This document shows positions 1-46,204 of a DNA stretch of 46,204 bases, in pieces. Below the pieces are notes generated by a model. It had not been told where the DNA came from and searched no databases. It saw nothing but the letters and a program-made list of their open reading frames with translations. How positions within the stretch are numbered: the stretch's first letter is position 1; every line of letters begins with the position of its first letter. Source of the DNA: Candidatus Moraniibacteriota bacterium (lineage in GTDB: Bacteria; Patescibacteriota; Minisyncoccia; Moranbacterales; UBA1568); NCBI GenBank assembly GCA_013334575.1, contig JAAXXG010000008.1, positions 1-46,204 on the forward strand, read 5' to 3'. Both the position numbers and the translations under genes were made by a program.

Positions 1-368
<368 letters not shown>

Positions 369-514
369 TGGACCCGAAGGTCCGATACCGACTTTGATCC
401 TTCCCAAAGGAATATGTGGACCAACCGCAAAAAATTGCGATTGTCTGAATTTTCAAGGTTCGTCGCAGATATAAAAAAAGAAAATACCGTTTCCTTTTCC
501 TACGCTGCTTTCCC

Positions 515-543
515 AGTATAGGGAGCGTTCCGAAACCTGTCAA
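515..543 (-). promoter_or_regulatory. sigma70 promoter of the rRNA gene
   Basis: TTGACA (543-538), 17 bp, TATACT (520-515), about 150 nt upstream of 16S. Confidence 0.85.
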
Positions 544-603
544 GGGCCGCGCCTCGTACGTCGAAACGAAACGAAAGATAAAAAAATAAGGCTTTTAAAA
601 GCC

Positions 604-1104
604 TTATTTCGAACGTCTGTTCATGAGGAGCAATATGAGCAACGGCGCCGCGAGCCAAAGGAGTTCCGCAAGCGGGGTCCCGAAGTACCTGATCGGAATC
701 GGAATAGGCGAAAGTGCGACTGTCTTTCCCGGCAGAAGCCGGATCAATACGCTTGTCACCATGCCCGCCACCACGACGCCGGTCACCACGACACGCCACA
801 GCACATCCTGCGGAACCGACGGAACATGAATCTCGAACAGCGAACGATCGATCAGCGTCAACAGTACGAGCAACACCAGAAAGAGAGCCGCTTCGTCGAG
901 TGGAAACGACTTCGGAACGACTCCCTGCGCGGCCGCGGAAAACGCCATCGCCACATAGACGTTCATAACCACGTTCACGAGCCGGTTCCGACCGAGTAAA
1001 AATCCGATGCCGATACCGACGCCGACAAAGAGGACGAGAAAGACCGTCAGCGAGGCGGTTTCCGGCGTAACCGTCGTCGGAAACAGCGAGAGAATCGCGT
1101 TCAT
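604..1104 (-). CDS. hypothetical multi-pass membrane protein
   Basis: ORF with about 5 hydrophobic segments; start uncertain (1104/1122/1152). Confidence 0.75.
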   Translation of the reverse strand: MNAILSLFPTTVTPETASLTVFLVLFVGVGIGIGFLLGRNRLVNVVMNVYVAMAFSAAAQGVVPKSFPLDEAALFLVLLVLLTLIDRSLFEIHVPSVPQDVLWRVVVTGVVVAGMVTSVLIRLLPGKTVALSPIPIPIRYFGTPLAELLWLAAPLLILLLMNRRSK

Positions 1105-1244
1105 GGACGTTTCGTTTCGCATATGATACCATCCACGACCGGACATCGTCAAAATACGCCTTGAAAAGGCATGTTTTTACACATCCGCCCGGAAACGAAG
1201 ACCCTCGCCAAACCAGATATCCCGTGCTATACTGATGCGGAATT

Positions 1245-2735
1245 ATGCAGCATCTCAATCGGCTCCACAACCTGGTCTTCTGGATCTTCCTCATCCTCTT
1301 CCTTACCACATCCGCGACGGTCCTCTTCTTCACGTTCGGATACCGGTTCAGCTTCGAACGCGGGATATTCGTCTACACGGGATCGATCACGATCAAAGCG
1401 AACCCTCGATCGGTAGCGATCGAAATCGACGGGAAATCGGTGCCGTCCGAAATGATTCACAACATCAACCAGTCCTACCACATCACTGGCCTTCCGCCCG
1501 GCGAACACCTGCTCCGGGTGAAAGCGGACGGTTTCCGACCCTGGGAAAAGAAGATCCGAGTCCAGAGCGGCATTTCAACGGAATTCTGGAACGTACTTCT
1601 CACACGCGAGACGTACGACCGGACCGTCGTCGCGACGGGGCCGTTTATAAAAGCGTTCCCGTCCTCGACCGGGCGGCACCTTGCCCTGCTGGCCGAATCC
1701 GACGAGGAAACGACCGTCTCGATACTGGACCGGAAAACCGGCGAGACGCAACAGGTTTTTTCGAGCCGCTCGTTCCTGTTCGACCACGAAGACCAGCGCA
1801 ACATCGAGTGGTCGAAGAGCGAGGATGAACTGCTCATTCCCGTCCGGGCACATGACGACGATGAGCGGACCGTCTTCCTCGTCCGACTCGAAACCGGCGC
1901 TGCCACGGATATCCGCGACATCTCTTCGATGCGGAATCCTGAAAACCCTCGCTGGCACCCCTCCGACGACGGATCGTTCTTCGTCATATCCGACGGAACG
2001 CTTTCGCTCATCCGACCAGACGCCAAGGATATCGGGCTACGGACGATTCCGATAGCGACCGATACCGCCGCATATGACCTCTCCTCGCGACTCATCATCC
2101 TTCTCGCCCGCGACGGATCCGTCGGCAGGCTTCCGGTGGGTGCAGACGTCGGAACCGCTCCCGAGACATTCGCAGGCCCGATTCCGAGTGCTTCCTCCTT
2201 CCGGAATCCGTTCCTTGTCGCCTATGACGAGCGTCGCGTCGCCGTATACGACCTCGGCGGGGCAGGTTATCTATACAATGACGACGGGAACGTGAAACCG
2301 GCCATCATTCCGCTCTTCCCTTCCGACATGCGCGGCATCCAGTTCTCCGACGATGGCAAGAAGCTGCTCTTCCGGTCCTCGACCGAGATTTCCATCGCGT
2401 TCACGCGTGACTGGGATGTCCAACCTGCGCGAAAAAGCGGAGACATACTGCAAATAGCACGTTTCTCGGCGTCATTGACGGACGTCCAATGGGCGAAGGA
2501 CTACGAACATGTCCTCCTGGTGCGTAGTGCCTCGATCGAGATCGCCGAACTCGACAATCGGGACCGGCGAAACATCGAAACGCTCATCCCCTCGCAGGAC
2601 GGAAATATCCGCCAGATCCTTCCGATACCGGCCGACAACGAGCTTCTCTTCCTCGCTACCACCGACATCGAAACAGCGGATACTGCCCTCTCGCTCGTCG
2701 GCTTTCCGGAACCGGTCGGTATCTTCGGACAATAG
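1245..2735 (+). CDS. membrane-anchored PEGA-domain protein with probable C-terminal beta-propeller
   Basis: N-terminal TM; PEGA signature (GSITIKANP..IEIDG..GLPPGEHLLRVKADGFRPWEKKI); TolB/WD-like motifs (QFSDDGKKLLF, VQWAKDYEHVL). Confidence 0.8.
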   Translation: MQHLNRLHNLVFWIFLILFLTTSATVLFFTFGYRFSFERGIFVYTGSITIKANPRSVAIEIDGKSVPSEMIHNINQSYHITGLPPGEHLLRVKADGFRPWEKKIRVQSGISTEFWNVLLTRETYDRTVVATGPFIKAFPSSTGRHLALLAESDEETTVSILDRKTGETQQVFSSRSFLFDHEDQRNIEWSKSEDELLIPVRAHDDDERTVFLVRLETGAATDIRDISSMRNPENPRWHPSDDGSFFVISDGTLSLIRPDAKDIGLRTIPIATDTAAYDLSSRLIILLARDGSVGRLPVGADVGTAPETFAGPIPSASSFRNPFLVAYDERRVAVYDLGGAGYLYNDDGNVKPAIIPLFPSDMRGIQFSDDGKKLLFRSSTEISIAFTRDWDVQPARKSGDILQIARFSASLTDVQWAKDYEHVLLVRSASIEIAELDNRDRRNIETLIPSQDGNIRQILPIPADNELLFLATTDIETADTALSLVGFPEPVGIFGQ

Positions 2736-2813
2736 CCATCCGACACATACGGACAGCGGAATACCGGACCAGGGAAGGTCCGGTATTTCTTTCATGTTCG
2801 CAATAAGCAGTAT

Positions 2814-3977
2814 CTATCGAAAAAGACTTTCAAGAAAGGCCTTATCACCAGCGGCTTTTTCTTGCGACGATACTATCTCCTTTTTTTCATTTTTCTTTTC
2901 AGGAGAAGCTCCTCTTCCGTCTTCCGCCTTCTTCTGAGACTGACCGGATACCGCGGATGACTCGCCTCCAGGAAGACTTTCCGATGATACGCCTTCGCGT
3001 ATGAACCGCTGACGAAACATCTGCTTAACAGCCTCATCCCGAACAAGATCGTTTCCAATCACTCTATCTTTCTTTTCGATGATCATCTCCAAATCCGTAT
3101 CTCCCGGTCGCACATTGACCCCATCGAGGATCGCGTGCGTTATCCTCGCATTGAAGGTATTCAGTCTCGCCTGTTCCGTAGCGACACGCATCCGATACTC
3201 ACGGTAGATTCGCGCCGCCTGCTCGTTCCGGGCCTTCGGATCGGAAAACGAAGAAATCGACCACCTCTCGAACTGCAGGTCGAATTCGTCGCATATCCGT
3301 TGGACCGCCATCTGATGTTCGGAACGGCCAACCCTGAAATCCTCCAGCGCCCGACGCGCACCGGCCTCGCGTTCCCGCTGACGGTCACGAGCCTGATTCC
3401 TCTCGTTCTCATCCTTCTGGCGCTCCTGCCTCACATCACGCAACGCATCAAGTGGCGTTCGCGATATATCATCGACGACTTCCTGACCGAAACGCGACAA
3501 GTTTCCGCCGACGATATCCTTTGCAACCCGCTGAAAATCCGCCTTCGCCTCCCTCGAGGTCGAAATGGTAAGGAGGAGGGCCGCTATGGGAACCGCGATC
3601 TTCGGGTGTTTCCGGATCCGATCCATCAGTCCAGCGACCGGATTATTTCTCCCGGCATCTTCCATAGCCGACTCCGACACACTGGCAATATCCGATTCCT
3701 CATTCGGAAGCGTTTTCAATACATAGGCAGCATCCTTCTCCAAGAAGCCTCCGTTCCGCACATCTTCAGCGAAGCCGGCCAGAAGGCCTCTTTGAAGATT
3801 TTGTCCTCTCTTTTCCGAAGACGACGATGCGGACGCTTCCGGAAGGACCGACTCCGGCATCCTCAACCGAGAAGATTCATCGCGAACAGAAAGCAGTGTC
3901 CCCTCTGGGGTTACATGAAGCTCCCCGTCCGGATGTTCGGCGGCATATCGCCCCGTTTCGAATCCTCCTCTGGTCAT
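2814..3977 (-). CDS. hypothetical protein (internal TM, coiled coil)
   Basis: 387-aa ORF directly following the 3984-4268 ORF on the same strand. Confidence 0.7.
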   Translation of the reverse strand: MTRGGFETGRYAAEHPDGELHVTPEGTLLSVRDESSRLRMPESVLPEASASSSSEKRGQNLQRGLLAGFAEDVRNGGFLEKDAAYVLKTLPNEESDIASVSESAMEDAGRNNPVAGLMDRIRKHPKIAVPIAALLLTISTSREAKADFQRVAKDIVGGNLSRFGQEVVDDISRTPLDALRDVRQERQKDENERNQARDRQREREAGARRALEDFRVGRSEHQMAVQRICDEFDLQFERWSISSFSDPKARNEQAARIYREYRMRVATEQARLNTFNARITHAILDGVNVRPGDTDLEMIIEKKDRVIGNDLVRDEAVKQMFRQRFIREGVSSESLPGGESSAVSGQSQKKAEDGRGASPEKKNEKKEIVSSQEKAAGDKAFLESLFR

Positions 3978-3983
3978 ACGCGT

Positions 3984-4268
3984 CTAGTCGGCGGCTTTCA
4001 TAATCCCCGCGAAGTACGCCCGCTCTTCCTCCATGATCTCGTCGAGTTTTGCCTGGTCGCCGTGCGCGGCCGCACGCTTCCGCAGGTTCCCGGTGAAAAA
4101 TACGAGCAGGTCGCGGTCCTGGGAGAAGACATCCACGAACATACGCCGGACATACTCTCCGGCGTCGGCGAGCCGACCGCGCCACAGGCTGCGATCCTCT
4201 TCGGAAAGATCGGCCCGTTCGAACATGCGTTCGAGCTTGTCGTTGAATTCCTCCTCACTTATAAGCAT
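3984..4268 (-). CDS. hypothetical protein
   Basis: 94-aa helical ORF from ATG 4268 (MLISEEEFND); the longer ORF start overlaps rpsI. Confidence 0.7.
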   Translation of the reverse strand: MLISEEEFNDKLERMFERADLSEEDRSLWRGRLADAGEYVRRMFVDVFSQDRDLLVFFTGNLRKRAAAHGDQAKLDEIMEEERAYFAGIMKAAD

Positions 4269-4356
4269 ATGGAAAAAGTATACCACGATTTCGCATCTGT
4301 GAAAAAAGAAACCCGACCGTATGGAACGGTCGGGCCTTGGTGTCCGGAATGTCTTG

Positions 4357-4806
4357 CTAGCGCTTGGACCACTGAGGAGAGCGACGAGCCTTCTTAAGGC
4401 CCGGCTTCTTGCGTTCCACGGAGCGCGCGTCACGGGTCAGCAATCCTTCCGCACGGAGCGGCAGACGAAGCGCCTCATCGTGCTTGAGAAGCGCTCGGGC
4501 AACCCCGAGACGGATCGCTTCCGCCTGCGCGTTCACACCACCACCCTTGACCGTCGCCGAAACGACGAAGTCGCCGGATAGTCCGAGCGCCGACAATGGG
4601 GCGAGAAGCGTCGGCTGCAGCGCGACCGGAAAATACTCGGTATAATCCTTGCGGTTCACGACATGCTTGTCGTTTCCTTTGTCGGGATACAGGCGAACCT
4701 GTGCGACCGCCGTCTTGCGTCGGCCGACCGCATAAAGGTATCCGCCCGAAACAGACGCCTTCGTCGCCTTCTTCTCCTTCTCGATAATCGCGGTTTTCGT
4801 CGCCAT
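4357..4806 (-). CDS. rpsI: 30S ribosomal protein S9
   Basis: GRRKTAVAQVRL, GGGVNAQAEAIRLG, ERKKPGLKKARRSPQWSKR. Confidence 0.98.
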   Translation of the reverse strand: MATKTAIIEKEKKATKASVSGGYLYAVGRRKTAVAQVRLYPDKGNDKHVVNRKDYTEYFPVALQPTLLAPLSALGLSGDFVVSATVKGGGVNAQAEAIRLGVARALLKHDEALRLPLRAEGLLTRDARSVERKKPGLKKARRSPQWSKR

Positions 4807-4810
4807 ACGC

Positions 4811-5212
4811 CTAGTCGTGTTTCACATGAATGGTCTTTTCCTCATGCTCGGCCCCCTTGTACAGTCGGAGTCGGGTAAGCGCCTGATCTCGGAGCTTGTT
4901 CTTCGGAAGCATCCCGTAGACTGCCTGATACAGGATCTTCCGGGAATCCTTCTTCATCTGGTCCTTGAAGGCGATGGAACGGATACCGCCCGGATAACCG
5001 CTGAAATGATGATAGATCTTGTCCTCGCGCTTATTGCCGGTGACCTGAAGCCCGTCCGTATTCACGACGACCACGAAGTCGCCGCCGTCTATATGCGGCG
5101 TATAGTCGACCTTCGTCTTTCCGGAGACGACTCCGGCGATCTCGGTCGCGAGCCGCCCGAGGACCTTGCCCTGGGCGTCGAACAAATGATATTTCCGGTT
5201 CACCTGCTTCAT
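4811..5212 (-). CDS. rplM: 50S ribosomal protein L13
   Basis: DAQGKVLGRLA, YTPHIDGGDFVVVVN, GYPGG, VYGMLPKNKL; ATG at 5212. Confidence 0.98.
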   Translation of the reverse strand: MKQVNRKYHLFDAQGKVLGRLATEIAGVVSGKTKVDYTPHIDGGDFVVVVNTDGLQVTGNKREDKIYHHFSGYPGGIRSIAFKDQMKKDSRKILYQAVYGMLPKNKLRDQALTRLRLYKGAEHEEKTIHVKHD

Positions 5213-5235
5213 ATCGGTTGTATGCAAATCGGGGC

Positions 5236-5607
5236 TTAGGCGACGAACTCGATCACGGCCATCTCGGCGCCGTCGCCTTTTCGGGCACCGAGCTTCACGA
5301 CGCGGGTGTATCCGCTCGGCCGGTCCGAAAACCGGGCAACGAACTCCGGCGAGACAAGCGTCCTGACCGCCCCTTCCGGAAGCGACTTGGAGAGCTCTCT
5401 GATGGCGGCAACCCGCTTGCCGGCATCGATTGATCCGCGCTTCGCACGATTCACGATCGGATCGATCATGTTCTTGACCTCCTTCGCCTTAGCGAGCGTC
5501 GTCTCGATCCGCCCGTGCATGACAAGACTGCCGATAAGCGTCCGGAAAAGCGCGCGGCGCTGATTCCTGTTCCTGCTGAGTATCCGTCCGGATTTCCTGT
5601 GGTTCAT
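5236..5607 (-). CDS. rplQ: 50S ribosomal protein L17
   Basis: MNHRKSGRILSR, IETTLAKAKE, GYTRVVKLGARKGDGAEMAVIE. Confidence 0.98.
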   Translation of the reverse strand: MNHRKSGRILSRNRNQRRALFRTLIGSLVMHGRIETTLAKAKEVKNMIDPIVNRAKRGSIDAGKRVAAIRELSKSLPEGAVRTLVSPEFVARFSDRPSGYTRVVKLGARKGDGAEMAVIEFVA

Positions 5608-5638
5608 ACGAAAAGCCCCAAACTGTCCGTTGCTTACG

Positions 5639-6412
5639 CTACTCTTCCGATCCTCCCTCTTCCGCCTTCTCCTCCGCCTTCTTCGCAGCCGACTTCTTGG
5701 AAGTCTTCTTCGGTTCCTCCGCCGGCTCCTCGGAGATCTCTTCGCGGATGGCCGAGAACTGGTCGACGAGAATCTCGATCGCCTTCCCGAACGCTGCCTC
5801 CGGGGTCACGCTACCGTCGGTCACGACTTCGATCGACACCTTGTCGTAGTCGGTCCGCTTCCCGACGCGCATGTTCTCAACCTCGTAGTTCACACGGCGG
5901 ATCGGCGTATAGATCGCGTCGAGCGCGATCGTTCCGATCTCACGTTCCTCACTCTCGCGCGACTCGACCGGCACGTAGCCGATTCCCTTTCCGATCACGA
6001 GCTCCATCTCGAACTCGGCCTTCTTGTCGGTCAGCGTCGCGATCAGCTGATCGGGATTGACGATCTCTACCGAAGACGACGCCTTCAGATCGCCAGCCTT
6101 CACCTGGCCCTCGCCCTTCGCCTTTACCGAGACGGTGACCTCCTCGTCACCGTGGAGACGGAAGCGAAGCTGCTTGAGATTGAGCAGAATCTGCACGGCA
6201 TCCTCCATGACGCCGGGAATCGACGTGAACTCATGTGAGACGCCCTTGATCTTGACGGAACGGGCCGCCGCGCCCTCGAGAGAAGAAAGGAGAACGCGTC
6301 GGATGGCATTGCCGAGCGTCGCGCCGTATCCAGGATAGCATCCGAGAATCTCGAACTTGGCGACGTTCTCTCCGACCTGGGTGACCTTGGGTTTCTGGGG
6401 TACCGGAATCAT
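5639..6412 (-). CDS. rpoA: RNA polymerase alpha subunit (N-terminal domain only, no alpha-CTD)
   Basis: GYGATLGNAIRRVLLSSLEG, HEFTSIPGVMED, DAIYTPIRRVNYEVE; lies between rpsD and rplQ; ATG at 6412. Confidence 0.96.
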   Translation of the reverse strand: MIPVPQKPKVTQVGENVAKFEILGCYPGYGATLGNAIRRVLLSSLEGAAARSVKIKGVSHEFTSIPGVMEDAVQILLNLKQLRFRLHGDEEVTVSVKAKGEGQVKAGDLKASSSVEIVNPDQLIATLTDKKAEFEMELVIGKGIGYVPVESRESEEREIGTIALDAIYTPIRRVNYEVENMRVGKRTDYDKVSIEVVTDGSVTPEAAFGKAIEILVDQFSAIREEISEEPAEEPKKTSKKSAAKKAEEKAEEGGSEE

Positions 6413-6479
6413 AGGTTTTTTCCGAATGCCCGGCGGCGTCATGCGCCATCGGAACATCCTCCTTCGGATTACTTACGGC

Positions 6480-7109
6480 TTACTTCGAGTAGTACTCGAC
6501 AACGAGCTGAGGATCGACATTCACCTCCACGTCCTCGCGACTCGGAAGCGATACGACTTTCCCTTCGAGCTTCGCGGCGTCGACCTCGAGCCACTTCGGC
6601 ACATCCTTCTTCGTGGCAAGCTTCTCGGGAAGTTCCTTGAAATAGTTTCGGTCGCGCTTTCCGTCCTTGACCGAGACGACATCCCCGGGACAGACCTCGA
6701 ACGACGGAACGTTCATACGACGTCCGTTCACGAAAAAGCAGTTGTGCGAGACGAGCTGACGGGCCTGCGCGCGCGACGGAGCGAACCCCATCCGATAAAC
6801 GACGTTATCGAGACGGCGTTCGAGACGGCCGAGCAGCTCGTTCCCGACGATACCCTTGCGCTTCGTGGCCTCCTCGAAGTGCCGACGAAACTGACGCTCC
6901 ATGACCCCGTAGACGCGCTTGATCCGCTGCTTCATGGCAAGCTGGCGACCGAACTCGCTTCCGGAGCGCGACGGCTTGGCTCCGTGCTGTCCGGGCGCGG
7001 TCGGGCGACGTACCATGGCGCACTTCTGCGAGAAACAACGATCCCCCTTGAGGAAGAGCTTCTCGCCGGCGCGTCGGCAGAGTCTGCATTTGTCCGTAAT
7101 TCGTGCCAT
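6480..7109 (-). CDS. rpsD: 30S ribosomal protein S4 (Cys-containing, Zn-binding type)
   Basis: CRLCRRAGEKLFLKGDRC, LERRLDNVVYRMGF, LVVEYYSK. Confidence 0.98.
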   Translation of the reverse strand: MARITDKCRLCRRAGEKLFLKGDRCFSQKCAMVRRPTAPGQHGAKPSRSGSEFGRQLAMKQRIKRVYGVMERQFRRHFEEATKRKGIVGNELLGRLERRLDNVVYRMGFAPSRAQARQLVSHNCFFVNGRRMNVPSFEVCPGDVVSVKDGKRDRNYFKELPEKLATKKDVPKWLEVDAAKLEGKVVSLPSREDVEVNVDPQLVVEYYSK

Positions 7110-7132
7110 ATCGTTTCGATTCCTGTCCGTGA

Positions 7133-7582
7133 TTAGATTCTCCGAGGACGCTGCGGGCGGCAGCCGTTATGCGGGAGCGGAGTGATGTCCTTAATGGAAA
7201 GCAGGGTGAACCCGTTGTTCGCAAGCGCACGGACCGAGGCCTCGCGACCGCTGCCAACGCCCTTTACGAACACGTCAAGCTCCTGAAGGCCGAACTTCTT
7301 CACCTTCTCGGCAACCTCGGCCACGACCTGGGTAGCGGCGTACGGGGTCGACTTCTTGGCGCCCTTGAACCCGAGATGACCGGCGCTCGACCAGGCGAGC
7401 GTAGAACCGTTCTGATCGGTCAGGGTGACGATGGTATTGTTGTACGTGCACTGAACGCTCGCGCGTCCACGAAAGACGGACTTCTTGCCCTTCTTCTTTT
7501 TCTTGCCGGTCTCCGGCGCGGCGGAATCGGCGGCTTCCACCGCCTCCGTCGTCACGTTTTCCTTGATCGCTTCGTCTGCCAT
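7133..7582 (-). CDS. rpsK: 30S ribosomal protein S11
   Basis: TYNNTIVT, GFKGAKKSTPYAA, DITPLPHNGCRP. Confidence 0.98.
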   Translation of the reverse strand: MADEAIKENVTTEAVEAADSAAPETGKKKKKGKKSVFRGRASVQCTYNNTIVTLTDQNGSTLAWSSAGHLGFKGAKKSTPYAATQVVAEVAEKVKKFGLQELDVFVKGVGSGREASVRALANNGFTLLSIKDITPLPHNGCRPQRPRRI

Positions 7583-7644
7583 ATCCTTTGATGGTGATAT
7601 CGGTCCTTAGTCCGCTCCCGTCATCCGACGGGATGCGATCCGTC

Positions 7645-8034
7645 CTACGTCTTCTGTCCTTCCTTGCGGCGGCCGCTCCCCATAGTGCGACGCACGTTGC
7701 CGCGGACGGTCCGAGTATTCGTCTTCGTCCGCTGTCCCCGGGCAGGAAGTCCCTTCTGATGGCGGGTCCCCCGATAGCATCCGATCTCGCGCAGACGCTT
7801 GACGCTCATCTTCACCTGGTGCCGAAGCTCGCCTTCGACGCGATGTTTCTTCTCGATCGCCTCACGAAGCCGGTTCGCGTCGGCCGTCGGAAGATCCTTC
7901 GTCCTGACGGACGGATCGATTCCGAGCGACTCGAGAATCTTCCGGCTCGTGGCCGGACCGATGCCGTAGATATAGGTAAGCGACACGTCGATGCGCTTGC
8001 CGTCCGGGAGGTTGATGCCTGCGATTCGTACCAT
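7645..8034 (-). CDS. rpsM: 30S ribosomal protein S13
   Basis: MVRIAGINLP, LTYIYGIG, GLPARGQRTKTN. Confidence 0.98.
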   Translation of the reverse strand: MVRIAGINLPDGKRIDVSLTYIYGIGPATSRKILESLGIDPSVRTKDLPTADANRLREAIEKKHRVEGELRHQVKMSVKRLREIGCYRGTRHQKGLPARGQRTKTNTRTVRGNVRRTMGSGRRKEGQKT

Positions 8035-8066
8035 AATCGGTTTCTCAGCGTTTGCTTACGGTCGTC

Positions 8067-8180
8067 CTAGCCCTGCCGCTGCTTATGTTTCGGATTCGTG
8101 CAGATGATGAACACCTTACCGCGACGGCGCACGATCTTGCAGCTTGCGCAGATTTTTTTTACCGATGCCCTTACTTTCAT
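8067..8180 (-). CDS. rpmJ: 50S ribosomal protein L36
   Basis: Manual translation [37 protein letters not shown] (absent from the ORF track). Confidence 0.98.
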
Positions 8181-8201
8181 ATCGTTTCACGTAAGCCTTA
8201 C

Positions 8202-8426
8202 CTACTGACGGAGCCGCTGGACGATCCGCCCCTTTGAGAGATCGTACGGACTCAGTTCGATGATGACCCGATCGCCGGGTAGGAGCCTGATGTAATGGAC
8301 CCGCATCTTTCCGGAAATGTGCCCGAGCACCTCGTGTCCGCTCGTTAGACGGATCTTGAAGGTCGCACTCGGAAGGGATTCGACGACCTCCCCTTCCATC
8401 CGCACCACGTCTTTCGTGTTTCCCAT
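8202..8426 (-). CDS. infA: translation initiation factor IF-1
   Basis: [39 protein letters not shown]. Confidence 0.98.
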
Positions 8427-8561
8427 ATCGGGACTTTTCCTTAAGAAATGTCAGGACAACGCAAAAACAGAGAGCTCTTCCGCTGGACGACCGATCCAAA
8501 TTCCTGATGCCAGCCTGCGTCGCCTGCGCTCCGTGAAGAAGCTATTTTTCTGTGTGAACCC

Positions 8562-8590
8562 ATTCTAAGAGAGTCGGCGGATTTTGTCAA
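8562..8590 (-). promoter_or_regulatory. sigma70 promoter of the infA-rpsI operon
   Basis: TTGACA (8590-8585), 17 bp, TAGAAT (8567-8562). Confidence 0.8.
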
Positions 8591-8684
8591 ACGTCCGGCC
8601 GCCGATACCTCGGACCCGCATGGAACGTTCCTTTCTTTTGTCGAATCGTCTTTCGATAGGTCAGAATAATTGGCTTTATGAAGC

Positions 8685-9398
8685 CTATTTCCCGTACCGA
8701 CGTTCCCGACGGGAGAACTCGTCCACCGCATCCGAAAGCGATTCCGCATCGAAATCCGGAAACAGCTTCTCCGAAAAGAACAGTTGCGAATCAGCGGTTT
8801 CCCACATCAGAAATCCTGCGGAAAGATGAGCGTCCCCTCCGGTCCGTATCAGAAGATCGACCGGCGCGACATCCCTCGAAAGAAGCACTCTCTTTACGGA
8901 TTCCTCGGTAACCTCCTCCGGTCGCATCCCGGAGCCGACTATCGAGCGGAACGCCGAAAGCATATCGTCCACACCGCTATAGGCGAGGAAGAAATTCAGA
9001 AAATGTCCATCATGCGACGCCGTCTTCTCTTCGAGATCGTTCAGCAGCCGTTTCAGAGGTGCCGGGAACTGTTCGCGCCACCGGCCGATAATCCGGACGC
9101 GGACCCGATCCTTCATGAGTTCCTCGCTTTCGGAAAGATCCCGGAACTGTTCCGAGTAGATTCGCAGGAGCTCCCGGCTCTCCTCCAAAGGTCGCTTCCG
9201 AAGGTTCTCGAGCGACGACCCCCAGATGGACAGTTCCCGCACGCCGAGATCGCGAGCCTTCCTGATAAGTTCCCGCATCGTCTTCGCGCCTTCCTCGTGC
9301 CCCTTCCACGGCTCCAGTCCGCGCGCACGCGCCCACCGACGGTTCCCGTCTGGAATGATGGCGACATGATTCGGTACGATGGCGACTGGCTCTGACAT
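8685..9398 (-). CDS. uppS: cis-prenyltransferase (undecaprenyl diphosphate synthase)
   Basis: PNHVAIIPDGNRRWA, ENLRKRP, DLLIRTGG, LSAGFLMWE, RERRYG. Confidence 0.93.
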   Translation of the reverse strand: MSEPVAIVPNHVAIIPDGNRRWARARGLEPWKGHEEGAKTMRELIRKARDLGVRELSIWGSSLENLRKRPLEESRELLRIYSEQFRDLSESEELMKDRVRVRIIGRWREQFPAPLKRLLNDLEEKTASHDGHFLNFFLAYSGVDDMLSAFRSIVGSGMRPEEVTEESVKRVLLSRDVAPVDLLIRTGGDAHLSAGFLMWETADSQLFFSEKLFPDFDAESLSDAVDEFSRRERRYGK

Positions 9399-9421
9399 GA
9401 CTTTCCTGGTCAATGATACGA

Positions 9422-10531
9422 TCAGAAATTCCGCTCGGATATGTAATCCGCCATGGATACGAGAAACCGTCTCGCATCCTCGGGGACACGGGGCGACGCG
9501 ATCGGTCGTTTCCCCTCACGGACCAATTCAAGCATGGAATCCGTCGTTAAATCAAGCGCACCGGTGTCCCGCAGGATAGAACGGAACCGTTCAAGATCGT
9601 CCGCATCGACACTCCCCGCAGACAGGATACGCTCAAGACCGGCGCGCTGAACCTTCGAAGCACGCTCGAGCGCGAAGAGGACGGGAAGTGTCCGTTTCCC
9701 CTCCTCTACGTCGGACCCGACCGGCTTCCCGAGTTTCTCTTCGGTCCCGAACGCGCCGAGGATGTCGTCCCTTATCTGGAATGCGACACCGATCGGAACC
9801 GCATAGGAACGGAGCGCCGCGATGAGTTCCTCGTCGCCGCCGGCAAGCAAGGCACCGAGCACGAGCGGCCCCTCGACCGTATACTTCGCGGTCTTGTATT
9901 CGTACATTCGAAGAACGTCTTCTCGCCCGATTCCGGAACGGAATTCGAAGGAGAGGTCCATCGCCTGACCGATTACGGTGTATGAGACGATGCGTTGCAG
10001 TTCGGAAAGCGCCCGAAAGACCCGTTCATTCGGAAATCCGGATCGGAACACGAGATCGTTACCGAGCGCGGCAACCAGGTCACCGACGATGATCGCGACC
10101 GAGTCGCCGAAATGCGCCGCATCCTCGGGTCGATGGAAGACCGATTTCCCGTATCGGGCATAGCGGGCATGTACGGTCTCGGTCCCATGCCGCAGGTCGT
10201 CGCGATCGATGACGTCGTCGTGCACGAGCAGAAACGCATGCACGAATTCCACGCTCATGGACGTCCGCAGTATCCGCTGTTCGTCGGTTCCTCCCGCCGC
10301 GAAATACCCCGCGCACATGAGTGCGGCACGGAGCCGCTTCCCACCAGCCAGTACCAGGTCCCGGACCGACCCGATCGCCTCCGCAACAAGCTCGTCCTCT
10401 TTGGCCGCCTCGGCGATAGCTGTGTCAAAATGCTCCCGGAGCAGCGGATTGATCCGGTCGCGGAACGCGGAAAGTCCCGTCTTCACGTCCGTCAGAAGCG
10501 CCTCGCGCAGCCCGATTCCGTTCGGTTCCAT
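9422..10531 (-). CDS. trans-polyprenyl diphosphate synthase (IdsA/GGPP synthase-like)
   Basis: GGKRLR, LVHDDVIDRDDLRHG (first Asp-rich motif), KTAKYT, FQIRDDILG, GKPVGSDVEEGKRT; ATG at 10531. Confidence 0.93.
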   Translation of the reverse strand: MEPNGIGLREALLTDVKTGLSAFRDRINPLLREHFDTAIAEAAKEDELVAEAIGSVRDLVLAGGKRLRAALMCAGYFAAGGTDEQRILRTSMSVEFVHAFLLVHDDVIDRDDLRHGTETVHARYARYGKSVFHRPEDAAHFGDSVAIIVGDLVAALGNDLVFRSGFPNERVFRALSELQRIVSYTVIGQAMDLSFEFRSGIGREDVLRMYEYKTAKYTVEGPLVLGALLAGGDEELIAALRSYAVPIGVAFQIRDDILGAFGTEEKLGKPVGSDVEEGKRTLPVLFALERASKVQRAGLERILSAGSVDADDLERFRSILRDTGALDLTTDSMLELVREGKRPIASPRVPEDARRFLVSMADYISERNF

Positions 10532-10544
10532 ACAGGTCCAGGAT

Positions 10545-11255
10545 TCAGAATGACAGATACTCGGCATACTTCCGGTACAGCTCGCCCGTCGCCCGGAGAT
10601 CACCGGCATTATACCGCGCGATATCGGCGTGCCGCCCCTCCCGGAAGAGCGTAGCCACGTCGTCGCCCGACACGCCGCCTGCCTTGGGACTCTCGATATC
10701 GAACGCGCGCGTCCACAGATGCAGGCTTCCTTTCCGCCGAACCGCCCCGTAAAAGGAAAGCTGTTCGAGCAGGTCGACATGTTTCGCGTCGCGCGGCTGC
10801 AGGTTGAGATACCGGTTCGCGACGAGGTTCTTGGAAGGCCGAACGCCGCGAATGGCGGAACGGACCATAAGGAACGGTGCGTCGAACGCACGTCCGTTGA
10901 ATGAGACGAACGTATCATAGCTTCGGGCGACATCCCAAAACTTCTCGAGCAGGGCGCGTTCCGTCATCGATTCGTACTTGAACGCCCCTTCCTCCTCGAC
11001 GATTCCCTCGGACCCGGGCGACTGATAGTACACCGCCCCTTTTTCACGCTCGAGATCGAGGATGCCGACTGCGACAATCTCGCCGGTCAACGGAGAGAAC
11101 CCGAGACCGTCCTTCACGTCGGCAAGCGCCGCGCGATATTCCTCTTCGTCCTTCGATTCTCGGCTGATCCACCGTGTCAGTGACTCCTGCGTCGTCTCAT
11201 CGAGGGAATCGAAGTCCTCCCCGACCGTCTCTATGTCGAATATGAGTGTAGCCAT
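10545..11255 (-). CDS. 3'-5' exonuclease, RNase H-like (PolB exonuclease-like)
   Basis: ExoI FDIET, ExoII SFNGRAFDAPFL, ExoIII YNAGDL. Confidence 0.88.
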   Translation of the reverse strand: MATLIFDIETVGEDFDSLDETTQESLTRWISRESKDEEEYRAALADVKDGLGFSPLTGEIVAVGILDLEREKGAVYYQSPGSEGIVEEEGAFKYESMTERALLEKFWDVARSYDTFVSFNGRAFDAPFLMVRSAIRGVRPSKNLVANRYLNLQPRDAKHVDLLEQLSFYGAVRRKGSLHLWTRAFDIESPKAGGVSGDDVATLFREGRHADIARYNAGDLRATGELYRKYAEYLSF

Positions 11256-11325
11256 AGCATACTGCGGACATCCCCCTCAGGATACCATGGAAGAATGTCC
11301 TCAGGAAGCGAATGGCCGACTTTCG

Positions 11326-11793
11326 TTACGGGCGCCCTTGCGCGCCGGGATCGTATATCGTCCCGCGCCGATAGCTCTCGATCACCTTCGCGGACGGAAA
11401 GAAAAGCGGGGATGGAAGATCCTCGAGCGGGAACCACCTCCATTCGGTTATCTCGTCGGGCTCCATGACCTTCGGCTCCCCTTCCGACGTTTCGGAAAGA
11501 AACCCGATCGTCACGAAATGCGCGTCCGGTACCCGGTCGTTCGCGAGGCTGATGACACGTATCGAGGAAGGATCGAGCACGATTCCCGTCTCCTCCGCCG
11601 TCTCCCGCACAGCCGATTCCTCGAAGGTCTCACCGAATTCCATCTTACCGCCCGGCATAGTCCATGTCGCTTCCCCGTGCAGTTCCGAATCCGCCTTCTC
11701 GGGATCCTCGTGACGCCGGCCAAGAAGGACCTTTCCATCCCGCAGGATCATGACCCCGAACCCGACTCCGACACGCCTCTTTTCATTCAACAT
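11326..11793 (-). CDS. NUDIX hydrolase
   Basis: Nudix box GGKMEFGETFEESAVRETAEETG. Confidence 0.92.
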   Translation of the reverse strand: MLNEKRRVGVGFGVMILRDGKVLLGRRHEDPEKADSELHGEATWTMPGGKMEFGETFEESAVRETAEETGIVLDPSSIRVISLANDRVPDAHFVTIGFLSETSEGEPKVMEPDEITEWRWFPLEDLPSPLFFPSAKVIESYRRGTIYDPGAQGRP

Positions 11794-11853
11794 AACACTC
11801 TCCGATTATTGCGAATATCGCCCCCAGTATACCATCGGATATCACCGAAACCG

Positions 11854-11883
11854 AAAACACCCCGGCATATGCCGGGGTGTTTT
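11854..11883. terminator. intrinsic terminator downstream of tRNA-Glu
   Basis: AAAACACCCCGGCATATGCCGGGGTGTTTT perfect inverted repeat with A/T tails. Confidence 0.8.
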
Positions 11884-11887
11884 CTTC

Positions 11888-11963
11888 TGGTGACCTCTAC
11901 GGGACTCGAACCCGTGTTCCCACCGTGAGAGGGTGGTGTCCTAGACCGCTAGACGAAGAGGCC
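11888..11963 (-). tRNA. tRNA-Glu(CTC), CCA encoded
   Basis: Cloverleaf; anticodon arm CCACC-CTCTCAC-GGTGG; GGTTCGAGTCC. Confidence 0.96.
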
Positions 11964-11986
11964 GTGTTCTCACTGTTTCATACCGG

Positions 11987-12057
11987 CAGGAGCGGAGGGA
12001 ATCGAACCCCCGACCGCGGTTTTGGAGACCGCTGTTATACCATTTAACTACGCTCCC
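11987..12057 (-). tRNA. tRNA-Trp(CCA)
   Basis: Anticodon arm GCGGT-CTCCAAA-ACCGC; GGTTCGATTCC. Confidence 0.95.
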
Positions 12058-12121
12058 GTCCCGTCATCCGGTCCGGGAGCGGTGCCAGAGAGCCCCCGCG
12101 CCCCTCCCGAGGACGGCCCGT

Positions 12122-12283
12122 CTACTTGCTCTCATTGTGCGGCGTGTGCTTGCGGCAAAACTTGCAGAACTTGCTGAGCGAAAGCTTCTCCTTCACTTTC
12201 TTCTTGTTCCGCGTCGTATAGGTCGTGATACGCCCACATTCCGAGCACTTCATCTTAGCCATGTTGTCCTTGATCTTCCCCAT
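12122..12283 (-). CDS. rpmG: 50S ribosomal protein L33
   Basis: Manual translation MGKIKDNMAKMKCSECGRITTYTTRNKKKVKEKLSLSKFCKFCRKHTPHNESK. Confidence 0.95.
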   Translation of the reverse strand: MGKIKDNMAKMKCSECGRITTYTTRNKKKVKEKLSLSKFCKFCRKHTPHNESK

Positions 12284-12309
12284 ATCGCCTCAAAAAATGT
12301 GACTGCTCC

Positions 12310-12338
12310 AGTGTACGGAAAAGACGGGATTCCGTCAA
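12310..12338 (-). promoter_or_regulatory. putative promoter for rpmG/tRNA-Trp/tRNA-Glu
   Basis: TTGACG, 17 bp, TACACT. Confidence 0.6.
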
Positions 12339-12353
12339 TCCCAGTCCCTCGTG

Positions 12354-12426
12354 AGCCGTTGACCGGGCTTGAACCGGTGACCTTCTCCTTACCATGGAGA
12401 TGCTCTACCAACTGAGCTACAACGGC
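12354..12426 (-). tRNA. tRNA-Thr(GGT)
   Basis: GCCGTTGTAGCTCAG..; anticodon arm TCTCC-ATGGTAA-GGAGA. Confidence 0.95.
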
Positions 12427-12466
12427 GATATCATCGCGATCCACGGAATCCATGCGCTATGGATAT

Positions 12467-12745
12467 CGCTGTGGGCAGGGAGGGAGAAATCCCCTCCCGG
12501 GAGATTTCTCTCCTTCGGGCCGGAGCGCTGCGCACGCTCGCGCCCTTCTCATCCCTTCACTATTTTCAATAACGACTACCACACCCGACGTATGAAACGC
12601 TGAGCACGGTTTTCGCTGTGGGCAGGGAGGGATTCGCCCATTCGGGCCGGAGCGCTGCGCACGCTCGCGCCCTTCTCATCCCTTCACTATTTTCAATAAC
12701 GACTACCACGCCCGACGTATGAAACGCTGAGCACGGTTTTCGCTG
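12467..12745 (-). repeat. two tandem tRNA-Tyr-linked repeat units (127 and 147 bp), each ending in a copy of the tRNA 3' end
   Basis: GTGGGCAGGGAGGGA at 12471, 12618 and 12745; the intervening ~105 bp are near-identical. Confidence 0.92.
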
Positions 12746-12829
12746 TGGGCAGGGAGGGATTCGAACCCCCGAAGGCACAAGGCCGGCAGATTTACAGTCT
12801 GCTCCGTTTGACCGCTCCGGCACCTACCC
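12746..12829 (-). tRNA. tRNA-Tyr(GTA), intact copy
   Basis: GGGTAGG acceptor, GCAGA-CTGTAAA-TCTGC anticodon arm, long variable arm, GGTTCGAATCC. Confidence 0.95.
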
Positions 12830-13087
12830 GTTATCAACTTCCAAACTCTCCCTCAGTCTTTTTCGAAGATCTTTCTTTCCGTCGCTTGTTTTCAGAAAAC
12901 GTTCCCGCCGTTCCGCTTCCGACTTGTAAGTATACGCTTCGTAGCACAGAAGCATGAGTGGTCGTCTCGATTTCGTCGATTCGACATTCCCGCTCCGATG
13001 CTCATCCATCCGCCTTTTCAGGTCTCCCGTCATTCCGACATAAAACTTCCCATCGTTCCCACTCCTCAAAATGTACACGTAATACAT
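12824..13087 (-). CDS. stand-alone GIY-YIG nuclease (87 aa)
   Basis: MYYVYILRS..KFYVGMTGDLKRRMDEH..STKSRRP..YEAY..EAERRERFLK; stop codon lies in nt 4-6 of tRNA-Tyr. Confidence 0.93.
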   Translation of the reverse strand: MYYVYILRSGNDGKFYVGMTGDLKRRMDEHRSGNVESTKSRRPLMLLCYEAYTYKSEAERRERFLKTSDGKKDLRKRLRESLEVDNG

Positions 13088-13097
13088 AAGAAGAACA

Positions 13098-13213
13098 AGG
13101 GATTCGCCCCGCATGCGCGGGGCGTCCGGCGCATGCCGGACGAACCCTAAATCCGAAGGCACAAGGCCGGCAGATTTACAGTCTGCTCCGTTTGACCGCT
13201 CCGGCACCTACCC
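13098..13213 (-). pseudogene. disrupted tRNA-Tyr copy (identical 5' 61 nt, T-arm with insertions, no 3' acceptor strand)
   Basis: 13153-13214 identical to 12769-12830; then a 5-nt insert, GGGTTCG, a 36-nt insert, AATCCCT. Confidence 0.9.
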
Positions 13214-13234
13214 GAATATCTTTTCAACCACCTG

Positions 13235-13307
13235 AGCCGAAGGCCGGATTCGAACCGGCGACCGACGGTTTACAAAACCGTTGCTCTACCAGCTGAGCTA
13301 CTTCGGC
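13235..13307 (-). tRNA. tRNA-Thr(TGT)
   Basis: Anticodon arm ACGGT-TTTGTAA-ACCGT; GGTTCGAATCC. Confidence 0.95.
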
Positions 13308-13340
13308 ACTTCGGACCGACACTCCGACAGACAGTATATA

Positions 13341-14087
13341 TCATCGAGAGCGATCTTCAAACGCCTTCTCCAGTCTCCGGATCTTCACCTTCACGGCGCG
13401 ATTCGTCGGATGAAGCTTGAGCGCCTGCCGATAGCATTCCTTCGCGTCCTGAAGGTTCGATGACGCGAAGTAACAGTCGCCGAGCTCCTCGTACGCCGCC
13501 GCATCTCGCGGGTTCTCGACGATGCGGGCGATAAGCGATTCCTCCCGCGAACCGTCGGCACGGGAAACCGGGGCCGACTCGGGCCGAACGACCCGCTCGC
13601 GGAGCATCGGCCGAGACTCTGCGATTCCGTCGGTCGCGACCACCTTCCCGTTACCGCGAGCTCCCTCTTCTTCCGGAAACGCCTCCTCGAGAAACGCCTT
13701 GGAAGACGTCTCCACGCTTCCCGATTCGTTTCCAGCGGCCTTCCGGGAGAAGACCGAGGAACGTTCGCGTTTCACGGGCTGTTCTCCGAGACTCTTCCTC
13801 ATCGCATCGAGTTCCGTCCGACGTCGCCGCAACTGCTCCAGGGAAGACTGGAAGAAGTTATGAACCCGAAGCGTCGCCGTCTTGAATCTTGATGCGATCC
13901 GTTCGAGCATCTTAAGCAGGAATGCCCGACGAGAAAGGGCGCGGGAATGGGAGGTTGCCCCGGACGAACCGCTCATCGACGAGAGTTTCTCGGCGATATC
14001 GGCATCGCCCATCCTCCTCGAAAGGAACCAGAGGAGCGTTCCGAGCGCGATCACGATCACGAATGGCGGGACGATGAGATACCACAT
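13341..14087 (-). CDS. membrane-anchored TPR protein
   Basis: N-terminal TM; C-terminal TPR (AYEELGDCYF..DAKECYRQALKLHPTN). Confidence 0.85.
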   Translation of the reverse strand: MWYLIVPPFVIVIALGTLLWFLSRRMGDADIAEKLSSMSGSSGATSHSRALSRRAFLLKMLERIASRFKTATLRVHNFFQSSLEQLRRRRTELDAMRKSLGEQPVKRERSSVFSRKAAGNESGSVETSSKAFLEEAFPEEEGARGNGKVVATDGIAESRPMLRERVVRPESAPVSRADGSREESLIARIVENPRDAAAYEELGDCYFASSNLQDAKECYRQALKLHPTNRAVKVKIRRLEKAFEDRSR

Positions 14088-14127
14088 GGGAGTTGGACGT
14101 TCCTTCGAAAGCGACGCGGTACGGGAA

Positions 14128-14712
14128 TCAGATCTCGTACCGGACGAAACCGCCTATCTGGATGTTCTCGCCGATCTTCTGCACGTTCTCCGAGAGGAGG
14201 TCGGCAACGGTCCGGTCCGGATCCTTCACGAACGGCTGCGTCAGGAGAGCGGACTCTTCCCGAAGCTTCCGTTCCTTCCCCTCGAGAATCTTCCCGATCA
14301 TCTCTTCAGGCTTGCCGGCGTTCCGAAGCTCTTCGGCCCAGACGGACCGCTCCGATTCGATCGTCGATCCGGAGACGTCCTCGGGACGGAGCACCGAGGG
14401 GTTCATCGCGGCGACGTGCATCGCGATGTCGCGCCCGAGCTCCTGAAAATCGCTGTTCCGAGCGACAAAGTCCGTCTCGCAGAAAAGCTTCACCATGGCG
14501 GCGACACGACCGTTCCCGTGAAGATAGGTCGCGATGACTCCCTCCTTCGCCTCGCGATCGGTCTTCTTTACAGCCTTCGCCGCACCGCGCTCGCGAAGGA
14601 TCCTGATAGCCCCCTCCTCGTCGCCCTCCGCTTCCTCAAGCGCCTTCTTCACCTCGACGATTCCGGCACCGGTCCGTTCGCGGAGAGCCTTGATCAGTTC
14701 CATGGAAATCAT
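14128..14712 (-). CDS. tsf: elongation factor Ts (short form)
   Basis: IKALRERTGAG, CETDFVARN, IAMHVAAMNP, LLTQPFVKD. Confidence 0.97.
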   Translation of the reverse strand: MISMELIKALRERTGAGIVEVKKALEEAEGDEEGAIRILRERGAAKAVKKTDREAKEGVIATYLHGNGRVAAMVKLFCETDFVARNSDFQELGRDIAMHVAAMNPSVLRPEDVSGSTIESERSVWAEELRNAGKPEEMIGKILEGKERKLREESALLTQPFVKDPDRTVADLLSENVQKIGENIQIGGFVRYEI

Positions 14713-14756
14713 AGGTTTGTTCTTGCGTCCGTTTACGACCGTCGCGAGCGGGACCG

Positions 14757-15548
14757 TTATCCCTTCATCGGGATCCCCTTCGTCTCGGCGACCGCCTTGC
14801 CGAGTGCTCCGAGCAGGAGCCGGAGCGACGACAGCGCGTCGTCGTTACCCGGAACCGGATACTCGACCTGCGTCGCATCCGCGTTCGTATCGATAATCGC
14901 AACGACCGGAATACCAAGCGCATGCGCCTCGCGGATCGCAAGCTTACCCTCTTTCCCGTCGGCAACCACGACCGCTCCGGGCAGCTCGCGCATCTCCTTG
15001 ATACCGCCCATGCGTTTACGCAGGCGCTCCACCTCCTCAAGCAGGCGCTGCCGCTCGAACTTGGTATACATCTGGAACTCACCCTTCTCGAGCTTCTCTT
15101 CCGTCTCGCGGAAATACCGCGTGCGGTTACGGATCACGGAATAGTTCGTCAGCGTGCCACCGAGCCAGCGCTCGATGACGTACGGTTCCCCAAGCCGCTT
15201 GGCGAGGGAAAGGACGAACGGATGCGTATGCTTCTTCATGCCGACGAACAAGATCGGCTTGCCGGCTTTCGCGGTCTCCGCAAGGAACTTCCCGGCACGT
15301 TCCAGATACTCGGACGTCTTGCCGAGATCGATGATATTGACGTTCTGCCGCGTCATGAAGACGAGCGGCCTCATCGAGGGGTGCAGGCGAGACTTGAGGT
15401 GTCCGAAATGGACGCCCGCCGCAAGCATCGCCTCGAAACCCGTGTCGAGCGCCGAAAAATCGAACGTTTCGAACGGGGCTTCCGACTGTCCGGTTTTTGC
15501 GGCCGGTACCGCCGAATCCTTCACGGATCCAGTCTGGCTCTTCGCCAT
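14757..15548 (-). CDS. rpsB: 30S ribosomal protein S2
   Basis: AGVHFGH, RWLGGTLTN, DTNAD, PGNDDA. Confidence 0.97.
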   Translation of the reverse strand: MAKSQTGSVKDSAVPAAKTGQSEAPFETFDFSALDTGFEAMLAAGVHFGHLKSRLHPSMRPLVFMTRQNVNIIDLGKTSEYLERAGKFLAETAKAGKPILFVGMKKHTHPFVLSLAKRLGEPYVIERWLGGTLTNYSVIRNRTRYFRETEEKLEKGEFQMYTKFERQRLLEEVERLRKRMGGIKEMRELPGAVVVADGKEGKLAIREAHALGIPVVAIIDTNADATQVEYPVPGNDDALSSLRLLLGALGKAVAETKGIPMKG

Positions 15549-15765
15549 ACGGTTCTTCTTCCTTATTTCGCTTACCCCCGGGAGCCCTCCTTCCCCTATC
15601 GCGGCCCCGGAAAGCCCGTCGCCCCGGAAAAACCGGAAGCGAAGGACGCATCACCTGTCTTCCTTTCGGACCGCACCCCGAAGGGAAGCGGGGCAGGAAC
15701 GGCCGGAAATCTCGGAAAACATGAATGATTCCCGTCTCCCGGATACCCGGAAAACGGTACTTGGA

Positions 15766-15794
15766 AGGATACCCGAAGCGTCGAGCCTTGTCAA
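15766..15794 (-). promoter_or_regulatory. putative rpsB-tsf promoter (implies a ~210-nt leader)
   Basis: TTGACA, 17 bp, TATCCT. Confidence 0.55.
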
Positions 15795-15878
15795 TTTCGA
15801 AGAGGCGTGATACGATGCCTCACGTTCGATACGGAACGCTTTTTTCGTAATAGTTAGAGCGCGAAAGCGCGAGCGGCT

Positions 15879-16163
15879 ATGAAACAGGGAATTCATCCGG
15901 CATACCACGACGACGCGGTCATCACCTGCGCCTGCGGAGAGACGTATGAGACGGGATCGGTAAAGAAGTCGATCGACATCGAGATCTGCGCCAGGTGTCA
16001 TCCGTTCTACACGGGCAAGCAGAAGTATGTCGACACGACCGGACGCGTCGAGCGCTTCAAGCAGCTCTCGGAACGGTCGAAGGCGCGACAGGCGACCATC
16101 GCCCCGAAGAAGGCCCGGATCAGGAAGTCCGCCGAGGACACGTCCGCAAAGAAGGCCGAGTAG
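15879..16163 (+). CDS. rpmE: 50S ribosomal protein L31
   Basis: [31 protein letters not shown]. Confidence 0.97.
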
Positions 16164-16272
16164 CCCCGGAACCGAAGAGGCGCGTCCCCGAAGGAAGCGC
16201 CTTTTCGTTTCCCTTCCGGAGTCCGTTCGTATATCATACGTGTGACCGGAGCCCCTCATCATCACACCCCTT

Positions 16273-17367
16273 ATGGATGAGCTCATCAGAAATATCGAGG
16301 AACAGGAGCGTCTGGTAGACGCCGAGCTTGCCGATCCGGAAACGCCGAAACGACCGAGCCGTCTCGCGGAACTCGGACGACGCAAGGCCGAACTCGCTTT
16401 CATCATGGAGAAAGCGGGAGAGTTCGCCTCGGTCGAAAACGCCATGCGGGACAATGCGACCCTCATGAAGGAAACCGATGAGGAAGAACTCAGATCGCTC
16501 GCGATCGAGGAAAACATAGGACTCTCCGCCCGCCGCGACATCCTCGAGAAAGAACTCCGTAAATTACTGCTTCCGCGCGACCCGAACGACGAGAAGGACG
16601 TGATCGTGGAAATCCGCGCCGGAGCCGGAGGCGACGAATCCAGCCTGTTCGCGGCGAACCTGTTCCGCATGTATTCGAGGTATGCCGAATCCGTCGGCTG
16701 GTCGGTCGTCGTCGTCCATTCCAACCAGACCGAAGTCGGCGGTTTCAAGGAAATCGTCTTCGAGGTGAACCGCGGACGGGCCGCGGTCCCCGTCTATCAG
16801 AAGCTCAAGTACGAATCCGGGGTTCATCGCGTTCAACGCGTTCCGGAAACCGAGAAGGCCGGACGCATCCACACCTCGACCGCGACGGTCGCCGTACTGC
16901 CGACAGCCGAAGAGGTCGAACTCGAGATCAATCCCACGGATCTGCGGATCGATACGTTCTGTTCGTCTGGTCCCGGCGGCCAGTCCGTGAATACCACCTA
17001 CAGCGCGGTCCGCATCACCCATCTCCCTTCGGGACTGGTCGTTTCCTGCCAGGACGAGAAGTCGCAGATCAAGAACAAGGAACGCGCCATGAAGGTTCTC
17101 CGTTCCCGACTCCTCCAACTCGAGGAAGAACGGCGGGCCAAGGAACTCGGTGACGCGCGACGCTCGCAGATCGGAACCGGAGACCGGAGCGAAAAGATCC
17201 GCACCTATAATTTCCCTCAGGACCGGATAACCGATCACCGGGTGAAGCTGTCATGGAGCGGCATAGAGCGCGTGCTTGGCGGAGGACTCGACGAGATCGC
17301 CACCGCTCTCGAAGAGGAGGATATCCGCCGAAAGCTCGGGGAAGACGCTCCGACGACGTCCGTATGA
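16273..17367 (+). CDS. prfA: peptide chain release factor 1
   Basis: [11 protein letters not shown] (PxT motif), [21 protein letters not shown]. Confidence 0.97.
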
Positions 17368-18266
17368 CGACGCTTTCCGACCTGTCGCGCGAATTCGGCG
17401 ACCGGGTCGACCGGACCGACTTCGCGATCCTCGCGGCGCATGCGGTCGGCAAACCGAAGGAATACGTATTCCGGGAACCGGGACACGTCCTCTCCGGAAC
17501 GGAAGAGACCGCGCTCCGGGAATCGCTCCGTCGCCGCTCGTCCCGAGAACCGGTCGCATACATCGTCGGCGAGAAGGAATTCTTCGGACTCCCCTTCGAA
17601 GTGACACGCGACACTCTCGTCCCGCGCCCCGAGACCGAACATCTGGTCGAAGAGGCACTCTCACTCCTCTCCGGAACGGATTCCGACACGACCGTCATCG
17701 ATATCGGCACCGGAAGCGGCGCGATTATCGTTCCGATCGCAAAAACGATCGGAACGACGGTCGCAAAAACGATCGACGAACCGAAAAAGATATCGTTCTT
17801 CGCCACAGACTTCTCTACCGGCGCGCTCGAAGTCGCAAGACGGAACGCGAAACGCCATGATGTCGGACATCGCATCGTCTTTCTCGAAGGAAATCTTCTT
17901 GATCCGGTTCCCGAAGACGCGTTCGACTCCGATCGGATCATCTTCCTCGCAAATCTCCCCTACCTCTCGGAAGAGATTTACTCGTCCGCCGATCGCGACG
18001 TCCGCGACTACGAACCGCGCTCCGCGCTCGTCGCCCAAGACGACGGACTCGCGCTCTACCTCCGCCTCCTCGACGACATCGCGCGCAGAAAGCACGACTC
18101 CTGGCCGGATATGCGGATCAACGGTCTTTTCGAGATCGGCCCGGAACAGCGTGACCGGATCTCGTCGGAATTCGAGAGACGCTTTCCGAACGACGAACAC
18201 TCGATCATCGACGACCTCTCCGGCCGCCCCCGAATCTTCCGGTTCCGGATTTCTCCGGAACGGTGA
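17364..18266 (+). CDS. prmC: release factor glutamine methyltransferase
   Basis: [27 protein letters not shown]; ATGA overlap with the prfA stop. Confidence 0.95.
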
Positions 18267-18367
18267 CACGGTACCCCCTGGCTCCGACAACGCTTGACGC
18301 ACCCACATCATTTACGTATATTCTTTGAAAAAGAGTTTCTTTTTCAACCATAACCGGAGAATTTCCG

Positions 18368-19231
18368 ATGGACAGAACGAATGAAATCCCGCTTTTCCTG
18401 CGAACCGAATACGACCAGGCAGACGTAACCTTCCGTTTCATATTCAATCGTCATTCGATAGACATCCTCCGCTTCACGAGCTGGATGGAGTCCTTCACAA
18501 GAATAGAGGAACTCGAACGGTCCCTGAATTCCAAAAGGCCTATCGGCATAAACGGCTGCCTTATCCCGGATTCGCAGTTCACATACCGATACGAACTTCC
18601 ATGCCTCTACCGGGATCCGTACGAATGCCGGACATGCGGAGGCGCCGGCTACCGGTTCGGATGCGTATGCGCGAATTGTCGCGGAACCGGCACACAACGG
18701 GAAGACGATCCGAACGCCCGACAATCGTTCGATGATTTCTGTCGGACACTCCGTTTCACTACAGAGCTGTTCGAATCGGCAATAACCCTGCACGAGATTG
18801 CCGGAAGGGAGACGACCGAGTCCTTCCAGCAGACCGAAAGACAAACGATGCTGTATTTCTTCGACGACGAAACAGGATATGACTCAGCGATGCGGGGATG
18901 GTTAGAGAAAACCATCGTCGACTCGGCATCGTCATTCACGGAACCGGAACGACTCACCGTATCGGAATCCATGCGAAGCGTGAATGCGCGACTGTTCGCG
19001 GACCGGCAACGACACGAGGCATATGAGTTTCCGTTCTATAGCGCACCGCATTTCGAACTGCAGGTTCCCGGAAGTCACAGCGCTCTCGTGCTCGACAGGA
19101 AGGCCGGGCTTCTTCGAGAGGGATACCGGCTCAACAGCCACAACGTCGACGGAAGATCATCGCAGGTGATGCTTATCGCCGGACTCGCGACGATCGATCG
19201 CATCGCGCGGGAACGCCTTACGGGACGATAA
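18368..19231 (+). CDS. hypothetical protein with DnaJ-type zinc-finger motifs
   Basis: CRTCGGAG and CANCRGTG (CxxCxGxG); own promoter TTGACG-17-TATATT at 18294-18322 and hairpin terminator at 19271-19299. Confidence 0.75.
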   Translation: MDRTNEIPLFLRTEYDQADVTFRFIFNRHSIDILRFTSWMESFTRIEELERSLNSKRPIGINGCLIPDSQFTYRYELPCLYRDPYECRTCGGAGYRFGCVCANCRGTGTQREDDPNARQSFDDFCRTLRFTTELFESAITLHEIAGRETTESFQQTERQTMLYFFDDETGYDSAMRGWLEKTIVDSASSFTEPERLTVSESMRSVNARLFADRQRHEAYEFPFYSAPHFELQVPGSHSALVLDRKAGLLREGYRLNSHNVDGRSSQVMLIAGLATIDRIARERLTGR

Positions 19232-19315
19232 ACAAAGCCGTCGTCCTTGCCGCGAGCAGGCAGGAAACGGAAAGCCTCATGTGAACACGTGAGGCTTTTC
19301 CCGCTTCTCCCTCCA

Positions 19316-19353
19316 CAAGCAGAAAACCCGCATTACTGCGGGTTTTCTGCTTG
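19316..19353. terminator. long inverted-repeat terminator between convergent genes
   Basis: CAAGCAGAAAACCCGCA-TTAC-TGCGGGTTTTCTGCTTG. Confidence 0.8.
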
Positions 19354-19381
19354 AAGAACCAAAAAAATCGGAGAAAGAAAA

Positions 19382-19561
19382 CTACTTCTTCTTGGCGACC
19401 TTCTTGGTGGCCTTCTTGGCGACCTTCTTGACCGCCTTCTTGGCGACCTTCTTGACCGCCTTCTTGGCGACCTTCTTGACCGCCTTCTTGGCGACCTTCT
19501 TCACCGCCTTCTTGGCGACCTTCTTGACGGACTTCTTCGCCGCCTTCTTCTTTGCTGCCAT
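19382..19561 (-). CDS. histone H1/Hc2-like lysine-rich repeat protein (59 aa)
   Basis: Repeated KKVAKKAV encoded by a 24-bp tandem repeat; strong SD AAGGAGGTGA before ATG 19561. Confidence 0.85.
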   Translation of the reverse strand: MAAKKKAAKKSVKKVAKKAVKKVAKKAVKKVAKKAVKKVAKKAVKKVAKKATKKVAKKK

Positions 19562-20084
19562 GTGGTTCACCTCCTTTCGTTTTTTCCGCGTATGCGGATG
19601 TGTTGCACGATGGAACGAATGATTCGTTGCACCGCTCCCTCCGTGCGTTGTTTATGTCGTATCGGAATTTTTTTCCGATACGTTTTCATTATAATTTTTT
19701 TTTCAAAAAAATCAAAGTGATTTTTTTTCCTGTCAAGCGTTCATGATCGGCGATAAGAACACGATTTGAAAATCAATAACGCGATGACACCAAACGAATC
19801 GATGAACGAAGGATCGGTAACGAAGATACGTATCCGATATCATGATACCGAAACAGGAACGCCGCATGAACCTTCTTCATTCTTGTCGCAATGATTCATA
19901 ACGGAAGATTCCTTCGCGCCCGCCGTTCTTCGCCGACTCCGAAACGATCAGTTACGGACCCGAGAGACCTTCGCAACGGGGTTCCGATCGAACGTTTCCC
20001 TTCCGAGGCCCTTCTGATGCGCTCTTCCGCCACCGAAATATCGAAAAATGCCCATATAACGCAAGAAACCGGTCGTTTGTAAAG

Positions 20085-20113
20085 TTGACGCGCAGTCTCC
20101 GCGACCGTACCAT
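20085..20113 (+). promoter_or_regulatory. putative sigma70 promoter
   Basis: TTGACG, 17 bp, TACCAT. Confidence 0.6.
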
Positions 20114-20229
20114 GGGACATACAGGGGGTCGATCCGCCGCGGACCCGTCCGTCGGCGATATCGAGGATCAGGCTTCAACGCAAGCGGTTCCTTCCACAAT
20201 CAGTAATACTAGAAAGGAAGGTGAATCAC

Positions 20230-20808
20230 ATGGAAGAAGACAAGGACATGAGTTACGAAGAGGGAATGTCGGAAAAGGTGAAGACGTGGATTCAGGAAAA
20301 CCTTCGGGTCATCACGAGCGTCTTCATCGTCGCGGTCATCGCGTTCGGTATCTATTCGTATTCCGATCGCACGGTTCCGTCCGAGAACGCCGACCTGAAA
20401 AAGATAGAGTCATCCGAAACGGCGAAGGAGGAGACGTCGGGTGACACGGTATCGGAGGAAACGCAGCCGCAGAAGGAAGTACAGCCGACCGAAGCGAGCC
20501 AGGAAACGGAAGGATCCTTCATCGAGACCGCCGGTCGCGGTGACGGATTGACGCACCTCGCCCGCCGCGCCGCGGCCGATTACCTCGAAAAGAACGCGGA
20601 TTCGTCCGTCACGGTCGAACACCGCGTCTACATCGAGGACTATCTCCGCAAGAAGGTCGGGCACACCGGAGGAGTGAAGATGGGGACCAGTGTCGAATTT
20701 TCCAAGGACCTCATCCGCGAAGCCGTCGACGCGTCGAAGCGTCTCAACGATCGCCAGCTCGAGAATCTGAAGCGGTATTCCGCGCGCGTTTCCGAGTTTC
20801 GGAAATAG
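20230..20808 (+). CDS. single-TM protein with C-terminal divergent LysM-like domain
   Basis: SD-like AAAGGAAGGTGA; TM; acidic linker; GDGLTHLARRA..VKMGTSVEF. Confidence 0.8.
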   Translation: MEEDKDMSYEEGMSEKVKTWIQENLRVITSVFIVAVIAFGIYSYSDRTVPSENADLKKIESSETAKEETSGDTVSEETQPQKEVQPTEASQETEGSFIETAGRGDGLTHLARRAAADYLEKNADSSVTVEHRVYIEDYLRKKVGHTGGVKMGTSVEFSKDLIREAVDASKRLNDRQLENLKRYSARVSEFRK

Positions 20809-20842
20809 CGGCTGAACCCGCACCACTTTAGTACCTTTTCTA

Positions 20843-20874
20843 CGGAAAAGCCCCGCAACTGCGGGGCTTTTCCG
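20843..20874. terminator. bidirectional terminator
   Basis: CGGAAAAGCCCCGCA-AC-TGCGGGGCTTTTCCG between convergent genes. Confidence 0.85.
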
Positions 20875-20891
20875 TTTCCTGCGGTTCGACG

Positions 20892-23426
20892 TCATCCGAG
20901 ACCGTGCGAACCGCGAACGAACTGGTTCACACGGGAGAGGATCTCGCGATTTACGATGTTCGCGTCCCGGCCGTACCGGAGACGGGAAAGCTCCTTGAGC
21001 GCGGCGGCAACCTCACGGTCCCCCGACGGAGACGGAAGCGTCTTCATGTTGAACGGCTTCGACTGTTCGCCGTTTATGAGCAATCTGGCGAATCCCTGCC
21101 GATTGTCGACATTCATGAGGTCGTTCGCCGTGAAGACCGGAGCGAACTGCTTCTCAAGAAATTCGGCGTCTTCGGGACCGACCCGCAGCGCGACCATCGA
21201 TCCGACGTTTCCGAACACCGCTTTCGAGATTTCCTCCTTCAGCTGACCGATGAACTGATGCACGATGATGAGGTCGAGCCGGTATTTTCGGGCTTCGGAC
21301 AGGATCTGCGCGATCGAGTTCGTCGTCACGTTCTGAAACTCGTCCATGTAGAGATAGAAGTCCCTGCGCTCGGACTCCGGCATGTCGACGCGGGAAAGCG
21401 CCGACATGAGAAGCTTCCCGACGATGACCATACCGAGAAGCCGGGCGTTGATTTCGCCGATCTTCCCCTTCGAGAGATTGACGAGCAGGATCTTCCCCTC
21501 GTCCATGACCTTCCGGAAATCGACACCCGATTCCTGCTGCGCGATGATCGGCCGCATGATATCGTTAGAGATGAACGCGGTAAGCTTGGAGGTGATGTAC
21601 GGCACCATGTTCGCGAGCGCCGCCTCGCCGCCCGCCTTTTCGGCTTCCTTGGTCCAGAAATCACGCACGATAGGATTCGCGCAATGGGACAGCTTCATCC
21701 TCCGGAAATCCTCGTCGGCCAGGACCCGGGATATCTCCATGAGCGTCGATCCGCTCTCCGGATGTTCCATGATGAGGAGCATCGCATTGCGCATGTACTG
21801 CTCGAACATCGGTCCTCCGGTCGACTTCAGGTCGTACAACTGGTCGAAGATGCCGATCATCTCGTTTATGACGAACGTCTTCTGTTCCGGGTGCTTCGGA
21901 TCGAACTCGAGCATATTGAGTCCGATCGGCCGTTCGGTGTCGGACGGATCGAAGAGGATCACGTCGTCAGCGCGCTCCCGCGGTATGGACGCAAGGATGT
22001 TCTCGATCGCGTCTCCGTGCGGATCGATGAAGCAGAATCCGTGCTTCTGCCGCGCGTCCCACTTCGCAAGACCCTCGATGAAATATGATTTTCCGGTCCC
22101 GGTCTGGCCGATGACGTACAGGTGTCGGCGACGGTCGTCGTCAGTAAGCCTGACCTCCGTCCGGATGCCGCGATAGTCGTTGTACCCGAGCGGCAGCCCC
22201 TCCTTCGGGATGTTGATCGGTGGCGCGGCCGCGCCTGCCTTGAGCCACTTGATCTTCGGAGTCTCCGTGACCGAGATCGGAAAATGAAAGACGCTCGCGA
22301 CCTCCTCGGTCGAGAGAAGCATCGCATGCTCGTCATCGTAGTTTCGAAAGATGTAATCGAACGCGGCCTGCCGGCTTTTCTTCCGTTTCTTCACCCGGAA
22401 CGAGTTCACGCCGGTATTGTCGAACTGGGTGAATGCGTTCTCGACGTGTGAAAGGATCTGTTCCGCCCGCTCCTCCGTCGAAGCCGACGCCAGCAGGCGG
22501 ACATTCACCCGGAAGGCGGGGAGATTTGATTTTCCCTCGATCGCCTTTATGAGCTCCTGCTCTTCCGGGGTGAGCGATACCGGAGCCTTTTCCGGCGACG
22601 GCACGTTCGGATTCGTCTTGGTCGTGCCGAAGGTGACCGTGGAAGCCGTCTCCTGAACGACCGACTTGGCGATACTGCGGGCGAACGACGATCGGGACGC
22701 GAGCGGACTCTCGATCGCCTGCTTGAGACGGGTCCCCTGCTGCATGCGCTGCGCCACCTCCTTACCGTGCCGTCGCCATTCGCTTCCCCTCACCGGAGCG
22801 AGTACGAGCTGGACGACCGCACCCTCGACATCGGTATCCATCTTACTCATCGCCGTCGCGATCTCGTCGAGCGAATCGGTTCCCATCATGCGGTAAGTCC
22901 GGAGCGGAAGAGCGGGTGCCGCCTTGAGATCGAGCACCGAGACCGCCGTGAAGCTTCCGGGAGTGAAAATGGTGTAGTCCGAGGCCTTCTCGATGACCGC
23001 ATCGGGAAAAAAGCTGTGGATCTGTTTCTCGATCCCGTCCCGAAAACGTTTCGGCATCGAGATGAAGAAGAGTATCTCCTCGCTCCCCGCCGGTTTGGCG
23101 ATCTCGAGCACGATGGTCGGTGCCTCGTAAAAAAAGCGCTTCACCGGATTGGTTTTCCGCTTGAAGAGCGCCATCGCCTCGAGAAGTTTTTCCATGACAA
23201 GCACTTCTTCCTTCCACGCCTCAGCCTGTCTCTGTTCGCCGGAACGTTCGGTCGGCTTGGCGACCCGCACCAACTCGACGTCCATAGCGATGGACTGGTT
23301 GACCTGCGAGCGGAATCTCATGAAGCTCCGCGCGACGAGCGCGCCGCCGGAAAGGATGGTACAAAGTCCCGAGAGAACGATGAGCGGCAGAAGCGCCGCA
23401 CTGTCGACCGCGAATGAGGTTTCCAT
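20892..23426 (-). CDS. VirD4/TraD-HerA-like P-loop ATPase (T4SS coupling-protein-like)
   Basis: N-terminal TM; RRRHLYVIGQTGTGKS (Walker A), IDPHGD, LYMDEFQN (Walker B), LSEARKYRL, HQFIGQL. Confidence 0.9.
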   Translation of the reverse strand: METSFAVDSAALLPLIVLSGLCTILSGGALVARSFMRFRSQVNQSIAMDVELVRVAKPTERSGEQRQAEAWKEEVLVMEKLLEAMALFKRKTNPVKRFFYEAPTIVLEIAKPAGSEEILFFISMPKRFRDGIEKQIHSFFPDAVIEKASDYTIFTPGSFTAVSVLDLKAAPALPLRTYRMMGTDSLDEIATAMSKMDTDVEGAVVQLVLAPVRGSEWRRHGKEVAQRMQQGTRLKQAIESPLASRSSFARSIAKSVVQETASTVTFGTTKTNPNVPSPEKAPVSLTPEEQELIKAIEGKSNLPAFRVNVRLLASASTEERAEQILSHVENAFTQFDNTGVNSFRVKKRKKSRQAAFDYIFRNYDDEHAMLLSTEEVASVFHFPISVTETPKIKWLKAGAAAPPINIPKEGLPLGYNDYRGIRTEVRLTDDDRRRHLYVIGQTGTGKSYFIEGLAKWDARQKHGFCFIDPHGDAIENILASIPRERADDVILFDPSDTERPIGLNMLEFDPKHPEQKTFVINEMIGIFDQLYDLKSTGGPMFEQYMRNAMLLIMEHPESGSTLMEISRVLADEDFRRMKLSHCANPIVRDFWTKEAEKAGGEAALANMVPYITSKLTAFISNDIMRPIIAQQESGVDFRKVMDEGKILLVNLSKGKIGEINARLLGMVIVGKLLMSALSRVDMPESERRDFYLYMDEFQNVTTNSIAQILSEARKYRLDLIIVHQFIGQLKEEISKAVFGNVGSMVALRVGPEDAEFLEKQFAPVFTANDLMNVDNRQGFARLLINGEQSKPFNMKTLPSPSGDREVAAALKELSRLRYGRDANIVNREILSRVNQFVRGSHGLG

Positions 23427-23429
23427 AAC

Positions 23430-23456
23430 GTTCGTGTTCGTGTTCGTGTTCGTGTT
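23430..23456. repeat. (GTTCGT)4.5 microsatellite
   Basis: Seen directly, 3 nt upstream of the ATPase start codon. Confidence 0.85.
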
Positions 23457-23473
23457 GCTTCCGCCTCTCCGTC

Positions 23474-23914
23474 TCAGTCGCGACCGATGACCCCCTTCGC
23501 GACGAGCGCGTCATAAAATCGCTCCGCGAGGGCATCATGCATCCGATCGAGCGCGTAATAATCGTTCAGATGAAGCGCTACCTTGACCGCATATTCCGGC
23601 CCCTTGGCCTCGACAAGCGAAAGCAGCTTGGAAACCCGCGCCTCCTCGTCGACCTCACCGAAAACGGCTTCCGCGTCTACCGCGACGGCAGCCGTATCGT
23701 CCTCGTCGTCCGATGCGGGAGAAACCGTCCGAGACGGCATCTTCGAGAGTATCTCGGAAAACGTCTCCCGCGCCCGCTCCTGTGACCGCTCAACCGCCTG
23801 CGCGGCAGGCCGTTCCATATCGGTCATGACGATCTCCTCCCGTCCCGACCGAACCGATCCTGCCGCATCCTCGAAGGATCCTCCTTCCACCGGAACGTTC
23901 ATATCCTGTGCCAT
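23474..23914 (-). CDS. hypothetical protein
   Basis: 146-aa acidic ORF between the giant protein and the ATPase; ordered C-terminus (YYALDRMHDAL). Confidence 0.8.
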   Translation of the reverse strand: MAQDMNVPVEGGSFEDAAGSVRSGREEIVMTDMERPAAQAVERSQERARETFSEILSKMPSRTVSPASDDEDDTAAVAVDAEAVFGEVDEEARVSKLLSLVEAKGPEYAVKVALHLNDYYALDRMHDALAERFYDALVAKGVIGRD

Positions 23915-23936
23915 ATCCCGTTTCTCTTACCGATTA

Positions 23937-26900
23937 TCAGTTTTTCGCCACTGCGTTACCCGCCGTCTTCGACGCCTCCAACGCCGCCTTCGCGAACGAA
24001 TCAAGCTCCTTATCGGAAACCGATGAGATCTGAGTCGCCGGATCGAGTCCCTTCTTTGCCATTTCGACCGATATCCGCTCAAAATAGGCGCGGAACGTCT
24101 CAGTCGATCCGATCGTCTCCGGCGATACCTCGCTTCGACGGGCCGCGATCAGGAATTTCCCGAGCCTTCTCATTCCTTCTTCGTTCATTCCCGACGAAGC
24201 GTCGAGCCGTTCGGGCTGCGCGACCGCAAGCAGGCAATCACGATAGACACCCTTCGAGGACTGCTTTGCGAATTTCAGAAACATGTCGTTATTCACGCCC
24301 CCGCCGGTCGCAGGAAACAGTTCCCGAGCCGACGCTGACGCAGCCTTCCGAAAACGCTCGAGACTGACGGAGTCGACCAGGTATTTTTTTGCATCTTTCG
24401 ATATGACGGAACTCCTCATCGAAACGAGTTTCGGATCCGCAGCGACCGTCTCCGTCGCAGCCGTTTTCGCTCCATCGGCAGCCGCAGATACGCCGGCATC
24501 TTTCCCTGCGAATCCACCGTCTTTCATGCCCTGACGATCGGCCTCAGCACCCGAAACGCTCTTTTCCACGACAGGCGAACGAGCCTCCGGAGCCACATTT
24601 GAGCTTCCGTTTCCGGCGACTGCTTCGGCGGACGCGGCACCGGATCCCGAACCGGGCGTTGCCGTAGCACCTTCCGGTTGAAACTCACTCACCCGATCCG
24701 CATACGTTCTCAGTCCCTCTACCTGCGTCGCACTCAGTCCGTTCGCTTTCGCGGCCGCCTCCTTCATCATCTCATCGGAAAACTCGATCTTGTCACCGAC
24801 ATTCAGAGCGCCCGAATGTCCGACCTTCTTGCTCAGATAATCCTCGACATACACCTTCTGCTCCGCGGAAAGCCCCTTCAATTCCGGCGTCCTCGCGGCA
24901 TACTCCGCAAACGCGCGCCGGGCGAGATGAGTCACTCCATCGCCGCGACGAGCCTCCTCAACGACGTTCCCCGCGGACCGAACGACACCGGGAACAGCCC
25001 CCCTCGTCTCAGCGACTACCTTTGCCGCGGCTTCGGAGCCGCGTCCGCTCCCGCTTGCGACACGCTCGACGGCACTGCGAACCGCACCCGCCGATCGCGA
25101 CGCCCCCTTCGTCTCAACAGTTCCCTTTGCCGCCATCTCAGCCCCTTGTCCGCTTCCACCCGATACCTGCCGGGCGGCATCGCTAACCGCATTGCCACCC
25201 ATCGACTGACCCGAGCCCGCCTCCTCCCCGTAAATCCGATCGAGGTGTTCCCTTGCCGACATCGCCCCGTGACTCGGGCCGGACGACGGAAATTCCGGCT
25301 GTATCTCCGAAAAGAACCTGACAGCTCCAAGAATCCGTTTCGCCCCCTCAACTGTCCCCATACCAAGCATGGCGATCGTACCGGACACCACCATCCCGTT
25401 CTGCATCTCTTTCCAGCGATACGACTTTCTCTTGTCCTGAGTCTCGGTCTCCTCCCGCTTCAGGCGCGTACCGAATCGATTATCGATCGCGTGGCGATGC
25501 TCCGCATCAGAAAATAATCCGAGACTCATCTCCGCCCTCGCAAGCGCCTCCATGAGCGCGACACGGGCACGCACACCCTCAGCACCATCACCGAACTTAA
25601 CGGCGTCCGTCTTCAGTCGCTCCTTTACGTATTCGACTCGTGACTGAAGTGCAGCAAGTGCCCGTTCCGACTGCACGCTATCGGGCTCCGCGACCCGGAC
25701 CTGTTCACTGATATCATCGAGACGTTCCGCAAGTCCGCGTTTCCCTCGGTCTCCACTCATCTCCTCCAAGGACGCGGATGCTCTCACCATTCTCCGCTTC
25801 CCCGCGACTAGTCGTTCCTCGGATTTCCGACTCGGAACAGTCATAAGCTTCCGGAACCATCCTGTATCAGACGGAACGTCTTTCACGACGGGATCCATAC
25901 CTCGACGCGCGCGCCTATCCTGTTCAGCCAGCGACTCCTCCGCGCGGCGATATGCCATGACTCCGCCGGAAACCATCGAAACCAGGGGAGCGACCGCGAG
26001 TCCGAGAGTCCCGGCGACACCCATAGCCGTCGCCGCCGCCATTCCTGCCGCCCGTGCTCCGGCACCGCCGACGAAATACGCCGCACGTTCCGCAGCAACC
26101 GTTCGGAAGAACGATTTTACCGGTGACCAACGACTCGTGTCCGTTGCCTCATCGAGATAATCCTCCACCTCCGGATGCGCCTGCAGATATCGCATGAGTC
26201 GAACGCGATTATCCGCGATCCGAAGCGCCACGTGTTCGTCGCGAAGCGTTCCGTACTCGGCCGGATGTTCACGTTCACGGTCGATATACCCTTCCAGCCG
26301 CTCCACTGCCGCATCGTATACCGCCTTCGCCTCCTCGTATCGCTTCCGATCCCGCTTCGTCGCACCGGGAAGTCCCCACTCCTGCGGGATATTCGCGAAC
26401 TGAAAAGCCGCGCCATTGAACGCGTCCCATTCCGACTTCGCCGTCTCGTCATCCTTCAACGCCTCAACCGGAGAAAGGAACCGGATGTCGAATCTTCCGG
26501 TTTCCGCGTTTCGCGATACATCCAAGCCGCTCATCGTCACCCAACGTGAGAGTTGCTCGATATCGGCACGATACTCCTCGATGCCGCCACTCAGCACAGT
26601 TTCAGCCACGTCGCGTCTCGCGCGCGTCAATCTGAAGTTCCGCATTGCCCCCAGCGCGACGGTGTCATGCGCCCGATCCTCGATCTTCCGGGCAGCCGAC
26701 TGCCGAAGCATCTCGGCGACGAACACCTGCTGACCCTCCGTAAGTTCGGAAAGCCCCGGGATGGCATGAAGCTCGGACGCGTCTATCCCGAACCGTTCAA
26801 ATCGCTTGCACACCTCCGCGGAAAAAGTCAGGGCATCGGGATCTCCGTTTCCCTTAACCTCGGGCCGCAAAGAATCCGCCTTCTCATCCGAAAAGGCTTC

Positions 26901-28232
26901 CTCGGGAACTTCCCCTGTCAGATCGTACAGTTCCCACTTCAGACGGGAAAGATCTTCTTCCAGAGATTTCATTCTCGCTTCGAGAGCCCCGACTTCCTCG
27001 TCGAGCTTCTTTCTAACGTCATCGGTATGAGCCAAAGAGCCGAAAGCGTCGGCAACGGAACGCATACCCCCTTTGAAAGCATGTCTCTTCCGATCCAATT
27101 CACTCTCGATCATCCGCAACTCCTCTTCGAGTTCGGCGATTTTCCGCTTTTTCGCCTCGATACCTTTTTCCGGAATCGACCCGCCCGAATCGGCTTCCGA
27201 AGTCAGTCGTTCGGATTTGGAATCATAATCGTGACCAATCGGAATCGGCCGATCATAGAATGCCGCTGACACGAGCGCCTCCGAAGAGGCCGGAGCGGCC
27301 GGCTCAGGTTCTCTCGATCCCTGAACCGTGATCGGATCGGCCGCGGCATCGGCTACACCTCCTGTCGCATCCGCTCCGGCATGGCCTGGTTCCACTGTCA
27401 CGGATGAGTCCGCCGGCTCATCAATCCCCGGTTCCGTGCCGACCGGATTCGCGTCTTTCCTGTCGATCTTGTCGAATGAGACGGCGTTCAGCATCCCGAT
27501 GATTTCGTTCCGCGCCGTTTCGAGCGCCGGTACCTCGGTCAATGCGGTCGCATCTTTCCGGCTCCGTACGTACAGATCATTTATCCGTTTTCCCAACGTC
27601 TTCTGAATGCGATCAAGTCGCTCCCGAATCGGCTTCAATGCCAGGAGAAGTTCGGACCGTTTCTTCTTTTCCTCCTCGAGTTCCTTGCAATCCCTCTCAA
27701 ACTGGACCTCATCATCCCCCTTCGCCCTCCCTTTTCTGGATCCGGGAACGTACTCCGAAGACTCGATCCTCCTCCATAGATCTCTTATATGACTCCTGAC
27801 ATCCCGCAAACTCCGCACGTCCAACGTCAATTCCTCGAGAGAGCGCACCTCTCCATCAGGGGAGACCACGCCAAGATCCTTCTCGGCGACGACCTCCGGA
27901 TACCTTCTCAGGACCTCAAGAATCTCCGGTCCGCCTGGGATCTCCTCTTCCTCAAAATCCCGCTCGCGGAACAACGCCTCGGCATAACGGATTTTCGTCC
28001 TGATACTCTTTTTCCACGCCTTTTCATTCTTACCCAAGACGGCATCATCGCGGTCAAGCTCCTGCATCTTCGTCAGGAGCGCATCATGAAGACTCCTGCA
28101 TTCCTTTCCGGAAAGACGGCTGAGATACCAGACGAATTCCGACTGCCCGAAATTGAGCACATCCTCCAACGGACGCACCGACCCGGCCTCAAAAGTCCTC
28201 CTCGTCTTGTCCGGTTGAACCTTCCTATCCAT
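23937..28232 (-). CDS. giant (~1430 aa) coiled-coil/membrane protein with LysM-like domain
   Basis: Continuous ORF; coiled coils, Gly/Ala-rich hydrophobic segments, GDGVTHLARRA domain; ATG at 28232. Confidence 0.85.
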   Translation of the reverse strand: MDRKVQPDKTRRTFEAGSVRPLEDVLNFGQSEFVWYLSRLSGKECRSLHDALLTKMQELDRDDAVLGKNEKAWKKSIRTKIRYAEALFRERDFEEEEIPGGPEILEVLRRYPEVVAEKDLGVVSPDGEVRSLEELTLDVRSLRDVRSHIRDLWRRIESSEYVPGSRKGRAKGDDEVQFERDCKELEEEKKKRSELLLALKPIRERLDRIQKTLGKRINDLYVRSRKDATALTEVPALETARNEIIGMLNAVSFDKIDRKDANPVGTEPGIDEPADSSVTVEPGHAGADATGGVADAAADPITVQGSREPEPAAPASSEALVSAAFYDRPIPIGHDYDSKSERLTSEADSGGSIPEKGIEAKKRKIAELEEELRMIESELDRKRHAFKGGMRSVADAFGSLAHTDDVRKKLDEEVGALEARMKSLEEDLSRLKWELYDLTGEVPEEAFSDEKADSLRPEVKGNGDPDALTFSAEVCKRFERFGIDASELHAIPGLSELTEGQQVFVAEMLRQSAARKIEDRAHDTVALGAMRNFRLTRARRDVAETVLSGGIEEYRADIEQLSRWVTMSGLDVSRNAETGRFDIRFLSPVEALKDDETAKSEWDAFNGAAFQFANIPQEWGLPGATKRDRKRYEEAKAVYDAAVERLEGYIDREREHPAEYGTLRDEHVALRIADNRVRLMRYLQAHPEVEDYLDEATDTSRWSPVKSFFRTVAAERAAYFVGGAGARAAGMAAATAMGVAGTLGLAVAPLVSMVSGGVMAYRRAEESLAEQDRRARRGMDPVVKDVPSDTGWFRKLMTVPSRKSEERLVAGKRRMVRASASLEEMSGDRGKRGLAERLDDISEQVRVAEPDSVQSERALAALQSRVEYVKERLKTDAVKFGDGAEGVRARVALMEALARAEMSLGLFSDAEHRHAIDNRFGTRLKREETETQDKRKSYRWKEMQNGMVVSGTIAMLGMGTVEGAKRILGAVRFFSEIQPEFPSSGPSHGAMSAREHLDRIYGEEAGSGQSMGGNAVSDAARQVSGGSGQGAEMAAKGTVETKGASRSAGAVRSAVERVASGSGRGSEAAAKVVAETRGAVPGVVRSAGNVVEEARRGDGVTHLARRAFAEYAARTPELKGLSAEQKVYVEDYLSKKVGHSGALNVGDKIEFSDEMMKEAAAKANGLSATQVEGLRTYADRVSEFQPEGATATPGSGSGAASAEAVAGNGSSNVAPEARSPVVEKSVSGAEADRQGMKDGGFAGKDAGVSAAADGAKTAATETVAADPKLVSMRSSVISKDAKKYLVDSVSLERFRKAASASARELFPATGGGVNNDMFLKFAKQSSKGVYRDCLLAVAQPERLDASSGMNEEGMRRLGKFLIAARRSEVSPETIGSTETFRAYFERISVEMAKKGLDPATQISSVSDKELDSFAKAALEASKTAGNAVAKN

Positions 28233-28331
28233 ACGAAGAATCCGTGCACGGCAACTCCCACGCATCGGCGTGAACGCTTCCGCCTCCTTTTATGGTATAA
28301 TCCTACCATATCGGAACCGAAAGAAAAACAT

Positions 28332-29963
28332 ATGAGGAGCATCCTCCTGCGTTCGCGCATCGTCTTCTGGTCGGCACTCGTCCTTATCACCCTCGGGGCG
28401 TTCGCCATCCGGAACTACCGCATCGAATCGGTACCGTCCGGACTTTACCCCGACGAGGCGATGAACGGCGTCGACGCACTCGTCGCGAACGAGACCGGAG
28501 ACTACAAGCTGTTCTATCCGAACAACTACGGACGGGAGGGCCTTTTCATCAATCTCCAGGCACTTTCCATCAAGGCGTTCGGCAACACCATTCCCGCACT
28601 CAAGATCTGGTCCGAGATTTTCGGCGCCCTCACCGCGCTCGGCATCGGCCTCTTGGCCTGGGAAGTCTTCCGAAGCCGGTACGCCGCACTCTCCGCTTCG
28701 TTCCTCACCGCCACCTCGTTCTGGACGATCAACTTCTCGCGCATCGGCTTCCGGGCCATCATGATGCCGCTCCTCCTTTCCTTTTCCTTCTTTTTCTTCT
28801 TCCGCGGCCTTCGAACCCGCAGATTCCTTCCCTTCGCACTCTCCGGATTCCTCTTCGGTCTCGGGCTCCATACCTACGTCGCGTTCCGGCTCGCGCCACT
28901 GATCCTCATCCTCCTGCTACCGTTCCTCCTCCTCTCGTACCGTTCGTTCCTCGCCCGATACTGGAAGCACGGGCTTACCTTCGTCCTGTTCGCCACACTC
29001 TCCGCCGCGCCGATGTTCTACGAATTCGCGACGCACCCGGAAATCTTCTCCTCGCGCTCGGCCGCGGTATCCATCCTCTCTCCCGAGATCAACAAAGGGA
29101 ACCTTGCGGGAACCTTCGCGAAGACGCTCGGACTCTCCCTCATCAAATACAATTTCTTCGGCGATCAGAACTGGCGGCACAACTATCCGCCCTATCCGAT
29201 TCTCGACCCGATCGTCGGCATGTTCTTCCTCGCCGGATTCGTTTTCTCGATCGGAATGTTCGTCCGCATCCTTTCCGAGCGGATCCGCTCCGGCCATCCG
29301 GACACCGAACTGGCGACACATGCGTTCCTTCTCATCGGATTCGCCTCCATGCTCGCTCCCGAGTTCCTTACCGAGGAAGGCCTTCCGCATGCCCTGCGGG
29401 CGATCGGGACCCAGCCGTTCGTCTTCCTCTTCGCGACCATCCCGCTCGTCTTCCTGTTCCGTAAGCTTCGGCGATCGAAGGGCGGAACCGGCGTCGCCCT
29501 CTCGGTTTTCCTCCTCATCGCCCTCCTCGGCTCCGCCTCATTCAATCTCGTCAAATACTTCGTCTCATACCGGGACAACCCCAATCAGCACGGCGCCTTC
29601 GATGAGCGGACGACGAACATGGCCCGCTACCTCGTCTCCCTTCCCGCCGAAACGCGCAAGTACGTATATGCGAACGCAGGCGGTCAGAAGATAGATAACG
29701 GCCTCCCTATCACGGCCCAGCCGATCGTCTTCCTTACGCACGGCAAGGCGGACAACCTCGAGTTCCTCGGTCCCGATTCGGTCGTCACCATCCCGGCCGT
29801 CATAATCCCCATGAACGACGAACCGAGGATATTCGACCGCATCAGACAGCTCGTTCCGGACGCATACGAAGCGGTCATAGATCTCGACCCGGGTACGGGA
29901 ACGGCCTTCACGGCGATCATCATACCGGAAGGGAGTCCCGGAGAAACGGGACCGACGGAATAA
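28332..29963 (+). CDS. glycosyltransferase family 39-like (ArnT/PMT)
   Basis: PSGLYPDEA motif after the first TM; multi-TM; extended -10 TGGTATAAT at 28293-28301. Confidence 0.85.
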   Translation: MRSILLRSRIVFWSALVLITLGAFAIRNYRIESVPSGLYPDEAMNGVDALVANETGDYKLFYPNNYGREGLFINLQALSIKAFGNTIPALKIWSEIFGALTALGIGLLAWEVFRSRYAALSASFLTATSFWTINFSRIGFRAIMMPLLLSFSFFFFFRGLRTRRFLPFALSGFLFGLGLHTYVAFRLAPLILILLLPFLLLSYRSFLARYWKHGLTFVLFATLSAAPMFYEFATHPEIFSSRSAAVSILSPEINKGNLAGTFAKTLGLSLIKYNFFGDQNWRHNYPPYPILDPIVGMFFLAGFVFSIGMFVRILSERIRSGHPDTELATHAFLLIGFASMLAPEFLTEEGLPHALRAIGTQPFVFLFATIPLVFLFRKLRRSKGGTGVALSVFLLIALLGSASFNLVKYFVSYRDNPNQHGAFDERTTNMARYLVSLPAETRKYVYANAGGQKIDNGLPITAQPIVFLTHGKADNLEFLGPDSVVTIPAVIIPMNDEPRIFDRIRQLVPDAYEAVIDLDPGTGTAFTAIIIPEGSPGETGPTE

Positions 29964-29997
29964 TCCGCATCCGGAAAACCGATAAGCACCGACCGAT

Positions 29998-31872
29998 ATG
30001 GACCACATCAAGAAGCATGCCGGACTGATTGCCGGAGCGATGCTCGCCCTCCTCTTCGCAGTCTCACTCGCCGTCTCCTGGCAGGAATCGACGATCATGG
30101 ACGAGAAGGCGCATATCCCCGCCGGCTATTCCTATGTACGATTCGGAGATATGCGGCTCAATCCGGAGCATCCGCCGCTTCTCAAGGACCTTGCCGGGCT
30201 CGCGCTCCTGCCGCTTCAGCCCGCCTTTCCGACCGATTCGCCGCTCTGGCAGGAAGGAACGAACGAACAATGGACGATCGGCGACCGACTCCTCGCCGAT
30301 AACGATACCGAAACCGTCACCTTCGTCGCCCGCATCCCGATCATCCTCCTCGCACTCCTGCTCGGCTTCGTCATCTTTCGGTGGACCAAGGAACTCGCCG
30401 GCTCCGTAGCGGCCCTCTTCGCGCTCCTCCTCTACGCAGCCGACCCGAACATCATCGCTCATGACCACTACGTGACGACGGATCTCGGTATCGCCGCCGT
30501 CATCTTCTTCGCCTTCTGGAGCTTCATGCGGTTCCTGAAACGACCCGGATTCCGTTCCGTCGTTCTCTTCGGCGTCCTGCTCGGCATCGCTCAGCTCACC
30601 AAGTTTTCGGCAGTACTCCTCTTCCCGTATTTCGGCCTCGTCGCGACAGTCTATGCGCTCACGGCATCGAAACCGGACCAGGTCGCCGGATCCGTCGCGG
30701 GATACCGATTCCGTTCGCTTCTTTCGGTCCTCCTTCGATACGCCGGAGCAGTCCTCGTCTGCTTCGCGCTCATCTACGCGGTCTACGTCCCGCATGTCAT
30801 GAACATGCCCGGCGAGAAGCTCCCCGCGATCGCCCGGATGATGATCAACCAGGATATCGCCATCGGCAGATTCGCGGTAAACTTTGTCGACATTACCAGC
30901 AAGAGCGCCGTTCTCAAGCCATATTCCGAATACTTCCTCGGGGTCTTCATGGTCTTCGCCCGCGTCGCCGGCGGGAATACCTTCTACTTCTTCGGCAACG
31001 TAAGCAATCACGCCAATCCCTGGTACTTCCCGGCAGTCTTCGCCCTCAAGGAAACCATTCCGCTTCTCTTTCTCATCGTCTCAACCTCGTTCTATTCGCT
31101 CTACCGAATCATCCGATACCTCTTCCGCCGCCCGGTGCGCGGCTGGTGTCGGACATTCGCACATTCCTTCCAGGGCCACACGACGCAGTACGCCATGTTC
31201 GGCTTCATCGCGCTCTATGCCTTCGTAAGCATCACGGGCAACCTTAACATCGGATTCCGACACCTGTTCCCGATCCTCCCGCTCACCTACGTCCTGATCG
31301 CCAAGACGGTCTTCGACTTCATCCGCCACGAGGACTTCCGCGGCGAGAAGGCCGCCAAAGCCGTCCTCGTCGTCCTTTCGCTCTGGATCGCCGCCATCCC
31401 CGTCCTCACGTACCCCTCGTACCTCTCATACTTCAACGAAGCGGCCGGCGGACACGGGAACGGATACCGCTACGTGACCGATTCCAACTACGACTGGGGG
31501 CAGGATCTCAAGCGGCTCCGGTCGTTCGTGGACGGTTTCGACGCGTGCAAGTCGGGCGCCGCACTCGGCGACGACTGCGCGGCCTATTCGGGACTCATGC
31601 AATACCCGGCGATCGAAACGATCAAGGTCGACTACTTCGGCGGCGACAACCCGAAACATTATCTCGGCGACCGATTCGTCGGCGGAAACGACGGACAGGG
31701 CTGGGCGCCGGGCTGGTACGCCATCTCCGTCGGCTTCTTCCAGGAAAGCATCCATAAGACGGTCGCCCCCGGAACCTCGACGTACCGCTGGCTCGTCGAC
31801 GGCGGATACCGTCCGGTCGCCCGCGCCGGCGACTCGATCCTCATCTTCTACGTCCCCCCGATCGAGGACTGA
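29998..31872 (+). CDS. glycosyltransferase family 39-like (ArnT/PMT)
   Basis: MDEKAHIPAG, NPEHPPLLK, YVTTD, TKFSA, NIGFRHLFP, DSNYDWGQDL. Confidence 0.87.
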   Translation: MDHIKKHAGLIAGAMLALLFAVSLAVSWQESTIMDEKAHIPAGYSYVRFGDMRLNPEHPPLLKDLAGLALLPLQPAFPTDSPLWQEGTNEQWTIGDRLLADNDTETVTFVARIPIILLALLLGFVIFRWTKELAGSVAALFALLLYAADPNIIAHDHYVTTDLGIAAVIFFAFWSFMRFLKRPGFRSVVLFGVLLGIAQLTKFSAVLLFPYFGLVATVYALTASKPDQVAGSVAGYRFRSLLSVLLRYAGAVLVCFALIYAVYVPHVMNMPGEKLPAIARMMINQDIAIGRFAVNFVDITSKSAVLKPYSEYFLGVFMVFARVAGGNTFYFFGNVSNHANPWYFPAVFALKETIPLLFLIVSTSFYSLYRIIRYLFRRPVRGWCRTFAHSFQGHTTQYAMFGFIALYAFVSITGNLNIGFRHLFPILPLTYVLIAKTVFDFIRHEDFRGEKAAKAVLVVLSLWIAAIPVLTYPSYLSYFNEAAGGHGNGYRYVTDSNYDWGQDLKRLRSFVDGFDACKSGAALGDDCAAYSGLMQYPAIETIKVDYFGGDNPKHYLGDRFVGGNDGQGWAPGWYAISVGFFQESIHKTVAPGTSTYRWLVDGGYRPVARAGDSILIFYVPPIED

Positions 31873-31887
31873 GGATTCGAACATCGA

Positions 31888-31920
31888 TAAAAAAGACCGG
31901 CCCGGAGCCGGTCTTTTTTT
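31888..31920. terminator. bidirectional terminator
   Basis: AAAAAAGACCGGC-loop-GCCGGTCTTTTTTT. Confidence 0.85.
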
Positions 31921-31930
31921 GGGCGGATCT

Positions 31931-32128
31931 TCAGTCGGCGGATTCCCAAACGTCGTCGTCCGGACCGAGCGGCCCTCCGTCGGATCCGGCACGACAGGAC
32001 GGACACGACGAGAACATGATCCCCTCATCGGCGTCGTCTTCCGAGAATCCGACTTCGTTTCCGCAATTGGCGCATCGGTACCGTCCCGCGGCCGGCACCC
32101 GGTCCCCCACCGTATACGTCGTTCCCAT
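31931..32128 (-). CDS. small zinc-ribbon protein
   Basis: GDRVPAAGRYRCANCG...CPSC...W. Confidence 0.7.
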   Translation of the reverse strand: MGTTYTVGDRVPAAGRYRCANCGNEVGFSEDDADEGIMFSSCPSCRAGSDGGPLGPDDDVWESAD

Positions 32129-32233
32129 ATGGCGACAAAGACGGATTACGCCATCATTATACGCCATCGACCGATCACATTCCACTATGGAAAACGGGCC
32201 GACCCTTTCGGATCGACCCGCACACGCATATAT

Positions 32234-32461
32234 TCACGGTCCATCTTTCCGTTGATTGCAGATGACCGCCGGAATAGTGATCGCCAGAACCAAAAAGATT
32301 CCAAAGATGCACAGATATTCCAGAGATCCCAAGGCGTATCCTCCGACTTCGACCGCACCGATCCGCGCCATGGCGGTCGCTTCGGACGCATTGACACAAT
32401 CCGGCGCCGTAACCCAGGCAAGGCACGAGAAAAACACGCCGGTTACGAATGTTTTCTTCAT
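32234..32461 (-). CDS. small membrane protein
   Basis: MKK signal-like N-terminus plus a C-terminal TM. Confidence 0.5.
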   Translation of the reverse strand: MKKTFVTGVFFSCLAWVTAPDCVNASEATAMARIGAVEVGGYALGSLEYLCIFGIFLVLAITIPAVICNQRKDGP

Positions 32462-32620
32462 CGTTCGTTTCCGTTTAATTTGTTTCGTAATTCGTAAGGA
32501 AAGCGTCTCCGTTATACGATATGCGGAATAAAACGTCAATATGAAATAAAGACCGGCGCATCCGTATCGGATACGCCGCTGAGGCATACTCGGCAACCGG
32601 TCCGAGAACCGGCCGGACCG

Positions 32621-32941
32621 CTATCGCTCCTTCGCCTCACCGCGGAAGAGTGCCGCGGTCCATTCCATCTCCTCGTCGAAGGCCCGGTCGAAATCCGGCA
32701 CAAGCGTGCGGATCGTATCGAGGAACGACTCGAGCGTCACCCCTTCGACCGCGAGCGCCTGCCGCACTTCTTCCGTCCTCTCCTCCGGGACGCGCAGAAG
32801 CAACCGCTTCGTCACGATGTCGGCGAACTTTCCCGTAAGCAGCAGCTGATCATCGAGCGACGCCGCGTCGACTCCCAGTAAGTCCACGATCTTTTCCGCG
32901 CTCATCGCGAGCGCGATCCTTTCCTTGATATCGTTCGTCAT
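32621..32941 (-). CDS. hypothetical helical protein (DUF5663-like)
   Basis: 106 aa; ATGA coupling with the upstream ORF; family call is recalled resemblance only. Confidence 0.65.
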   Translation of the reverse strand: MTNDIKERIALAMSAEKIVDLLGVDAASLDDQLLLTGKFADIVTKRLLLRVPEERTEEVRQALAVEGVTLESFLDTIRTLVPDFDRAFDEEMEWTAALFRGEAKER

Positions 32942-33588
32942 ACGATTGCCAGTTCCGGATAATCCCCTTCGTCCTCCCTGAGAGAGGAAGCGTCCCCTTC
33001 GACAGTCCCGGCGCCGCGCTCCGCCGCCCATCGCGCGGAGTTCCGACTCCACAGGACGACTCCCGGAACAAGAAGCAGAGAACCGAACGGAGGCGGAAGA
33101 GGCATACTGGCGGAAACGAGCGTTCCGGAAACGATCGCCGTCGCAAGTCGGGACTTCGGAAGCGGGATTCGATGCTCTTCCATCCAATTAAAAGCAGATT
33201 CACCTTTCTTCAGATGCGGAGAGATCGACTTCTCGACCATTCCGCGAACCTTTCGCATGAATTCCGCGCCGAACCGCTCCACGATCCGTATCTCGAGTTC
33301 GGAGCCGAACTTTTCCGCCTTCAGAATCATCTCATCGATCTTCTGTTCGATTCCGGACAACTCCACGGATTCCCGATTTCCCGACATCCGGGCAACTTCA
33401 TCTGTCGAATTCTCAAGAGACGGTTCGACCGAAACGGGATCGATGTCGGGCGATTCCGTCGTTGACAAGGCGTGCTCATCGTTCTCGGTCACCACCGTAC
33501 CGTCCGAAACGGAAAGCTCCGTTTCCGCACCGGGCAGAATCGTATGATTGTCGCCACCAAGCGGAATATCGAATCTCGGAAGTCTCAT
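32938..33588 (-). CDS. hypothetical protein with C-terminal TM hairpin
   Basis: Acidic N-terminus, hydrophobic hairpin; start uncertain. Confidence 0.65.
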   Translation of the reverse strand: MRLPRFDIPLGGDNHTILPGAETELSVSDGTVVTENDEHALSTTESPDIDPVSVEPSLENSTDEVARMSGNRESVELSGIEQKIDEMILKAEKFGSELEIRIVERFGAEFMRKVRGMVEKSISPHLKKGESAFNWMEEHRIPLPKSRLATAIVSGTLVSASMPLPPPFGSLLLVPGVVLWSRNSARWAAERGAGTVEGDASSLREDEGDYPELAIV

Positions 33589-33670
33589 AGTCCGGTCATA
33601 TTTATAACCGCCTCCCATTATCCCGCATCCGGACGAACCTGGCAACCGAACCACCCCTTTTATACGACTT

Positions 33671-34345
33671 TTATACGACGGCCTTCCAAAGCCCCTTTGT
33701 GAGCGAAAACAGACGCGAGACGTTTCCAAGCAGCAAAGACACGATACCCAGATAGACCGTCACGGTAGCGATCCATGAGGAAGACGCGAGCTTAAGCGCG
33801 CTCCCGAGCGACCGGCTCGGCAGAAGACGATGTCCGTGAAAATCGACCGCCGCATAGGCCTCGTCGAGGACGAGATGAGCCAGGTAACCGAGTAAAGCCG
33901 CCGTTCCGAGCAGGAACGCGTCACCCTCCCCGTACGAGAGCGTTCCCCCGACGAAGAACACGGACAACCCTGCAAGGAGCGCGGCCGGAAGCGAGTGCGC
34001 CATGCCGCGGTGCGTCGTGAGCCGTTTGAAGATCCCGCCGACGACTATCCAGACCGCGGCAGCCGTCCCGACACCGAACAGCGCCGCCTCATTCCATGCA
34101 GTCCCCTTCGATATCTGCGCCGACCAGACCGCTCCCCCTGCGATGATCGACAGTGCTCCGAACGCGACATGAAACGGCACACCGGAATCGCTGTCGATAT
34201 CGGGCGCCATCGCGCCGAGCGCGGCAACGAAGAATATCGGGACGAGGATCATCGGTCCCGATACGAGTCCGAGCGTCGCGGCGACGGCCGACACGGCCGC
34301 CCCGAGCCCGACACCGAACGCCGCATGCGTCCTGAAATCCGCCAT
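33671..34345 (-). CDS. YdjM-family metal-dependent membrane hydrolase
   Basis: FRTH, APDIDS, HRGMAHS, GYLAHLVLDE. Confidence 0.88.
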   Translation of the reverse strand: MADFRTHAAFGVGLGAAVSAVAATLGLVSGPMILVPIFFVAALGAMAPDIDSDSGVPFHVAFGALSIIAGGAVWSAQISKGTAWNEAALFGVGTAAAVWIVVGGIFKRLTTHRGMAHSLPAALLAGLSVFFVGGTLSYGEGDAFLLGTAALLGYLAHLVLDEAYAAVDFHGHRLLPSRSLGSALKLASSSWIATVTVYLGIVSLLLGNVSRLFSLTKGLWKAVV

Positions 34346-34469
34346 AGAGGATGTGCTTCATTCGCATTATACACCGGTTCCCGTCACGGCGCCCCTGAGT
34401 TGCGTCACGAACCGACGCGTGCTATAACACCGGAACCCTTTACCAACCCCGAAAAACAGGAGCCTGACC

Positions 34470-34847
34470 ATGCAGATCAATATCACCATGCCGCATCAGC
34501 TTGAAACCACGTCCCGGGAAAAAATCGAAACACTCCTCCTTGAGCTCTCGGGCTACTCGACGGAATACGTCGAGATCGAACTTGGAGAAACCGAAAGGTC
34601 CGTTCCGATCTATCGGATTACGGTCGCAAGAGCCCTTTCCGACATGCGGCTCGTCCTCCATCCGGACGAACTCCTGATCGGACGATTCCACGATAACGGC
34701 CGGATCGACTGGTATTACCCGGAAAAGATCCGGAGCATGCGAAGATCGCTCTTCGCCGGCAGTCGCCAAGCCGACGACGGCTACGTCCGGTCGCAGATAA
34801 CCCGAGTCACTATCGCTGGGAGAAAAATGGAAAAGCCGCCCGAATAA
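34470..34847 (+). CDS. hypothetical protein
   Basis: 125-aa ORF followed by terminator at 34831-34860. Confidence 0.65.
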   Translation: MQINITMPHQLETTSREKIETLLLELSGYSTEYVEIELGETERSVPIYRITVARALSDMRLVLHPDELLIGRFHDNGRIDWYYPEKIRSMRRSLFAGSRQADDGYVRSQITRVTIAGRKMEKPPE

Positions 34848-34921
34848 GAGCGGCTTTTTTTCTTTTCATTCCCTCGTCTTCACTTTCACAGAAAAAACAA
34901 GGCTTATCCGAGCCTTAAAAA

Positions 34922-35470
34922 TCAGCCTCTTTCATGTTCGGATCCACGGACAGCATTTCGGCCCTCCTTGCCATCCCCGTGTCCCGGAATACAGATATCC
35001 CCGATGGTCTCCCTTCCGTGATTCTTCCCTTCCCATTCTTTCCGGTCTCCGTACGCGGCAAATTCGTCGTAAAAACGGTGCGGCGCGATCGGACGCCTCG
35101 TCGCCTTGATCGGACACCAGTACCGTTCGGTCCGCGCGCCGACCTCGACAAAGTACGCGAACAGCCCGTTGAGGTAGCTGCAATACCAGCAGTTGAGCCG
35201 CTGCACGGGCCCGAGATACCGCAGGTGCCGCCGCTCGAACACGACATAGTCCGAACGCCGGACGACCGGCAGCCCGTAGAGCGGGAACGCCGCGACGTTG
35301 TACAGCGTAACGAAGAGGTCCATGAGGACCGCCGGGAAGAACAGTGCGTAGATGAACGGGATCGACAGGCAGTGCCGCACGTACTGCAAGACGCTGCCGA
35401 AGGCAGCAGCACCGGACGACGCCGATGCGTCATCGGTCGCCGCGTCACCGTAAAAAGAGACATCCGCCAT
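34922..35470 (-). CDS. hypothetical membrane protein, Cys-containing
   Basis: TM segment; RRHLRYL..LNCWYCSYLNGL..RTERYWCPIK. Confidence 0.8.
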   Translation of the reverse strand: MADVSFYGDAATDDASASSGAAAFGSVLQYVRHCLSIPFIYALFFPAVLMDLFVTLYNVAAFPLYGLPVVRRSDYVVFERRHLRYLGPVQRLNCWYCSYLNGLFAYFVEVGARTERYWCPIKATRRPIAPHRFYDEFAAYGDRKEWEGKNHGRETIGDICIPGHGDGKEGRNAVRGSEHERG

Positions 35471-35654
35471 AGTCGAAAGAAAAGCCCGGTTATTCCCGTC
35501 ACCGGACCAGTATACGCGAAACGAAGACCCTTTGCCATCATCCCTCCCAACACGACTATCCGATCAAACAGAGTCGAAGATGCGAAAAGCGGGCCTACAT
35601 GGGCCCGCTTATCGTCTTCCGTCCCCCTCTCTCAACCGCAGGACCGGTAATTTC

Positions 35655-35915
35655 CTACTGTTCCCTTTCGCCGTCGGAACACTCTCCTGAAACGTCTTCG
35701 GACGTTTTTTTGCGCGTCAAAGAGGCCTCGCTGGTGTGGCCGTCGGATTCTCGACGCGCCACCGACCGCTCTATGAACTCCGTTTCGTTCGGTTCGGGCA
35801 GAGCGGAAGAATCCCCGAGCATCCCGTCTCGCTGGTCCGCGGGGTCCTTTCCGATCTGATCCCGCTCGTCCACGGAATCCGACCCGTATTCAGTTTCGGA
35901 TTCGACCCGTTTCAT
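35655..35915 (-). CDS. hypothetical acidic protein
   Basis: 86-aa low-complexity ORF. Confidence 0.4.
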   Translation of the reverse strand: MKRVESETEYGSDSVDERDQIGKDPADQRDGMLGDSSALPEPNETEFIERSVARRESDGHTSEASLTRKKTSEDVSGECSDGEREQ

Positions 35916-35950
35916 AGGTAATTACGAACGGCTTTTTCGCGAAACCCATT

Positions 35951-36526
35951 TTATTCCCGGGTATGCCCTCTGTCAAACCAGCCGTGATATTGCCTCGTTA
36001 TAGAACACTTTCCGGTCGGTTTCATCACGCCCTTGTCGCCACCCGACGCGCTTCCCGACCAGGAAGCGAGCGCCAGTATGACGACTCCCGATACGAGCAA
36101 TAGGACGGCCGTCTTGTATAGGCTTCCTTTTTTCTCCGTAAGCTGGACATTTTTCTCCATGGCAGCCTCGAGATCGCTCAGCAGCTGCGCGCCCAGCCCG
36201 GACGCATTATCGGAGACCAGATACTTCTCCCCGACCCCTTGCCTGAACGAGACGGAGGAATAATAGCTCCGGCGCGGCCAATTGATGCGGATAAGGATCG
36301 CGAGCGCGATAACGATCACGAGCAGCGCCGCCGAACTCGCAACGAACGCCACCCCCTCGAGATCTTCTCTCACAAGGAAGACATACCCAGTAAAAACGGT
36401 AATGCCGAACCCGAGCAGACTCCCGGCCTTCTGGTCCAACGCGGCATCCGCCGATACAACCGCATCGAAACGGCTTCTGGCGGCATCCAACAGCAACGAA
36501 TATCTTTCCGCATCCATCCCGTCCAT
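35951..36526 (-). CDS. 3-TM membrane protein
   Basis: LDQKA followed by 2 TM, WPR, then N..KK and a third TM. Confidence 0.75.
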   Translation of the reverse strand: MDGMDAERYSLLLDAARSRFDAVVSADAALDQKAGSLLGFGITVFTGYVFLVREDLEGVAFVASSAALLVIVIALAILIRINWPRRSYYSSVSFRQGVGEKYLVSDNASGLGAQLLSDLEAAMEKNVQLTEKKGSLYKTAVLLLVSGVVILALASWSGSASGGDKGVMKPTGKCSITRQYHGWFDRGHTRE

Positions 36527-36538
36527 ACGTGTCCCATT

Positions 36539-37024
36539 TCAGAATTTATCACCTCCGTTCATCCGCCAGACGGCGAGATTCAGGAAGGACGCGAAGGAGA
36601 CCCAGGCGATATACGGGAGCATGAGCATCCCTGCCCGCGAGTCGATCCGGAAGAAGAGCGCCGTCGTTACGACGATCGCGACGAGCAACGCGAGGATCTC
36701 GAGATACGCCAGGTCCGGCCGACGAAAACCGAAGAAGAGCACCGACCAGAACACGTTGAGCAGGAGCTGGACCGCGTACGCCGAGAGCGCGAGCGTCGCG
36801 CCCGGTATCGCTCGTTTCTCCCACACCAGTCCCGCCGCGATCCCCATGAGCGCGAAGAGTACCGTCCACACCGGACCGAAGAGCCAGCCCGGCGGCGTCC
36901 ACGACGGTTTGGAAAGCGTCGCGTACCAGCCCGACACGCTCCGCGCAGTGAAGACCGACCCAAGTATCCCAGCCCCTTCCGCGATCACGACCGAAACGAC
37001 GTATGGAACGAGATTCATAAGCAT
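36539..37024 (-). CDS. tspO: TspO/MBR tryptophan-rich sensory protein
   Basis: WYATLSKPSWTPPGWLFGPVWT, LNVFWSVLFFG, PYIAWVSFASFLN. Confidence 0.93.
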   Translation of the reverse strand: MLMNLVPYVVSVVIAEGAGILGSVFTARSVSGWYATLSKPSWTPPGWLFGPVWTVLFALMGIAAGLVWEKRAIPGATLALSAYAVQLLLNVFWSVLFFGFRRPDLAYLEILALLVAIVVTTALFFRIDSRAGMLMLPYIAWVSFASFLNLAVWRMNGGDKF

Positions 37025-37199
37025 AGTCCTTATCTTTTCAGTATACCCCGATTTCCGATTTTTCCCCCTCGCCAGCATCGCGAATCGCCGAAGATTCTCT
37101 TAAGAAGTCAAGGATCCGAGACGCTCTCTCAATAGGCCGCCGAAAGCAGGAAGTGTCGCCTTCAGTCCAACCCCTTCCACTCCCTCATCGAGCGGAATA

Positions 37200-37228
37200 T
37201 TGACTAAATAAGTTTCATATTGTATAAT
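37200..37228 (+). promoter_or_regulatory. sigma70 promoter
   Basis: TTGACT, 17 bp, TATAAT. Confidence 0.8.
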
Positions 37229-37286
37229 AGACGGTCAATGGATCTTTCAAACCACTCTTCCGACTTCAACATCAAACATACCCACC

Positions 37287-37739
37287 ATGAAAACCGACTC
37301 ATTCCCCGAATACCCCAGCCCGCTCGAGGTCAGCAACATACTCAACGGGTATCCCTATCTTCCGGAGCAGGAATCCCCGGAAGAGGTCTCTGCCATAAGA
37401 CGGCATCTGACCGTCCTTCTGACCGTCGCCTTCCTGGCAAGACTCAGGGAAAACCGATGGGACGCGTGGATTTCCGTCGGGGAACTGCGTGAGGCCTCTA
37501 TCAACCTGGCATTGATCGATCCGTGCCCGATGATCTCCGTCGTCATAAAACAGCAGCTCGAATATCACATCTTTCCCGAGCTGGAAGTCATGGCGGACGA
37601 AGGCCTCCTCCGAAAGATCGATTCGGAACATCCGGATAGGACCGTCTACGAGACAGGCGAACCGCTCGCAAGCTATTGCGAATTTATGACATCCGTCCTG
37701 CTCGTAAGCTCCGAGCAGACCGAGAAAGCCGCTTCATAA
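37287..37739 (+). CDS. hypothetical protein, paralogue A
   Basis: Own promoter and terminator; similar to 38889-39293 (NRWxAxIS, PELEVM..EG.L, YETGE). Confidence 0.8.
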   Translation: MKTDSFPEYPSPLEVSNILNGYPYLPEQESPEEVSAIRRHLTVLLTVAFLARLRENRWDAWISVGELREASINLALIDPCPMISVVIKQQLEYHIFPELEVMADEGLLRKIDSEHPDRTVYETGEPLASYCEFMTSVLLVSSEQTEKAAS

Positions 37740-37782
37740 TGGGCGGCTTTTTCCTTTTCATTTTCATTCAGACATTCCGGAA

Positions 37783-37844
37783 CCGATTTCGTCCGAAAAA
37801 TGCCCACTCGGAGAAGCCTCAAAAATAGACCGGGGCGGTTTCAT
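37783..37844 (+). repeat. module-boundary repeat, copy 1
   Basis: CCGATTTCGTCCGAAAAATGCCCACTCGGAGAAGCCTCAAAAATAGACCGG. Confidence 0.9.
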
Positions 37845-37950
37845 TTCTCACATCCGGTTTCAACCGGAATCATTTGCGGACAAAAAAAGCCGCCCCGATT
37901 CGTTTCCGGGACGACCTTGTTCGTTTGCTTGCCTCATTGCCGGTGACGAC

Positions 37951-38517
37951 TCATGAGGTCCGCTTCAGCTTCAGCGCTTCGATATAGTCGGAGTATTCAT
38001 ATGACTCGCATGTTCCGCGAAACAGCTCCTCCGCGAGAGTCGGCGACTTCCACACGCAGCGTTGCATCGATTTCAGATATGCTATCTGAACCGGGTCCGC
38101 ACATTCCGATATCTGCGCGGAAAGTATGAACCCCAGTAACTCGGTGTCGCTCGTATCGTACCCGCGCATGTCACCTTCGGCCAGAGTGACGAACGAAAGG
38201 ACGCTACAGGCGTTTTCGAACACGGTGTCAAAGGAGAGTCCGCCTGTACGCAACATCGCAAGGATCAACGAGACAATCTGCGGCACATATTCTTCTATGA
38301 CGGAGCTCAGCCCTTTACCATCGCCGAGCCTTTTCTGAACCACCGCGTCCGCCGCATCGTATTCTTCGGGCCCCAGCTGCGACAGGGCATTAAAGCACAT
38401 CCACACCTCCGGAAACACGATCTGTCCCCCGCCCACCCCTTCACAGGCAAAAGGCAACTTCCCCTCAACGAGTCGACACAACGTGTCGACCATCTCTTCA
38501 TTCACGTGTACGGTCAT
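37951..38517 (-). CDS. hypothetical protein
   Basis: SD AAGGAGG; promoter TTGACA-17-TACAAT at 38601-38573. Confidence 0.8.
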   Translation of the reverse strand: MTVHVNEEMVDTLCRLVEGKLPFACEGVGGGQIVFPEVWMCFNALSQLGPEEYDAADAVVQKRLGDGKGLSSVIEEYVPQIVSLILAMLRTGGLSFDTVFENACSVLSFVTLAEGDMRGYDTSDTELLGFILSAQISECADPVQIAYLKSMQRCVWKSPTLAEELFRGTCESYEYSDYIEALKLKRTS

Positions 38518-38642
38518 GTGAGACCTCCTTGGTCTTATGGTTATTGTTTCATTTTAAATTGCACGAAGAAATATTGTAGATCATAGTTAAATATTTGTCA
38601 ACCGTAAGAAATAACCGGGTTCGATTTTACCGAGCATACAGA

Positions 38643-38689
38643 CCCCTTCCGCGATCACGACCGAAACGACGTATGGAACGAGATTCATA
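38643..38689 (-). repeat. 47-bp exact duplicate of the tspO 5' region
   Basis: Identical to 36973-37019. Confidence 0.92.
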
Positions 38690-38888
38690 GGGTTCGAACC
38701 GTCATGAATATCCCTCGTACTCCCTCATGATACCGGAATCTCCGCGCCATTCACCTCGTTTCCACCGGGCCCTGCGCGCCGCATCAAGGTGCTGGCTTTG
38801 ACGCAAAAAGAGATTGACAATATTGGATACATGTAGTATTTTATGAGGTCGAAACAAAGCCGCTTACCAATATCAAACATACCGACTC

Positions 38889-39293
38889 ATGACACACAAA
38901 ACTTTCTCCGTGGCCGTGAATCCGTCCGGCATCTACGCTATTCTCGAGAGGTATATCCCCGCCGAAGAAGTCGAGGGCATAGACGCGTTTCTGGCGACCT
39001 TCATGCTCACAGCCTACCTGGCGGAGTTCAACGGAAACCGGTGGGAGGCACAGATCTCCACCCGAGACTTGTCCATACGCTTTACGGAAGAGTGGGTCCG
39101 AGAACCTGATCCGCCCGCCTTCGTCGCCGCGATGAGGAAATTCAATCGCGATATCCTCCCGGAACTCGAAGTCATGTCACAAGAGGGCTCACTCCTAAAG
39201 CTCGAAGAAAATCCGGATGAGAGAATCTACGAGACGGGCGAATGGTTCGCAAGATGGTGTGCCCTTCTAGCAGGCAGGCTACTGATAGACTGA
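38889..39293 (+). CDS. hypothetical protein, paralogue B
   Basis: TTGACA at 38814; terminator at 39309-39344; similar to paralogue A. Confidence 0.8.
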   Translation: MTHKTFSVAVNPSGIYAILERYIPAEEVEGIDAFLATFMLTAYLAEFNGNRWEAQISTRDLSIRFTEEWVREPDPPAFVAAMRKFNRDILPELEVMSQEGSLLKLEENPDERIYETGEWFARWCALLAGRLLID

Positions 39294-39360
39294 TCATTAT
39301 AACGATCGAAAAGCCGCTCCATGCAAATACAGGAGCGGTTTTTTATTTCGCGCTCCAACA

Positions 39361-39411
39361 TCCGATTTCGTCCGAAAAATGCCCACTCGGAGAAGCCTCA
39401 GAAATAGACCG
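39361..39411 (+). repeat. module-boundary repeat, copy 2
   Basis: TCCGATTTCGTCCGAAAAATGCCCACTCGGAGAAGCCTCAGAAATAGACCG. Confidence 0.9.
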
Positions 39412-39587
39412 CGCCAGGCTTTGATGCTCCGGGTCAGAATTCGCCCGCACCCACTCAAAAGGAACACCCTCGACTCCCCACTGATATCCGTTCCCGGTCA
39501 CATCGACCCGGCAAAAGGCAAGGCGAGCATACTAAAACGCGTGACGGCAACGAAGCACATCACGCGTTTCATTCTTTTTCCCTCGCC

Positions 39588-40154
39588 TCATACGACGATG
39601 AGGTCCGGAGAGATGACGTCATCCACGAAACCGTACAGCAAGGCTTCACACAGAGAAAGACAAGTCCCTTCGCCATCCATCAACTCCATCACGCGATCTG
39701 CCTCGAGCCTGGTTCTCGATGCGATGAGGCGCGCGCAGATGATGTCGATCTCGGACATCGTCCGAGCATAGGAGAGGCTCTCGGAGGCACTCAGAGGCTG
39801 ATTATCGTGCCTGAAGATTTCGGCGAGCATGAAAGCCTCGCGAGCGCGGACCTTCCGACCACCATGCTCGTATGAAGCCCGATGGAAGAAGAACTTCGAA
39901 TCGGGGATGGCAAGCCTTTTGCTCCCCATCAGGAAGATGTCCAGGGCGGCCGACGATACCGGACCGTCTCCTATAGTCGTAATATCTCTTCCACGGAAAA
40001 GCGGTCCCACCACGAACAAGGCCTCGGCCGTACCACCCGAAGAAGATATGACCACGTTCGACTTCCCGCCGCGGACCTCTTCGGACAGGCGGCACAATTC
40101 ATAGGCGCCGATGTTGTTCCCCACTACAAAGGCGCTGTTGTACTCCGTATACAT
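39588..40154 (-). CDS. divergent ClpP-like protease subunit
   Basis: ISSSGG, GPVSSAA (Ser), KRLAIPDSKFFFH (His), EALLYGFVDDVI; SD GGGAGG; promoter TTGACA-17-TATAAT at 40257-40229. Confidence 0.8.
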   Translation of the reverse strand: MYTEYNSAFVVGNNIGAYELCRLSEEVRGGKSNVVISSSGGTAEALFVVGPLFRGRDITTIGDGPVSSAALDIFLMGSKRLAIPDSKFFFHRASYEHGGRKVRAREAFMLAEIFRHDNQPLSASESLSYARTMSEIDIICARLIASRTRLEADRVMELMDGEGTCLSLCEALLYGFVDDVISPDLIVV

Positions 40155-40340
40155 ATTACCTCCCGGTCTATCGTTGGAATAGAATGTCGGTTCGCTCTCC
40201 CTCTCCGACACATGTAAAAGAAAGTAATATTATAATTCATTAACATTTTCTTGTCAAACGAACATACCACGATAGCGCCCACTCCAACAGGACGAAAAAA
40301 CAGACATCCGGACGCCTGTTTCCCCTTTCCGACCTCAAAA

Positions 40341-40403
40341 TCCGATTTCGCCCAAAAAATATCCCTCGGATAAGGCCTAAAAATCGGACGAATTCGATTT
40401 CAA
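40341..40403 (+). repeat. module-boundary repeat, copy 3
   Basis: TCCGATTTCGCCCAAAAAATATCCCTCGGATAAGGCCTAAAAATCGGACGAATTCGATTTCAA. Confidence 0.88.
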
Positions 40404-40516
40404 CCGCGAATATCCCATTGGCATTGATTCGATCCATTCCAGCAATTCAGAATGAAAGAGAATAGATAAAGCCTGACTGTTTGCCAGCCAGGCTTTATTG
40501 GTTCGATTGCCCTCCT

Positions 40517-42346
40517 TCAGTTCGCAGGAATGGTCTTCATAAGTCTCTCCCGTTGTTCCGGGGTAAGCCTATTGAAGCGCTGATTCACCGTTGAACTGTC
40601 CCGTAAGACCCGTTGTTCGTTGTAATTCTTCCGAATCCGCTCATTCAGCTTCCTTTCGTTCTCGGTCTGCTTAAGCTGAATCGACTGATTGTCGAACGAG
40701 ACGATCGGCAACACGCTTTCTCCCGTATCGTAGTAACCGATGGTCACCACGTCACCGGAATCCGTATTCTCGATCTTCGGAGAAACGACCCTGGTACATG
40801 TGAACAGATGAGGGATGCCGGCCTTGGGATAGATATAGAAATTACCATCTTTGGCATCCTGATGGATCCTTCCGACAATAAACTGGACCGTTTTCATGTC
40901 CGTCCCTTTTTCCAAGGCAGCGAGCGCCCTTTTTCCCATCATGCCCTGATATACCCCGAGTGCTTCCGTCAAATCGTTTCCGATTGCGACTTTCTGGATT
41001 TCCAGCACGTTCACGATCGCGACGCCCTGACGGGCATGCGAATCATTCAGGAGCGGCATCACGGATACCATGTTTCCGTACAGATTGTAAATCTGCGGAT
41101 GAACGGGATGCAACTTCTTGTAACTCACATCCTTGTTGTTCAGCACGGCATTCTCGATGGCACTGTTCGTGCTACCGCCGTTGGTCAGGTAGTAGGTCGT
41201 CTTCCCGGTCCGCGAATTCACATACACCATAGCGAACAAAGAAGTGTCTTTCTGACTTGTTGAAGTCATGCTGACGACCCAGTAGAGATCTCCGTCGGAT
41301 CCATAAACCATGATGGGATCTTCGGGCTCAAGAAGGCTCAATGTTCCCCACCAGCTGTTCCACCAGCCACCCTTCAGTTCCCCCCACCACTTCAGATTCT
41401 GCTTGACATTGTCTTTTGGCATGACGCGGTCCACCCAGCTCGGAACGCTTCCCAGCGGATACGGCTTCGCGGCACCGGTAACGGGATCGACGATCACGAC
41501 ACCGGTCACTTTCTCGCCGTCGAAAACGATAGTCGGCTGATACGTGGTGACCACCCACCATGCCTTACCGTGCTCATCAACCTCCAGGGTATAATCTTTA
41601 AGACCGACAGAAAGGTATCCGTTCTCTCTCAGGTGCCTTTCCAGATTGTGACCGAAGAATGCGCCGGGAGTGTACTTGAATCCCTCCCCATCGCCAAGCA
41701 CCACGAACTTCGGTTCGACTTCATCATCCTCGGCACTGACCATGATGTAGCCCGGCACGGCTCCAGCACTGCTCCATACGCTGTAACTGTCCCTGTAATC
41801 GAGCGGCACCACATACCAGTATTCGCCGTTCACCTTCTGCAACGTGACCGCCGACTCAAGCACTTCGAACTGGCTGCCATAGTTCCTGCCGTTCAGGGTC
41901 AGATGGTTCTTTGCCTGATAGATTGCGTTCTCCTGGCTGGACAAACGGATATGCTGCGGATTCGTCGGCTGTATGTCCTGACTCCACGTCCTGGTCTGCA
42001 TGGGACCAACGATGGCGGCATACTCGTCGGACCGCAACATCGTACTGCCGAAAAACACCATTACCAGTGCCACAATCAACAGGCCGGCTGGAAAAGCTAT
42101 AAGGACGGATAAGCCTTCATTCGACGCGAAGTCGATCCCCGCCGAAATACACCACAGGATGAGCACAAAGAATCCGCACAATCCGAAAGTTGGACCGACC
42201 GTCGACGCAGTCGTGAGCCAGAATACAAACCAGAGCAACAGCTGAGCGGGCACAAAGACCCCGGCCGCCCAAGCGAATTGCCTCTTCAGCAGAAGCGGGA
42301 TTATACCTAAGCCGGCGCAGATAAGCGCCATGAAAAAGTAAGTCAT
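40517..42346 (-). CDS. membrane protein with about 4 N-terminal TMs and a large extracytoplasmic domain
   Basis: 609 aa; SD GAAGGAG; promoter TTGACT-17-TAGAAT at 42430-42402; hairpin at 40466-40498. Confidence 0.85.
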   Translation of the reverse strand: MTYFFMALICAGLGIIPLLLKRQFAWAAGVFVPAQLLLWFVFWLTTASTVGPTFGLCGFFVLILWCISAGIDFASNEGLSVLIAFPAGLLIVALVMVFFGSTMLRSDEYAAIVGPMQTRTWSQDIQPTNPQHIRLSSQENAIYQAKNHLTLNGRNYGSQFEVLESAVTLQKVNGEYWYVVPLDYRDSYSVWSSAGAVPGYIMVSAEDDEVEPKFVVLGDGEGFKYTPGAFFGHNLERHLRENGYLSVGLKDYTLEVDEHGKAWWVVTTYQPTIVFDGEKVTGVVIVDPVTGAAKPYPLGSVPSWVDRVMPKDNVKQNLKWWGELKGGWWNSWWGTLSLLEPEDPIMVYGSDGDLYWVVSMTSTSQKDTSLFAMVYVNSRTGKTTYYLTNGGSTNSAIENAVLNNKDVSYKKLHPVHPQIYNLYGNMVSVMPLLNDSHARQGVAIVNVLEIQKVAIGNDLTEALGVYQGMMGKRALAALEKGTDMKTVQFIVGRIHQDAKDGNFYIYPKAGIPHLFTCTRVVSPKIENTDSGDVVTIGYYDTGESVLPIVSFDNQSIQLKQTENERKLNERIRKNYNEQRVLRDSSTVNQRFNRLTPEQRERLMKTIPAN

Positions 42347-42488
42347 TCAGATTCTCCTTCATTTTATTGTTATAGAGCTGCGTCCGCATTTCGGACTTTA
42401 TATTCTAACACATTAAATAAAACGAGTCAATATCCTCCGAACGTAATATCAATAAATATCAGACGAATTCCGCACTCCAGGCCCCACA

Positions 42489-42551
42489 TCCGATTTCGTC
42501 CGAAAAATATCCCCGGGATAAGCCTCGAAAATCGACCGGATTCTATTTCAA
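42489..42551 (+). repeat. module-boundary repeat, copy 4
   Basis: TCCGATTTCGTCCGAAAAATATCCCCGGGATAAGCCTCGAAAATCGACCGGATTCTATTTCAA. Confidence 0.9.
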
Positions 42552-42703
42552 TGGCTGAGACCGAATTTCAACTTTCTCCACTTCCGATATGTCCGTACGA
42601 CAAGACCCTTGGCAATAAGCACGAGAATTATGACCGCAACCAAAACTAGTAGGTACGAATCGATAAAGAACGCCTTCAAAAGTGGAAACCACTCGAGTTT
42701 CAT
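42548..42703 (-). CDS. 51-aa single-TM ORF, possibly truncated at repeat copy 4
   Basis: Manual translation MKLEWFPLLKAFFIDSYLLVLVAVIILVLIAKGLVVRTYRKWRKLKFGLSH; SD AAGGAG; TGA lies inside the repeat. Confidence 0.55.
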   Translation of the reverse strand: MKLEWFPLLKAFFIDSYLLVLVAVIILVLIAKGLVVRTYRKWRKLKFGLSH

Positions 42704-42706
42704 AGA

Positions 42707-43009
42707 TTAATTCTCCTTAAAGAAGTCCTCGTCGACCCGTTTGATATCGTAGGTCGTCTCCACCTGCACGCCGACATCGTAGCGGATCATGAGGTCGACC
42801 AGCTTCTTGCCGTCGATCAGGATGATCTTATGCGCGGCCGTCTCGGCCTTCCGTACTGCACCCGCATCAAATGACGAGGTCGTCACGAAAATACCCTTGT
42901 TCGTGTCACCGCTCATCGCGCCGATGAAATCCCTGATATGCGGCTCGTAGGCCGGCTTCTCGTGGGTCGCATGCAAAACGCCTCGGTCGATCGGAATAAC
43001 GATCCGCAC
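42707..43009 (-). pseudogene. mrr: Mrr-type restriction endonuclease, C-terminal fragment
   Basis: IRDFIGAM..KGIFVTTSSF..IILIDGKKLVDLMIRYDVGV..DEDFF; upstream catalytic D..QxK segment absent. Confidence 0.8.
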
Positions 43010-43011
43010 CG

Positions 43012-43248
43012 TTACCTACTCCCTTCCACCCTATCCCGAATCAAATCGATGTTTCTCAAGGCTTTCCCGACATCGTGCCGCTCGCTCCAAATGAAATCCC
43101 GATCGATGACGGTCATCTCATCGGACATACCCGGCAGAGTATTTTTCGCATCCGGCATCAGCACCGAGTCGACGGACCGGTCGATCAGCTTTCCGGCAAG
43201 ATACCGCGCTTGTGCCTCTATCTCCTCTTGGGAAAGCCGTTCCTGCAT
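43012..43248 (-). pseudogene. probable C-terminal gene fragment
   Basis: 78-aa ORF abutting the oppositely oriented duplicated segment. Confidence 0.4.
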
Positions 43249-43255
43249 CGGCTAC

Positions 43256-43645
43256 ATTCTCGAGAGGTATATCCCCGCCGAAGAAGTCGAGGGCATAGAC
43301 GCCTTTCTGGTGACCTTCATGCTCACAGCCTACCTGGCGGAGTTCAACGGAAACCGGTGGGAGGCACAGATCTCCACCCGAGACTTGTCCATACGCTTTA
43401 CGGAAGAGTGGGTCCGAGAACCTGATCCGCCCGCCTTCGTCGCCGCGATGAGGAAATTCAATCGCGATATCCTCCCGGAACTCGAAGTCATGTCACAAGA
43501 GGGCTCACTCCTAAAGCTCGAAGAAAATCCGGATGAGAGAATCTACGAGACGGGCGAATGGTTCGCAAGATGGTGTGCCCTTCTAGCAGGCAGGCTACTG
43601 ATAGACTGATCATTATAACGATCGAAAAGCCGCTCCATGCAAATA
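43256..43645 (+). pseudogene. 5'-truncated near-identical copy of paralogue B plus most of its terminator
   Basis: Matches 38940-39329 with two substitutions noticed; no promoter or start codon. Confidence 0.9.
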
Positions 43646-43672
43646 AGAGCGGTTTTTAATTTTCATATTTCC

Positions 43673-44653
43673 TCATTCTCCTCCCCCCGATACCGGAGAG
43701 GTCGCCGGACCGCGATCTTCAGTGTTCCCCCGACCGGAAGCGGAGTCTTCCGAGAAAAGAACGATTCCCATCTCGAGCGCCTCCAGCATAAGAGCCGACT
43801 TCTCGTCATTCAAAGCGAGGAGTCTTTCACGCGGCTTATCCCGCCTCCTCAACAACCCTATCTGTTCCGATGTCGACAGTCCGGCGCCGGAAGCCTCCTC
43901 GTACCGTTTTTCGAGGTCATCCAGTTCCAGTCGCAGCAGTCCCTCTTCTTCTTCGATTTCCATCGTCCGTTTCCTTATATCTTCCCCTCTTCGAATATCT
44001 TTTCCGATATCCGGGTTTTTCGGCCGAATGTGAAACGCGTACTTTCCTTCGAAAGCCTTCTTCATATTCTTCATGGTCGCGACTATCAGCTTTCCTGCAT
44101 TTCCGAACTTACTCAGATACAACCCTTCACCGAGATACAGGGCGAGGTGCGTGACGTTCATATGTTCGCGGTCCTTCGAGATCATGACCGAATCCCCGGG
44201 AGCCAGTGTTCCCTCGTCGAAATCCGAAACATCCCATTTCGATATGACCATGGAACCGAACTCGTGCGGGATTCCGTTCGCGAGATGAACGAACGACGAG
44301 CAGTCGAATTTCCCCTCTCTCCGATGGTCCTCACGGATAAACGCAGCGATCTTTCCGAGCATCTCCTCGGGGAGATCGATATCCCGAGTCCCGTTCCGGT
44401 CCCGCATAGATATCTCGATCCGGTCCGTATTCGAAAGGTCGGAGAGCTTATAATAGCTCGCGGATCCGTCCGGGTTGTTCCGTCCCACGCGTATCTGATG
44501 AACCTTGAACAGGCTCCCCGAATCCTGATTCTCCGCATCATGTTTCTTCCCCTTTTCGATGATGAACCTGGTCGCCGGACGATGGTTCCGCTCGGCTTCC
44601 GATTCCCGATCGGGCCGCAGTTCCGCACTCTTTGGAGGCATCTCGAGATTCAT
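43673..44653 (-). CDS. hypothetical protein, possible NlpC/P60-like Cys-His core
   Basis: FDCSSFVH..LAPGDSV..THLALYLGEG. Confidence 0.7.
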   Translation of the reverse strand: MNLEMPPKSAELRPDRESEAERNHRPATRFIIEKGKKHDAENQDSGSLFKVHQIRVGRNNPDGSASYYKLSDLSNTDRIEISMRDRNGTRDIDLPEEMLGKIAAFIREDHRREGKFDCSSFVHLANGIPHEFGSMVISKWDVSDFDEGTLAPGDSVMISKDREHMNVTHLALYLGEGLYLSKFGNAGKLIVATMKNMKKAFEGKYAFHIRPKNPDIGKDIRRGEDIRKRTMEIEEEEGLLRLELDDLEKRYEEASGAGLSTSEQIGLLRRRDKPRERLLALNDEKSALMLEALEMGIVLFSEDSASGRGNTEDRGPATSPVSGGGE

Positions 44654-44707
44654 ATGTCATTTTTACAATCGCACGACCGGAACTCATACCCCTCCTATCT
44701 TCTCAAA

Positions 44708-44770
44708 TCCGATTTCGTCTGAAAAATATCCCTTTAATAAGCCCTAAAAATCGACCGGATTCTATTTCGA
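44708..44770 (+). repeat. module-boundary repeat, copy 5
   Basis: TCCGATTTCGTCTGAAAAATATCCCTTTAATAAGCCCTAAAAATCGACCGGATTCTATTTCGA. Confidence 0.9.
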
Positions 44771-45337
44771 TATTTCTGGCCTGGTTTTGTTATTTTCTAC
44801 GGAAACCGCTCCCGTCTTTTCCCGAAGAATAGACCCTATCGCCTCGGTCTCGGCATAGAAATCGCTTCCGACCTTCACCCGATAGAACGGCAAACCGACA
44901 GACTTATAGAGTTCTACGACGAAAACATCGCGCTTCATTCGATCGGCACGCCGGTGAGACCTCCCGTCCAACTCGATGGAAAGAAGCGGCGCAGTGGTTA
45001 CGCGATCACATATCAGAAAGTCGACATGATTTGACTTGATCCGGTTCCTCAAGCCTTGTTTCCGCCCATACATTAGCCCCGCCTCCTTCACCTCCACGAA
45101 ATCCTCGACCCGAACCTTCGGGAAAACGAGATACTCTTCCCCGAGTGTCCGCCGAAGATTCACGAAAAACGCAAGCTCCGAATCATTCATGAGCCGGCTC
45201 TTCTTCTTATACAAGGAAGCATCCGATCCATCCCCGAACTTTTTCTCCAAGAAATACTTCAGCGCGAGAAATCCCATTAGAATTACAACCGCGCCAATAA
45301 AAGAAAGATAGTTCATAACTAGATATTTTTCTTTCAT
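44762..45337 (-). CDS. DUF2726 family protein
   Basis: TM; LMNDSE..VFPKVRVEDF..HVDFLICD..IELDGRSH..RD. Confidence 0.88.
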   Translation of the reverse strand: MKEKYLVMNYLSFIGAVVILMGFLALKYFLEKKFGDGSDASLYKKKSRLMNDSELAFFVNLRRTLGEEYLVFPKVRVEDFVEVKEAGLMYGRKQGLRNRIKSNHVDFLICDRVTTAPLLSIELDGRSHRRADRMKRDVFVVELYKSVGLPFYRVKVGSDFYAETEAIGSILREKTGAVSVENNKTRPEISK

Positions 45338-45930
45338 TCTTCATTTGCTTCCATTCGTTTCCGACGCTCATCAAGCGTCTCACCATCATACATCCAATAC
45401 GCTGGACCCTGAACTCCGTAACTTAGTCCAAGAATTTTTTGAGCTGCGCGAGAAAGCGTAATTATCTCTCCATTAAAATTGATCTGTCCGTTTTCCAAAA
45501 CCGTCGCTTTAATACTCTTGTCTCTCGAAAATTCCAGCTCCGCACCAACAGGAATATCAACCATCTTAAACCTAAAGTCTGGCCTCCGCGCCCGAGCTTG
45601 ATTGAGTGCTTGCTGATCCTCGATCGTTTCCACAATATCCTTTTTCGGCGTAACATTTTCAACCTCAGCCAATCGCAACGCTGCAACCGCCCGTTCCGGT
45701 GCAATCTCGAAAAACTCCCGCGATGAGCGAACCCGATGGTCCATGAACGCATCATGTAACTGCCCCTCGACAAATCCCGCGTCCTTTACCGTGCAAGCAT
45801 AGAAACACTCAAATGGAAGTGGTACACCCGTCGTATCGAGCGACCGGATCCGCTGTTCCAGGTTCGTCGTCCGGCCGATCTTCACATACCCCGGCATTGC
45901 CTCGTTGATCAGGATGTAGATGATTTCCAT
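45334..45930 (-). CDS. T5orf172-type GIY-YIG domain protein
   Basis: IYILINEAMPGYVKIGRT..TGVPLPF..E..LH..REFF. Confidence 0.88.
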   Translation of the reverse strand: MEIIYILINEAMPGYVKIGRTTNLEQRIRSLDTTGVPLPFECFYACTVKDAGFVEGQLHDAFMDHRVRSSREFFEIAPERAVAALRLAEVENVTPKKDIVETIEDQQALNQARARRPDFRFKMVDIPVGAELEFSRDKSIKATVLENGQINFNGEIITLSRAAQKILGLSYGVQGPAYWMYDGETLDERRKRMEANEE

Positions 45931-45941
45931 AGAGCTTTGCG

Positions 45942-46204
45942 CTAATCCGTCCACTCATCCGCGAGCATTTCCGCCTGTTTGAGCACATTCTCGGTCGCGA
46001 TCTTTTGCATATCCGGCGGATAACCATACTGTCGGAGTGTTCGTCGAACCAGCACTCGAAGTTTTGCCCGGACACTTTCCTTCACGGTCCAGTCGATCGT
46101 CGCATTCGTACGCACTCGCTCAACAAGCACCCGCGCCAGAGCACGCAATTGCTCATCTCCAAGAACCGCCTGCGCACTCGGATTGTCAGCCAGCGCATCA
46201 TAGA
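45942..46204 (-). CDS. hsdR: type I restriction enzyme R subunit, C-terminus (partial)
   Basis: [51 protein letters not shown] (DUF3387-like). Confidence 0.9.

What the first reader, a model, noticed from the sequence alone, without database searches (positions are those of the whole stretch)
12746..13214. GIY-YIG nuclease gene between a damaged and an intact tRNA-Tyr: candidate integrase-free tRNA-targeting mobile element
Seen: order on the minus strand is tRNA-Thr(TGT), damaged tRNA-Tyr, an 87-aa GIY-YIG gene, then intact tRNA-Tyr. A perfect 62-bp direct repeat of the tRNA 5' part (13153-13214 = 12769-12830) brackets the nuclease. The nuclease's last codon and stop (GGG TAG) are the first 6 nt of the intact tRNA. 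The damaged copy sits 21 nt after tRNA-Thr, the usual Thr-Tyr cluster position. Known: integrase-driven islands usually duplicate the tRNA 3' end. Here the 5' part is duplicated and no integrase is present in the window. Inference: a ~384-bp selfish unit that cuts in the T-arm, regenerates a functional tRNA downstream and is expressed from the tRNA operon transcript.
Basis: partly seen in the sequence, partly recalled or inferred. Interest (0 to 1): 0.85.

Follow-up and report, generated by a model that had tools for sequence, protein, structure and literature searches.

The report
Selfish nuclease cassette inside tRNA gene
A tiny nuclease gene sits inside a tRNA gene that has been partly duplicated so that a working tRNA remains, and its relatives do the same at many other tRNA genes, which points to a little-described kind of selfish DNA.

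Summary
On the minus strand lie tRNA-Thr(TGT), a 62-nt perfect copy of the tRNA-Tyr 5' part, an 87-aa GIY-YIG ORF whose GGG TAG is tRNA-Tyr nt 1-6, then intact tRNA-Tyr.

It is not a one-off. The same genome has the same layout at tRNA-Glu, and ORF-less versions at Ser-CGA, Ser-GCT, Ser-TGA, Ser-GGA and Pro-TGG. In 80 loci from other genomes, 24 of 86 homologues end within 60 nt of a same-strand tRNA. Of those 24, 17 have a partial copy of that tRNA, starting at position 1, upstream of the ORF; the control region gave 0 of 24.

Same-genus genomes show filled, ORF-less and empty alleles. Protein clades track the target tRNA and the breakpoint. The ORF is under purifying selection. The 'damaged' copy is maintained, with a covarying double hairpin splitting its T-loop.

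Best reading: an integrase-free, homing-type cassette of the stand-alone UPF0213 GIY-YIG branch. Cleavage site and mechanism are inferred. I found no prior description.

The parts
13333..13360 (-). Promoter-like site upstream of tRNA-Thr(TGT). It is a candidate start of the transcript that would carry tRNA-Thr, the cassette and tRNA-Tyr.
   Evidence: 9 of 12 hexamer matches with a 16-nt spacer. Three such sites were found in the region against 0.8 +/- 0.8 in shuffles. This is a consensus match only.
13234..13307 (-). tRNA-Thr(TGT), the resident upstream neighbour.
   Evidence: ARAGORN; Rfam tRNA, 74.9 bits.
13153..13214 (-). Left repeat: one flank base plus tRNA-Tyr nt 1-61, in the ancestral Thr-Tyr position. 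I propose it serves as the left homology arm.
   Evidence: 62/62 identical to 12769-12830. Empty alleles in the family have a Thr-Tyr spacer of 20-31 nt.
13098..13152 (-). Rest of the upstream pseudo-tRNA: a 5-nt linker, T-stem/T-loop 5' letters (13147-13141), a double hairpin (13140-13125 and 13122-13107) and T-loop/T-stem 3' letters (13106-13098).
   Evidence: Read directly. Only 3 changes in 47 nt against G001, two of them compensatory. In 9 sequences, 99.1% of cells are paired and 4 of 12 pairs have compensatory changes; 0 of 500 shuffles reach this.
12824..13087 (-). 87-aa stand-alone GIY-YIG (UPF0213-type) nuclease ORF. Its stop codon lies inside tRNA-Tyr nt 4-6.
   Evidence: Pfam PF01541 at E 9.2e-17. 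Profile matches to 1zg2 at 5.7e-13 and 1ywl at 3e-9. AlphaFold2 pLDDT 92.6. Foldseek hits to UPF0213, Slx1 and I-TevI. dN/dS 0.035-0.17.
12745..12829 (-). Intact tRNA-Tyr(GTA). Its first 61 nt form the right repeat (12769-12829, plus base 12830).
   Evidence: ARAGORN; Rfam 54.9 bits.
12506..12759 (-). Two 127-nt tandem units, each ending in a copy of the tRNA-Tyr 3' end; a third 3'-end copy lies at 12461-12485. They are probably a separate phenomenon, because such units occur without the GIY gene and the GIY gene occurs without them.
   Evidence: families D1 and D4. G016, G006 and G005 have such units without the GIY gene, and G001 has the GIY gene without units. Similar 3'-end copies lie downstream of at least 10 other tRNAs in G000.

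Best explanation
This is a small selfish cassette nested in the tRNA-Tyr gene. Its parts are:
- A pseudo-tRNA made of tRNA-Tyr nt 1-61 plus T-arm pieces split by a conserved double hairpin.
- An 87-aa single-domain GIY-YIG nuclease of the UPF0213 branch.
- Directly abutting the ORF, a complete tRNA-Tyr.

I propose that it spreads as a free-standing homing endonuclease gene. The nuclease breaks an uninterrupted cognate tRNA gene. The break is repaired from a filled allele, with the pseudo-tRNA as the left homology arm and the intact tRNA as the right arm. Only tRNA homology would then be needed, and a working tRNA is always regenerated. Recombination between the two 62-nt repeats can delete the cassette cleanly, which would give empty alleles. 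Internal deletions leave ORF-less remnants. The ORF is probably translated from read-through of the tRNA operon transcript.

Shown here:
- The architecture, its recurrence at many tRNAs, and the presence/absence polymorphism.
- Clade-specific targets and breakpoints.
- Purifying selection on the ORF, and maintenance of the arm and the hairpins.

Inferred:
- That the nuclease cuts tRNA genes at all, and where it cuts.
- That repair-mediated copying is the route of spread.
- What the hairpins do.

My odds: a tRNA-linked mobile or selfish element, about 0.85. A homing-type mechanism, about 0.5-0.6. Cleavage in the T-loop for this clade, about 0.3.
For: (1) Same genome. tRNA-Glu(TTC) has a 35/35 repeat of nt 1-35, two hairpins, a GIY ORF and the intact tRNA. 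Of the 4 paralogues, 3 are next to tRNAs. ORF-less modules lie at Ser-CGA, Ser-GCT, Ser-TGA, Ser-GGA and Pro-TGG.

(2) Survey. Among 86 homologues in 80 loci, 24 end within 60 nt of a same-strand tRNA +1 and 36 start within 300 nt downstream of one. tRNA density predicts 0.0015 and 0.006 per gene. A fragment of at least 14 nt starting at tRNA position 1-3 lies upstream of the ORF in 17 of 24 loci; the control region gave 0 of 24.

(3) Replication on an HMM-drawn phylum sample. 17 of 31 genes are tRNA-adjacent: 7 of the ORF-upstream type, 3 of them with the fragment.

(4) Alleles in the 8 same-genus genomes: 3 filled (G001, G002, G008), 1 ORF-less with both tRNA copies (G004), and 4 without the GIY ORF. 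Clean Thr-Tyr sites with 20-31 nt spacers occur in 4 other genera. A contig about 90-95% like the window has Thr-26 nt-Tyr.

(5) Tree. A 20-row clade (support 98/89) holds only the ORF-upstream type. Ser and Tyr elements share a T-loop break (97/91), with Tyr nested among Ser. Trp (break at nt 36) and Glu (break at nt 28-35) each form clades with 100% support.

(6) dN/dS is 0.035-0.17. Between G000 and G001, pS is 0.81, yet the left copy is identical to the resident tRNA in each genome (62/62 in G000, 60/60 in G001 and in G004).

(7) The hairpins covary.

(8) There is a precedent: T4 SegB is a GIY-YIG homing enzyme that recognises the tRNA TpsiC motif (PMC2330249, abstract and passages).
Against: - The protein is a bare 87-aa catalytic core with no DNA-binding domain. 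SegB and I-TevI both have one. Sequence-specific recognition is therefore unexplained.
- The filled allele still contains an intact tRNA-Tyr, and all other tRNAs share the T-loop motif. Immunity of the carrier is unexplained.
- Simple homing cannot create the correct 5' duplication when an element moves to a new tRNA (for example Ser to Tyr).
- Not every homologue fits. 28 of 86 and 14 of 31 have no adjacent tRNA by my thresholds. Only 3 of 7 replication loci of the ORF-upstream type show the fragment.
- Long persistence at one site with strong purifying selection also fits a vertically inherited, host-useful gene.
- There are no cleavage, transfer or expression data.
Confidence: 0.6

Rival explanations
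1. It is a transposon-like insertion. A structure-specific, Slx1-like nuclease cuts at cloverleaf landmarks of the tRNA gene: position +1 on one strand and a loop on the other. The cassette is joined in, and fill-in synthesis makes a long target-site duplication equal to tRNA nt 1 up to the loop.
For: The repeats start at tRNA position 1 in 17 of 24 loci and end in the D-, anticodon or T-loop. The closest solved folds, after UPF0213 itself, are Slx1 nuclease domains (TM 0.60-0.62, rmsd 2.2 A). This model explains how a new target's own 5' part comes to be duplicated after a switch of tRNA.
Against: There are no near-identical copies at several tRNAs within one genome: the G000 paralogues are 41-47% identical, and the two G003 elements are saturated at synonymous sites. 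Each protein clade keeps one target class, which is the pattern of homing elements. No terminal inverted repeats were found. The upstream copy resumes tRNA sequence after the hairpins, which a simple target-site duplication does not predict.
Confidence: 0.15
2. It is a resident, host-useful tRNA-linked nuclease gene, for example one involved in tRNA or RNA metabolism and co-transcribed with tRNAs. The partial tRNA copies and hairpins are by-products of local recombination and of hairpin repeats. They are not the work of the protein.
For: The ORF is under strong purifying selection and persists at the same site although synonymous sites are saturated. The family occurs in 147 of 201 sampled genomes of the phylum. 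Many members have no partial duplication. Dunin-Horkawicz et al. 2006 (PMC1564403, passages) note a fusion of a prokaryotic Slx1-like GIY-YIG domain with a TrmH-type tRNA methyltransferase and suggest a role in RNA metabolism.
Against: The gene is absent from 4 of the 8 same-genus genomes at this site, and ORF-less remnants are common. Related ORFs sit at different tRNAs. Geometry and breakpoint follow the protein phylogeny. Copy number varies from 0 to 16 per genome.
Confidence: 0.15
3. It is the remnant of an ordinary integrase-driven island or prophage that integrated into tRNA-Tyr and was then almost wholly deleted.
For: Partial tRNA copies next to a complete tRNA are the usual scar of integrative elements (PMC9897764, abstract and passages).
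Against: The 5' part is duplicated here, not the 3' part. The unit is only 384 bp. No recombinase lies on this contig. The same compact layout recurs at many tRNAs with a homologous ORF.
Confidence: 0.03
4. The duplication is an assembly artefact: a collapsed or chimeric join of reads from different strains.
For: The genome is assembled from a metagenome. One Logan contig takes an odd path across the 62-nt repeat.
Against: The same architecture is found in G001, G002 and G008 at about 81% DNA identity, and at other tRNAs in many unrelated assemblies. Contigs in X1 and X2 cover the repeat-to-ORF junction with 0-1 mismatch, and X1 also covers the hairpin-to-repeat junction.
Confidence: 0.01

Closest known systems
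Phage T4 SegB, a free-standing GIY-YIG homing endonuclease in the tRNA gene cluster
   Same: It has a GIY-YIG catalytic domain and sits among tRNA genes. It recognises a site that contains the conserved TpsiC stem-loop motif, cuts tRNA genes, and is copied together with flanking tRNA genes (PMC2330249, abstract and passages). In T6 it drives tandem amplification of a tRNA-Tyr + segB unit, with microhomology between the tRNA-Tyr 5' end and the segB 3' end (PMC13096335, abstract and passages).
   Different: SegB was cloned from a 687-bp fragment, so it is far larger, and I recall that it has a C-terminal DNA-binding part. It lies between complete tRNA genes and is phage-borne. The element here is an 87-aa bare domain of another branch (UPF0213). 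It is cellular, lies inside a tRNA gene, and carries a hairpin-split partial copy of that tRNA. Only 11 of 50,697 phage records hold a weak homologue.
UPF0213 / YhbQ-type stand-alone GIY-YIG proteins (PDB 1zg2 BH0048, 1ywl EF2693) and the Slx1 nuclease domain
   Same: The profile matches 1zg2 at 5.7e-13 and 1ywl at 3e-9, and SLX1 at about 3e-3. The fold search ranks them in the same order. All are a single domain of about 90 aa.
   Different: The depositors name these proteins only as hypothetical UPF0213 proteins. I found no paper linking the family to tRNA genes (one search found 0 papers). Slx1 works with Slx4 on branched DNA and is not a mobile element.
Integrase-driven islands and prophages in tRNA genes
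   Same: They target tRNA genes, leave one partial and one complete tRNA copy as direct repeats, and preserve tRNA function (PMC9897764, passages).
   Different: Those elements are kilobases long, encode a recombinase, and by my recollection (Williams 2002, seen only as a reference entry) duplicate the 3' part. Here the unit is 384 bp with no recombinase, the 5' part is duplicated starting at position 1, and hairpins are inserted in a loop of the partial copy.
Free-standing GIY-YIG ORFs in fungal mitochondria that carry a replacement piece of the invaded gene, with GC-rich double-hairpin elements nearby (Allomyces atp6). This is recalled; no paper was seen here.
   Same: The logic is the same: an endonuclease ORF travels with a copy of part of the host gene, so the gene stays functional and the displaced piece remains as a pseudogene. 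GC-rich double hairpins lie in the neighbourhood.
   Different: Those cases are organellar and involve a protein-coding gene with its 3' part replaced. Here the setting is bacterial, the gene is a tRNA, and the hairpins sit inside the loops of the pseudo-copy. The comparison rests on memory only.
Group I introns with homing endonucleases in bacterial tRNA anticodon loops
   Same: They are selfish elements inside tRNA genes that keep the tRNA functional. One such intron-like insert occupies the same tRNA-Tyr gene in G003 and G018.
   Different: The window has no ribozyme: no Rfam intron match in 11500-14000. Function is kept by duplication at the DNA level, not by RNA splicing.

Membership tests
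GIY-YIG nuclease superfamily | Match to the Pfam GIY-YIG domain above the curated cut-off | tested here: met
   PF01541 at E 9.2e-17, 61.6 bits against a cut-off of 22.6, covering residues 1-71.
GIY-YIG nuclease superfamily | Conserved motif residues: Tyr of 'GIY', Tyr-x-Gly of 'YIG', central Arg, and C-terminal Glu. Their roles are recalled and were partly stated in PMC1564403 passages. | tested here: met
   Y5, Y16, G18, R26, H30 and E62 are invariant in 59 sequences and in 12 sequences.
GIY-YIG nuclease superfamily | Three-stranded sheet flanked by helices; structural match to solved GIY-YIG domains | tested here: met
   AlphaFold2 pLDDT 92.6, with order strand-strand-helix-helix-strand-helix. 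Foldseek hits: 1zg2 at 2.3e-4, Slx1 at TM 0.60-0.62, plus the I-TevI and UvrC domains.
UPF0213 (stand-alone GIY-YIG, BH0048/EF2693 type) | Single domain of about 80-110 aa, closest by sequence to UPF0213 members | tested here: met
   Profile matches to 1zg2 at 5.7e-13 and 1ywl at 3e-9. No second Pfam domain apart from an overlapping T5orf172 match.
Free-standing homing endonuclease gene | Presence/absence polymorphism of the gene at the same site in close relatives | tested here: met
   Among the 8 same-genus genomes: 3 filled, 1 ORF-less, 4 without the ORF. Clean empty sites occur in 4 other genera and in one closer relative's contig.
Free-standing homing endonuclease gene | The enzyme cleaves the allele that lacks the gene, near the insertion point | not testable with these tools
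   This needs purified protein and the empty Thr-Tyr allele as substrate.
Free-standing homing endonuclease gene | The carrier allele is immune because the insertion disrupts the recognition site | tested here: inconclusive
   The T-loop of the upstream copy is split by hairpins, but the downstream tRNA is intact and identical.
Free-standing homing endonuclease gene (I-TevI/SegB type) | Catalytic domain joined to a separate DNA-binding domain | tested here: not met
   The whole protein is 87 aa and the model shows one compact domain. It therefore may work like a homing endonuclease gene, but it is not a member of the I-TevI/SegB architecture. TIGR01453 scores 22.9 bits against a cut-off of 56.
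Integrase-driven tRNA-targeting island | A tyrosine or serine recombinase gene within the element | tested here: not met
   The only PF00589 match is at C4:4143-4682 and there is no PF00239 match; none lies on contig C14.
Integrase-driven tRNA-targeting island | Direct repeat made of the tRNA 3' part (recalled feature) | tested here: not met
   The repeat that brackets the ORF is tRNA nt 1-61.
Cut-and-paste or replicative transposon | Terminal inverted repeats and several near-identical copies in one genome | tested here: not met
   No relevant inverted repeats in 12000-14000. The paralogues are 41-47% identical.

The most novel reading that the evidence does not exclude
The stand-alone UPF0213 GIY-YIG proteins are, as a class, the nucleases of a widespread and undescribed family of tRNA-gene parasites. 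A bare, Slx1-like, structure-guided nuclease acts at cloverleaf landmarks of tRNA genes. The hairpin-capped pseudo-tRNA beside the ORF is a functional module: a portable homology arm, an immunity or processing device, or both. It would let the cassette home into the same tRNA gene of distant species using tRNA homology alone. Mirror-image forms would exist, with the ORF upstream or downstream of the intact tRNA. ORF-less hairpin-split pseudo-tRNAs and the 3'-end repeat units would be their fossils.
Probability: 0.3. Interest if true: 0.9.

Novelty: new variant of a known kind. Interest (0 to 1): 0.78.

Why it matters
- It would give a biological role to a large family of unknown function (UPF0213). 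The family is present in 147 of 201 sampled Patescibacteria genomes, with up to 16 copies in genomes under 1 Mb.
- It would add a third source of partial tRNA genes in prokaryotes, beside integrative elements and CRISPR. Those are the only two sources named in PMC9897764.
- It would show how a minimal nuclease without a DNA-binding domain can be tied to one of the most conserved targets in biology.
- It matters for annotation. The pseudo-tRNAs can be miscalled, and ORFs overlap tRNA 5' ends.
- It matters for the evolution of tRNA genes in reduced genomes. In this 1.13-Mb genome, at least 7 of 47 tRNA genes carry such scars.
- A compact nuclease that acts at tRNA genes would also be worth characterising as an enzyme.

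Tried and rejected
- Expression: no RNA holder was listed for the stretch, so nothing can be said from reads.
- Read laying gave Logan contigs only. They cannot show transcript ends or rare forms. Parts without cover are not evidence.
- In X1 one 401-nt contig runs hairpin -> repeat -> ORF, a path with a period of 384 nt. This could be a tandem or circular form. It could equally be a graph artefact at a 62-nt repeat with k = 31. The unit's depth (15.1) equals the flank depth (16-18), so I do not count it.
- I guessed by eye that the 202-aa ORF upstream of tRNA-Tyr in G003 was LAGLIDADG-like. Pfam gives only a weak helix-turn-helix match, so I dropped the guess.
- Rfam at gathering thresholds found no intron in L029 or L020. 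A local search gives Intron_gpI at 40 bits, below the gathering score of 50, with E 5e-9. I report it as probable only.
- Composition: the ORFs are 45-48% GC against 59 +/- 4% for long ORFs, but GC3 lies at the 9th-25th percentile. My ORF set includes shadow ORFs and the C16 frame was mis-set. The result is inconclusive.
- Phage link: 11 of 50,697 records hold weak matches of 35-40% identity. There is no sign that the family is phage-borne.
- The RNA fold of the left module is only modestly better than shuffles (z = -2.65).
- NCBIfam and PHROGs gave only sub-threshold or weak 'homing endonuclease' matches.
- Literature. Searches found no description of cellular small GIY-YIG genes nested in tRNA genes. 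Subscription journals and supplements were not searchable. The supplements of PMC13096335 may list SegB-tRNA co-localisations that I could not see.
- For the downstream-type elements I did not resolve whether the 3'-end repeat units are their fossils. I also did not examine the 28 + 14 homologues that lack an adjacent tRNA.
Full report
**1. The observation**

Read on the minus strand, the region holds, in order:
- tRNA-Thr(TGT), 13307-13234.
- A spacer of about 20 nt.
- A 62-nt segment (13214-13153) identical to 12830-12769. This is one flank base plus nt 1-61 of tRNA-Tyr.
- An 87-aa ORF (13087-12824) with a clear GIY-YIG domain.
- The intact tRNA-Tyr(GTA), 12829-12745.

The ORF's last sense codon and its stop are nt 1-6 of the tRNA.

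The upstream copy is more than a truncated tRNA. After a 5-nt linker it resumes with the T-stem and the first T-loop letters. Two 6-bp hairpins follow (34 nt), then the remaining T-loop and T-stem letters, 10 nt, and the ATG. Only the 3' acceptor strand is absent.

Downstream of the intact tRNA lie two 127-nt tandem units that repeat the tRNA 3' end.

The contig carries no recombinase.

**2. The organism and its own genome**

The window is contig C14 of a 1.13-Mb, 57% GC, 99% complete genome. Record titles of sister genomes place the genus in Candidatus Moraniibacteriota, within the Patescibacteria/CPR.

The genome has four GIY-YIG paralogues, 41-47% identical to the query:
- One (C19) shows the same layout at tRNA-Glu(TTC): a 35/35 repeat of nt 1-35 that ends in the anticodon loop, two small hairpins, the ORF, and then the intact tRNA 11 nt after the stop.
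- One (C6) lies 108 nt downstream of tRNA-Ser(GGA).
- The fourth (C16) lies in an array of unrelated repeats.

A scan of all 47 tRNA genes found upstream partial copies starting at position 1 for seven of them: Ser-CGA (1-71), Tyr (1-61), Glu (1-35), Pro-TGG (1-29), Ser-GCT, Ser-TGA and Ser-GGA. Five of these seven have no ORF left. The Ser-CGA remnant keeps the same double hairpin in its T-loop.

**3. Relatives at the same locus**

Among 41 genomes of the order, I mapped the Thr-Tyr-Thr region in 25 loci. The eight same-genus genomes fall into three groups:
- G001, G002 and G008 carry the cassette. The ORF is 80% identical at the protein level. G002's contig ends inside the hairpins.
- G004 keeps both tRNA copies and the hairpins, but only the last ~45 nt of the ORF.
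- G003, G005, G006 and G007 lack the ORF. G006 has the same 104-nt Thr-Tyr spacer as G004, followed by a single intact tRNA.

Four genomes of other genera (G009, G016, G017, G020) have Thr-Tyr spacers of 20-31 nt. This matches the position of the upstream copy in the window.

Logan contigs from public runs add two points:
- Contigs with 0-1 mismatch cover the repeat-ORF junction in X1 and X2. These two runs belong to one study, possibly the source sample.
- A 969-nt contig in X4, about 90-95% like the window's flank, joins tRNA-Thr to tRNA-Tyr through 26 other letters. This is an empty site in a closer relative.

**4. Related ORFs at other tRNAs**

In the same genus, ORFs 75-79% identical to the window's protein end 4-6 nt before tRNA-Ser(GGA) (G003, G006) and tRNA-Ser(CGA) (G003). 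ORFs 53-57% identical end 3-7 nt before tRNA-Trp (G001, G005, G008, G018).

Each has its own tRNA's 5' part upstream, hairpin(s) in a loop, and a few further letters that match its own T-loop and T-stem.

**5. Survey**

A pattern-plus-tblastn scan of one genome per species returned 80 loci holding 86 homologues.
- 24 end within 60 nt of a same-strand tRNA +1. The median gap is about 5 nt, and four have the stop codon inside the tRNA.
- 36 start within 300 nt downstream of a same-strand tRNA. Two genes fall in both classes.
- 28 have neither, and six of these lie near a contig end.
- From tRNA density in G000, the chance rates are about 0.0015 and 0.006 per gene.

Of the 24, 22 have some fragment of that tRNA within 450 nt upstream of the ORF at E <= 0.05. 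Seventeen have at least 14 nt starting at tRNA position 1-3. The same test on 450 nt downstream of the tRNA gives 0 of 24.

The targets are Ser (GGA, CGA, GCT), Tyr, Trp, Glu, Gln, Gly (CCC, GCC), Asn and Met. One locus is labelled Planctomycetota. A few MAGs labelled as Proteobacteria appear to be mislabelled Patescibacteria.

Base-level reading shows where the upstream copy breaks:
- In the D-loop for Asn, Met, Gln and Gly-GCC.
- In the anticodon loop for Glu, Gly-CCC and Trp.
- In the T-loop for Ser and Tyr.

In every case GC-rich hairpins sit at the break.

An independent HMM-based sample of the phylum found the family in 147 of 201 genomes. Among 31 genes in 29 fetched loci, 7 are of the ORF-upstream type (3 with the fragment), 10 are of the downstream type, and 14 have no adjacent tRNA. 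The association therefore replicates, but the duplication is not universal.

**6. The protein**

Pfam assigns GIY-YIG. A profile of the family matches the two solved UPF0213 proteins and, weakly, Slx1. The AlphaFold2 model (pLDDT 92.6) matches UPF0213, the Slx1 nuclease domains (rmsd 2.2 A), and the I-TevI and UvrC catalytic domains.

Y5, Y16, G18, R26, H30 and E62 are invariant in 59 sequences. There is no second domain.

**7. Selection and maintenance**

dN/dS is 0.035 (G001-G002), 0.071 (Ser-GGA elements), 0.078 (Trp elements) and 0.17 (Tyr against Ser-GGA). Between G000 and G001, pN is 0.13 and pS is 0.81, which is saturated.

Over that same divergence, two things have been held constant:
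- The upstream tRNA copy stays identical to the resident tRNA in each genome (62/62, 60/60, 60/60), although the tRNA itself differs between genomes at 5-6 positions.
- The 47-nt hairpin module differs at 3 positions, two of which form a compensatory pair.

Across nine Tyr and Ser modules, 99.1% of cells pair and 4 of 12 pairs show compensatory changes. None of 500 shuffles and none of the slid controls reach this. There are only nine related sequences, so this counts as support and not as proof.

The pseudo-tRNA with its hairpins is therefore a maintained module.

**8. Phylogeny**

In a 90-row tree, all ORF-upstream elements with long arms fall in one clade (support 98/89). Its parts are:
- Ser + Tyr with a T-loop break (97/91). 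The Tyr elements of G000, G001 and G002 (99/82) are nested among Ser elements.
- Trp with the break at nt 36 (100/97).
- Glu with the break at nt 28-35 (100/98).

The D-loop breakers group together (80/90). The downstream-type genes form a separate 52-row clade (85/89).

The alignment has only 82 columns and many forks are open. Still, geometry, target and breakpoint are properties of the protein lineage. That ties the protein to the insertion.

**9. Mechanism**

The pattern of one lineage per target, together with empty, filled and decayed alleles and no near-identical copies within a genome, fits a homing cycle better than transposition.

Treating the two tRNA copies as homology arms explains three things:
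- Why the arm is kept identical to the tRNA.
- Why a working tRNA is always regenerated.
- Why clean loss is possible.

T4 SegB shows that a GIY-YIG enzyme can read the TpsiC motif of tRNA genes and move with them. In T6 it promotes duplication of a tRNA-Tyr + segB unit.

Four things remain unexplained:
- How an 87-aa core finds its site.
- Why the intact copy in the carrier is spared.
- How the correct duplication arises after a switch of tRNA.
- What the hairpins do.

Because the breakpoints coincide with cloverleaf landmarks and the fold is Slx1-like, a structure-guided mode is a serious alternative.

**10. Novelty**

Eight full-text searches and passages from six papers gave no description of cellular stand-alone GIY-YIG genes nested in tRNA genes with hairpin-split partial copies. 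A paper on tRNA gene fragments in prokaryotes names only integrative elements and CRISPR as their sources.

I rate this a new variant of a known kind, the free-standing homing endonuclease gene. The caveat is that subscription literature and supplements were not searchable.

**11. Verdict**

- T-arm cleavage and co-transcription remain inferences.

Noticed in passing
window 12461-12759; G000 genome-wide: Two 127-nt tandem units downstream of tRNA-Tyr each end with the tRNA's own 3' end. At least 10 other tRNAs in this genome (including Gly-TCC, Gly-GCC, Gln-CTG, Glu, Arg-TCG, Asn, Asp and Lys) have a copy of their own 3' end, starting near position 55-58, at about +140 to +290 nt. The units contain an inverted copy of the T-arm 3' half, so they can form a long stem. 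They occur without the GIY gene (G016, G006, G005), and the GIY gene occurs without them (G001). They may be fossils of the downstream-type elements, or a separate family of elements.
   Followed up: partly
L099 1349-1840 and L089 46-500 (Bacteroidota); G000 C6 1700-2300; L080: The downstream-type homologues show the mirror-image layout: intact tRNA, spacer, ORF, then a 5'-truncated pseudo-copy of the same tRNA. In the two tRNA-Val cases the anticodon arm of that copy is replaced by a GC hairpin. Only 8 of 36 and 1 of 10 downstream-type loci showed a detectable fragment.
   Followed up: partly
L029 1554-1755 (G003); L020 about 3140-2915, minus strand (G018): In these genomes tRNA-Tyr carries an insert of about 200 nt in the anticodon loop. 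The G003 insert (L029) matches the Rfam group I intron model over its full length at 40 bits (gathering score 50; E 5e-9 in a local search); the G018 insert looked alike by eye and was not scored. ARAGORN finds no tRNA-Tyr there. The same tRNA gene is therefore parasitised in a second way.
   Followed up: partly
L029 915-1523 (G003); L010 about 2240-2060, minus strand (G007): An unrelated 202-aa ORF ends 4 nt before tRNA-Tyr +1 in G003. G007 keeps a remnant of its 3' end in the Thr-Tyr spacer. Pfam gives only a weak helix-turn-helix match. This may be another kind of tRNA-abutting ORF.
   Followed up: partly
G000 C4 29150-29430 (locus L110); C22 37510-37680 (locus L111); C8 930-1240; C4 44660-44705: These are ORF-less hairpin-split pseudo-tRNAs upstream of Ser-CGA (two generations: one of D-loop type and one of T-loop type), Ser-GCT, Ser-TGA (hairpins in both the anticodon loop and the T-loop) and Pro-TGG. 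They look like graveyards of successive invasions.
   Followed up: partly
window 12769-13152, run X1: One 401-nt Logan contig follows hairpin -> 62-nt repeat -> ORF, a path with a period of 384 nt. This is what a tandem or circular form of the unit would give. It is equally explained by graph simplification at the repeat, and the depth shows no amplification.
   Followed up: no
G000 C16 19700-20700 (locus L004): The fourth, most divergent GIY-YIG paralogue lies inside an array of 56-88-nt repeats (4-6 copies). These repeats share a hairpin arm with the tRNA-Tyr module. No tRNA lies on that contig.
   Followed up: no
L061 1830-1930 and L077 1825-1925: Downstream of the intact tRNA-Glu lies a second partial copy (nt 27-35, the same two hairpins, then nt 36-73 or 36-65). 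The ORF plus the intact tRNA are thus bracketed by direct repeats that include the hairpins. My model does not explain this.
   Followed up: no
window 12824-12829; L058, L048, L039: In 4 of the 24 ORF-upstream loci the stop codon lies inside the tRNA, with an overlap of 6-18 nt. Maturation of the tRNA 5' end would remove the stop codon from the mRNA, so translation and tRNA processing would compete.
   Followed up: no
L029 742-808 (G003): A partial second copy of tRNA-Thr(TGT), 32 bits in Rfam, lies directly after the complete one.
   Followed up: no

What the first reader, a model, noticed from the sequence alone, without database searches (positions are those of the whole stretch)
13098..13152. 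Two related 16-nt mini-hairpins inserted in the T-loop, each with a 2-bp CG duplication
Seen: the intact T-loop on the plus strand reads GATT-CG-AACC. The damaged copy reads GATT-CG-[CCCCGC ATGC GCGGGG]-CG-[TCCGGC GCAT GCCGGA]-CG-AACC. Both inserts are 16 nt with 6-bp stems, and their loops (ATGC/GCAT) are reverse complements, i.e. one element type in opposite orientations. They lie under 20 nt upstream of the GIY-YIG start codon. Known: GIY-YIG homing endonucleases such as I-TevI leave 2-nt overhangs, which would produce 2-bp target duplications. Inference: a minimal non-autonomous palindromic element written into the nuclease's cut site, possibly immunising it.
Basis: partly seen in the sequence, partly recalled or inferred. 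Interest (0 to 1): 0.8.

Follow-up and report, generated by a model that had tools for sequence, protein, structure and literature searches.

The report
Hairpin pair guarding a tRNA-invading nuclease
The two mini-hairpins are real and form a conserved, mirror-symmetric module that small selfish nuclease genes carry into the broken spare copy of the tRNA gene they invade, probably to wreck that copy's cut site.

Summary
On the minus strand the window reads: tRNA-Thr, a truncated 5' copy of tRNA-Tyr, an 87-aa GIY-YIG gene, then the intact tRNA-Tyr. The truncated copy matches the intact gene at 61 of 61 bases. Its T-loop reads TTCG-[16-nt hairpin]-CG-[16-nt hairpin]-CGAAT.

The pair is one conserved module, not two separate insertions. 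I found 26 copies in related genomes, and at least 12 of 21 checked sit 12-25 nt before a homologous nuclease gene. Stems change by compensatory substitutions. Loops stay fixed (ATNC, then GNAT), so the whole module is two-fold symmetric.

A 2-bp duplication is not shown. The CG may belong to the module, three further copies of one hairpin lack any flanking repeat, and palindromes in D- and anticodon-loop cassettes mostly lack one (11 of 17).

Nuclease clades track the invaded position: T-loop, anticodon loop, D-loop or rRNA.

My best reading (inferred) is a repair-resistant spoiler of the cut site in the leftover copy. A break there lies between the direct repeats and would delete the cassette. 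A binding site for a dimeric nuclease remains open.

I rate it a new variant of a known kind, closest to phage T4 SegB.

The parts
13333..13360 (-). promoter-like site upstream of tRNA-Thr(UGU); it could drive the whole string tRNA-Thr, pseudo-Tyr, nuclease gene, tRNA-Tyr
   Evidence: TTGAAG-16-TATACT, 9 of 12 matches; a consensus match only
13234..13307 (-). tRNA-Thr(UGU), the resident upstream neighbour
13153..13213 (-). truncated copy of tRNA-Tyr, positions 1-61, identical to the intact gene at 61 of 61 bases
13148..13152 (-). 5-nt insert (sense ATTTA) in the 5' strand of the T-stem; also present in the orthologous loci of G008 and G001
13141..13147 (-). T-stem 5' strand plus the first half of the T-loop (sense GGGTTCG)
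13125..13140 (-). hairpin 1 of the module (sense TCCGGC-ATGC-GCCGGA)
13123..13124 (.). central CG, the two-fold symmetry centre of the module
13107..13122 (-). hairpin 2 of the module (sense CCCCGC-GCAT-GCGGGG); the identical hairpin is on contig C4 in a pseudo-tRNA-Ser
13098..13106 (-). second half of the T-loop plus 4 nt of the T-stem 3' strand (sense CGAATCCCT); homology to the tRNA ends here
13088..13097 (-). 10-nt pyrimidine-rich spacer before the start codon
12824..13087 (-). GIY-YIG nuclease gene, 87 aa plus stop; the stop TAG overlaps positions 4-6 of the intact tRNA-Tyr
12745..12829 (-). intact tRNA-Tyr(GUA)

Best explanation
The two hairpins form one conserved, two-fold symmetric module, TTCG-[stem-ATNC-stem]-CG-[stem-GNAT-stem]-CGAAT. 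It is the upstream end of a free-standing GIY-YIG (UPF0213-like) homing-endonuclease cassette that colonises tRNA genes.

Shown: the cassette splits the gene at the T-loop. The resident 5' part stays behind as a dead copy. The cassette supplies the hairpins, a 9-nt T-loop remnant, a short spacer, the nuclease gene and a fresh 5' part that rebuilds a working tRNA. Nuclease lineages match the position they invade.

Inferred: the nuclease cuts in the palindromic T-loop box, as phage T4 SegB does. A cut in the dead copy lies between the two 61-nt direct repeats, so single-strand annealing would delete the cassette. A cut in the intact copy does not lie between the repeats. Only the dead copy's site therefore has to be destroyed. 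A GC-rich self-pairing insert does that in a form that gene conversion from the intact copy cannot easily erase.
For: The same architecture is present in this genome at tRNA-Ser(CGA), tRNA-Ser(GCU), a degraded tRNA-Ser-like copy and after tRNA-Val. In related genomes it occurs at tRNA-Tyr, four tRNA-Ser species and two tRNA-Gln species.

At least 12 of 21 modules are followed within 12-25 nt by a homologous ORF. Of 94 GIY-YIG ORFs examined, 41 abut the 5' end of a same-strand tRNA, and my aligner found the upstream partial copy in 32 of those 41. In 26 of the 32 an insert of 10 nt or more lies inside the copy. In the other six the palindrome sits at the break itself. Homology continues only about 9-17 nt beyond the palindrome.

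The partial copy is 100% identical to its own genome's tRNA even where orthologous tRNAs differ between genomes, so conversion between the two copies is active.

The hairpins are maintained. In the two alignments 98.3% and 98.8% of cells are paired, 15 and 21 cells are changed on both sides, and 0 of 500 shuffles reach the covariation score. The alternative single long hairpin shows no covariation.

The module differs at 3 of 34 positions between G000 and G008, two of them compensatory, while the proteins are 80% identical and the spacer is unalignable.

Site classes cluster on the protein tree: 17 changes against a shuffled mean of 40.3, as low in 0 of 200 shuffles. The catalytic-type residues Y5, Y16, G18, R26, H30 and E50 are invariant in 23 sequences.

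Presence is polymorphic. G005 (same genus) and G032 have tRNA-Thr followed by tRNA-Tyr with no cassette.

Precedent: SegB recognises a 27-bp site holding the 11-bp T-psi-C motif and leaves 2-nt 3' ends (abstract and passages).
Against: No cleavage data exist, so the cut site is inferred from position only.

The intact tRNA keeps a perfect T-loop, so the genome is not immune in the classical sense. My argument needs breaks there to be harmless.

The hairpin tips carry the T-loop core (CGAAT, or TCGAAT in the 7-bp class) in both orientations. That multiplies rather than removes the core motif in duplex DNA.

Conserved loops and strict two-fold symmetry are not required of a mere spoiler.

An 87-aa protein has no separate DNA-binding domain to read a long site.

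The modules used for covariation were pre-filtered for pairing ability. Only those found through the protein search (L001, L002/L003, L005, L006, L007, L043) were not.

Template-switch mutation can perfect palindromes without selection (recalled, not checked here).
Confidence: 0.5

Rival explanations
1. The module is a cis-acting DNA site for the nuclease itself. A homodimer binds the two-fold symmetric double hairpin or cruciform. Binding would either repress the nuclease's own gene just downstream or let the enzyme act there during mobility. That would resemble the way hairpin ends serve IS200/IS605 or REP/RAYT systems.
For: The module is two-fold symmetric, so it presents the same structure on both strands. 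Loops and closing pairs are conserved while stems drift. Mismatches fall consistently where they disfavour the long hairpin: columns 10-37, 15-32 and 19-28 almost never pair. The homodimer model scored 0.53 against a best control of 0.00; that mark was reached by 20 of 30 proteins solved as pairs of one chain and by 1 of 23 solved as single chains; runs agree in at least 92% of contacts and partner pLDDT is at least 85. The module lies 12-25 nt before the start codon. Autorepression by I-TevI at a target-like operator is recalled, not checked here.
Against: Solo modules persist where the ORF is gone; 4 of the 5 T-loop modules in this genome are solo. There are no binding data. The dimer model puts the invariant E50 in the interface, which is odd for a catalytic residue. 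The same loops occur with two protein clades that are not sisters.
Confidence: 0.2
2. Each 16-nt hairpin is a tiny non-autonomous mobile element that inserts on its own into the CG of the cut T-loop and duplicates 2 bp.
For: One hairpin is present in G006 and two in G003 at the same tRNA-Ser. The order of the two stem types is swapped between clades. Near-identical hairpins are embedded in another dispersed repeat family on C16, C1 and C7. CG flanks every T-loop hairpin.
Against: The C16 copies have no flanking repeat. Among D- and anticodon-loop palindromes 11 of 17 have none. Only 6 copies fit the pattern in 1.13 Mb, and all are tied to cassettes. The 9 CG cases are homologous. CG can equally be read as part of the stem. 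The pair is inherited together with the ORF.
Confidence: 0.15
3. The hairpins act in RNA, as a 5'-UTR stabiliser, a processing signal or an attenuator. They would separate the nuclease message from the upstream tRNA transcript.
For: There is a promoter-like site before tRNA-Thr and none nearer to the ORF, and one weak terminator-like call overlaps hairpin 2. The sense RNA folds stably, at -60.6 kcal/mol with z -2.2.
Against: RNA function gives no reason for the two loops to be reverse complements or for both strands to look alike. Relatives have no U-tract after the module. There is no Rfam match. Wobble pairs show no strand bias: 2 G-U against 3 other mismatches.
Confidence: 0.1
4. The hairpins are neutral scars of error-prone break repair, with no function.
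For: Palindromic filler occurs at breakpoints in many loops, with varied sequences.
Against: Pairing is kept through 36 cells changed on both sides, and the loops are conserved across several families and in a distant family. The module is better conserved than the adjacent spacer and ORF.
Confidence: 0.05

Closest known systems
Phage T4 SegB, a free-standing GIY-YIG homing endonuclease in a tRNA gene cluster
   Same: It is a GIY-YIG nuclease gene sitting among tRNA genes. Its 27-bp recognition site contains the conserved 11-bp T-psi-C stem-loop motif. It cuts near the 3' part of tRNA genes, leaves 2-nt 3' ends, and is present in some relatives and absent in others (abstract and passages read).
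   Different: According to the passages I read, SegB sits between genes and they mention no partial tRNA duplication or hairpin module. It is a phage enzyme; the amplified segB fragment was 687 bp, so the protein is much longer than 87 aa. By sequence the protein here is nearest to UPF0213 proteins.
UPF0213 / BH0048 and EF2693 (PDB 1zg2, 1ywl), GIY-YIG-only proteins of unknown function
   Same: They are the best sequence matches among solved structures (E 2.1e-07 and 9.7e-07). They are of similar size (96-107 aa) and consist of the GIY-YIG core alone.
   Different: The depositors record no function or genomic context. Whether they associate with tRNA genes or hairpins was not examined here.
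Free-standing GIY-YIG genes in fungal mitochondria that bring a replacement gene end and leave the old end as a pseudogene
   Same: The logic is the same. The element carries a copy of part of the host gene, so the host gene stays functional while the resident part is stranded. Papers were seen in search listings only; the classic Allomyces atp6 case is recalled.
   Different: Those targets are protein genes, and it is the 3' end that is replaced. Here the 5' part of a tRNA is replaced, and a hairpin module marks the stranded copy.
Short GC-rich palindromic elements of organelle genomes (yeast mitochondrial GC clusters, double-hairpin elements)
   Same: They are small GC-rich self-pairing inserts, sometimes paired, and are thought to be mobile (search listing only).
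   Different: Those are dispersed in many copies at many kinds of site. Here copies are few, confined to cassette junctions in tRNA loops, and inherited with a nuclease gene.

Membership tests
GIY-YIG nuclease superfamily (Pfam PF01541) | Profile match above the curated cut-off | tested here: met
   61.6 bits against a cut-off of 22.6, E 9.2e-17, covering residues 1-71
GIY-YIG nuclease superfamily (Pfam PF01541) | Conserved Tyr of the two motifs plus Arg, His and Glu positions | tested here: met
   Y5, Y16, G18, R26, H30 and E50 are invariant in 23 aligned relatives. Their assignment as catalytic residues is recalled.
Free-standing homing endonuclease gene | Present in some and absent from other closely related genomes at the same locus | tested here: met
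   G000, G001, G002 and G008 carry it at tRNA-Tyr. G005 (same genus) and G032 do not. Contigs of other organisms join tRNA-Tyr to tRNA-Thr without it.
Free-standing homing endonuclease gene | The enzyme cleaves the allele that lacks it, near the insertion point | not testable with these tools
   This needs a cleavage assay. The only indirect evidence is that protein clades cluster by target position.
Free-standing homing endonuclease gene | The host's own target is protected from cleavage | tested here: inconclusive
   The truncated copy's T-loop is interrupted, but the intact tRNA keeps an unchanged T-loop.
MITE- or REP-like non-autonomous palindromic element | Consistent target-site duplication | tested here: not met
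   CG flanks are seen only at the homologous T-loop modules (9 of 9). The C16 copies have none, and 11 of 17 other loop palindromes have none.
MITE- or REP-like non-autonomous palindromic element | Many dispersed copies at unrelated sites | tested here: not met
   Six pattern-fitting hairpins in 1.13 Mb, all in pseudo-tRNA T-loops or beside a GIY-YIG gene
Rho-independent terminator | GC-rich hairpin followed directly by a U-tract | tested here: not met
   There is one weak call whose stem spans hairpin 2 and the T-loop remnant. No U-tract follows the module in relatives.
Functional tRNA gene (for the damaged copy) | Complete cloverleaf with both acceptor strands | tested here: not met
   Not called by ARAGORN. 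Rfam tRNA scores 20.6 bits, below the threshold of 29. Homology ends after CGAATCCCT.

The most novel reading that the evidence does not exclude
UPF0213-type GIY-YIG proteins, a widespread family with no assigned function, are structure-reading homodimeric nucleases. Their cognate site would be the symmetric double hairpin, extruded as a twin cruciform. The hairpin pair and the nuclease would then form a hairpin-guided mobile system for tRNA and rRNA genes. It would be a GIY-YIG counterpart of the hairpin-dependent IS200/IS605 and REP/RAYT systems, with the T-loop core displayed on each hairpin tip as the recognition element.
Probability: 0.15. Interest if true: 0.85.

Novelty: new variant of a known kind. 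Interest (0 to 1): 0.66.

Why it matters
The finding gives a concrete, testable role to a large family of tiny GIY-YIG proteins (UPF0213-like) that has structures but no function.

It shows that in these ultrasmall bacteria tRNA genes are heavily contested. At least 15 of the 47 tRNA genes in this 1.13-Mb genome carry a partial duplicate within about 350 nt.

The hairpin module is a new component of a homing cassette. If it is a repair-proof spoiler, it shows how a selfish gene can stabilise itself against its own nuclease and against gene conversion. If it is the nuclease's binding site, it would define a new hairpin-dependent mobility system and a compact sequence- and structure-specific nuclease.

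The broken copies also matter for annotation. They inflate apparent ORFs, such as the 127-aa reading frame at 12824-13207, and they confuse assemblers, whose contigs break at the 61-nt repeat.

Tried and rejected
- Rfam at permissive thresholds on the window region and on 12 loci of this genome found only tRNAs and chance-level matches. Nothing matched the hairpins or the noncoding T-loop inserts.

- Expression evidence: the run search found the stretch substantially only in two DNA runs. The RNA runs held small shares (0.05-0.06 of the sampled words), consistent with conserved tRNA parts only.

- Single long hairpin pairing hairpin 1 with hairpin 2: it is near-isoenergetic in this genome (-21.8 against -20.9 kcal/mol as DNA) but shows no covariation and fixed mismatches. 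Rejected as the conserved form.

- The automatic label could never report an uninterrupted partial copy, because the script overwrote that class. I therefore do not use its zero count and rely instead.

- lost modules through a greedy pattern and was replaced.

- Literature: searches for GIY-YIG with tRNA gene, homing and T-loop terms, GIY-YIG with tRNA and Candidate Phyla Radiation, YhbQ with GIY-YIG (no paper), GIY-YIG with tRNA genes and partial duplication, and Patescibacteria with homing endonuclease and tRNA returned no listed title or abstract start describing this arrangement. Only listings were read, apart from passages of PMC2330249 and PMC2254439. Supplements were closed and may hold relevant tables.

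- A wider phylum sample with a strict pattern gave matches in 3 of 401 genomes. The 7-bp-stem variant was not searched at that level.

Full report
WHAT IS THERE. The window is contig C14 of a 1.13-Mb genome in 22 contigs with 57% G+C. Read on the minus strand, the region holds these parts in order:
- a promoter-like site (13360-13333);
- tRNA-Thr(UGU) (13307-13234);
- a truncated copy of tRNA-Tyr (from 13213 downwards);
- an 87-aa ORF (13087-12824);
- the intact tRNA-Tyr (12829-12745).

The ORF is a GIY-YIG domain and nothing more (Pfam E 9.2e-17). Its nearest solved relatives are the UPF0213 proteins 1zg2 and 1ywl. Its stop codon lies inside the first bases of the intact tRNA.

The truncated copy equals the intact gene over positions 1-61. 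It then carries a 5-nt insert (ATTTA) in the T-stem. Its T-loop reads TTCG-[TCCGGC ATGC GCCGGA]-CG-[CCCCGC GCAT GCGGGG]-CGAATCCCT. After that, homology stops and a 10-nt spacer leads to the ATG.

It exceeds chance, and independent contigs from two runs support it.

IT IS A RECURRING MODULE, NOT A ONE-OFF.
- The identical second hairpin, with a compensated variant of the first, sits at the same T-loop position of a truncated tRNA-Ser(CGA) copy on contig C4.
- Further copies lie in a truncated tRNA-Ser(GCU) on C22, in a degraded tRNA-Ser-like copy on C8, and in a 3' fragment after tRNA-Val on C6.
- The nuclease family is found in 36 of 41 related genomes, with up to 13 matches per genome.
- The closest orthologues (77-80% identity) in G008, G001 and G002 sit at tRNA-Tyr with the same architecture, including ATTTA. 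Those in G003 and G006 sit at tRNA-Ser, and G012 at tRNA-Gln.
- A loose pattern search of 201 genomes of the order matched in 42 genomes. Many of those matches are chance hits in coding DNA. Filtering the loci I held for hairpin ability left 26 modules.
- A strict pattern matched in 3 of 401 genomes sampled across the phylum, including one distant family with new stem sequences.
- At least 12 of 21 modules are followed within 12-25 nt by a homologous ORF. The others are solo modules next to an intact tRNA, where the ORF has been lost.

THE WIDER PATTERN. Of 94 GIY-YIG ORFs in the loci I fetched, 41 end within -50 to +25 nt of the 5' end of a same-strand tRNA. For 32 of those 41 my aligner found a partial 5' copy of that same tRNA upstream of the ORF. 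Twenty-six of the 32 carry an insert of 10 nt or more inside the copy. The other six, five tRNA-Trp loci and L086, have a palindrome at the break itself.

The inserts are GC-rich palindromes lying in the D-loop, anticodon loop or T-loop. Homology runs on for only about 9-17 nt past them. A GC-rich hairpin lies within 90 nt upstream of 39 of 93 ORF starts, against 6 of 90 and 8 of 82 in control windows. Other members of the family sit in 16S and 23S rRNA genes.

On a tree of 86 proteins the site classes cluster: 17 changes against a shuffled mean of 40.3, as low in 0 of 200 shuffles. One clade holds the 6-bp-stem T-loop cassettes (Tyr and Ser). Another holds the 7-bp-stem T-loop cassettes (Gln). 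Others hold the Trp anticodon-loop class, most of the D-loop class, and the rRNA class. The tree rests on 87 columns and many forks are open. Kin share labels, so this shows clustering, not co-evolution.

THE HAIRPINS ARE MAINTAINED.
- In 10 modules with 6-bp stems, 98.3% of cells pair and 15 cells are changed on both sides. The covariation score is 0.350 against a shuffled 0.138 (0 of 500 shuffles as high), and slid controls reach at most 49% paired.
- In 6 modules with 7-bp stems the figures are 98.8%, 21 cells and 0.733 against 0.207 (0 of 500).
- Loops are conserved: ATNC in the first hairpin and GNAT in the second, each closed by C-G. The whole module is therefore a palindrome about the central CG and looks the same on both strands.
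- In this genome the two hairpins could fold instead as one long hairpin of almost equal energy. That pairing shows no covariation, and three of its pairs are almost never formed.
- Contigs of other organisms in the same samples carry the module with T>C at 13125 and A>G at 13140, which is a compensatory pair.
- Caveat: modules from the pattern search were kept only if both halves could pair, so the paired percentage is partly built in. The loci found through the protein (L001, L002/L003, L005, L006, L007, L043) were not selected that way and show the same picture.

THE 2-bp DUPLICATION. All 9 T-loop modules examined can be read as CG-flanked. They are homologous to one another, however. CG is self-complementary and lengthens each stem to 8 bp, and the insert can equally be written as two 18-nt units. 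The three other copies of the first hairpin, on C16 inside a different repeat next to a fourth GIY-YIG gene, have no flanking repeat. Of 17 D-loop and anticodon-loop inserts, 11 have none, 2 have 1 nt, 1 has 2, 2 have 3 and 1 has 5. A duplication made by insertion is therefore not shown. What does fit stepwise change is the single hairpin in G006 against two in G003 at the same tRNA-Ser, and the swapped order of stem types between clades.

HOW IT MOST LIKELY WORKS.

Shown: the arrangement is what results when an element is inserted at the T-loop of a tRNA gene and that element carries hairpins, a T-loop remnant, a spacer, the nuclease gene and the tRNA's 5' part. The resident 5' part becomes the dead copy. 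Relatives with tRNA-Thr directly followed by tRNA-Tyr give the empty site. The dead and live copies are kept identical within each genome although the tRNA differs between genomes, so conversion between them is frequent.

Inferred: the nuclease cuts in or near the T-loop box. T4 SegB, a GIY-YIG enzyme, recognises the T-psi-C motif and leaves 2-nt 3' ends.

Every stretch of an empty allele shorter than about 66 nt is also present in the filled allele. The genome therefore cannot be immune in the usual way. The two sites are not equivalent, though. A break in the dead copy lies between the two direct repeats, and annealing of the repeats would delete the cassette. A break in the live copy lies outside them. 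The same geometry holds for the opposite polarity, in which the intact tRNA comes first, then the ORF, then a 3' fragment carrying the palindromes.

This explains why the palindromes are always in the truncated copy and near its inner end. It does not by itself explain why they are palindromes. My suggestion is that a self-pairing insert resists correction in heteroduplex DNA. That rests on Nag, White and Petes 1989, of which I saw only the title in a reference list. It is an inference.

WHAT THIS LEAVES OPEN. Strict two-fold symmetry, conserved loops that repeat the T-loop core, and a confident homodimer model all fit a protein-binding site at least as well. The dimer model scored 0.53 against a best control of 0.00. 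That mark was reached by 20 of 30 known homo-pairs and by 1 of 23 single chains. Contacts agreed in at least 92% of cases and pLDDT was at least 85. The two ideas are not exclusive. RNA-level roles are less likely because the symmetry has no RNA rationale.

COMPARISON AND NOVELTY. The closest known system is SegB. The logic of carrying a replacement gene part is known from fungal mitochondrial GIY-YIG genes (search listings only; partly recalled). The listings of my five searches showed no title or abstract start describing tRNA-splitting GIY-YIG cassettes in these bacteria, or a hairpin module of this kind.

Noticed in passing
window 12430-12744 (minus strand), downstream of the intact tRNA-Tyr: Two tandem copies of a ~110-nt noncoding unit, each ending in a 3' fragment of tRNA-Tyr (12618-12636 matches positions 67-85; 12471-12485 matches positions 71-85). 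G005 has a similar insert after its tRNA-Tyr. It looks like a second, ORF-less kind of T-loop insertion that duplicates the 3' part.
   Followed up: partly
G000 contigs C2:62150-62440, C4:45705-45990, C6:42200-42590, C19:10170-10450, C21:19645-19930, C22:30540-30910, C19:1-200 (loci L031-L036, L042): Eight intact tRNAs (Lys, Gly x2, Glu, Asn, Asp, Arg, Tyr) are followed 160-330 nt downstream by a copy of their own 3' end, running from the T-loop onward and in the Gly(UCC) case into the downstream flank. The intervening ~130-nt noncoding inserts fall into at least two sequence families and have no Rfam match.
   Followed up: partly
G000 C16:19800-20600 and about 25 other places (C1, C7, C17 and others): A dispersed repeat begins with GTCATCCCGAGC and continues with CGAGGGATCTGC, followed by a CAGATTCCTCC segment. 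Some copies hold an embedded mini-hairpin like hairpin 1 of the finding. Several copies flank the fourth GIY-YIG gene of the genome, which is not next to a tRNA.
   Followed up: partly
G000 C19:9827-10247, C4:29350-29430, C6:2340-2410, C8:1010-1210; loci L083, L084, L013: A second conserved double mini-hairpin, two 15-nt units of the types CCAGCC-NNN-GGCTGG and TCACCC-NNN-GGGTGA with no spacer between them, interrupts anticodon loops or D-loops of truncated tRNA-Glu and tRNA-Ser copies. In places it lies beside a different GIY-YIG clade.
   Followed up: partly
loci L017, L047, L067, L087 (relatives G016, G008, G029, G006): Members of the same GIY-YIG family sit inside 23S and 16S rRNA sequence. 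Many other ORFs of the family that are not next to a tRNA share a short motif (ACCCCGTTA-like) just before the start codon.
   Followed up: no
window 12824-13207 (minus strand): A 127-aa reading frame from a GTG start runs through the pseudo-tRNA and the hairpins into the nuclease gene. Homologues start at the internal ATG (MYYVYIL), so the long frame is probably an annotation trap.
   Followed up: yes
G000 C12:28488-28525: Another pair of GC-rich hairpins, with loops AAT and GAAT, lies 2 nt upstream of tRNA-Pro(GGG) and just after a protein gene's stop. No partial tRNA copy is evident there.
   Followed up: no
locus L090 (G030): tRNA-Tyr in another family is invaded at the anticodon loop instead. 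Two nested truncated copies each carry a double hairpin, with a nuclease gene of a different clade between them.
   Followed up: no

Follow-up and report, generated by a model that had tools for sequence, protein, structure and literature searches.

A genus-specific repeat family that looks like recombination junctions, and not like an integron, in a variable gene island of Candidatus Moranbacteria

Results

The window, meaning the whole stretch of DNA that we analysed (46,204 nt), comes from a 1.13-Mb genome (G000) whose genus is apparently Candidatus Moranbacteria. Its right-hand part is an island in which gene modules alternate with five copies of a repeat, all on the plus strand and here called w1 to w5. 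The TspO/MBR gene (36539–37078, minus strand), of which 47 nt from the 5' part (36973–37019) are duplicated at 38643–38689, is followed by A1, a 150-aa ORF of no family (37287–37739, plus) with its own promoter at 37200 and terminator at 37722–37753. Copy w1 (37781–37845) separates the convergent A1 from a 188-aa ORF, also of no family (37951–38517, minus; promoter 38601, terminator 37918–37886), and w2 (39360–39425) separates the convergent A2 (134 aa; 38889–39293, plus) from a gene for a ClpP-like protease of 207 aa (39588–40211, minus), whose promoter at 40257 matches 12/12 consensus positions. Copy w3 (40339–40404) lies upstream of that promoter and 3' of the own terminator of the next gene, which encodes a 609-aa membrane protein (40517–42346, minus) of a widespread uncharacterised family; the ESM Atlas places this protein among unnamed clusters and gives no usable match for A2. 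Beyond w4 (42488–42553) come a 51-aa TM ORF (42548–42703, minus), a homologue of which follows copy a in the related genome G015, the C-terminal fragment of an Mrr/type IV restriction enzyme (42707–43009, minus), a 78-aa ORF (43012–43248, minus) that represents the C-terminal part of a 433-aa ORF intact in genome G020, A3 (43256–43662, plus), which is a 5'-truncated A2 copy of 98.5% identity, and a 326-aa ORF with a weak NlpC/P60 match (43673–44653, minus). After w5 (44706–44772), the orthologue of G015 copy b, the window closes with a DUF2726 protein (44762–45337, minus), a T5orf172/MUG113 and RAMA protein matching the PADLOC candidate defence family PDC-S57 (45334–45954, minus), and the C-terminal end of a type I hsdR gene (45942–46204, minus) that is cut by the contig end. 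A1 and A2 are 38% identical, and their short flanks are 100% and 98% identical. Some modules contain 2–5 ORFs in both orientations. The first-pass annotation had credited most modules with a promoter and a terminator of their own; promoters (10–12/12 consensus positions) were found in five and terminators in three.

The five co-oriented repeats of about 65 bp are real: the pattern of the 19-nt left arm has five matches in the window against 0.02 expected, a number reached in 0/100 shuffles, and nhmmer E-values for w1 to w5 range from 1e-17 to 1e-19. Pairwise, the copies agree at 42–56 of 67 positions (over ~66 nt), and w1 and w2 share 98% identity across their common 50 nt. Several details described in the first-pass annotation held up. 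Copies w3 and w4 are imperfect palindromes with a TATCC-n3-GGATA centre, and the stop codons of two ORFs lie inside copies (DUF2726, 44762–44764, in w5; the 51-aa TM ORF, 42548–42550, in w4). The first 37 kb are free of a full copy, the sole match there being weak, partial and terminator-like (581–616, E 0.09), and RYYYAAC/GTTRRRY boxes are absent from all five copies and from up to 10 nt around them. The five-copy array does lie at this locus, but the repeat is not private to it, since five other loci of the same genome carry copies.

Each copy begins with a conserved left arm of 19–23 nt, continues into a variable palindromic centre with AAGCC at its end, and finishes in a right arm that is rich in A and holds GATTTC a second time; the ends resemble inverted repeats. 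The arms, and not the stem, are the best conserved parts, and these sequences outside the hairpin are kept across about 30 copies in 9 species. Folding of three of the five window copies (w1, w2 and w5) is no better than that of shuffled sequences, and RNAalifold predicted 0 conserved pairs across 12 copies. Elsewhere in the genome copies are strongly palindromic: those on contig C17 fold at z-scores of −4.0 to −5.5, and those on contig C22, with their relatives, consist of an A-tract, a GC stem and T7; an 8-6-8 central palindrome is found in the C17 and C22 copies only. Hybrid copies switch at one place, past the left-arm A-tract (G015a against G020x; w1/w2 against w4), and C17 copies b and c differ in the left arm alone. 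When the whole window was scanned with Rfam at gathering thresholds, the 16S rRNA and five tRNAs were the only matches and none fell on the repeats; the promoter scan flagged no sigma-70 promoter inside any repeat. By eye, only poor hexamers are visible within the repeat on either strand.

In the source genome, 1.13 Mb in size, a profile search located about 14 copies, distributed over six loci; a cas12a-like gene has one upstream of it, and another lies between topA and relA/spoT, both core genes. With a covariance model of the repeat (R1), which we used for the genus and outside searches, 2–9 copies per genome were found in all eight other species of the genus, and 26/98 genomes of other genera gave matches that were all weak and partial (best 20.9 bits). 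Subfamilies are locus-specific: identity is 64% inside locus groups and 53% between them, a difference reached in 0/2000 permutations. A pattern scan of species genomes matched seven records, two of them titled Candidatus Moranbacteria or Moraniibacteriota; on the five non-Moranbacteria records R1 gave four partial matches and no match in one. For metagenomes the gapped pattern was too loose, and R1 was run on all 119 loci among the matches listed, of which one (L118) holds a full-length copy. Two contigs of a metagenome-assembled genome titled Pseudomonadota share a 23-nt left arm. A phage or plasmid origin was rejected: 18 viral contigs match the 19-nt pattern, and all 17 covariance-model matches cover the pattern itself only. 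In the available text of the literature on CPR integrons and attC sites, or on palindromic intergenic repeats of Patescibacteria, the element is not described.

The placement of the copies is strongly constrained. In the source genome all 14 follow the GC skew of their contig, all 14 face at least one gene 3' end, none sits in a divergent-only spacer, and 12/14 are downstream of a gene that reads into their reverse complement; of 24 copies at loci from the genus and from metagenomes, 21 agree with the local skew. The skew switches near C2:100 kb and C6:60 kb and is uniform along repeat-bearing contigs; the arrays are away from the replication terminus. Mean GC of the six loci is 0.546 against 0.575 for the genome (equally low in 684/20000 resamples), a test that is biased because spacers are AT-rich. 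The first-pass annotation had set genome-wide scatter, irrespective of variable regions, against a recombination site; the copies are indeed scattered, but mostly in low-GC, variable DNA.

Copies travel with lineage-specific DNA, and related genomes differ at or inside them. C17 copies b and c, whose left arms differ, enclose an aconitase/IDH operon that is specific to the source genome (0/8 other genus genomes have it), and module order at the C17 locus is different in G015. In the C22 slot between copies at 75.4 and 76.1 kb, the source genome carries ORF167, G017 carries ORF199 and G020 carries ORF381; direct comparison of ORF167 with ORF199 gave no similarity, and 4Fe-4S Pfam domains are present in ORF381 alone. 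The counterpart of this slot in G015 is variable, with no copy detected, and after a small ORF at C22 75.2 kb copies occupy orthologous positions in three species. Between G015 and G020, which are 94–97% identical, homology ends directly past the copy-a left arm, with a hybrid copy as the result, and on a second contig it ends at the left end of copy a; G020 also carries 2.6 kb inserted 50 nt to the left of copy a. In the otherwise colinear core of G022 and G021, the copy-bearing spacer is itself the lineage-specific insert, and the G022 copy is set 210 nt into this insert, away from its edge.

Strains were compared through assembled contigs from three runs, in which joints were counted at 85% likeness and come partly from other Moranbacteria in the samples. 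A 20-kb contig from run X2 (about 97.7% identical) replaces 3.9 kb of the window (38596–42466) with 2659 other letters and rejoins it at w4, 21 nt before the copy; the left end of the replacement, 38595, is at no copy. A 1446x contig joining 35375 to 44708 looks like the G015-type arrangement. Gene content switches at the repeats in part of the cases: several breakpoints fall inside or at a copy, counted among loci that were all selected for holding one and so have no genome-wide baseline, but the X2 left end, the G020 insertion and the G015 slot are off-copy.

No integrase or serine recombinase was found in the source genome, and its one tyrosine recombinase, on contig C4, is Xer-like. Among the other genus genomes, one has two such recombinases, one lacks them and the rest have a single one, so that the gene is present in 8/9. 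No recombinase lies beside any of the examined repeat arrays, the window array being followed on its far side only as far as hsdR.

Discussion

Since related genomes differ at or near the copies, the repeats look like recombination junctions, and not like an integron. Our leading reading, to which we give a probability of a little under one half (about 0.48), is that they are genus-specific extragenic palindromes of about 65 bp, REP/MITE-like and derived from bidirectional intrinsic terminators, which act as portable homology for module exchange. The new family marks accessory module exchange and probably mediates it. Portable homology is suggested by the recurrence of the same short sequence at module borders; it would make the repeat a crossover point at which copy-bearing DNA could be gained, lost or swapped, probably through RecA-type or homology-facilitated illegitimate recombination following DNA uptake. 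A single crossover would leave a co-oriented duplicate copy, and repeated crossovers could build an array such as the one beside the type I R-M genes. The hairpins of the window copies have decayed and termination falls to separate terminators, so that what persists there is the arms. For efficient RecA recombination, 65 bp of shared sequence is a short length, and since repeat regions are mosaic in general, the copies could be passengers of hypervariable DNA.

An alternative account, in which the copies serve only as transcription terminators or insulators that share one sequence type, appears unlikely to us; they would have spread through vertical descent and duplication within a locus, would be found in variable islands only because accessory genes need insulation, and would play no part in recombination. 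The C17 and C22 copies do have the shape of an intrinsic terminator (a GC-rich hairpin and a T-run 3' of a gene), every copy faces a gene 3' end, copies are conserved at orthologous positions in three species at C22 75.2 kb, and breakpoints also fall away from copies. Against this, 0/5 window copies pass the terminator scan and three fold like shuffled sequence, neighbouring genes have good terminators of their own, conservation is highest in the arms and not in the stem, and the hybrid copy and breaks at or inside copies occur between genomes that are 94–97% identical. Still less probable is a MITE or REPIN, in which case a RAYT-like HUH or rve-family transposase would mobilise the repeat as a non-autonomous element and insert it into spacers independently of nearby genes. 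HUH single-strand transposition gives strict polarity relative to replication, as seen here; the ends resemble inverted repeats, with GATTTC at both; species differ in copy presence at core spacers (topA/relA and the G022 and G021 inserts); and the genome holds one RAYT-like gene and two rve genes. However, the RAYT-like gene (NF047646, 63 bits, short of the cut-off of 80) is ~6.3 kb from the nearest copy and is flanked by palindromes of the GTAGAGACG type, and we reject the link because these differ from the repeat. The rve IS end in G015 and G020 is likewise unlike the repeat ends, copy number is low, subfamilies are locus-specific and not genome-wide, and no clean pair of empty and filled sites with a target duplication was found.

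The repeat might instead be a true site-specific site, an analogue of attC or dif, with circular one-copy modules entering and leaving at a fixed point, the end of the left arm, through a host Xer-like or unrecognised enzyme; we consider this about as improbable as the pure terminator account. All copies of an array are direct repeats, and an imperfect palindrome of ~60 bp whose ends are conserved and whose centre varies, and which lies at gene 3' ends and is polar to replication, would fit such a site. So would the common switch point of the hybrid copies (C17b against c included), the 8-6-8 centres of the C17 and C22 copies, the Xer-like gene in 8/9 genomes, and the genome-specific operon between copies with unlike left arms. 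Yet homologous exchange also predicts that copies switch where their longest shared block ends, many boundaries are off-site, there is neither a conserved hairpin nor an attC box, and none of the examined arrays has a recombinase next to it, in a genome with a single Xer-like tyrosine recombinase and no serine recombinase. Xer/dif sites measure ~28–31 bp, with two recombinase arms around a 6–8-bp centre, are related to the host dif site, and lie at the terminus or on plasmids, where these arrays are not. No dif site is available for comparison: terminus palindrome searches, spacer listing and generic dif-like regular expressions yielded one candidate, C2:137407, which was discarded because it is missing from all eight other genus genomes. 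A CPR cassette-exchange system that works without a dedicated integrase and recombines at the repeat, with circular modules of one copy each passing in and out just after the left arm by the same kinds of enzyme, seems to us slightly more doubtful again; if true, it would give minimal genomes a functional analogue of integrons and dif modules for defence and metabolic genes.

CPR bacteria have ~1-Mb genomes with few recognised mobile elements, and for these reasons their gain of defence and metabolic genes is poorly understood. Modules bordered by the repeat include restriction-system neighbours, a toxin-antitoxin-like pair, the cas12a-like gene and the aconitase/IDH operon. If the copies are crossover points, as in our preferred reading of portable homology, they would offer a simple, testable route of gene flux, and would mark variable regions and assembly breaks in these metagenome-assembled genomes.

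The integron-like array proposed in the first-pass annotation is partly supported. The repeats part independently transcribed modules, the island is variable across species and strains, and several breakpoints are at or inside copies; but integron machinery and attC features are missing, modules are driven from promoters of their own, copies are dispersed over several loci, and those elsewhere are terminator-shaped. Clusters of attC sites without an integrase consist of co-oriented imperfect palindromes of ~60 bp, with conserved ends and a variable centre, between genes, and, as in attC arrays, such palindromes divide the genes of a variable array here. IntI, R''/R' boxes and a conserved fold, which characterise integrons, have no counterpart in the island. 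The island is not made up mostly of promoterless single-ORF cassettes, each with its own site behind it, five modules having promoters and some several ORFs; unlike cassettes, island modules have their own promoters and terminators, stand in either orientation and often comprise several genes. The sites of one array are alike here, whereas integron sites are specific to each cassette.

The C17 and C22 copies share with Rho-independent bidirectional terminators a place 3' of genes and the succession of A-tract, GC stem-loop and T-tract; the window copies differ from such terminators in lacking a credible hairpin and lying beside separate terminators, and the family as a whole in the conservation of arms outside the hairpin. 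Xer-dif modules, as presented in the accessible portions of reports on Acinetobacter plasmids and IMEX (PMC6449649, PMC13141974, PMC12907356), share with our island short repeated sites that bound accessory modules shuffled without a dedicated integrase, and also the presence of a host Xer recombinase; judged against those portions, the repeats here are longer (65 bp), all direct, chromosomal, off the terminus and without recognisable Xer half-sites. The accessible text on REP, BIME and REPIN elements (PMC3116915, PMC3337134, PMC3733652) describes, as here, short extragenic imperfect palindromes at 3' ends, lineage-specific and vertically persistent, which in REP/REPIN sometimes form long hairpins of two inverted halves, again as here. 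REP sequences number tens to hundreds, in contrast to the ~14 clustered copies with locus-specific subfamilies, and a single-copy RAYT gene is flanked by the same repeat, whereas the RAYT-like gene here is flanked by GTAG-type palindromes. The link to module borders is a feature of the family described here and is not standard for REP.

Results

Five co-oriented copies of a repeat of about 65 bp were confirmed in the window, at 37781, 39360, 40339, 42488 and 44706 (w1 to w5). The window is one whole contig (46,204 bp) of a 1.13-Mb Candidatus Moraniibacteriota genome (G000), which has 57% GC, comprises 22 contigs and is 99% complete. The 19-nt left arm of the repeat occurs five times against 0.02 occurrences expected by chance, a count reached in none of 100 shuffled sequences. 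Over 50 nt, w1 and w2 show 98% identity, and the remaining pairs have 42–56 of 67 positions in common. The first 37 kb, in which the first-pass annotation had noticed no full copy, indeed hold none, the sole match being weak, partial and terminator-like (581–616). This contig also begins within the 5' end of a 16S rRNA gene (1–368, minus strand) and carries a cluster of five tRNA genes (11891–13307, minus strand) with a tandem 127-bp duplication (12506–12759) and an identical 62-nt pair (12769–12830 and 13153–13214). A 12-nt periodic repeat of at least 13 units lies within a minus-strand ORF (19364–19579), its product being, as judged by eye, a Lys/Ala/Val-rich basic tail.

According to ORF family scans, the array runs from TspO and A1 (without family) on the left of w1, through a 188-aa ORF without family and A2 between w1 and w2, a ClpP-like protease between w2 and w3, and a 609-aa membrane protein of an unnamed widespread family between w3 and w4. 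Between w4 and w5 are the 51-aa TM ORF, the C-terminal part of an Mrr (type IV) restriction enzyme, a gene fragment of 78 aa, A3 (truncated) and an ORF that weakly resembles NlpC/P60. Copy w5 is followed by DUF2726, by a T5orf172/RAMA protein that matches the PADLOC candidate family PDC-S57 and, where the contig stops, by the end of hsdR. In all, the island is a mixture of unknown genes, gene fragments and defence-type genes. Five modules have promoters of their own, with 10–12 of 12 consensus positions matched, clear terminators are present in three, and the stop codons of the DUF2726 ORF and the 51-aa TM ORF fall inside w5 and w4, respectively, all of which agrees with the first-pass annotation.

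A1 (37287–37739) and A2 (38889–39293) are only 38% identical, and each unit is flanked by a 47-nt fragment of the TspO 5' end (36973–37019 and 38643–38689, 100% identical) and by w1 or w2 (98%). This pattern looks like allele stacking through recombination at short conserved flanks. The third gene of this kind, the truncated A3 (43256–43662), is 98.5% identical to A2. At 42707–43248 the Mrr fragment adjoins the 78-aa piece, which belongs to a 433-aa ORF that is intact on contig C80 of another genome of the genus (G020).

A whole-genome profile search retrieved further G000 copies on contigs C17 (113330, 114088 and 117554, with weaker ones at 89466 and 86590), C22 (18623, 75409 and 76133) and C16 (15956). 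We then ran a sequence-only covariance model, built from an alignment of 12 copies, on 107 genomes of the family. Each of the eight other species of the genus gave 2–9 matches, while the 11 other genera gave weak matches only (26 of 98 genomes; best 20.9 bits), most of them spanning the A-tract and hairpin alone. The full pattern was present in two species-genome records, labelled Candidatus Moranbacteria or Moraniibacteriota; no true copy was found in the viral contigs searched, and among the metagenome matches listed, retrieved with a pattern that was too loose, one of 119 loci held a full copy. Two repeats of about 80 nt in a MAG titled Pseudomonadota (loci L198, 7570–7730, and L201, 540–700) have a 23-nt left arm identical to that of the family, followed by an A-tract and hairpin; this likeness could reflect shared ancestry, convergence or a binning error. 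Both within arrays and across species, identity is higher among copies that share a locus than among copies from different loci (64% versus 53%; a difference equalled in none of 2000 permutations).

The consensus consists of four parts: the left arm ATCCGATTTCGTCnGAAAAAT; a centre that varies and is often palindromic around TATA, with AAGCC at its end; an A-rich stretch; and a second GATTTC. The palindromes reported in w3 and w4 are confirmed as modest hairpins, while w1, w2 and w5 fold no better than shuffled sequences, and a terminator scan flagged none of the five window copies. The C17 copies are near-perfect palindromes of 56–60 bp (z-scores −4.0 to −5.5), and these, the C22 copies and their relatives have the shape of an intrinsic terminator on the majority-gene strand, with an A-tract, a GC stem-loop and about seven T. 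The 12 aligned copies have no conserved base pair, and the common denominator is therefore sequence rather than fold; conservation is highest in the arms, outside the hairpin.

All 14 G000 copies are on the strand that is C-rich in their contig, none is in a spacer between divergent genes, and by our reading of the gene table 12 of the 14 are downstream of genes that read into the reverse complement. We also fetched 16 loci, one on a metagenome contig (L118) and 15 from other members of the genus; here, 21 of 24 copies agree with the local skew. Those that do not are from G021 and G022, where a copy and the adjoining small inserted gene appear inverted as one. One copy sits between the core genes topA and relA/spoT, and another is upstream, at a distance of 58 nt, of a 1285-aa Cas12a-like gene with RuvC_1, REC1 and Cpf1 REC2 domains (C16:12041–15898; locus L219). 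On L118, which is related to this locus, a copy and neighbour genes are present without a match to the Cas12a-like gene. The six copy-bearing loci of G000 have a mean GC of 0.546 against 0.575 for the genome, with 684 of 20,000 resamples as low, a test biased by the AT-richness of spacers. The arrays lie away from both the terminus (about C2:100 kb) and the origin (about C6:60 kb).

We compared the copy-bearing loci with other genomes of the genus, all fragmented MAGs, and with sequencing runs (X1 and X2 among them) taken as contigs. At the window island, G015 has a homologue of the 182-aa ORF, copy a, a homologue of the TM ORF, a Panacea/HTH antitoxin-like pair, a small Cys-rich ORF, copy b, DUF2726 and hsdR, and thus one different module enclosed by two copies. 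A 20-kb X2 contig is about 97.7% identical to 34500–38595, has 2659 other letters in place of 38596–42466, and rejoins the window 21 nt before w4; its left breakpoint is off any copy, about 48 nt from the duplicated 47-nt TspO fragment. The end of hsdR (45839–46204) is covered 100–1400× in both runs by contigs with many differences, pointing to much more abundant relatives with a very similar hsdR C-terminus (93% identity in G015).

Modules differ at other copy-bearing loci as well. At C22 75.4–76.1 kb, a conserved small ORF is followed by two copies, and the slot between them holds ORF167 in G000, ORF199 in G017 and ORF381 in G020. Direct comparison of ORF167 with ORF199 revealed no similarity, 4Fe-4S Pfam domains occur in ORF381 alone, and nucleotide homology is limited to the copies and the flank; in G015 this slot is also variable, with no copy detected. 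At C17 112–120 kb, a fused aconitase-like gene and a gene of isocitrate/isopropylmalate-dehydrogenase type form an operon (C17:114241–117395; locus L008, 10242–13396) between copies b and c, which have centre and right arm in common and differ in the left arm. Searches of all eight other genomes of the genus returned no aconitase-like protein, suggesting a recent acquisition by this CPR genome. In the G015 counterpart the anchor genes are the same and there are three copies, with different and reordered modules.

G015 and G020 are 94–97% identical. In the comparison with G020 contig C80, homology extends through the left arm of copy a and ends directly behind it, producing a hybrid copy; with C71, it already ends where copy a starts on the left, beside an rve-type IS end. 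On a third contig, synteny switches across a copy. G020 also carries a 2.6-kb insertion that no copy bounds, 50 nt left of the copy. Some stretches of G021 and G022 are colinear with G000 except for lineage-specific extra DNA, and this DNA is the copy-bearing spacer, with the G022 copy 210 nt inside the insert.

Discussion

The array had been read as integron-like, with cassettes shuffled through a non-attC site beside a type I restriction-modification locus. This reading failed each defining test made: we found no IntI and no conserved fold, the window copies have no attC boxes (as already noted by the first-pass annotation), and the modules carry promoters of their own. We favour the view that the repeat serves as portable homology and would offer a crossover point for the gain, loss or swapping of modules. 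One crossover with copy-bearing DNA would duplicate the copy in direct orientation, which would explain both the co-oriented arrays and the locus-specific subfamilies. The data show how the copies are distributed, their polarity and anatomy, and that they coincide with differences between genomes; the recombination mechanism and its direction we infer.

A fixed site-specific crossover would fit the recurrent switch after the left arm, and homologous exchange in the longest shared block would fit it equally, so that the switch does not decide between the two. The only tyrosine recombinase of G000, encoded on C4, is a typical Xer-like protein of 351 aa, with an ortholog in seven of the eight other genomes of the genus; the genome has no serine recombinase, two rve transposases reside elsewhere in it, and no dif site was identified. 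The copies may also be purely passive, as terminators that chance to lie in hypervariable DNA, since several breakpoints are off the copies and all compared loci were chosen for holding one.

G000 also has a single RAYT-like HUH gene (C17:106469–107008; locus L059, 1447–1986), scoring 63 bits against NF047646, below its cut-off. It is flanked by GTAG-type palindromes (GTAGAGACG...CGTCTCTAC), and a further one lies inside the gene. There are about eight of these in the genome, one pair adjoining the copy at C22:18623, and they form a family different from the repeat.

Our full-text literature searches gave no description of the element. It is best described as a new, genus-specific, terminator-derived element of REP/MITE-like type. 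In integrons the sites are cassette-specific, whereas here the sites within an array are alike. What is distinctive of this element is that, at three or more loci, it recurs on the borders of lineage-specific modules. In addition, very close genomes show hybrid copies and homology breaks in or at copies.
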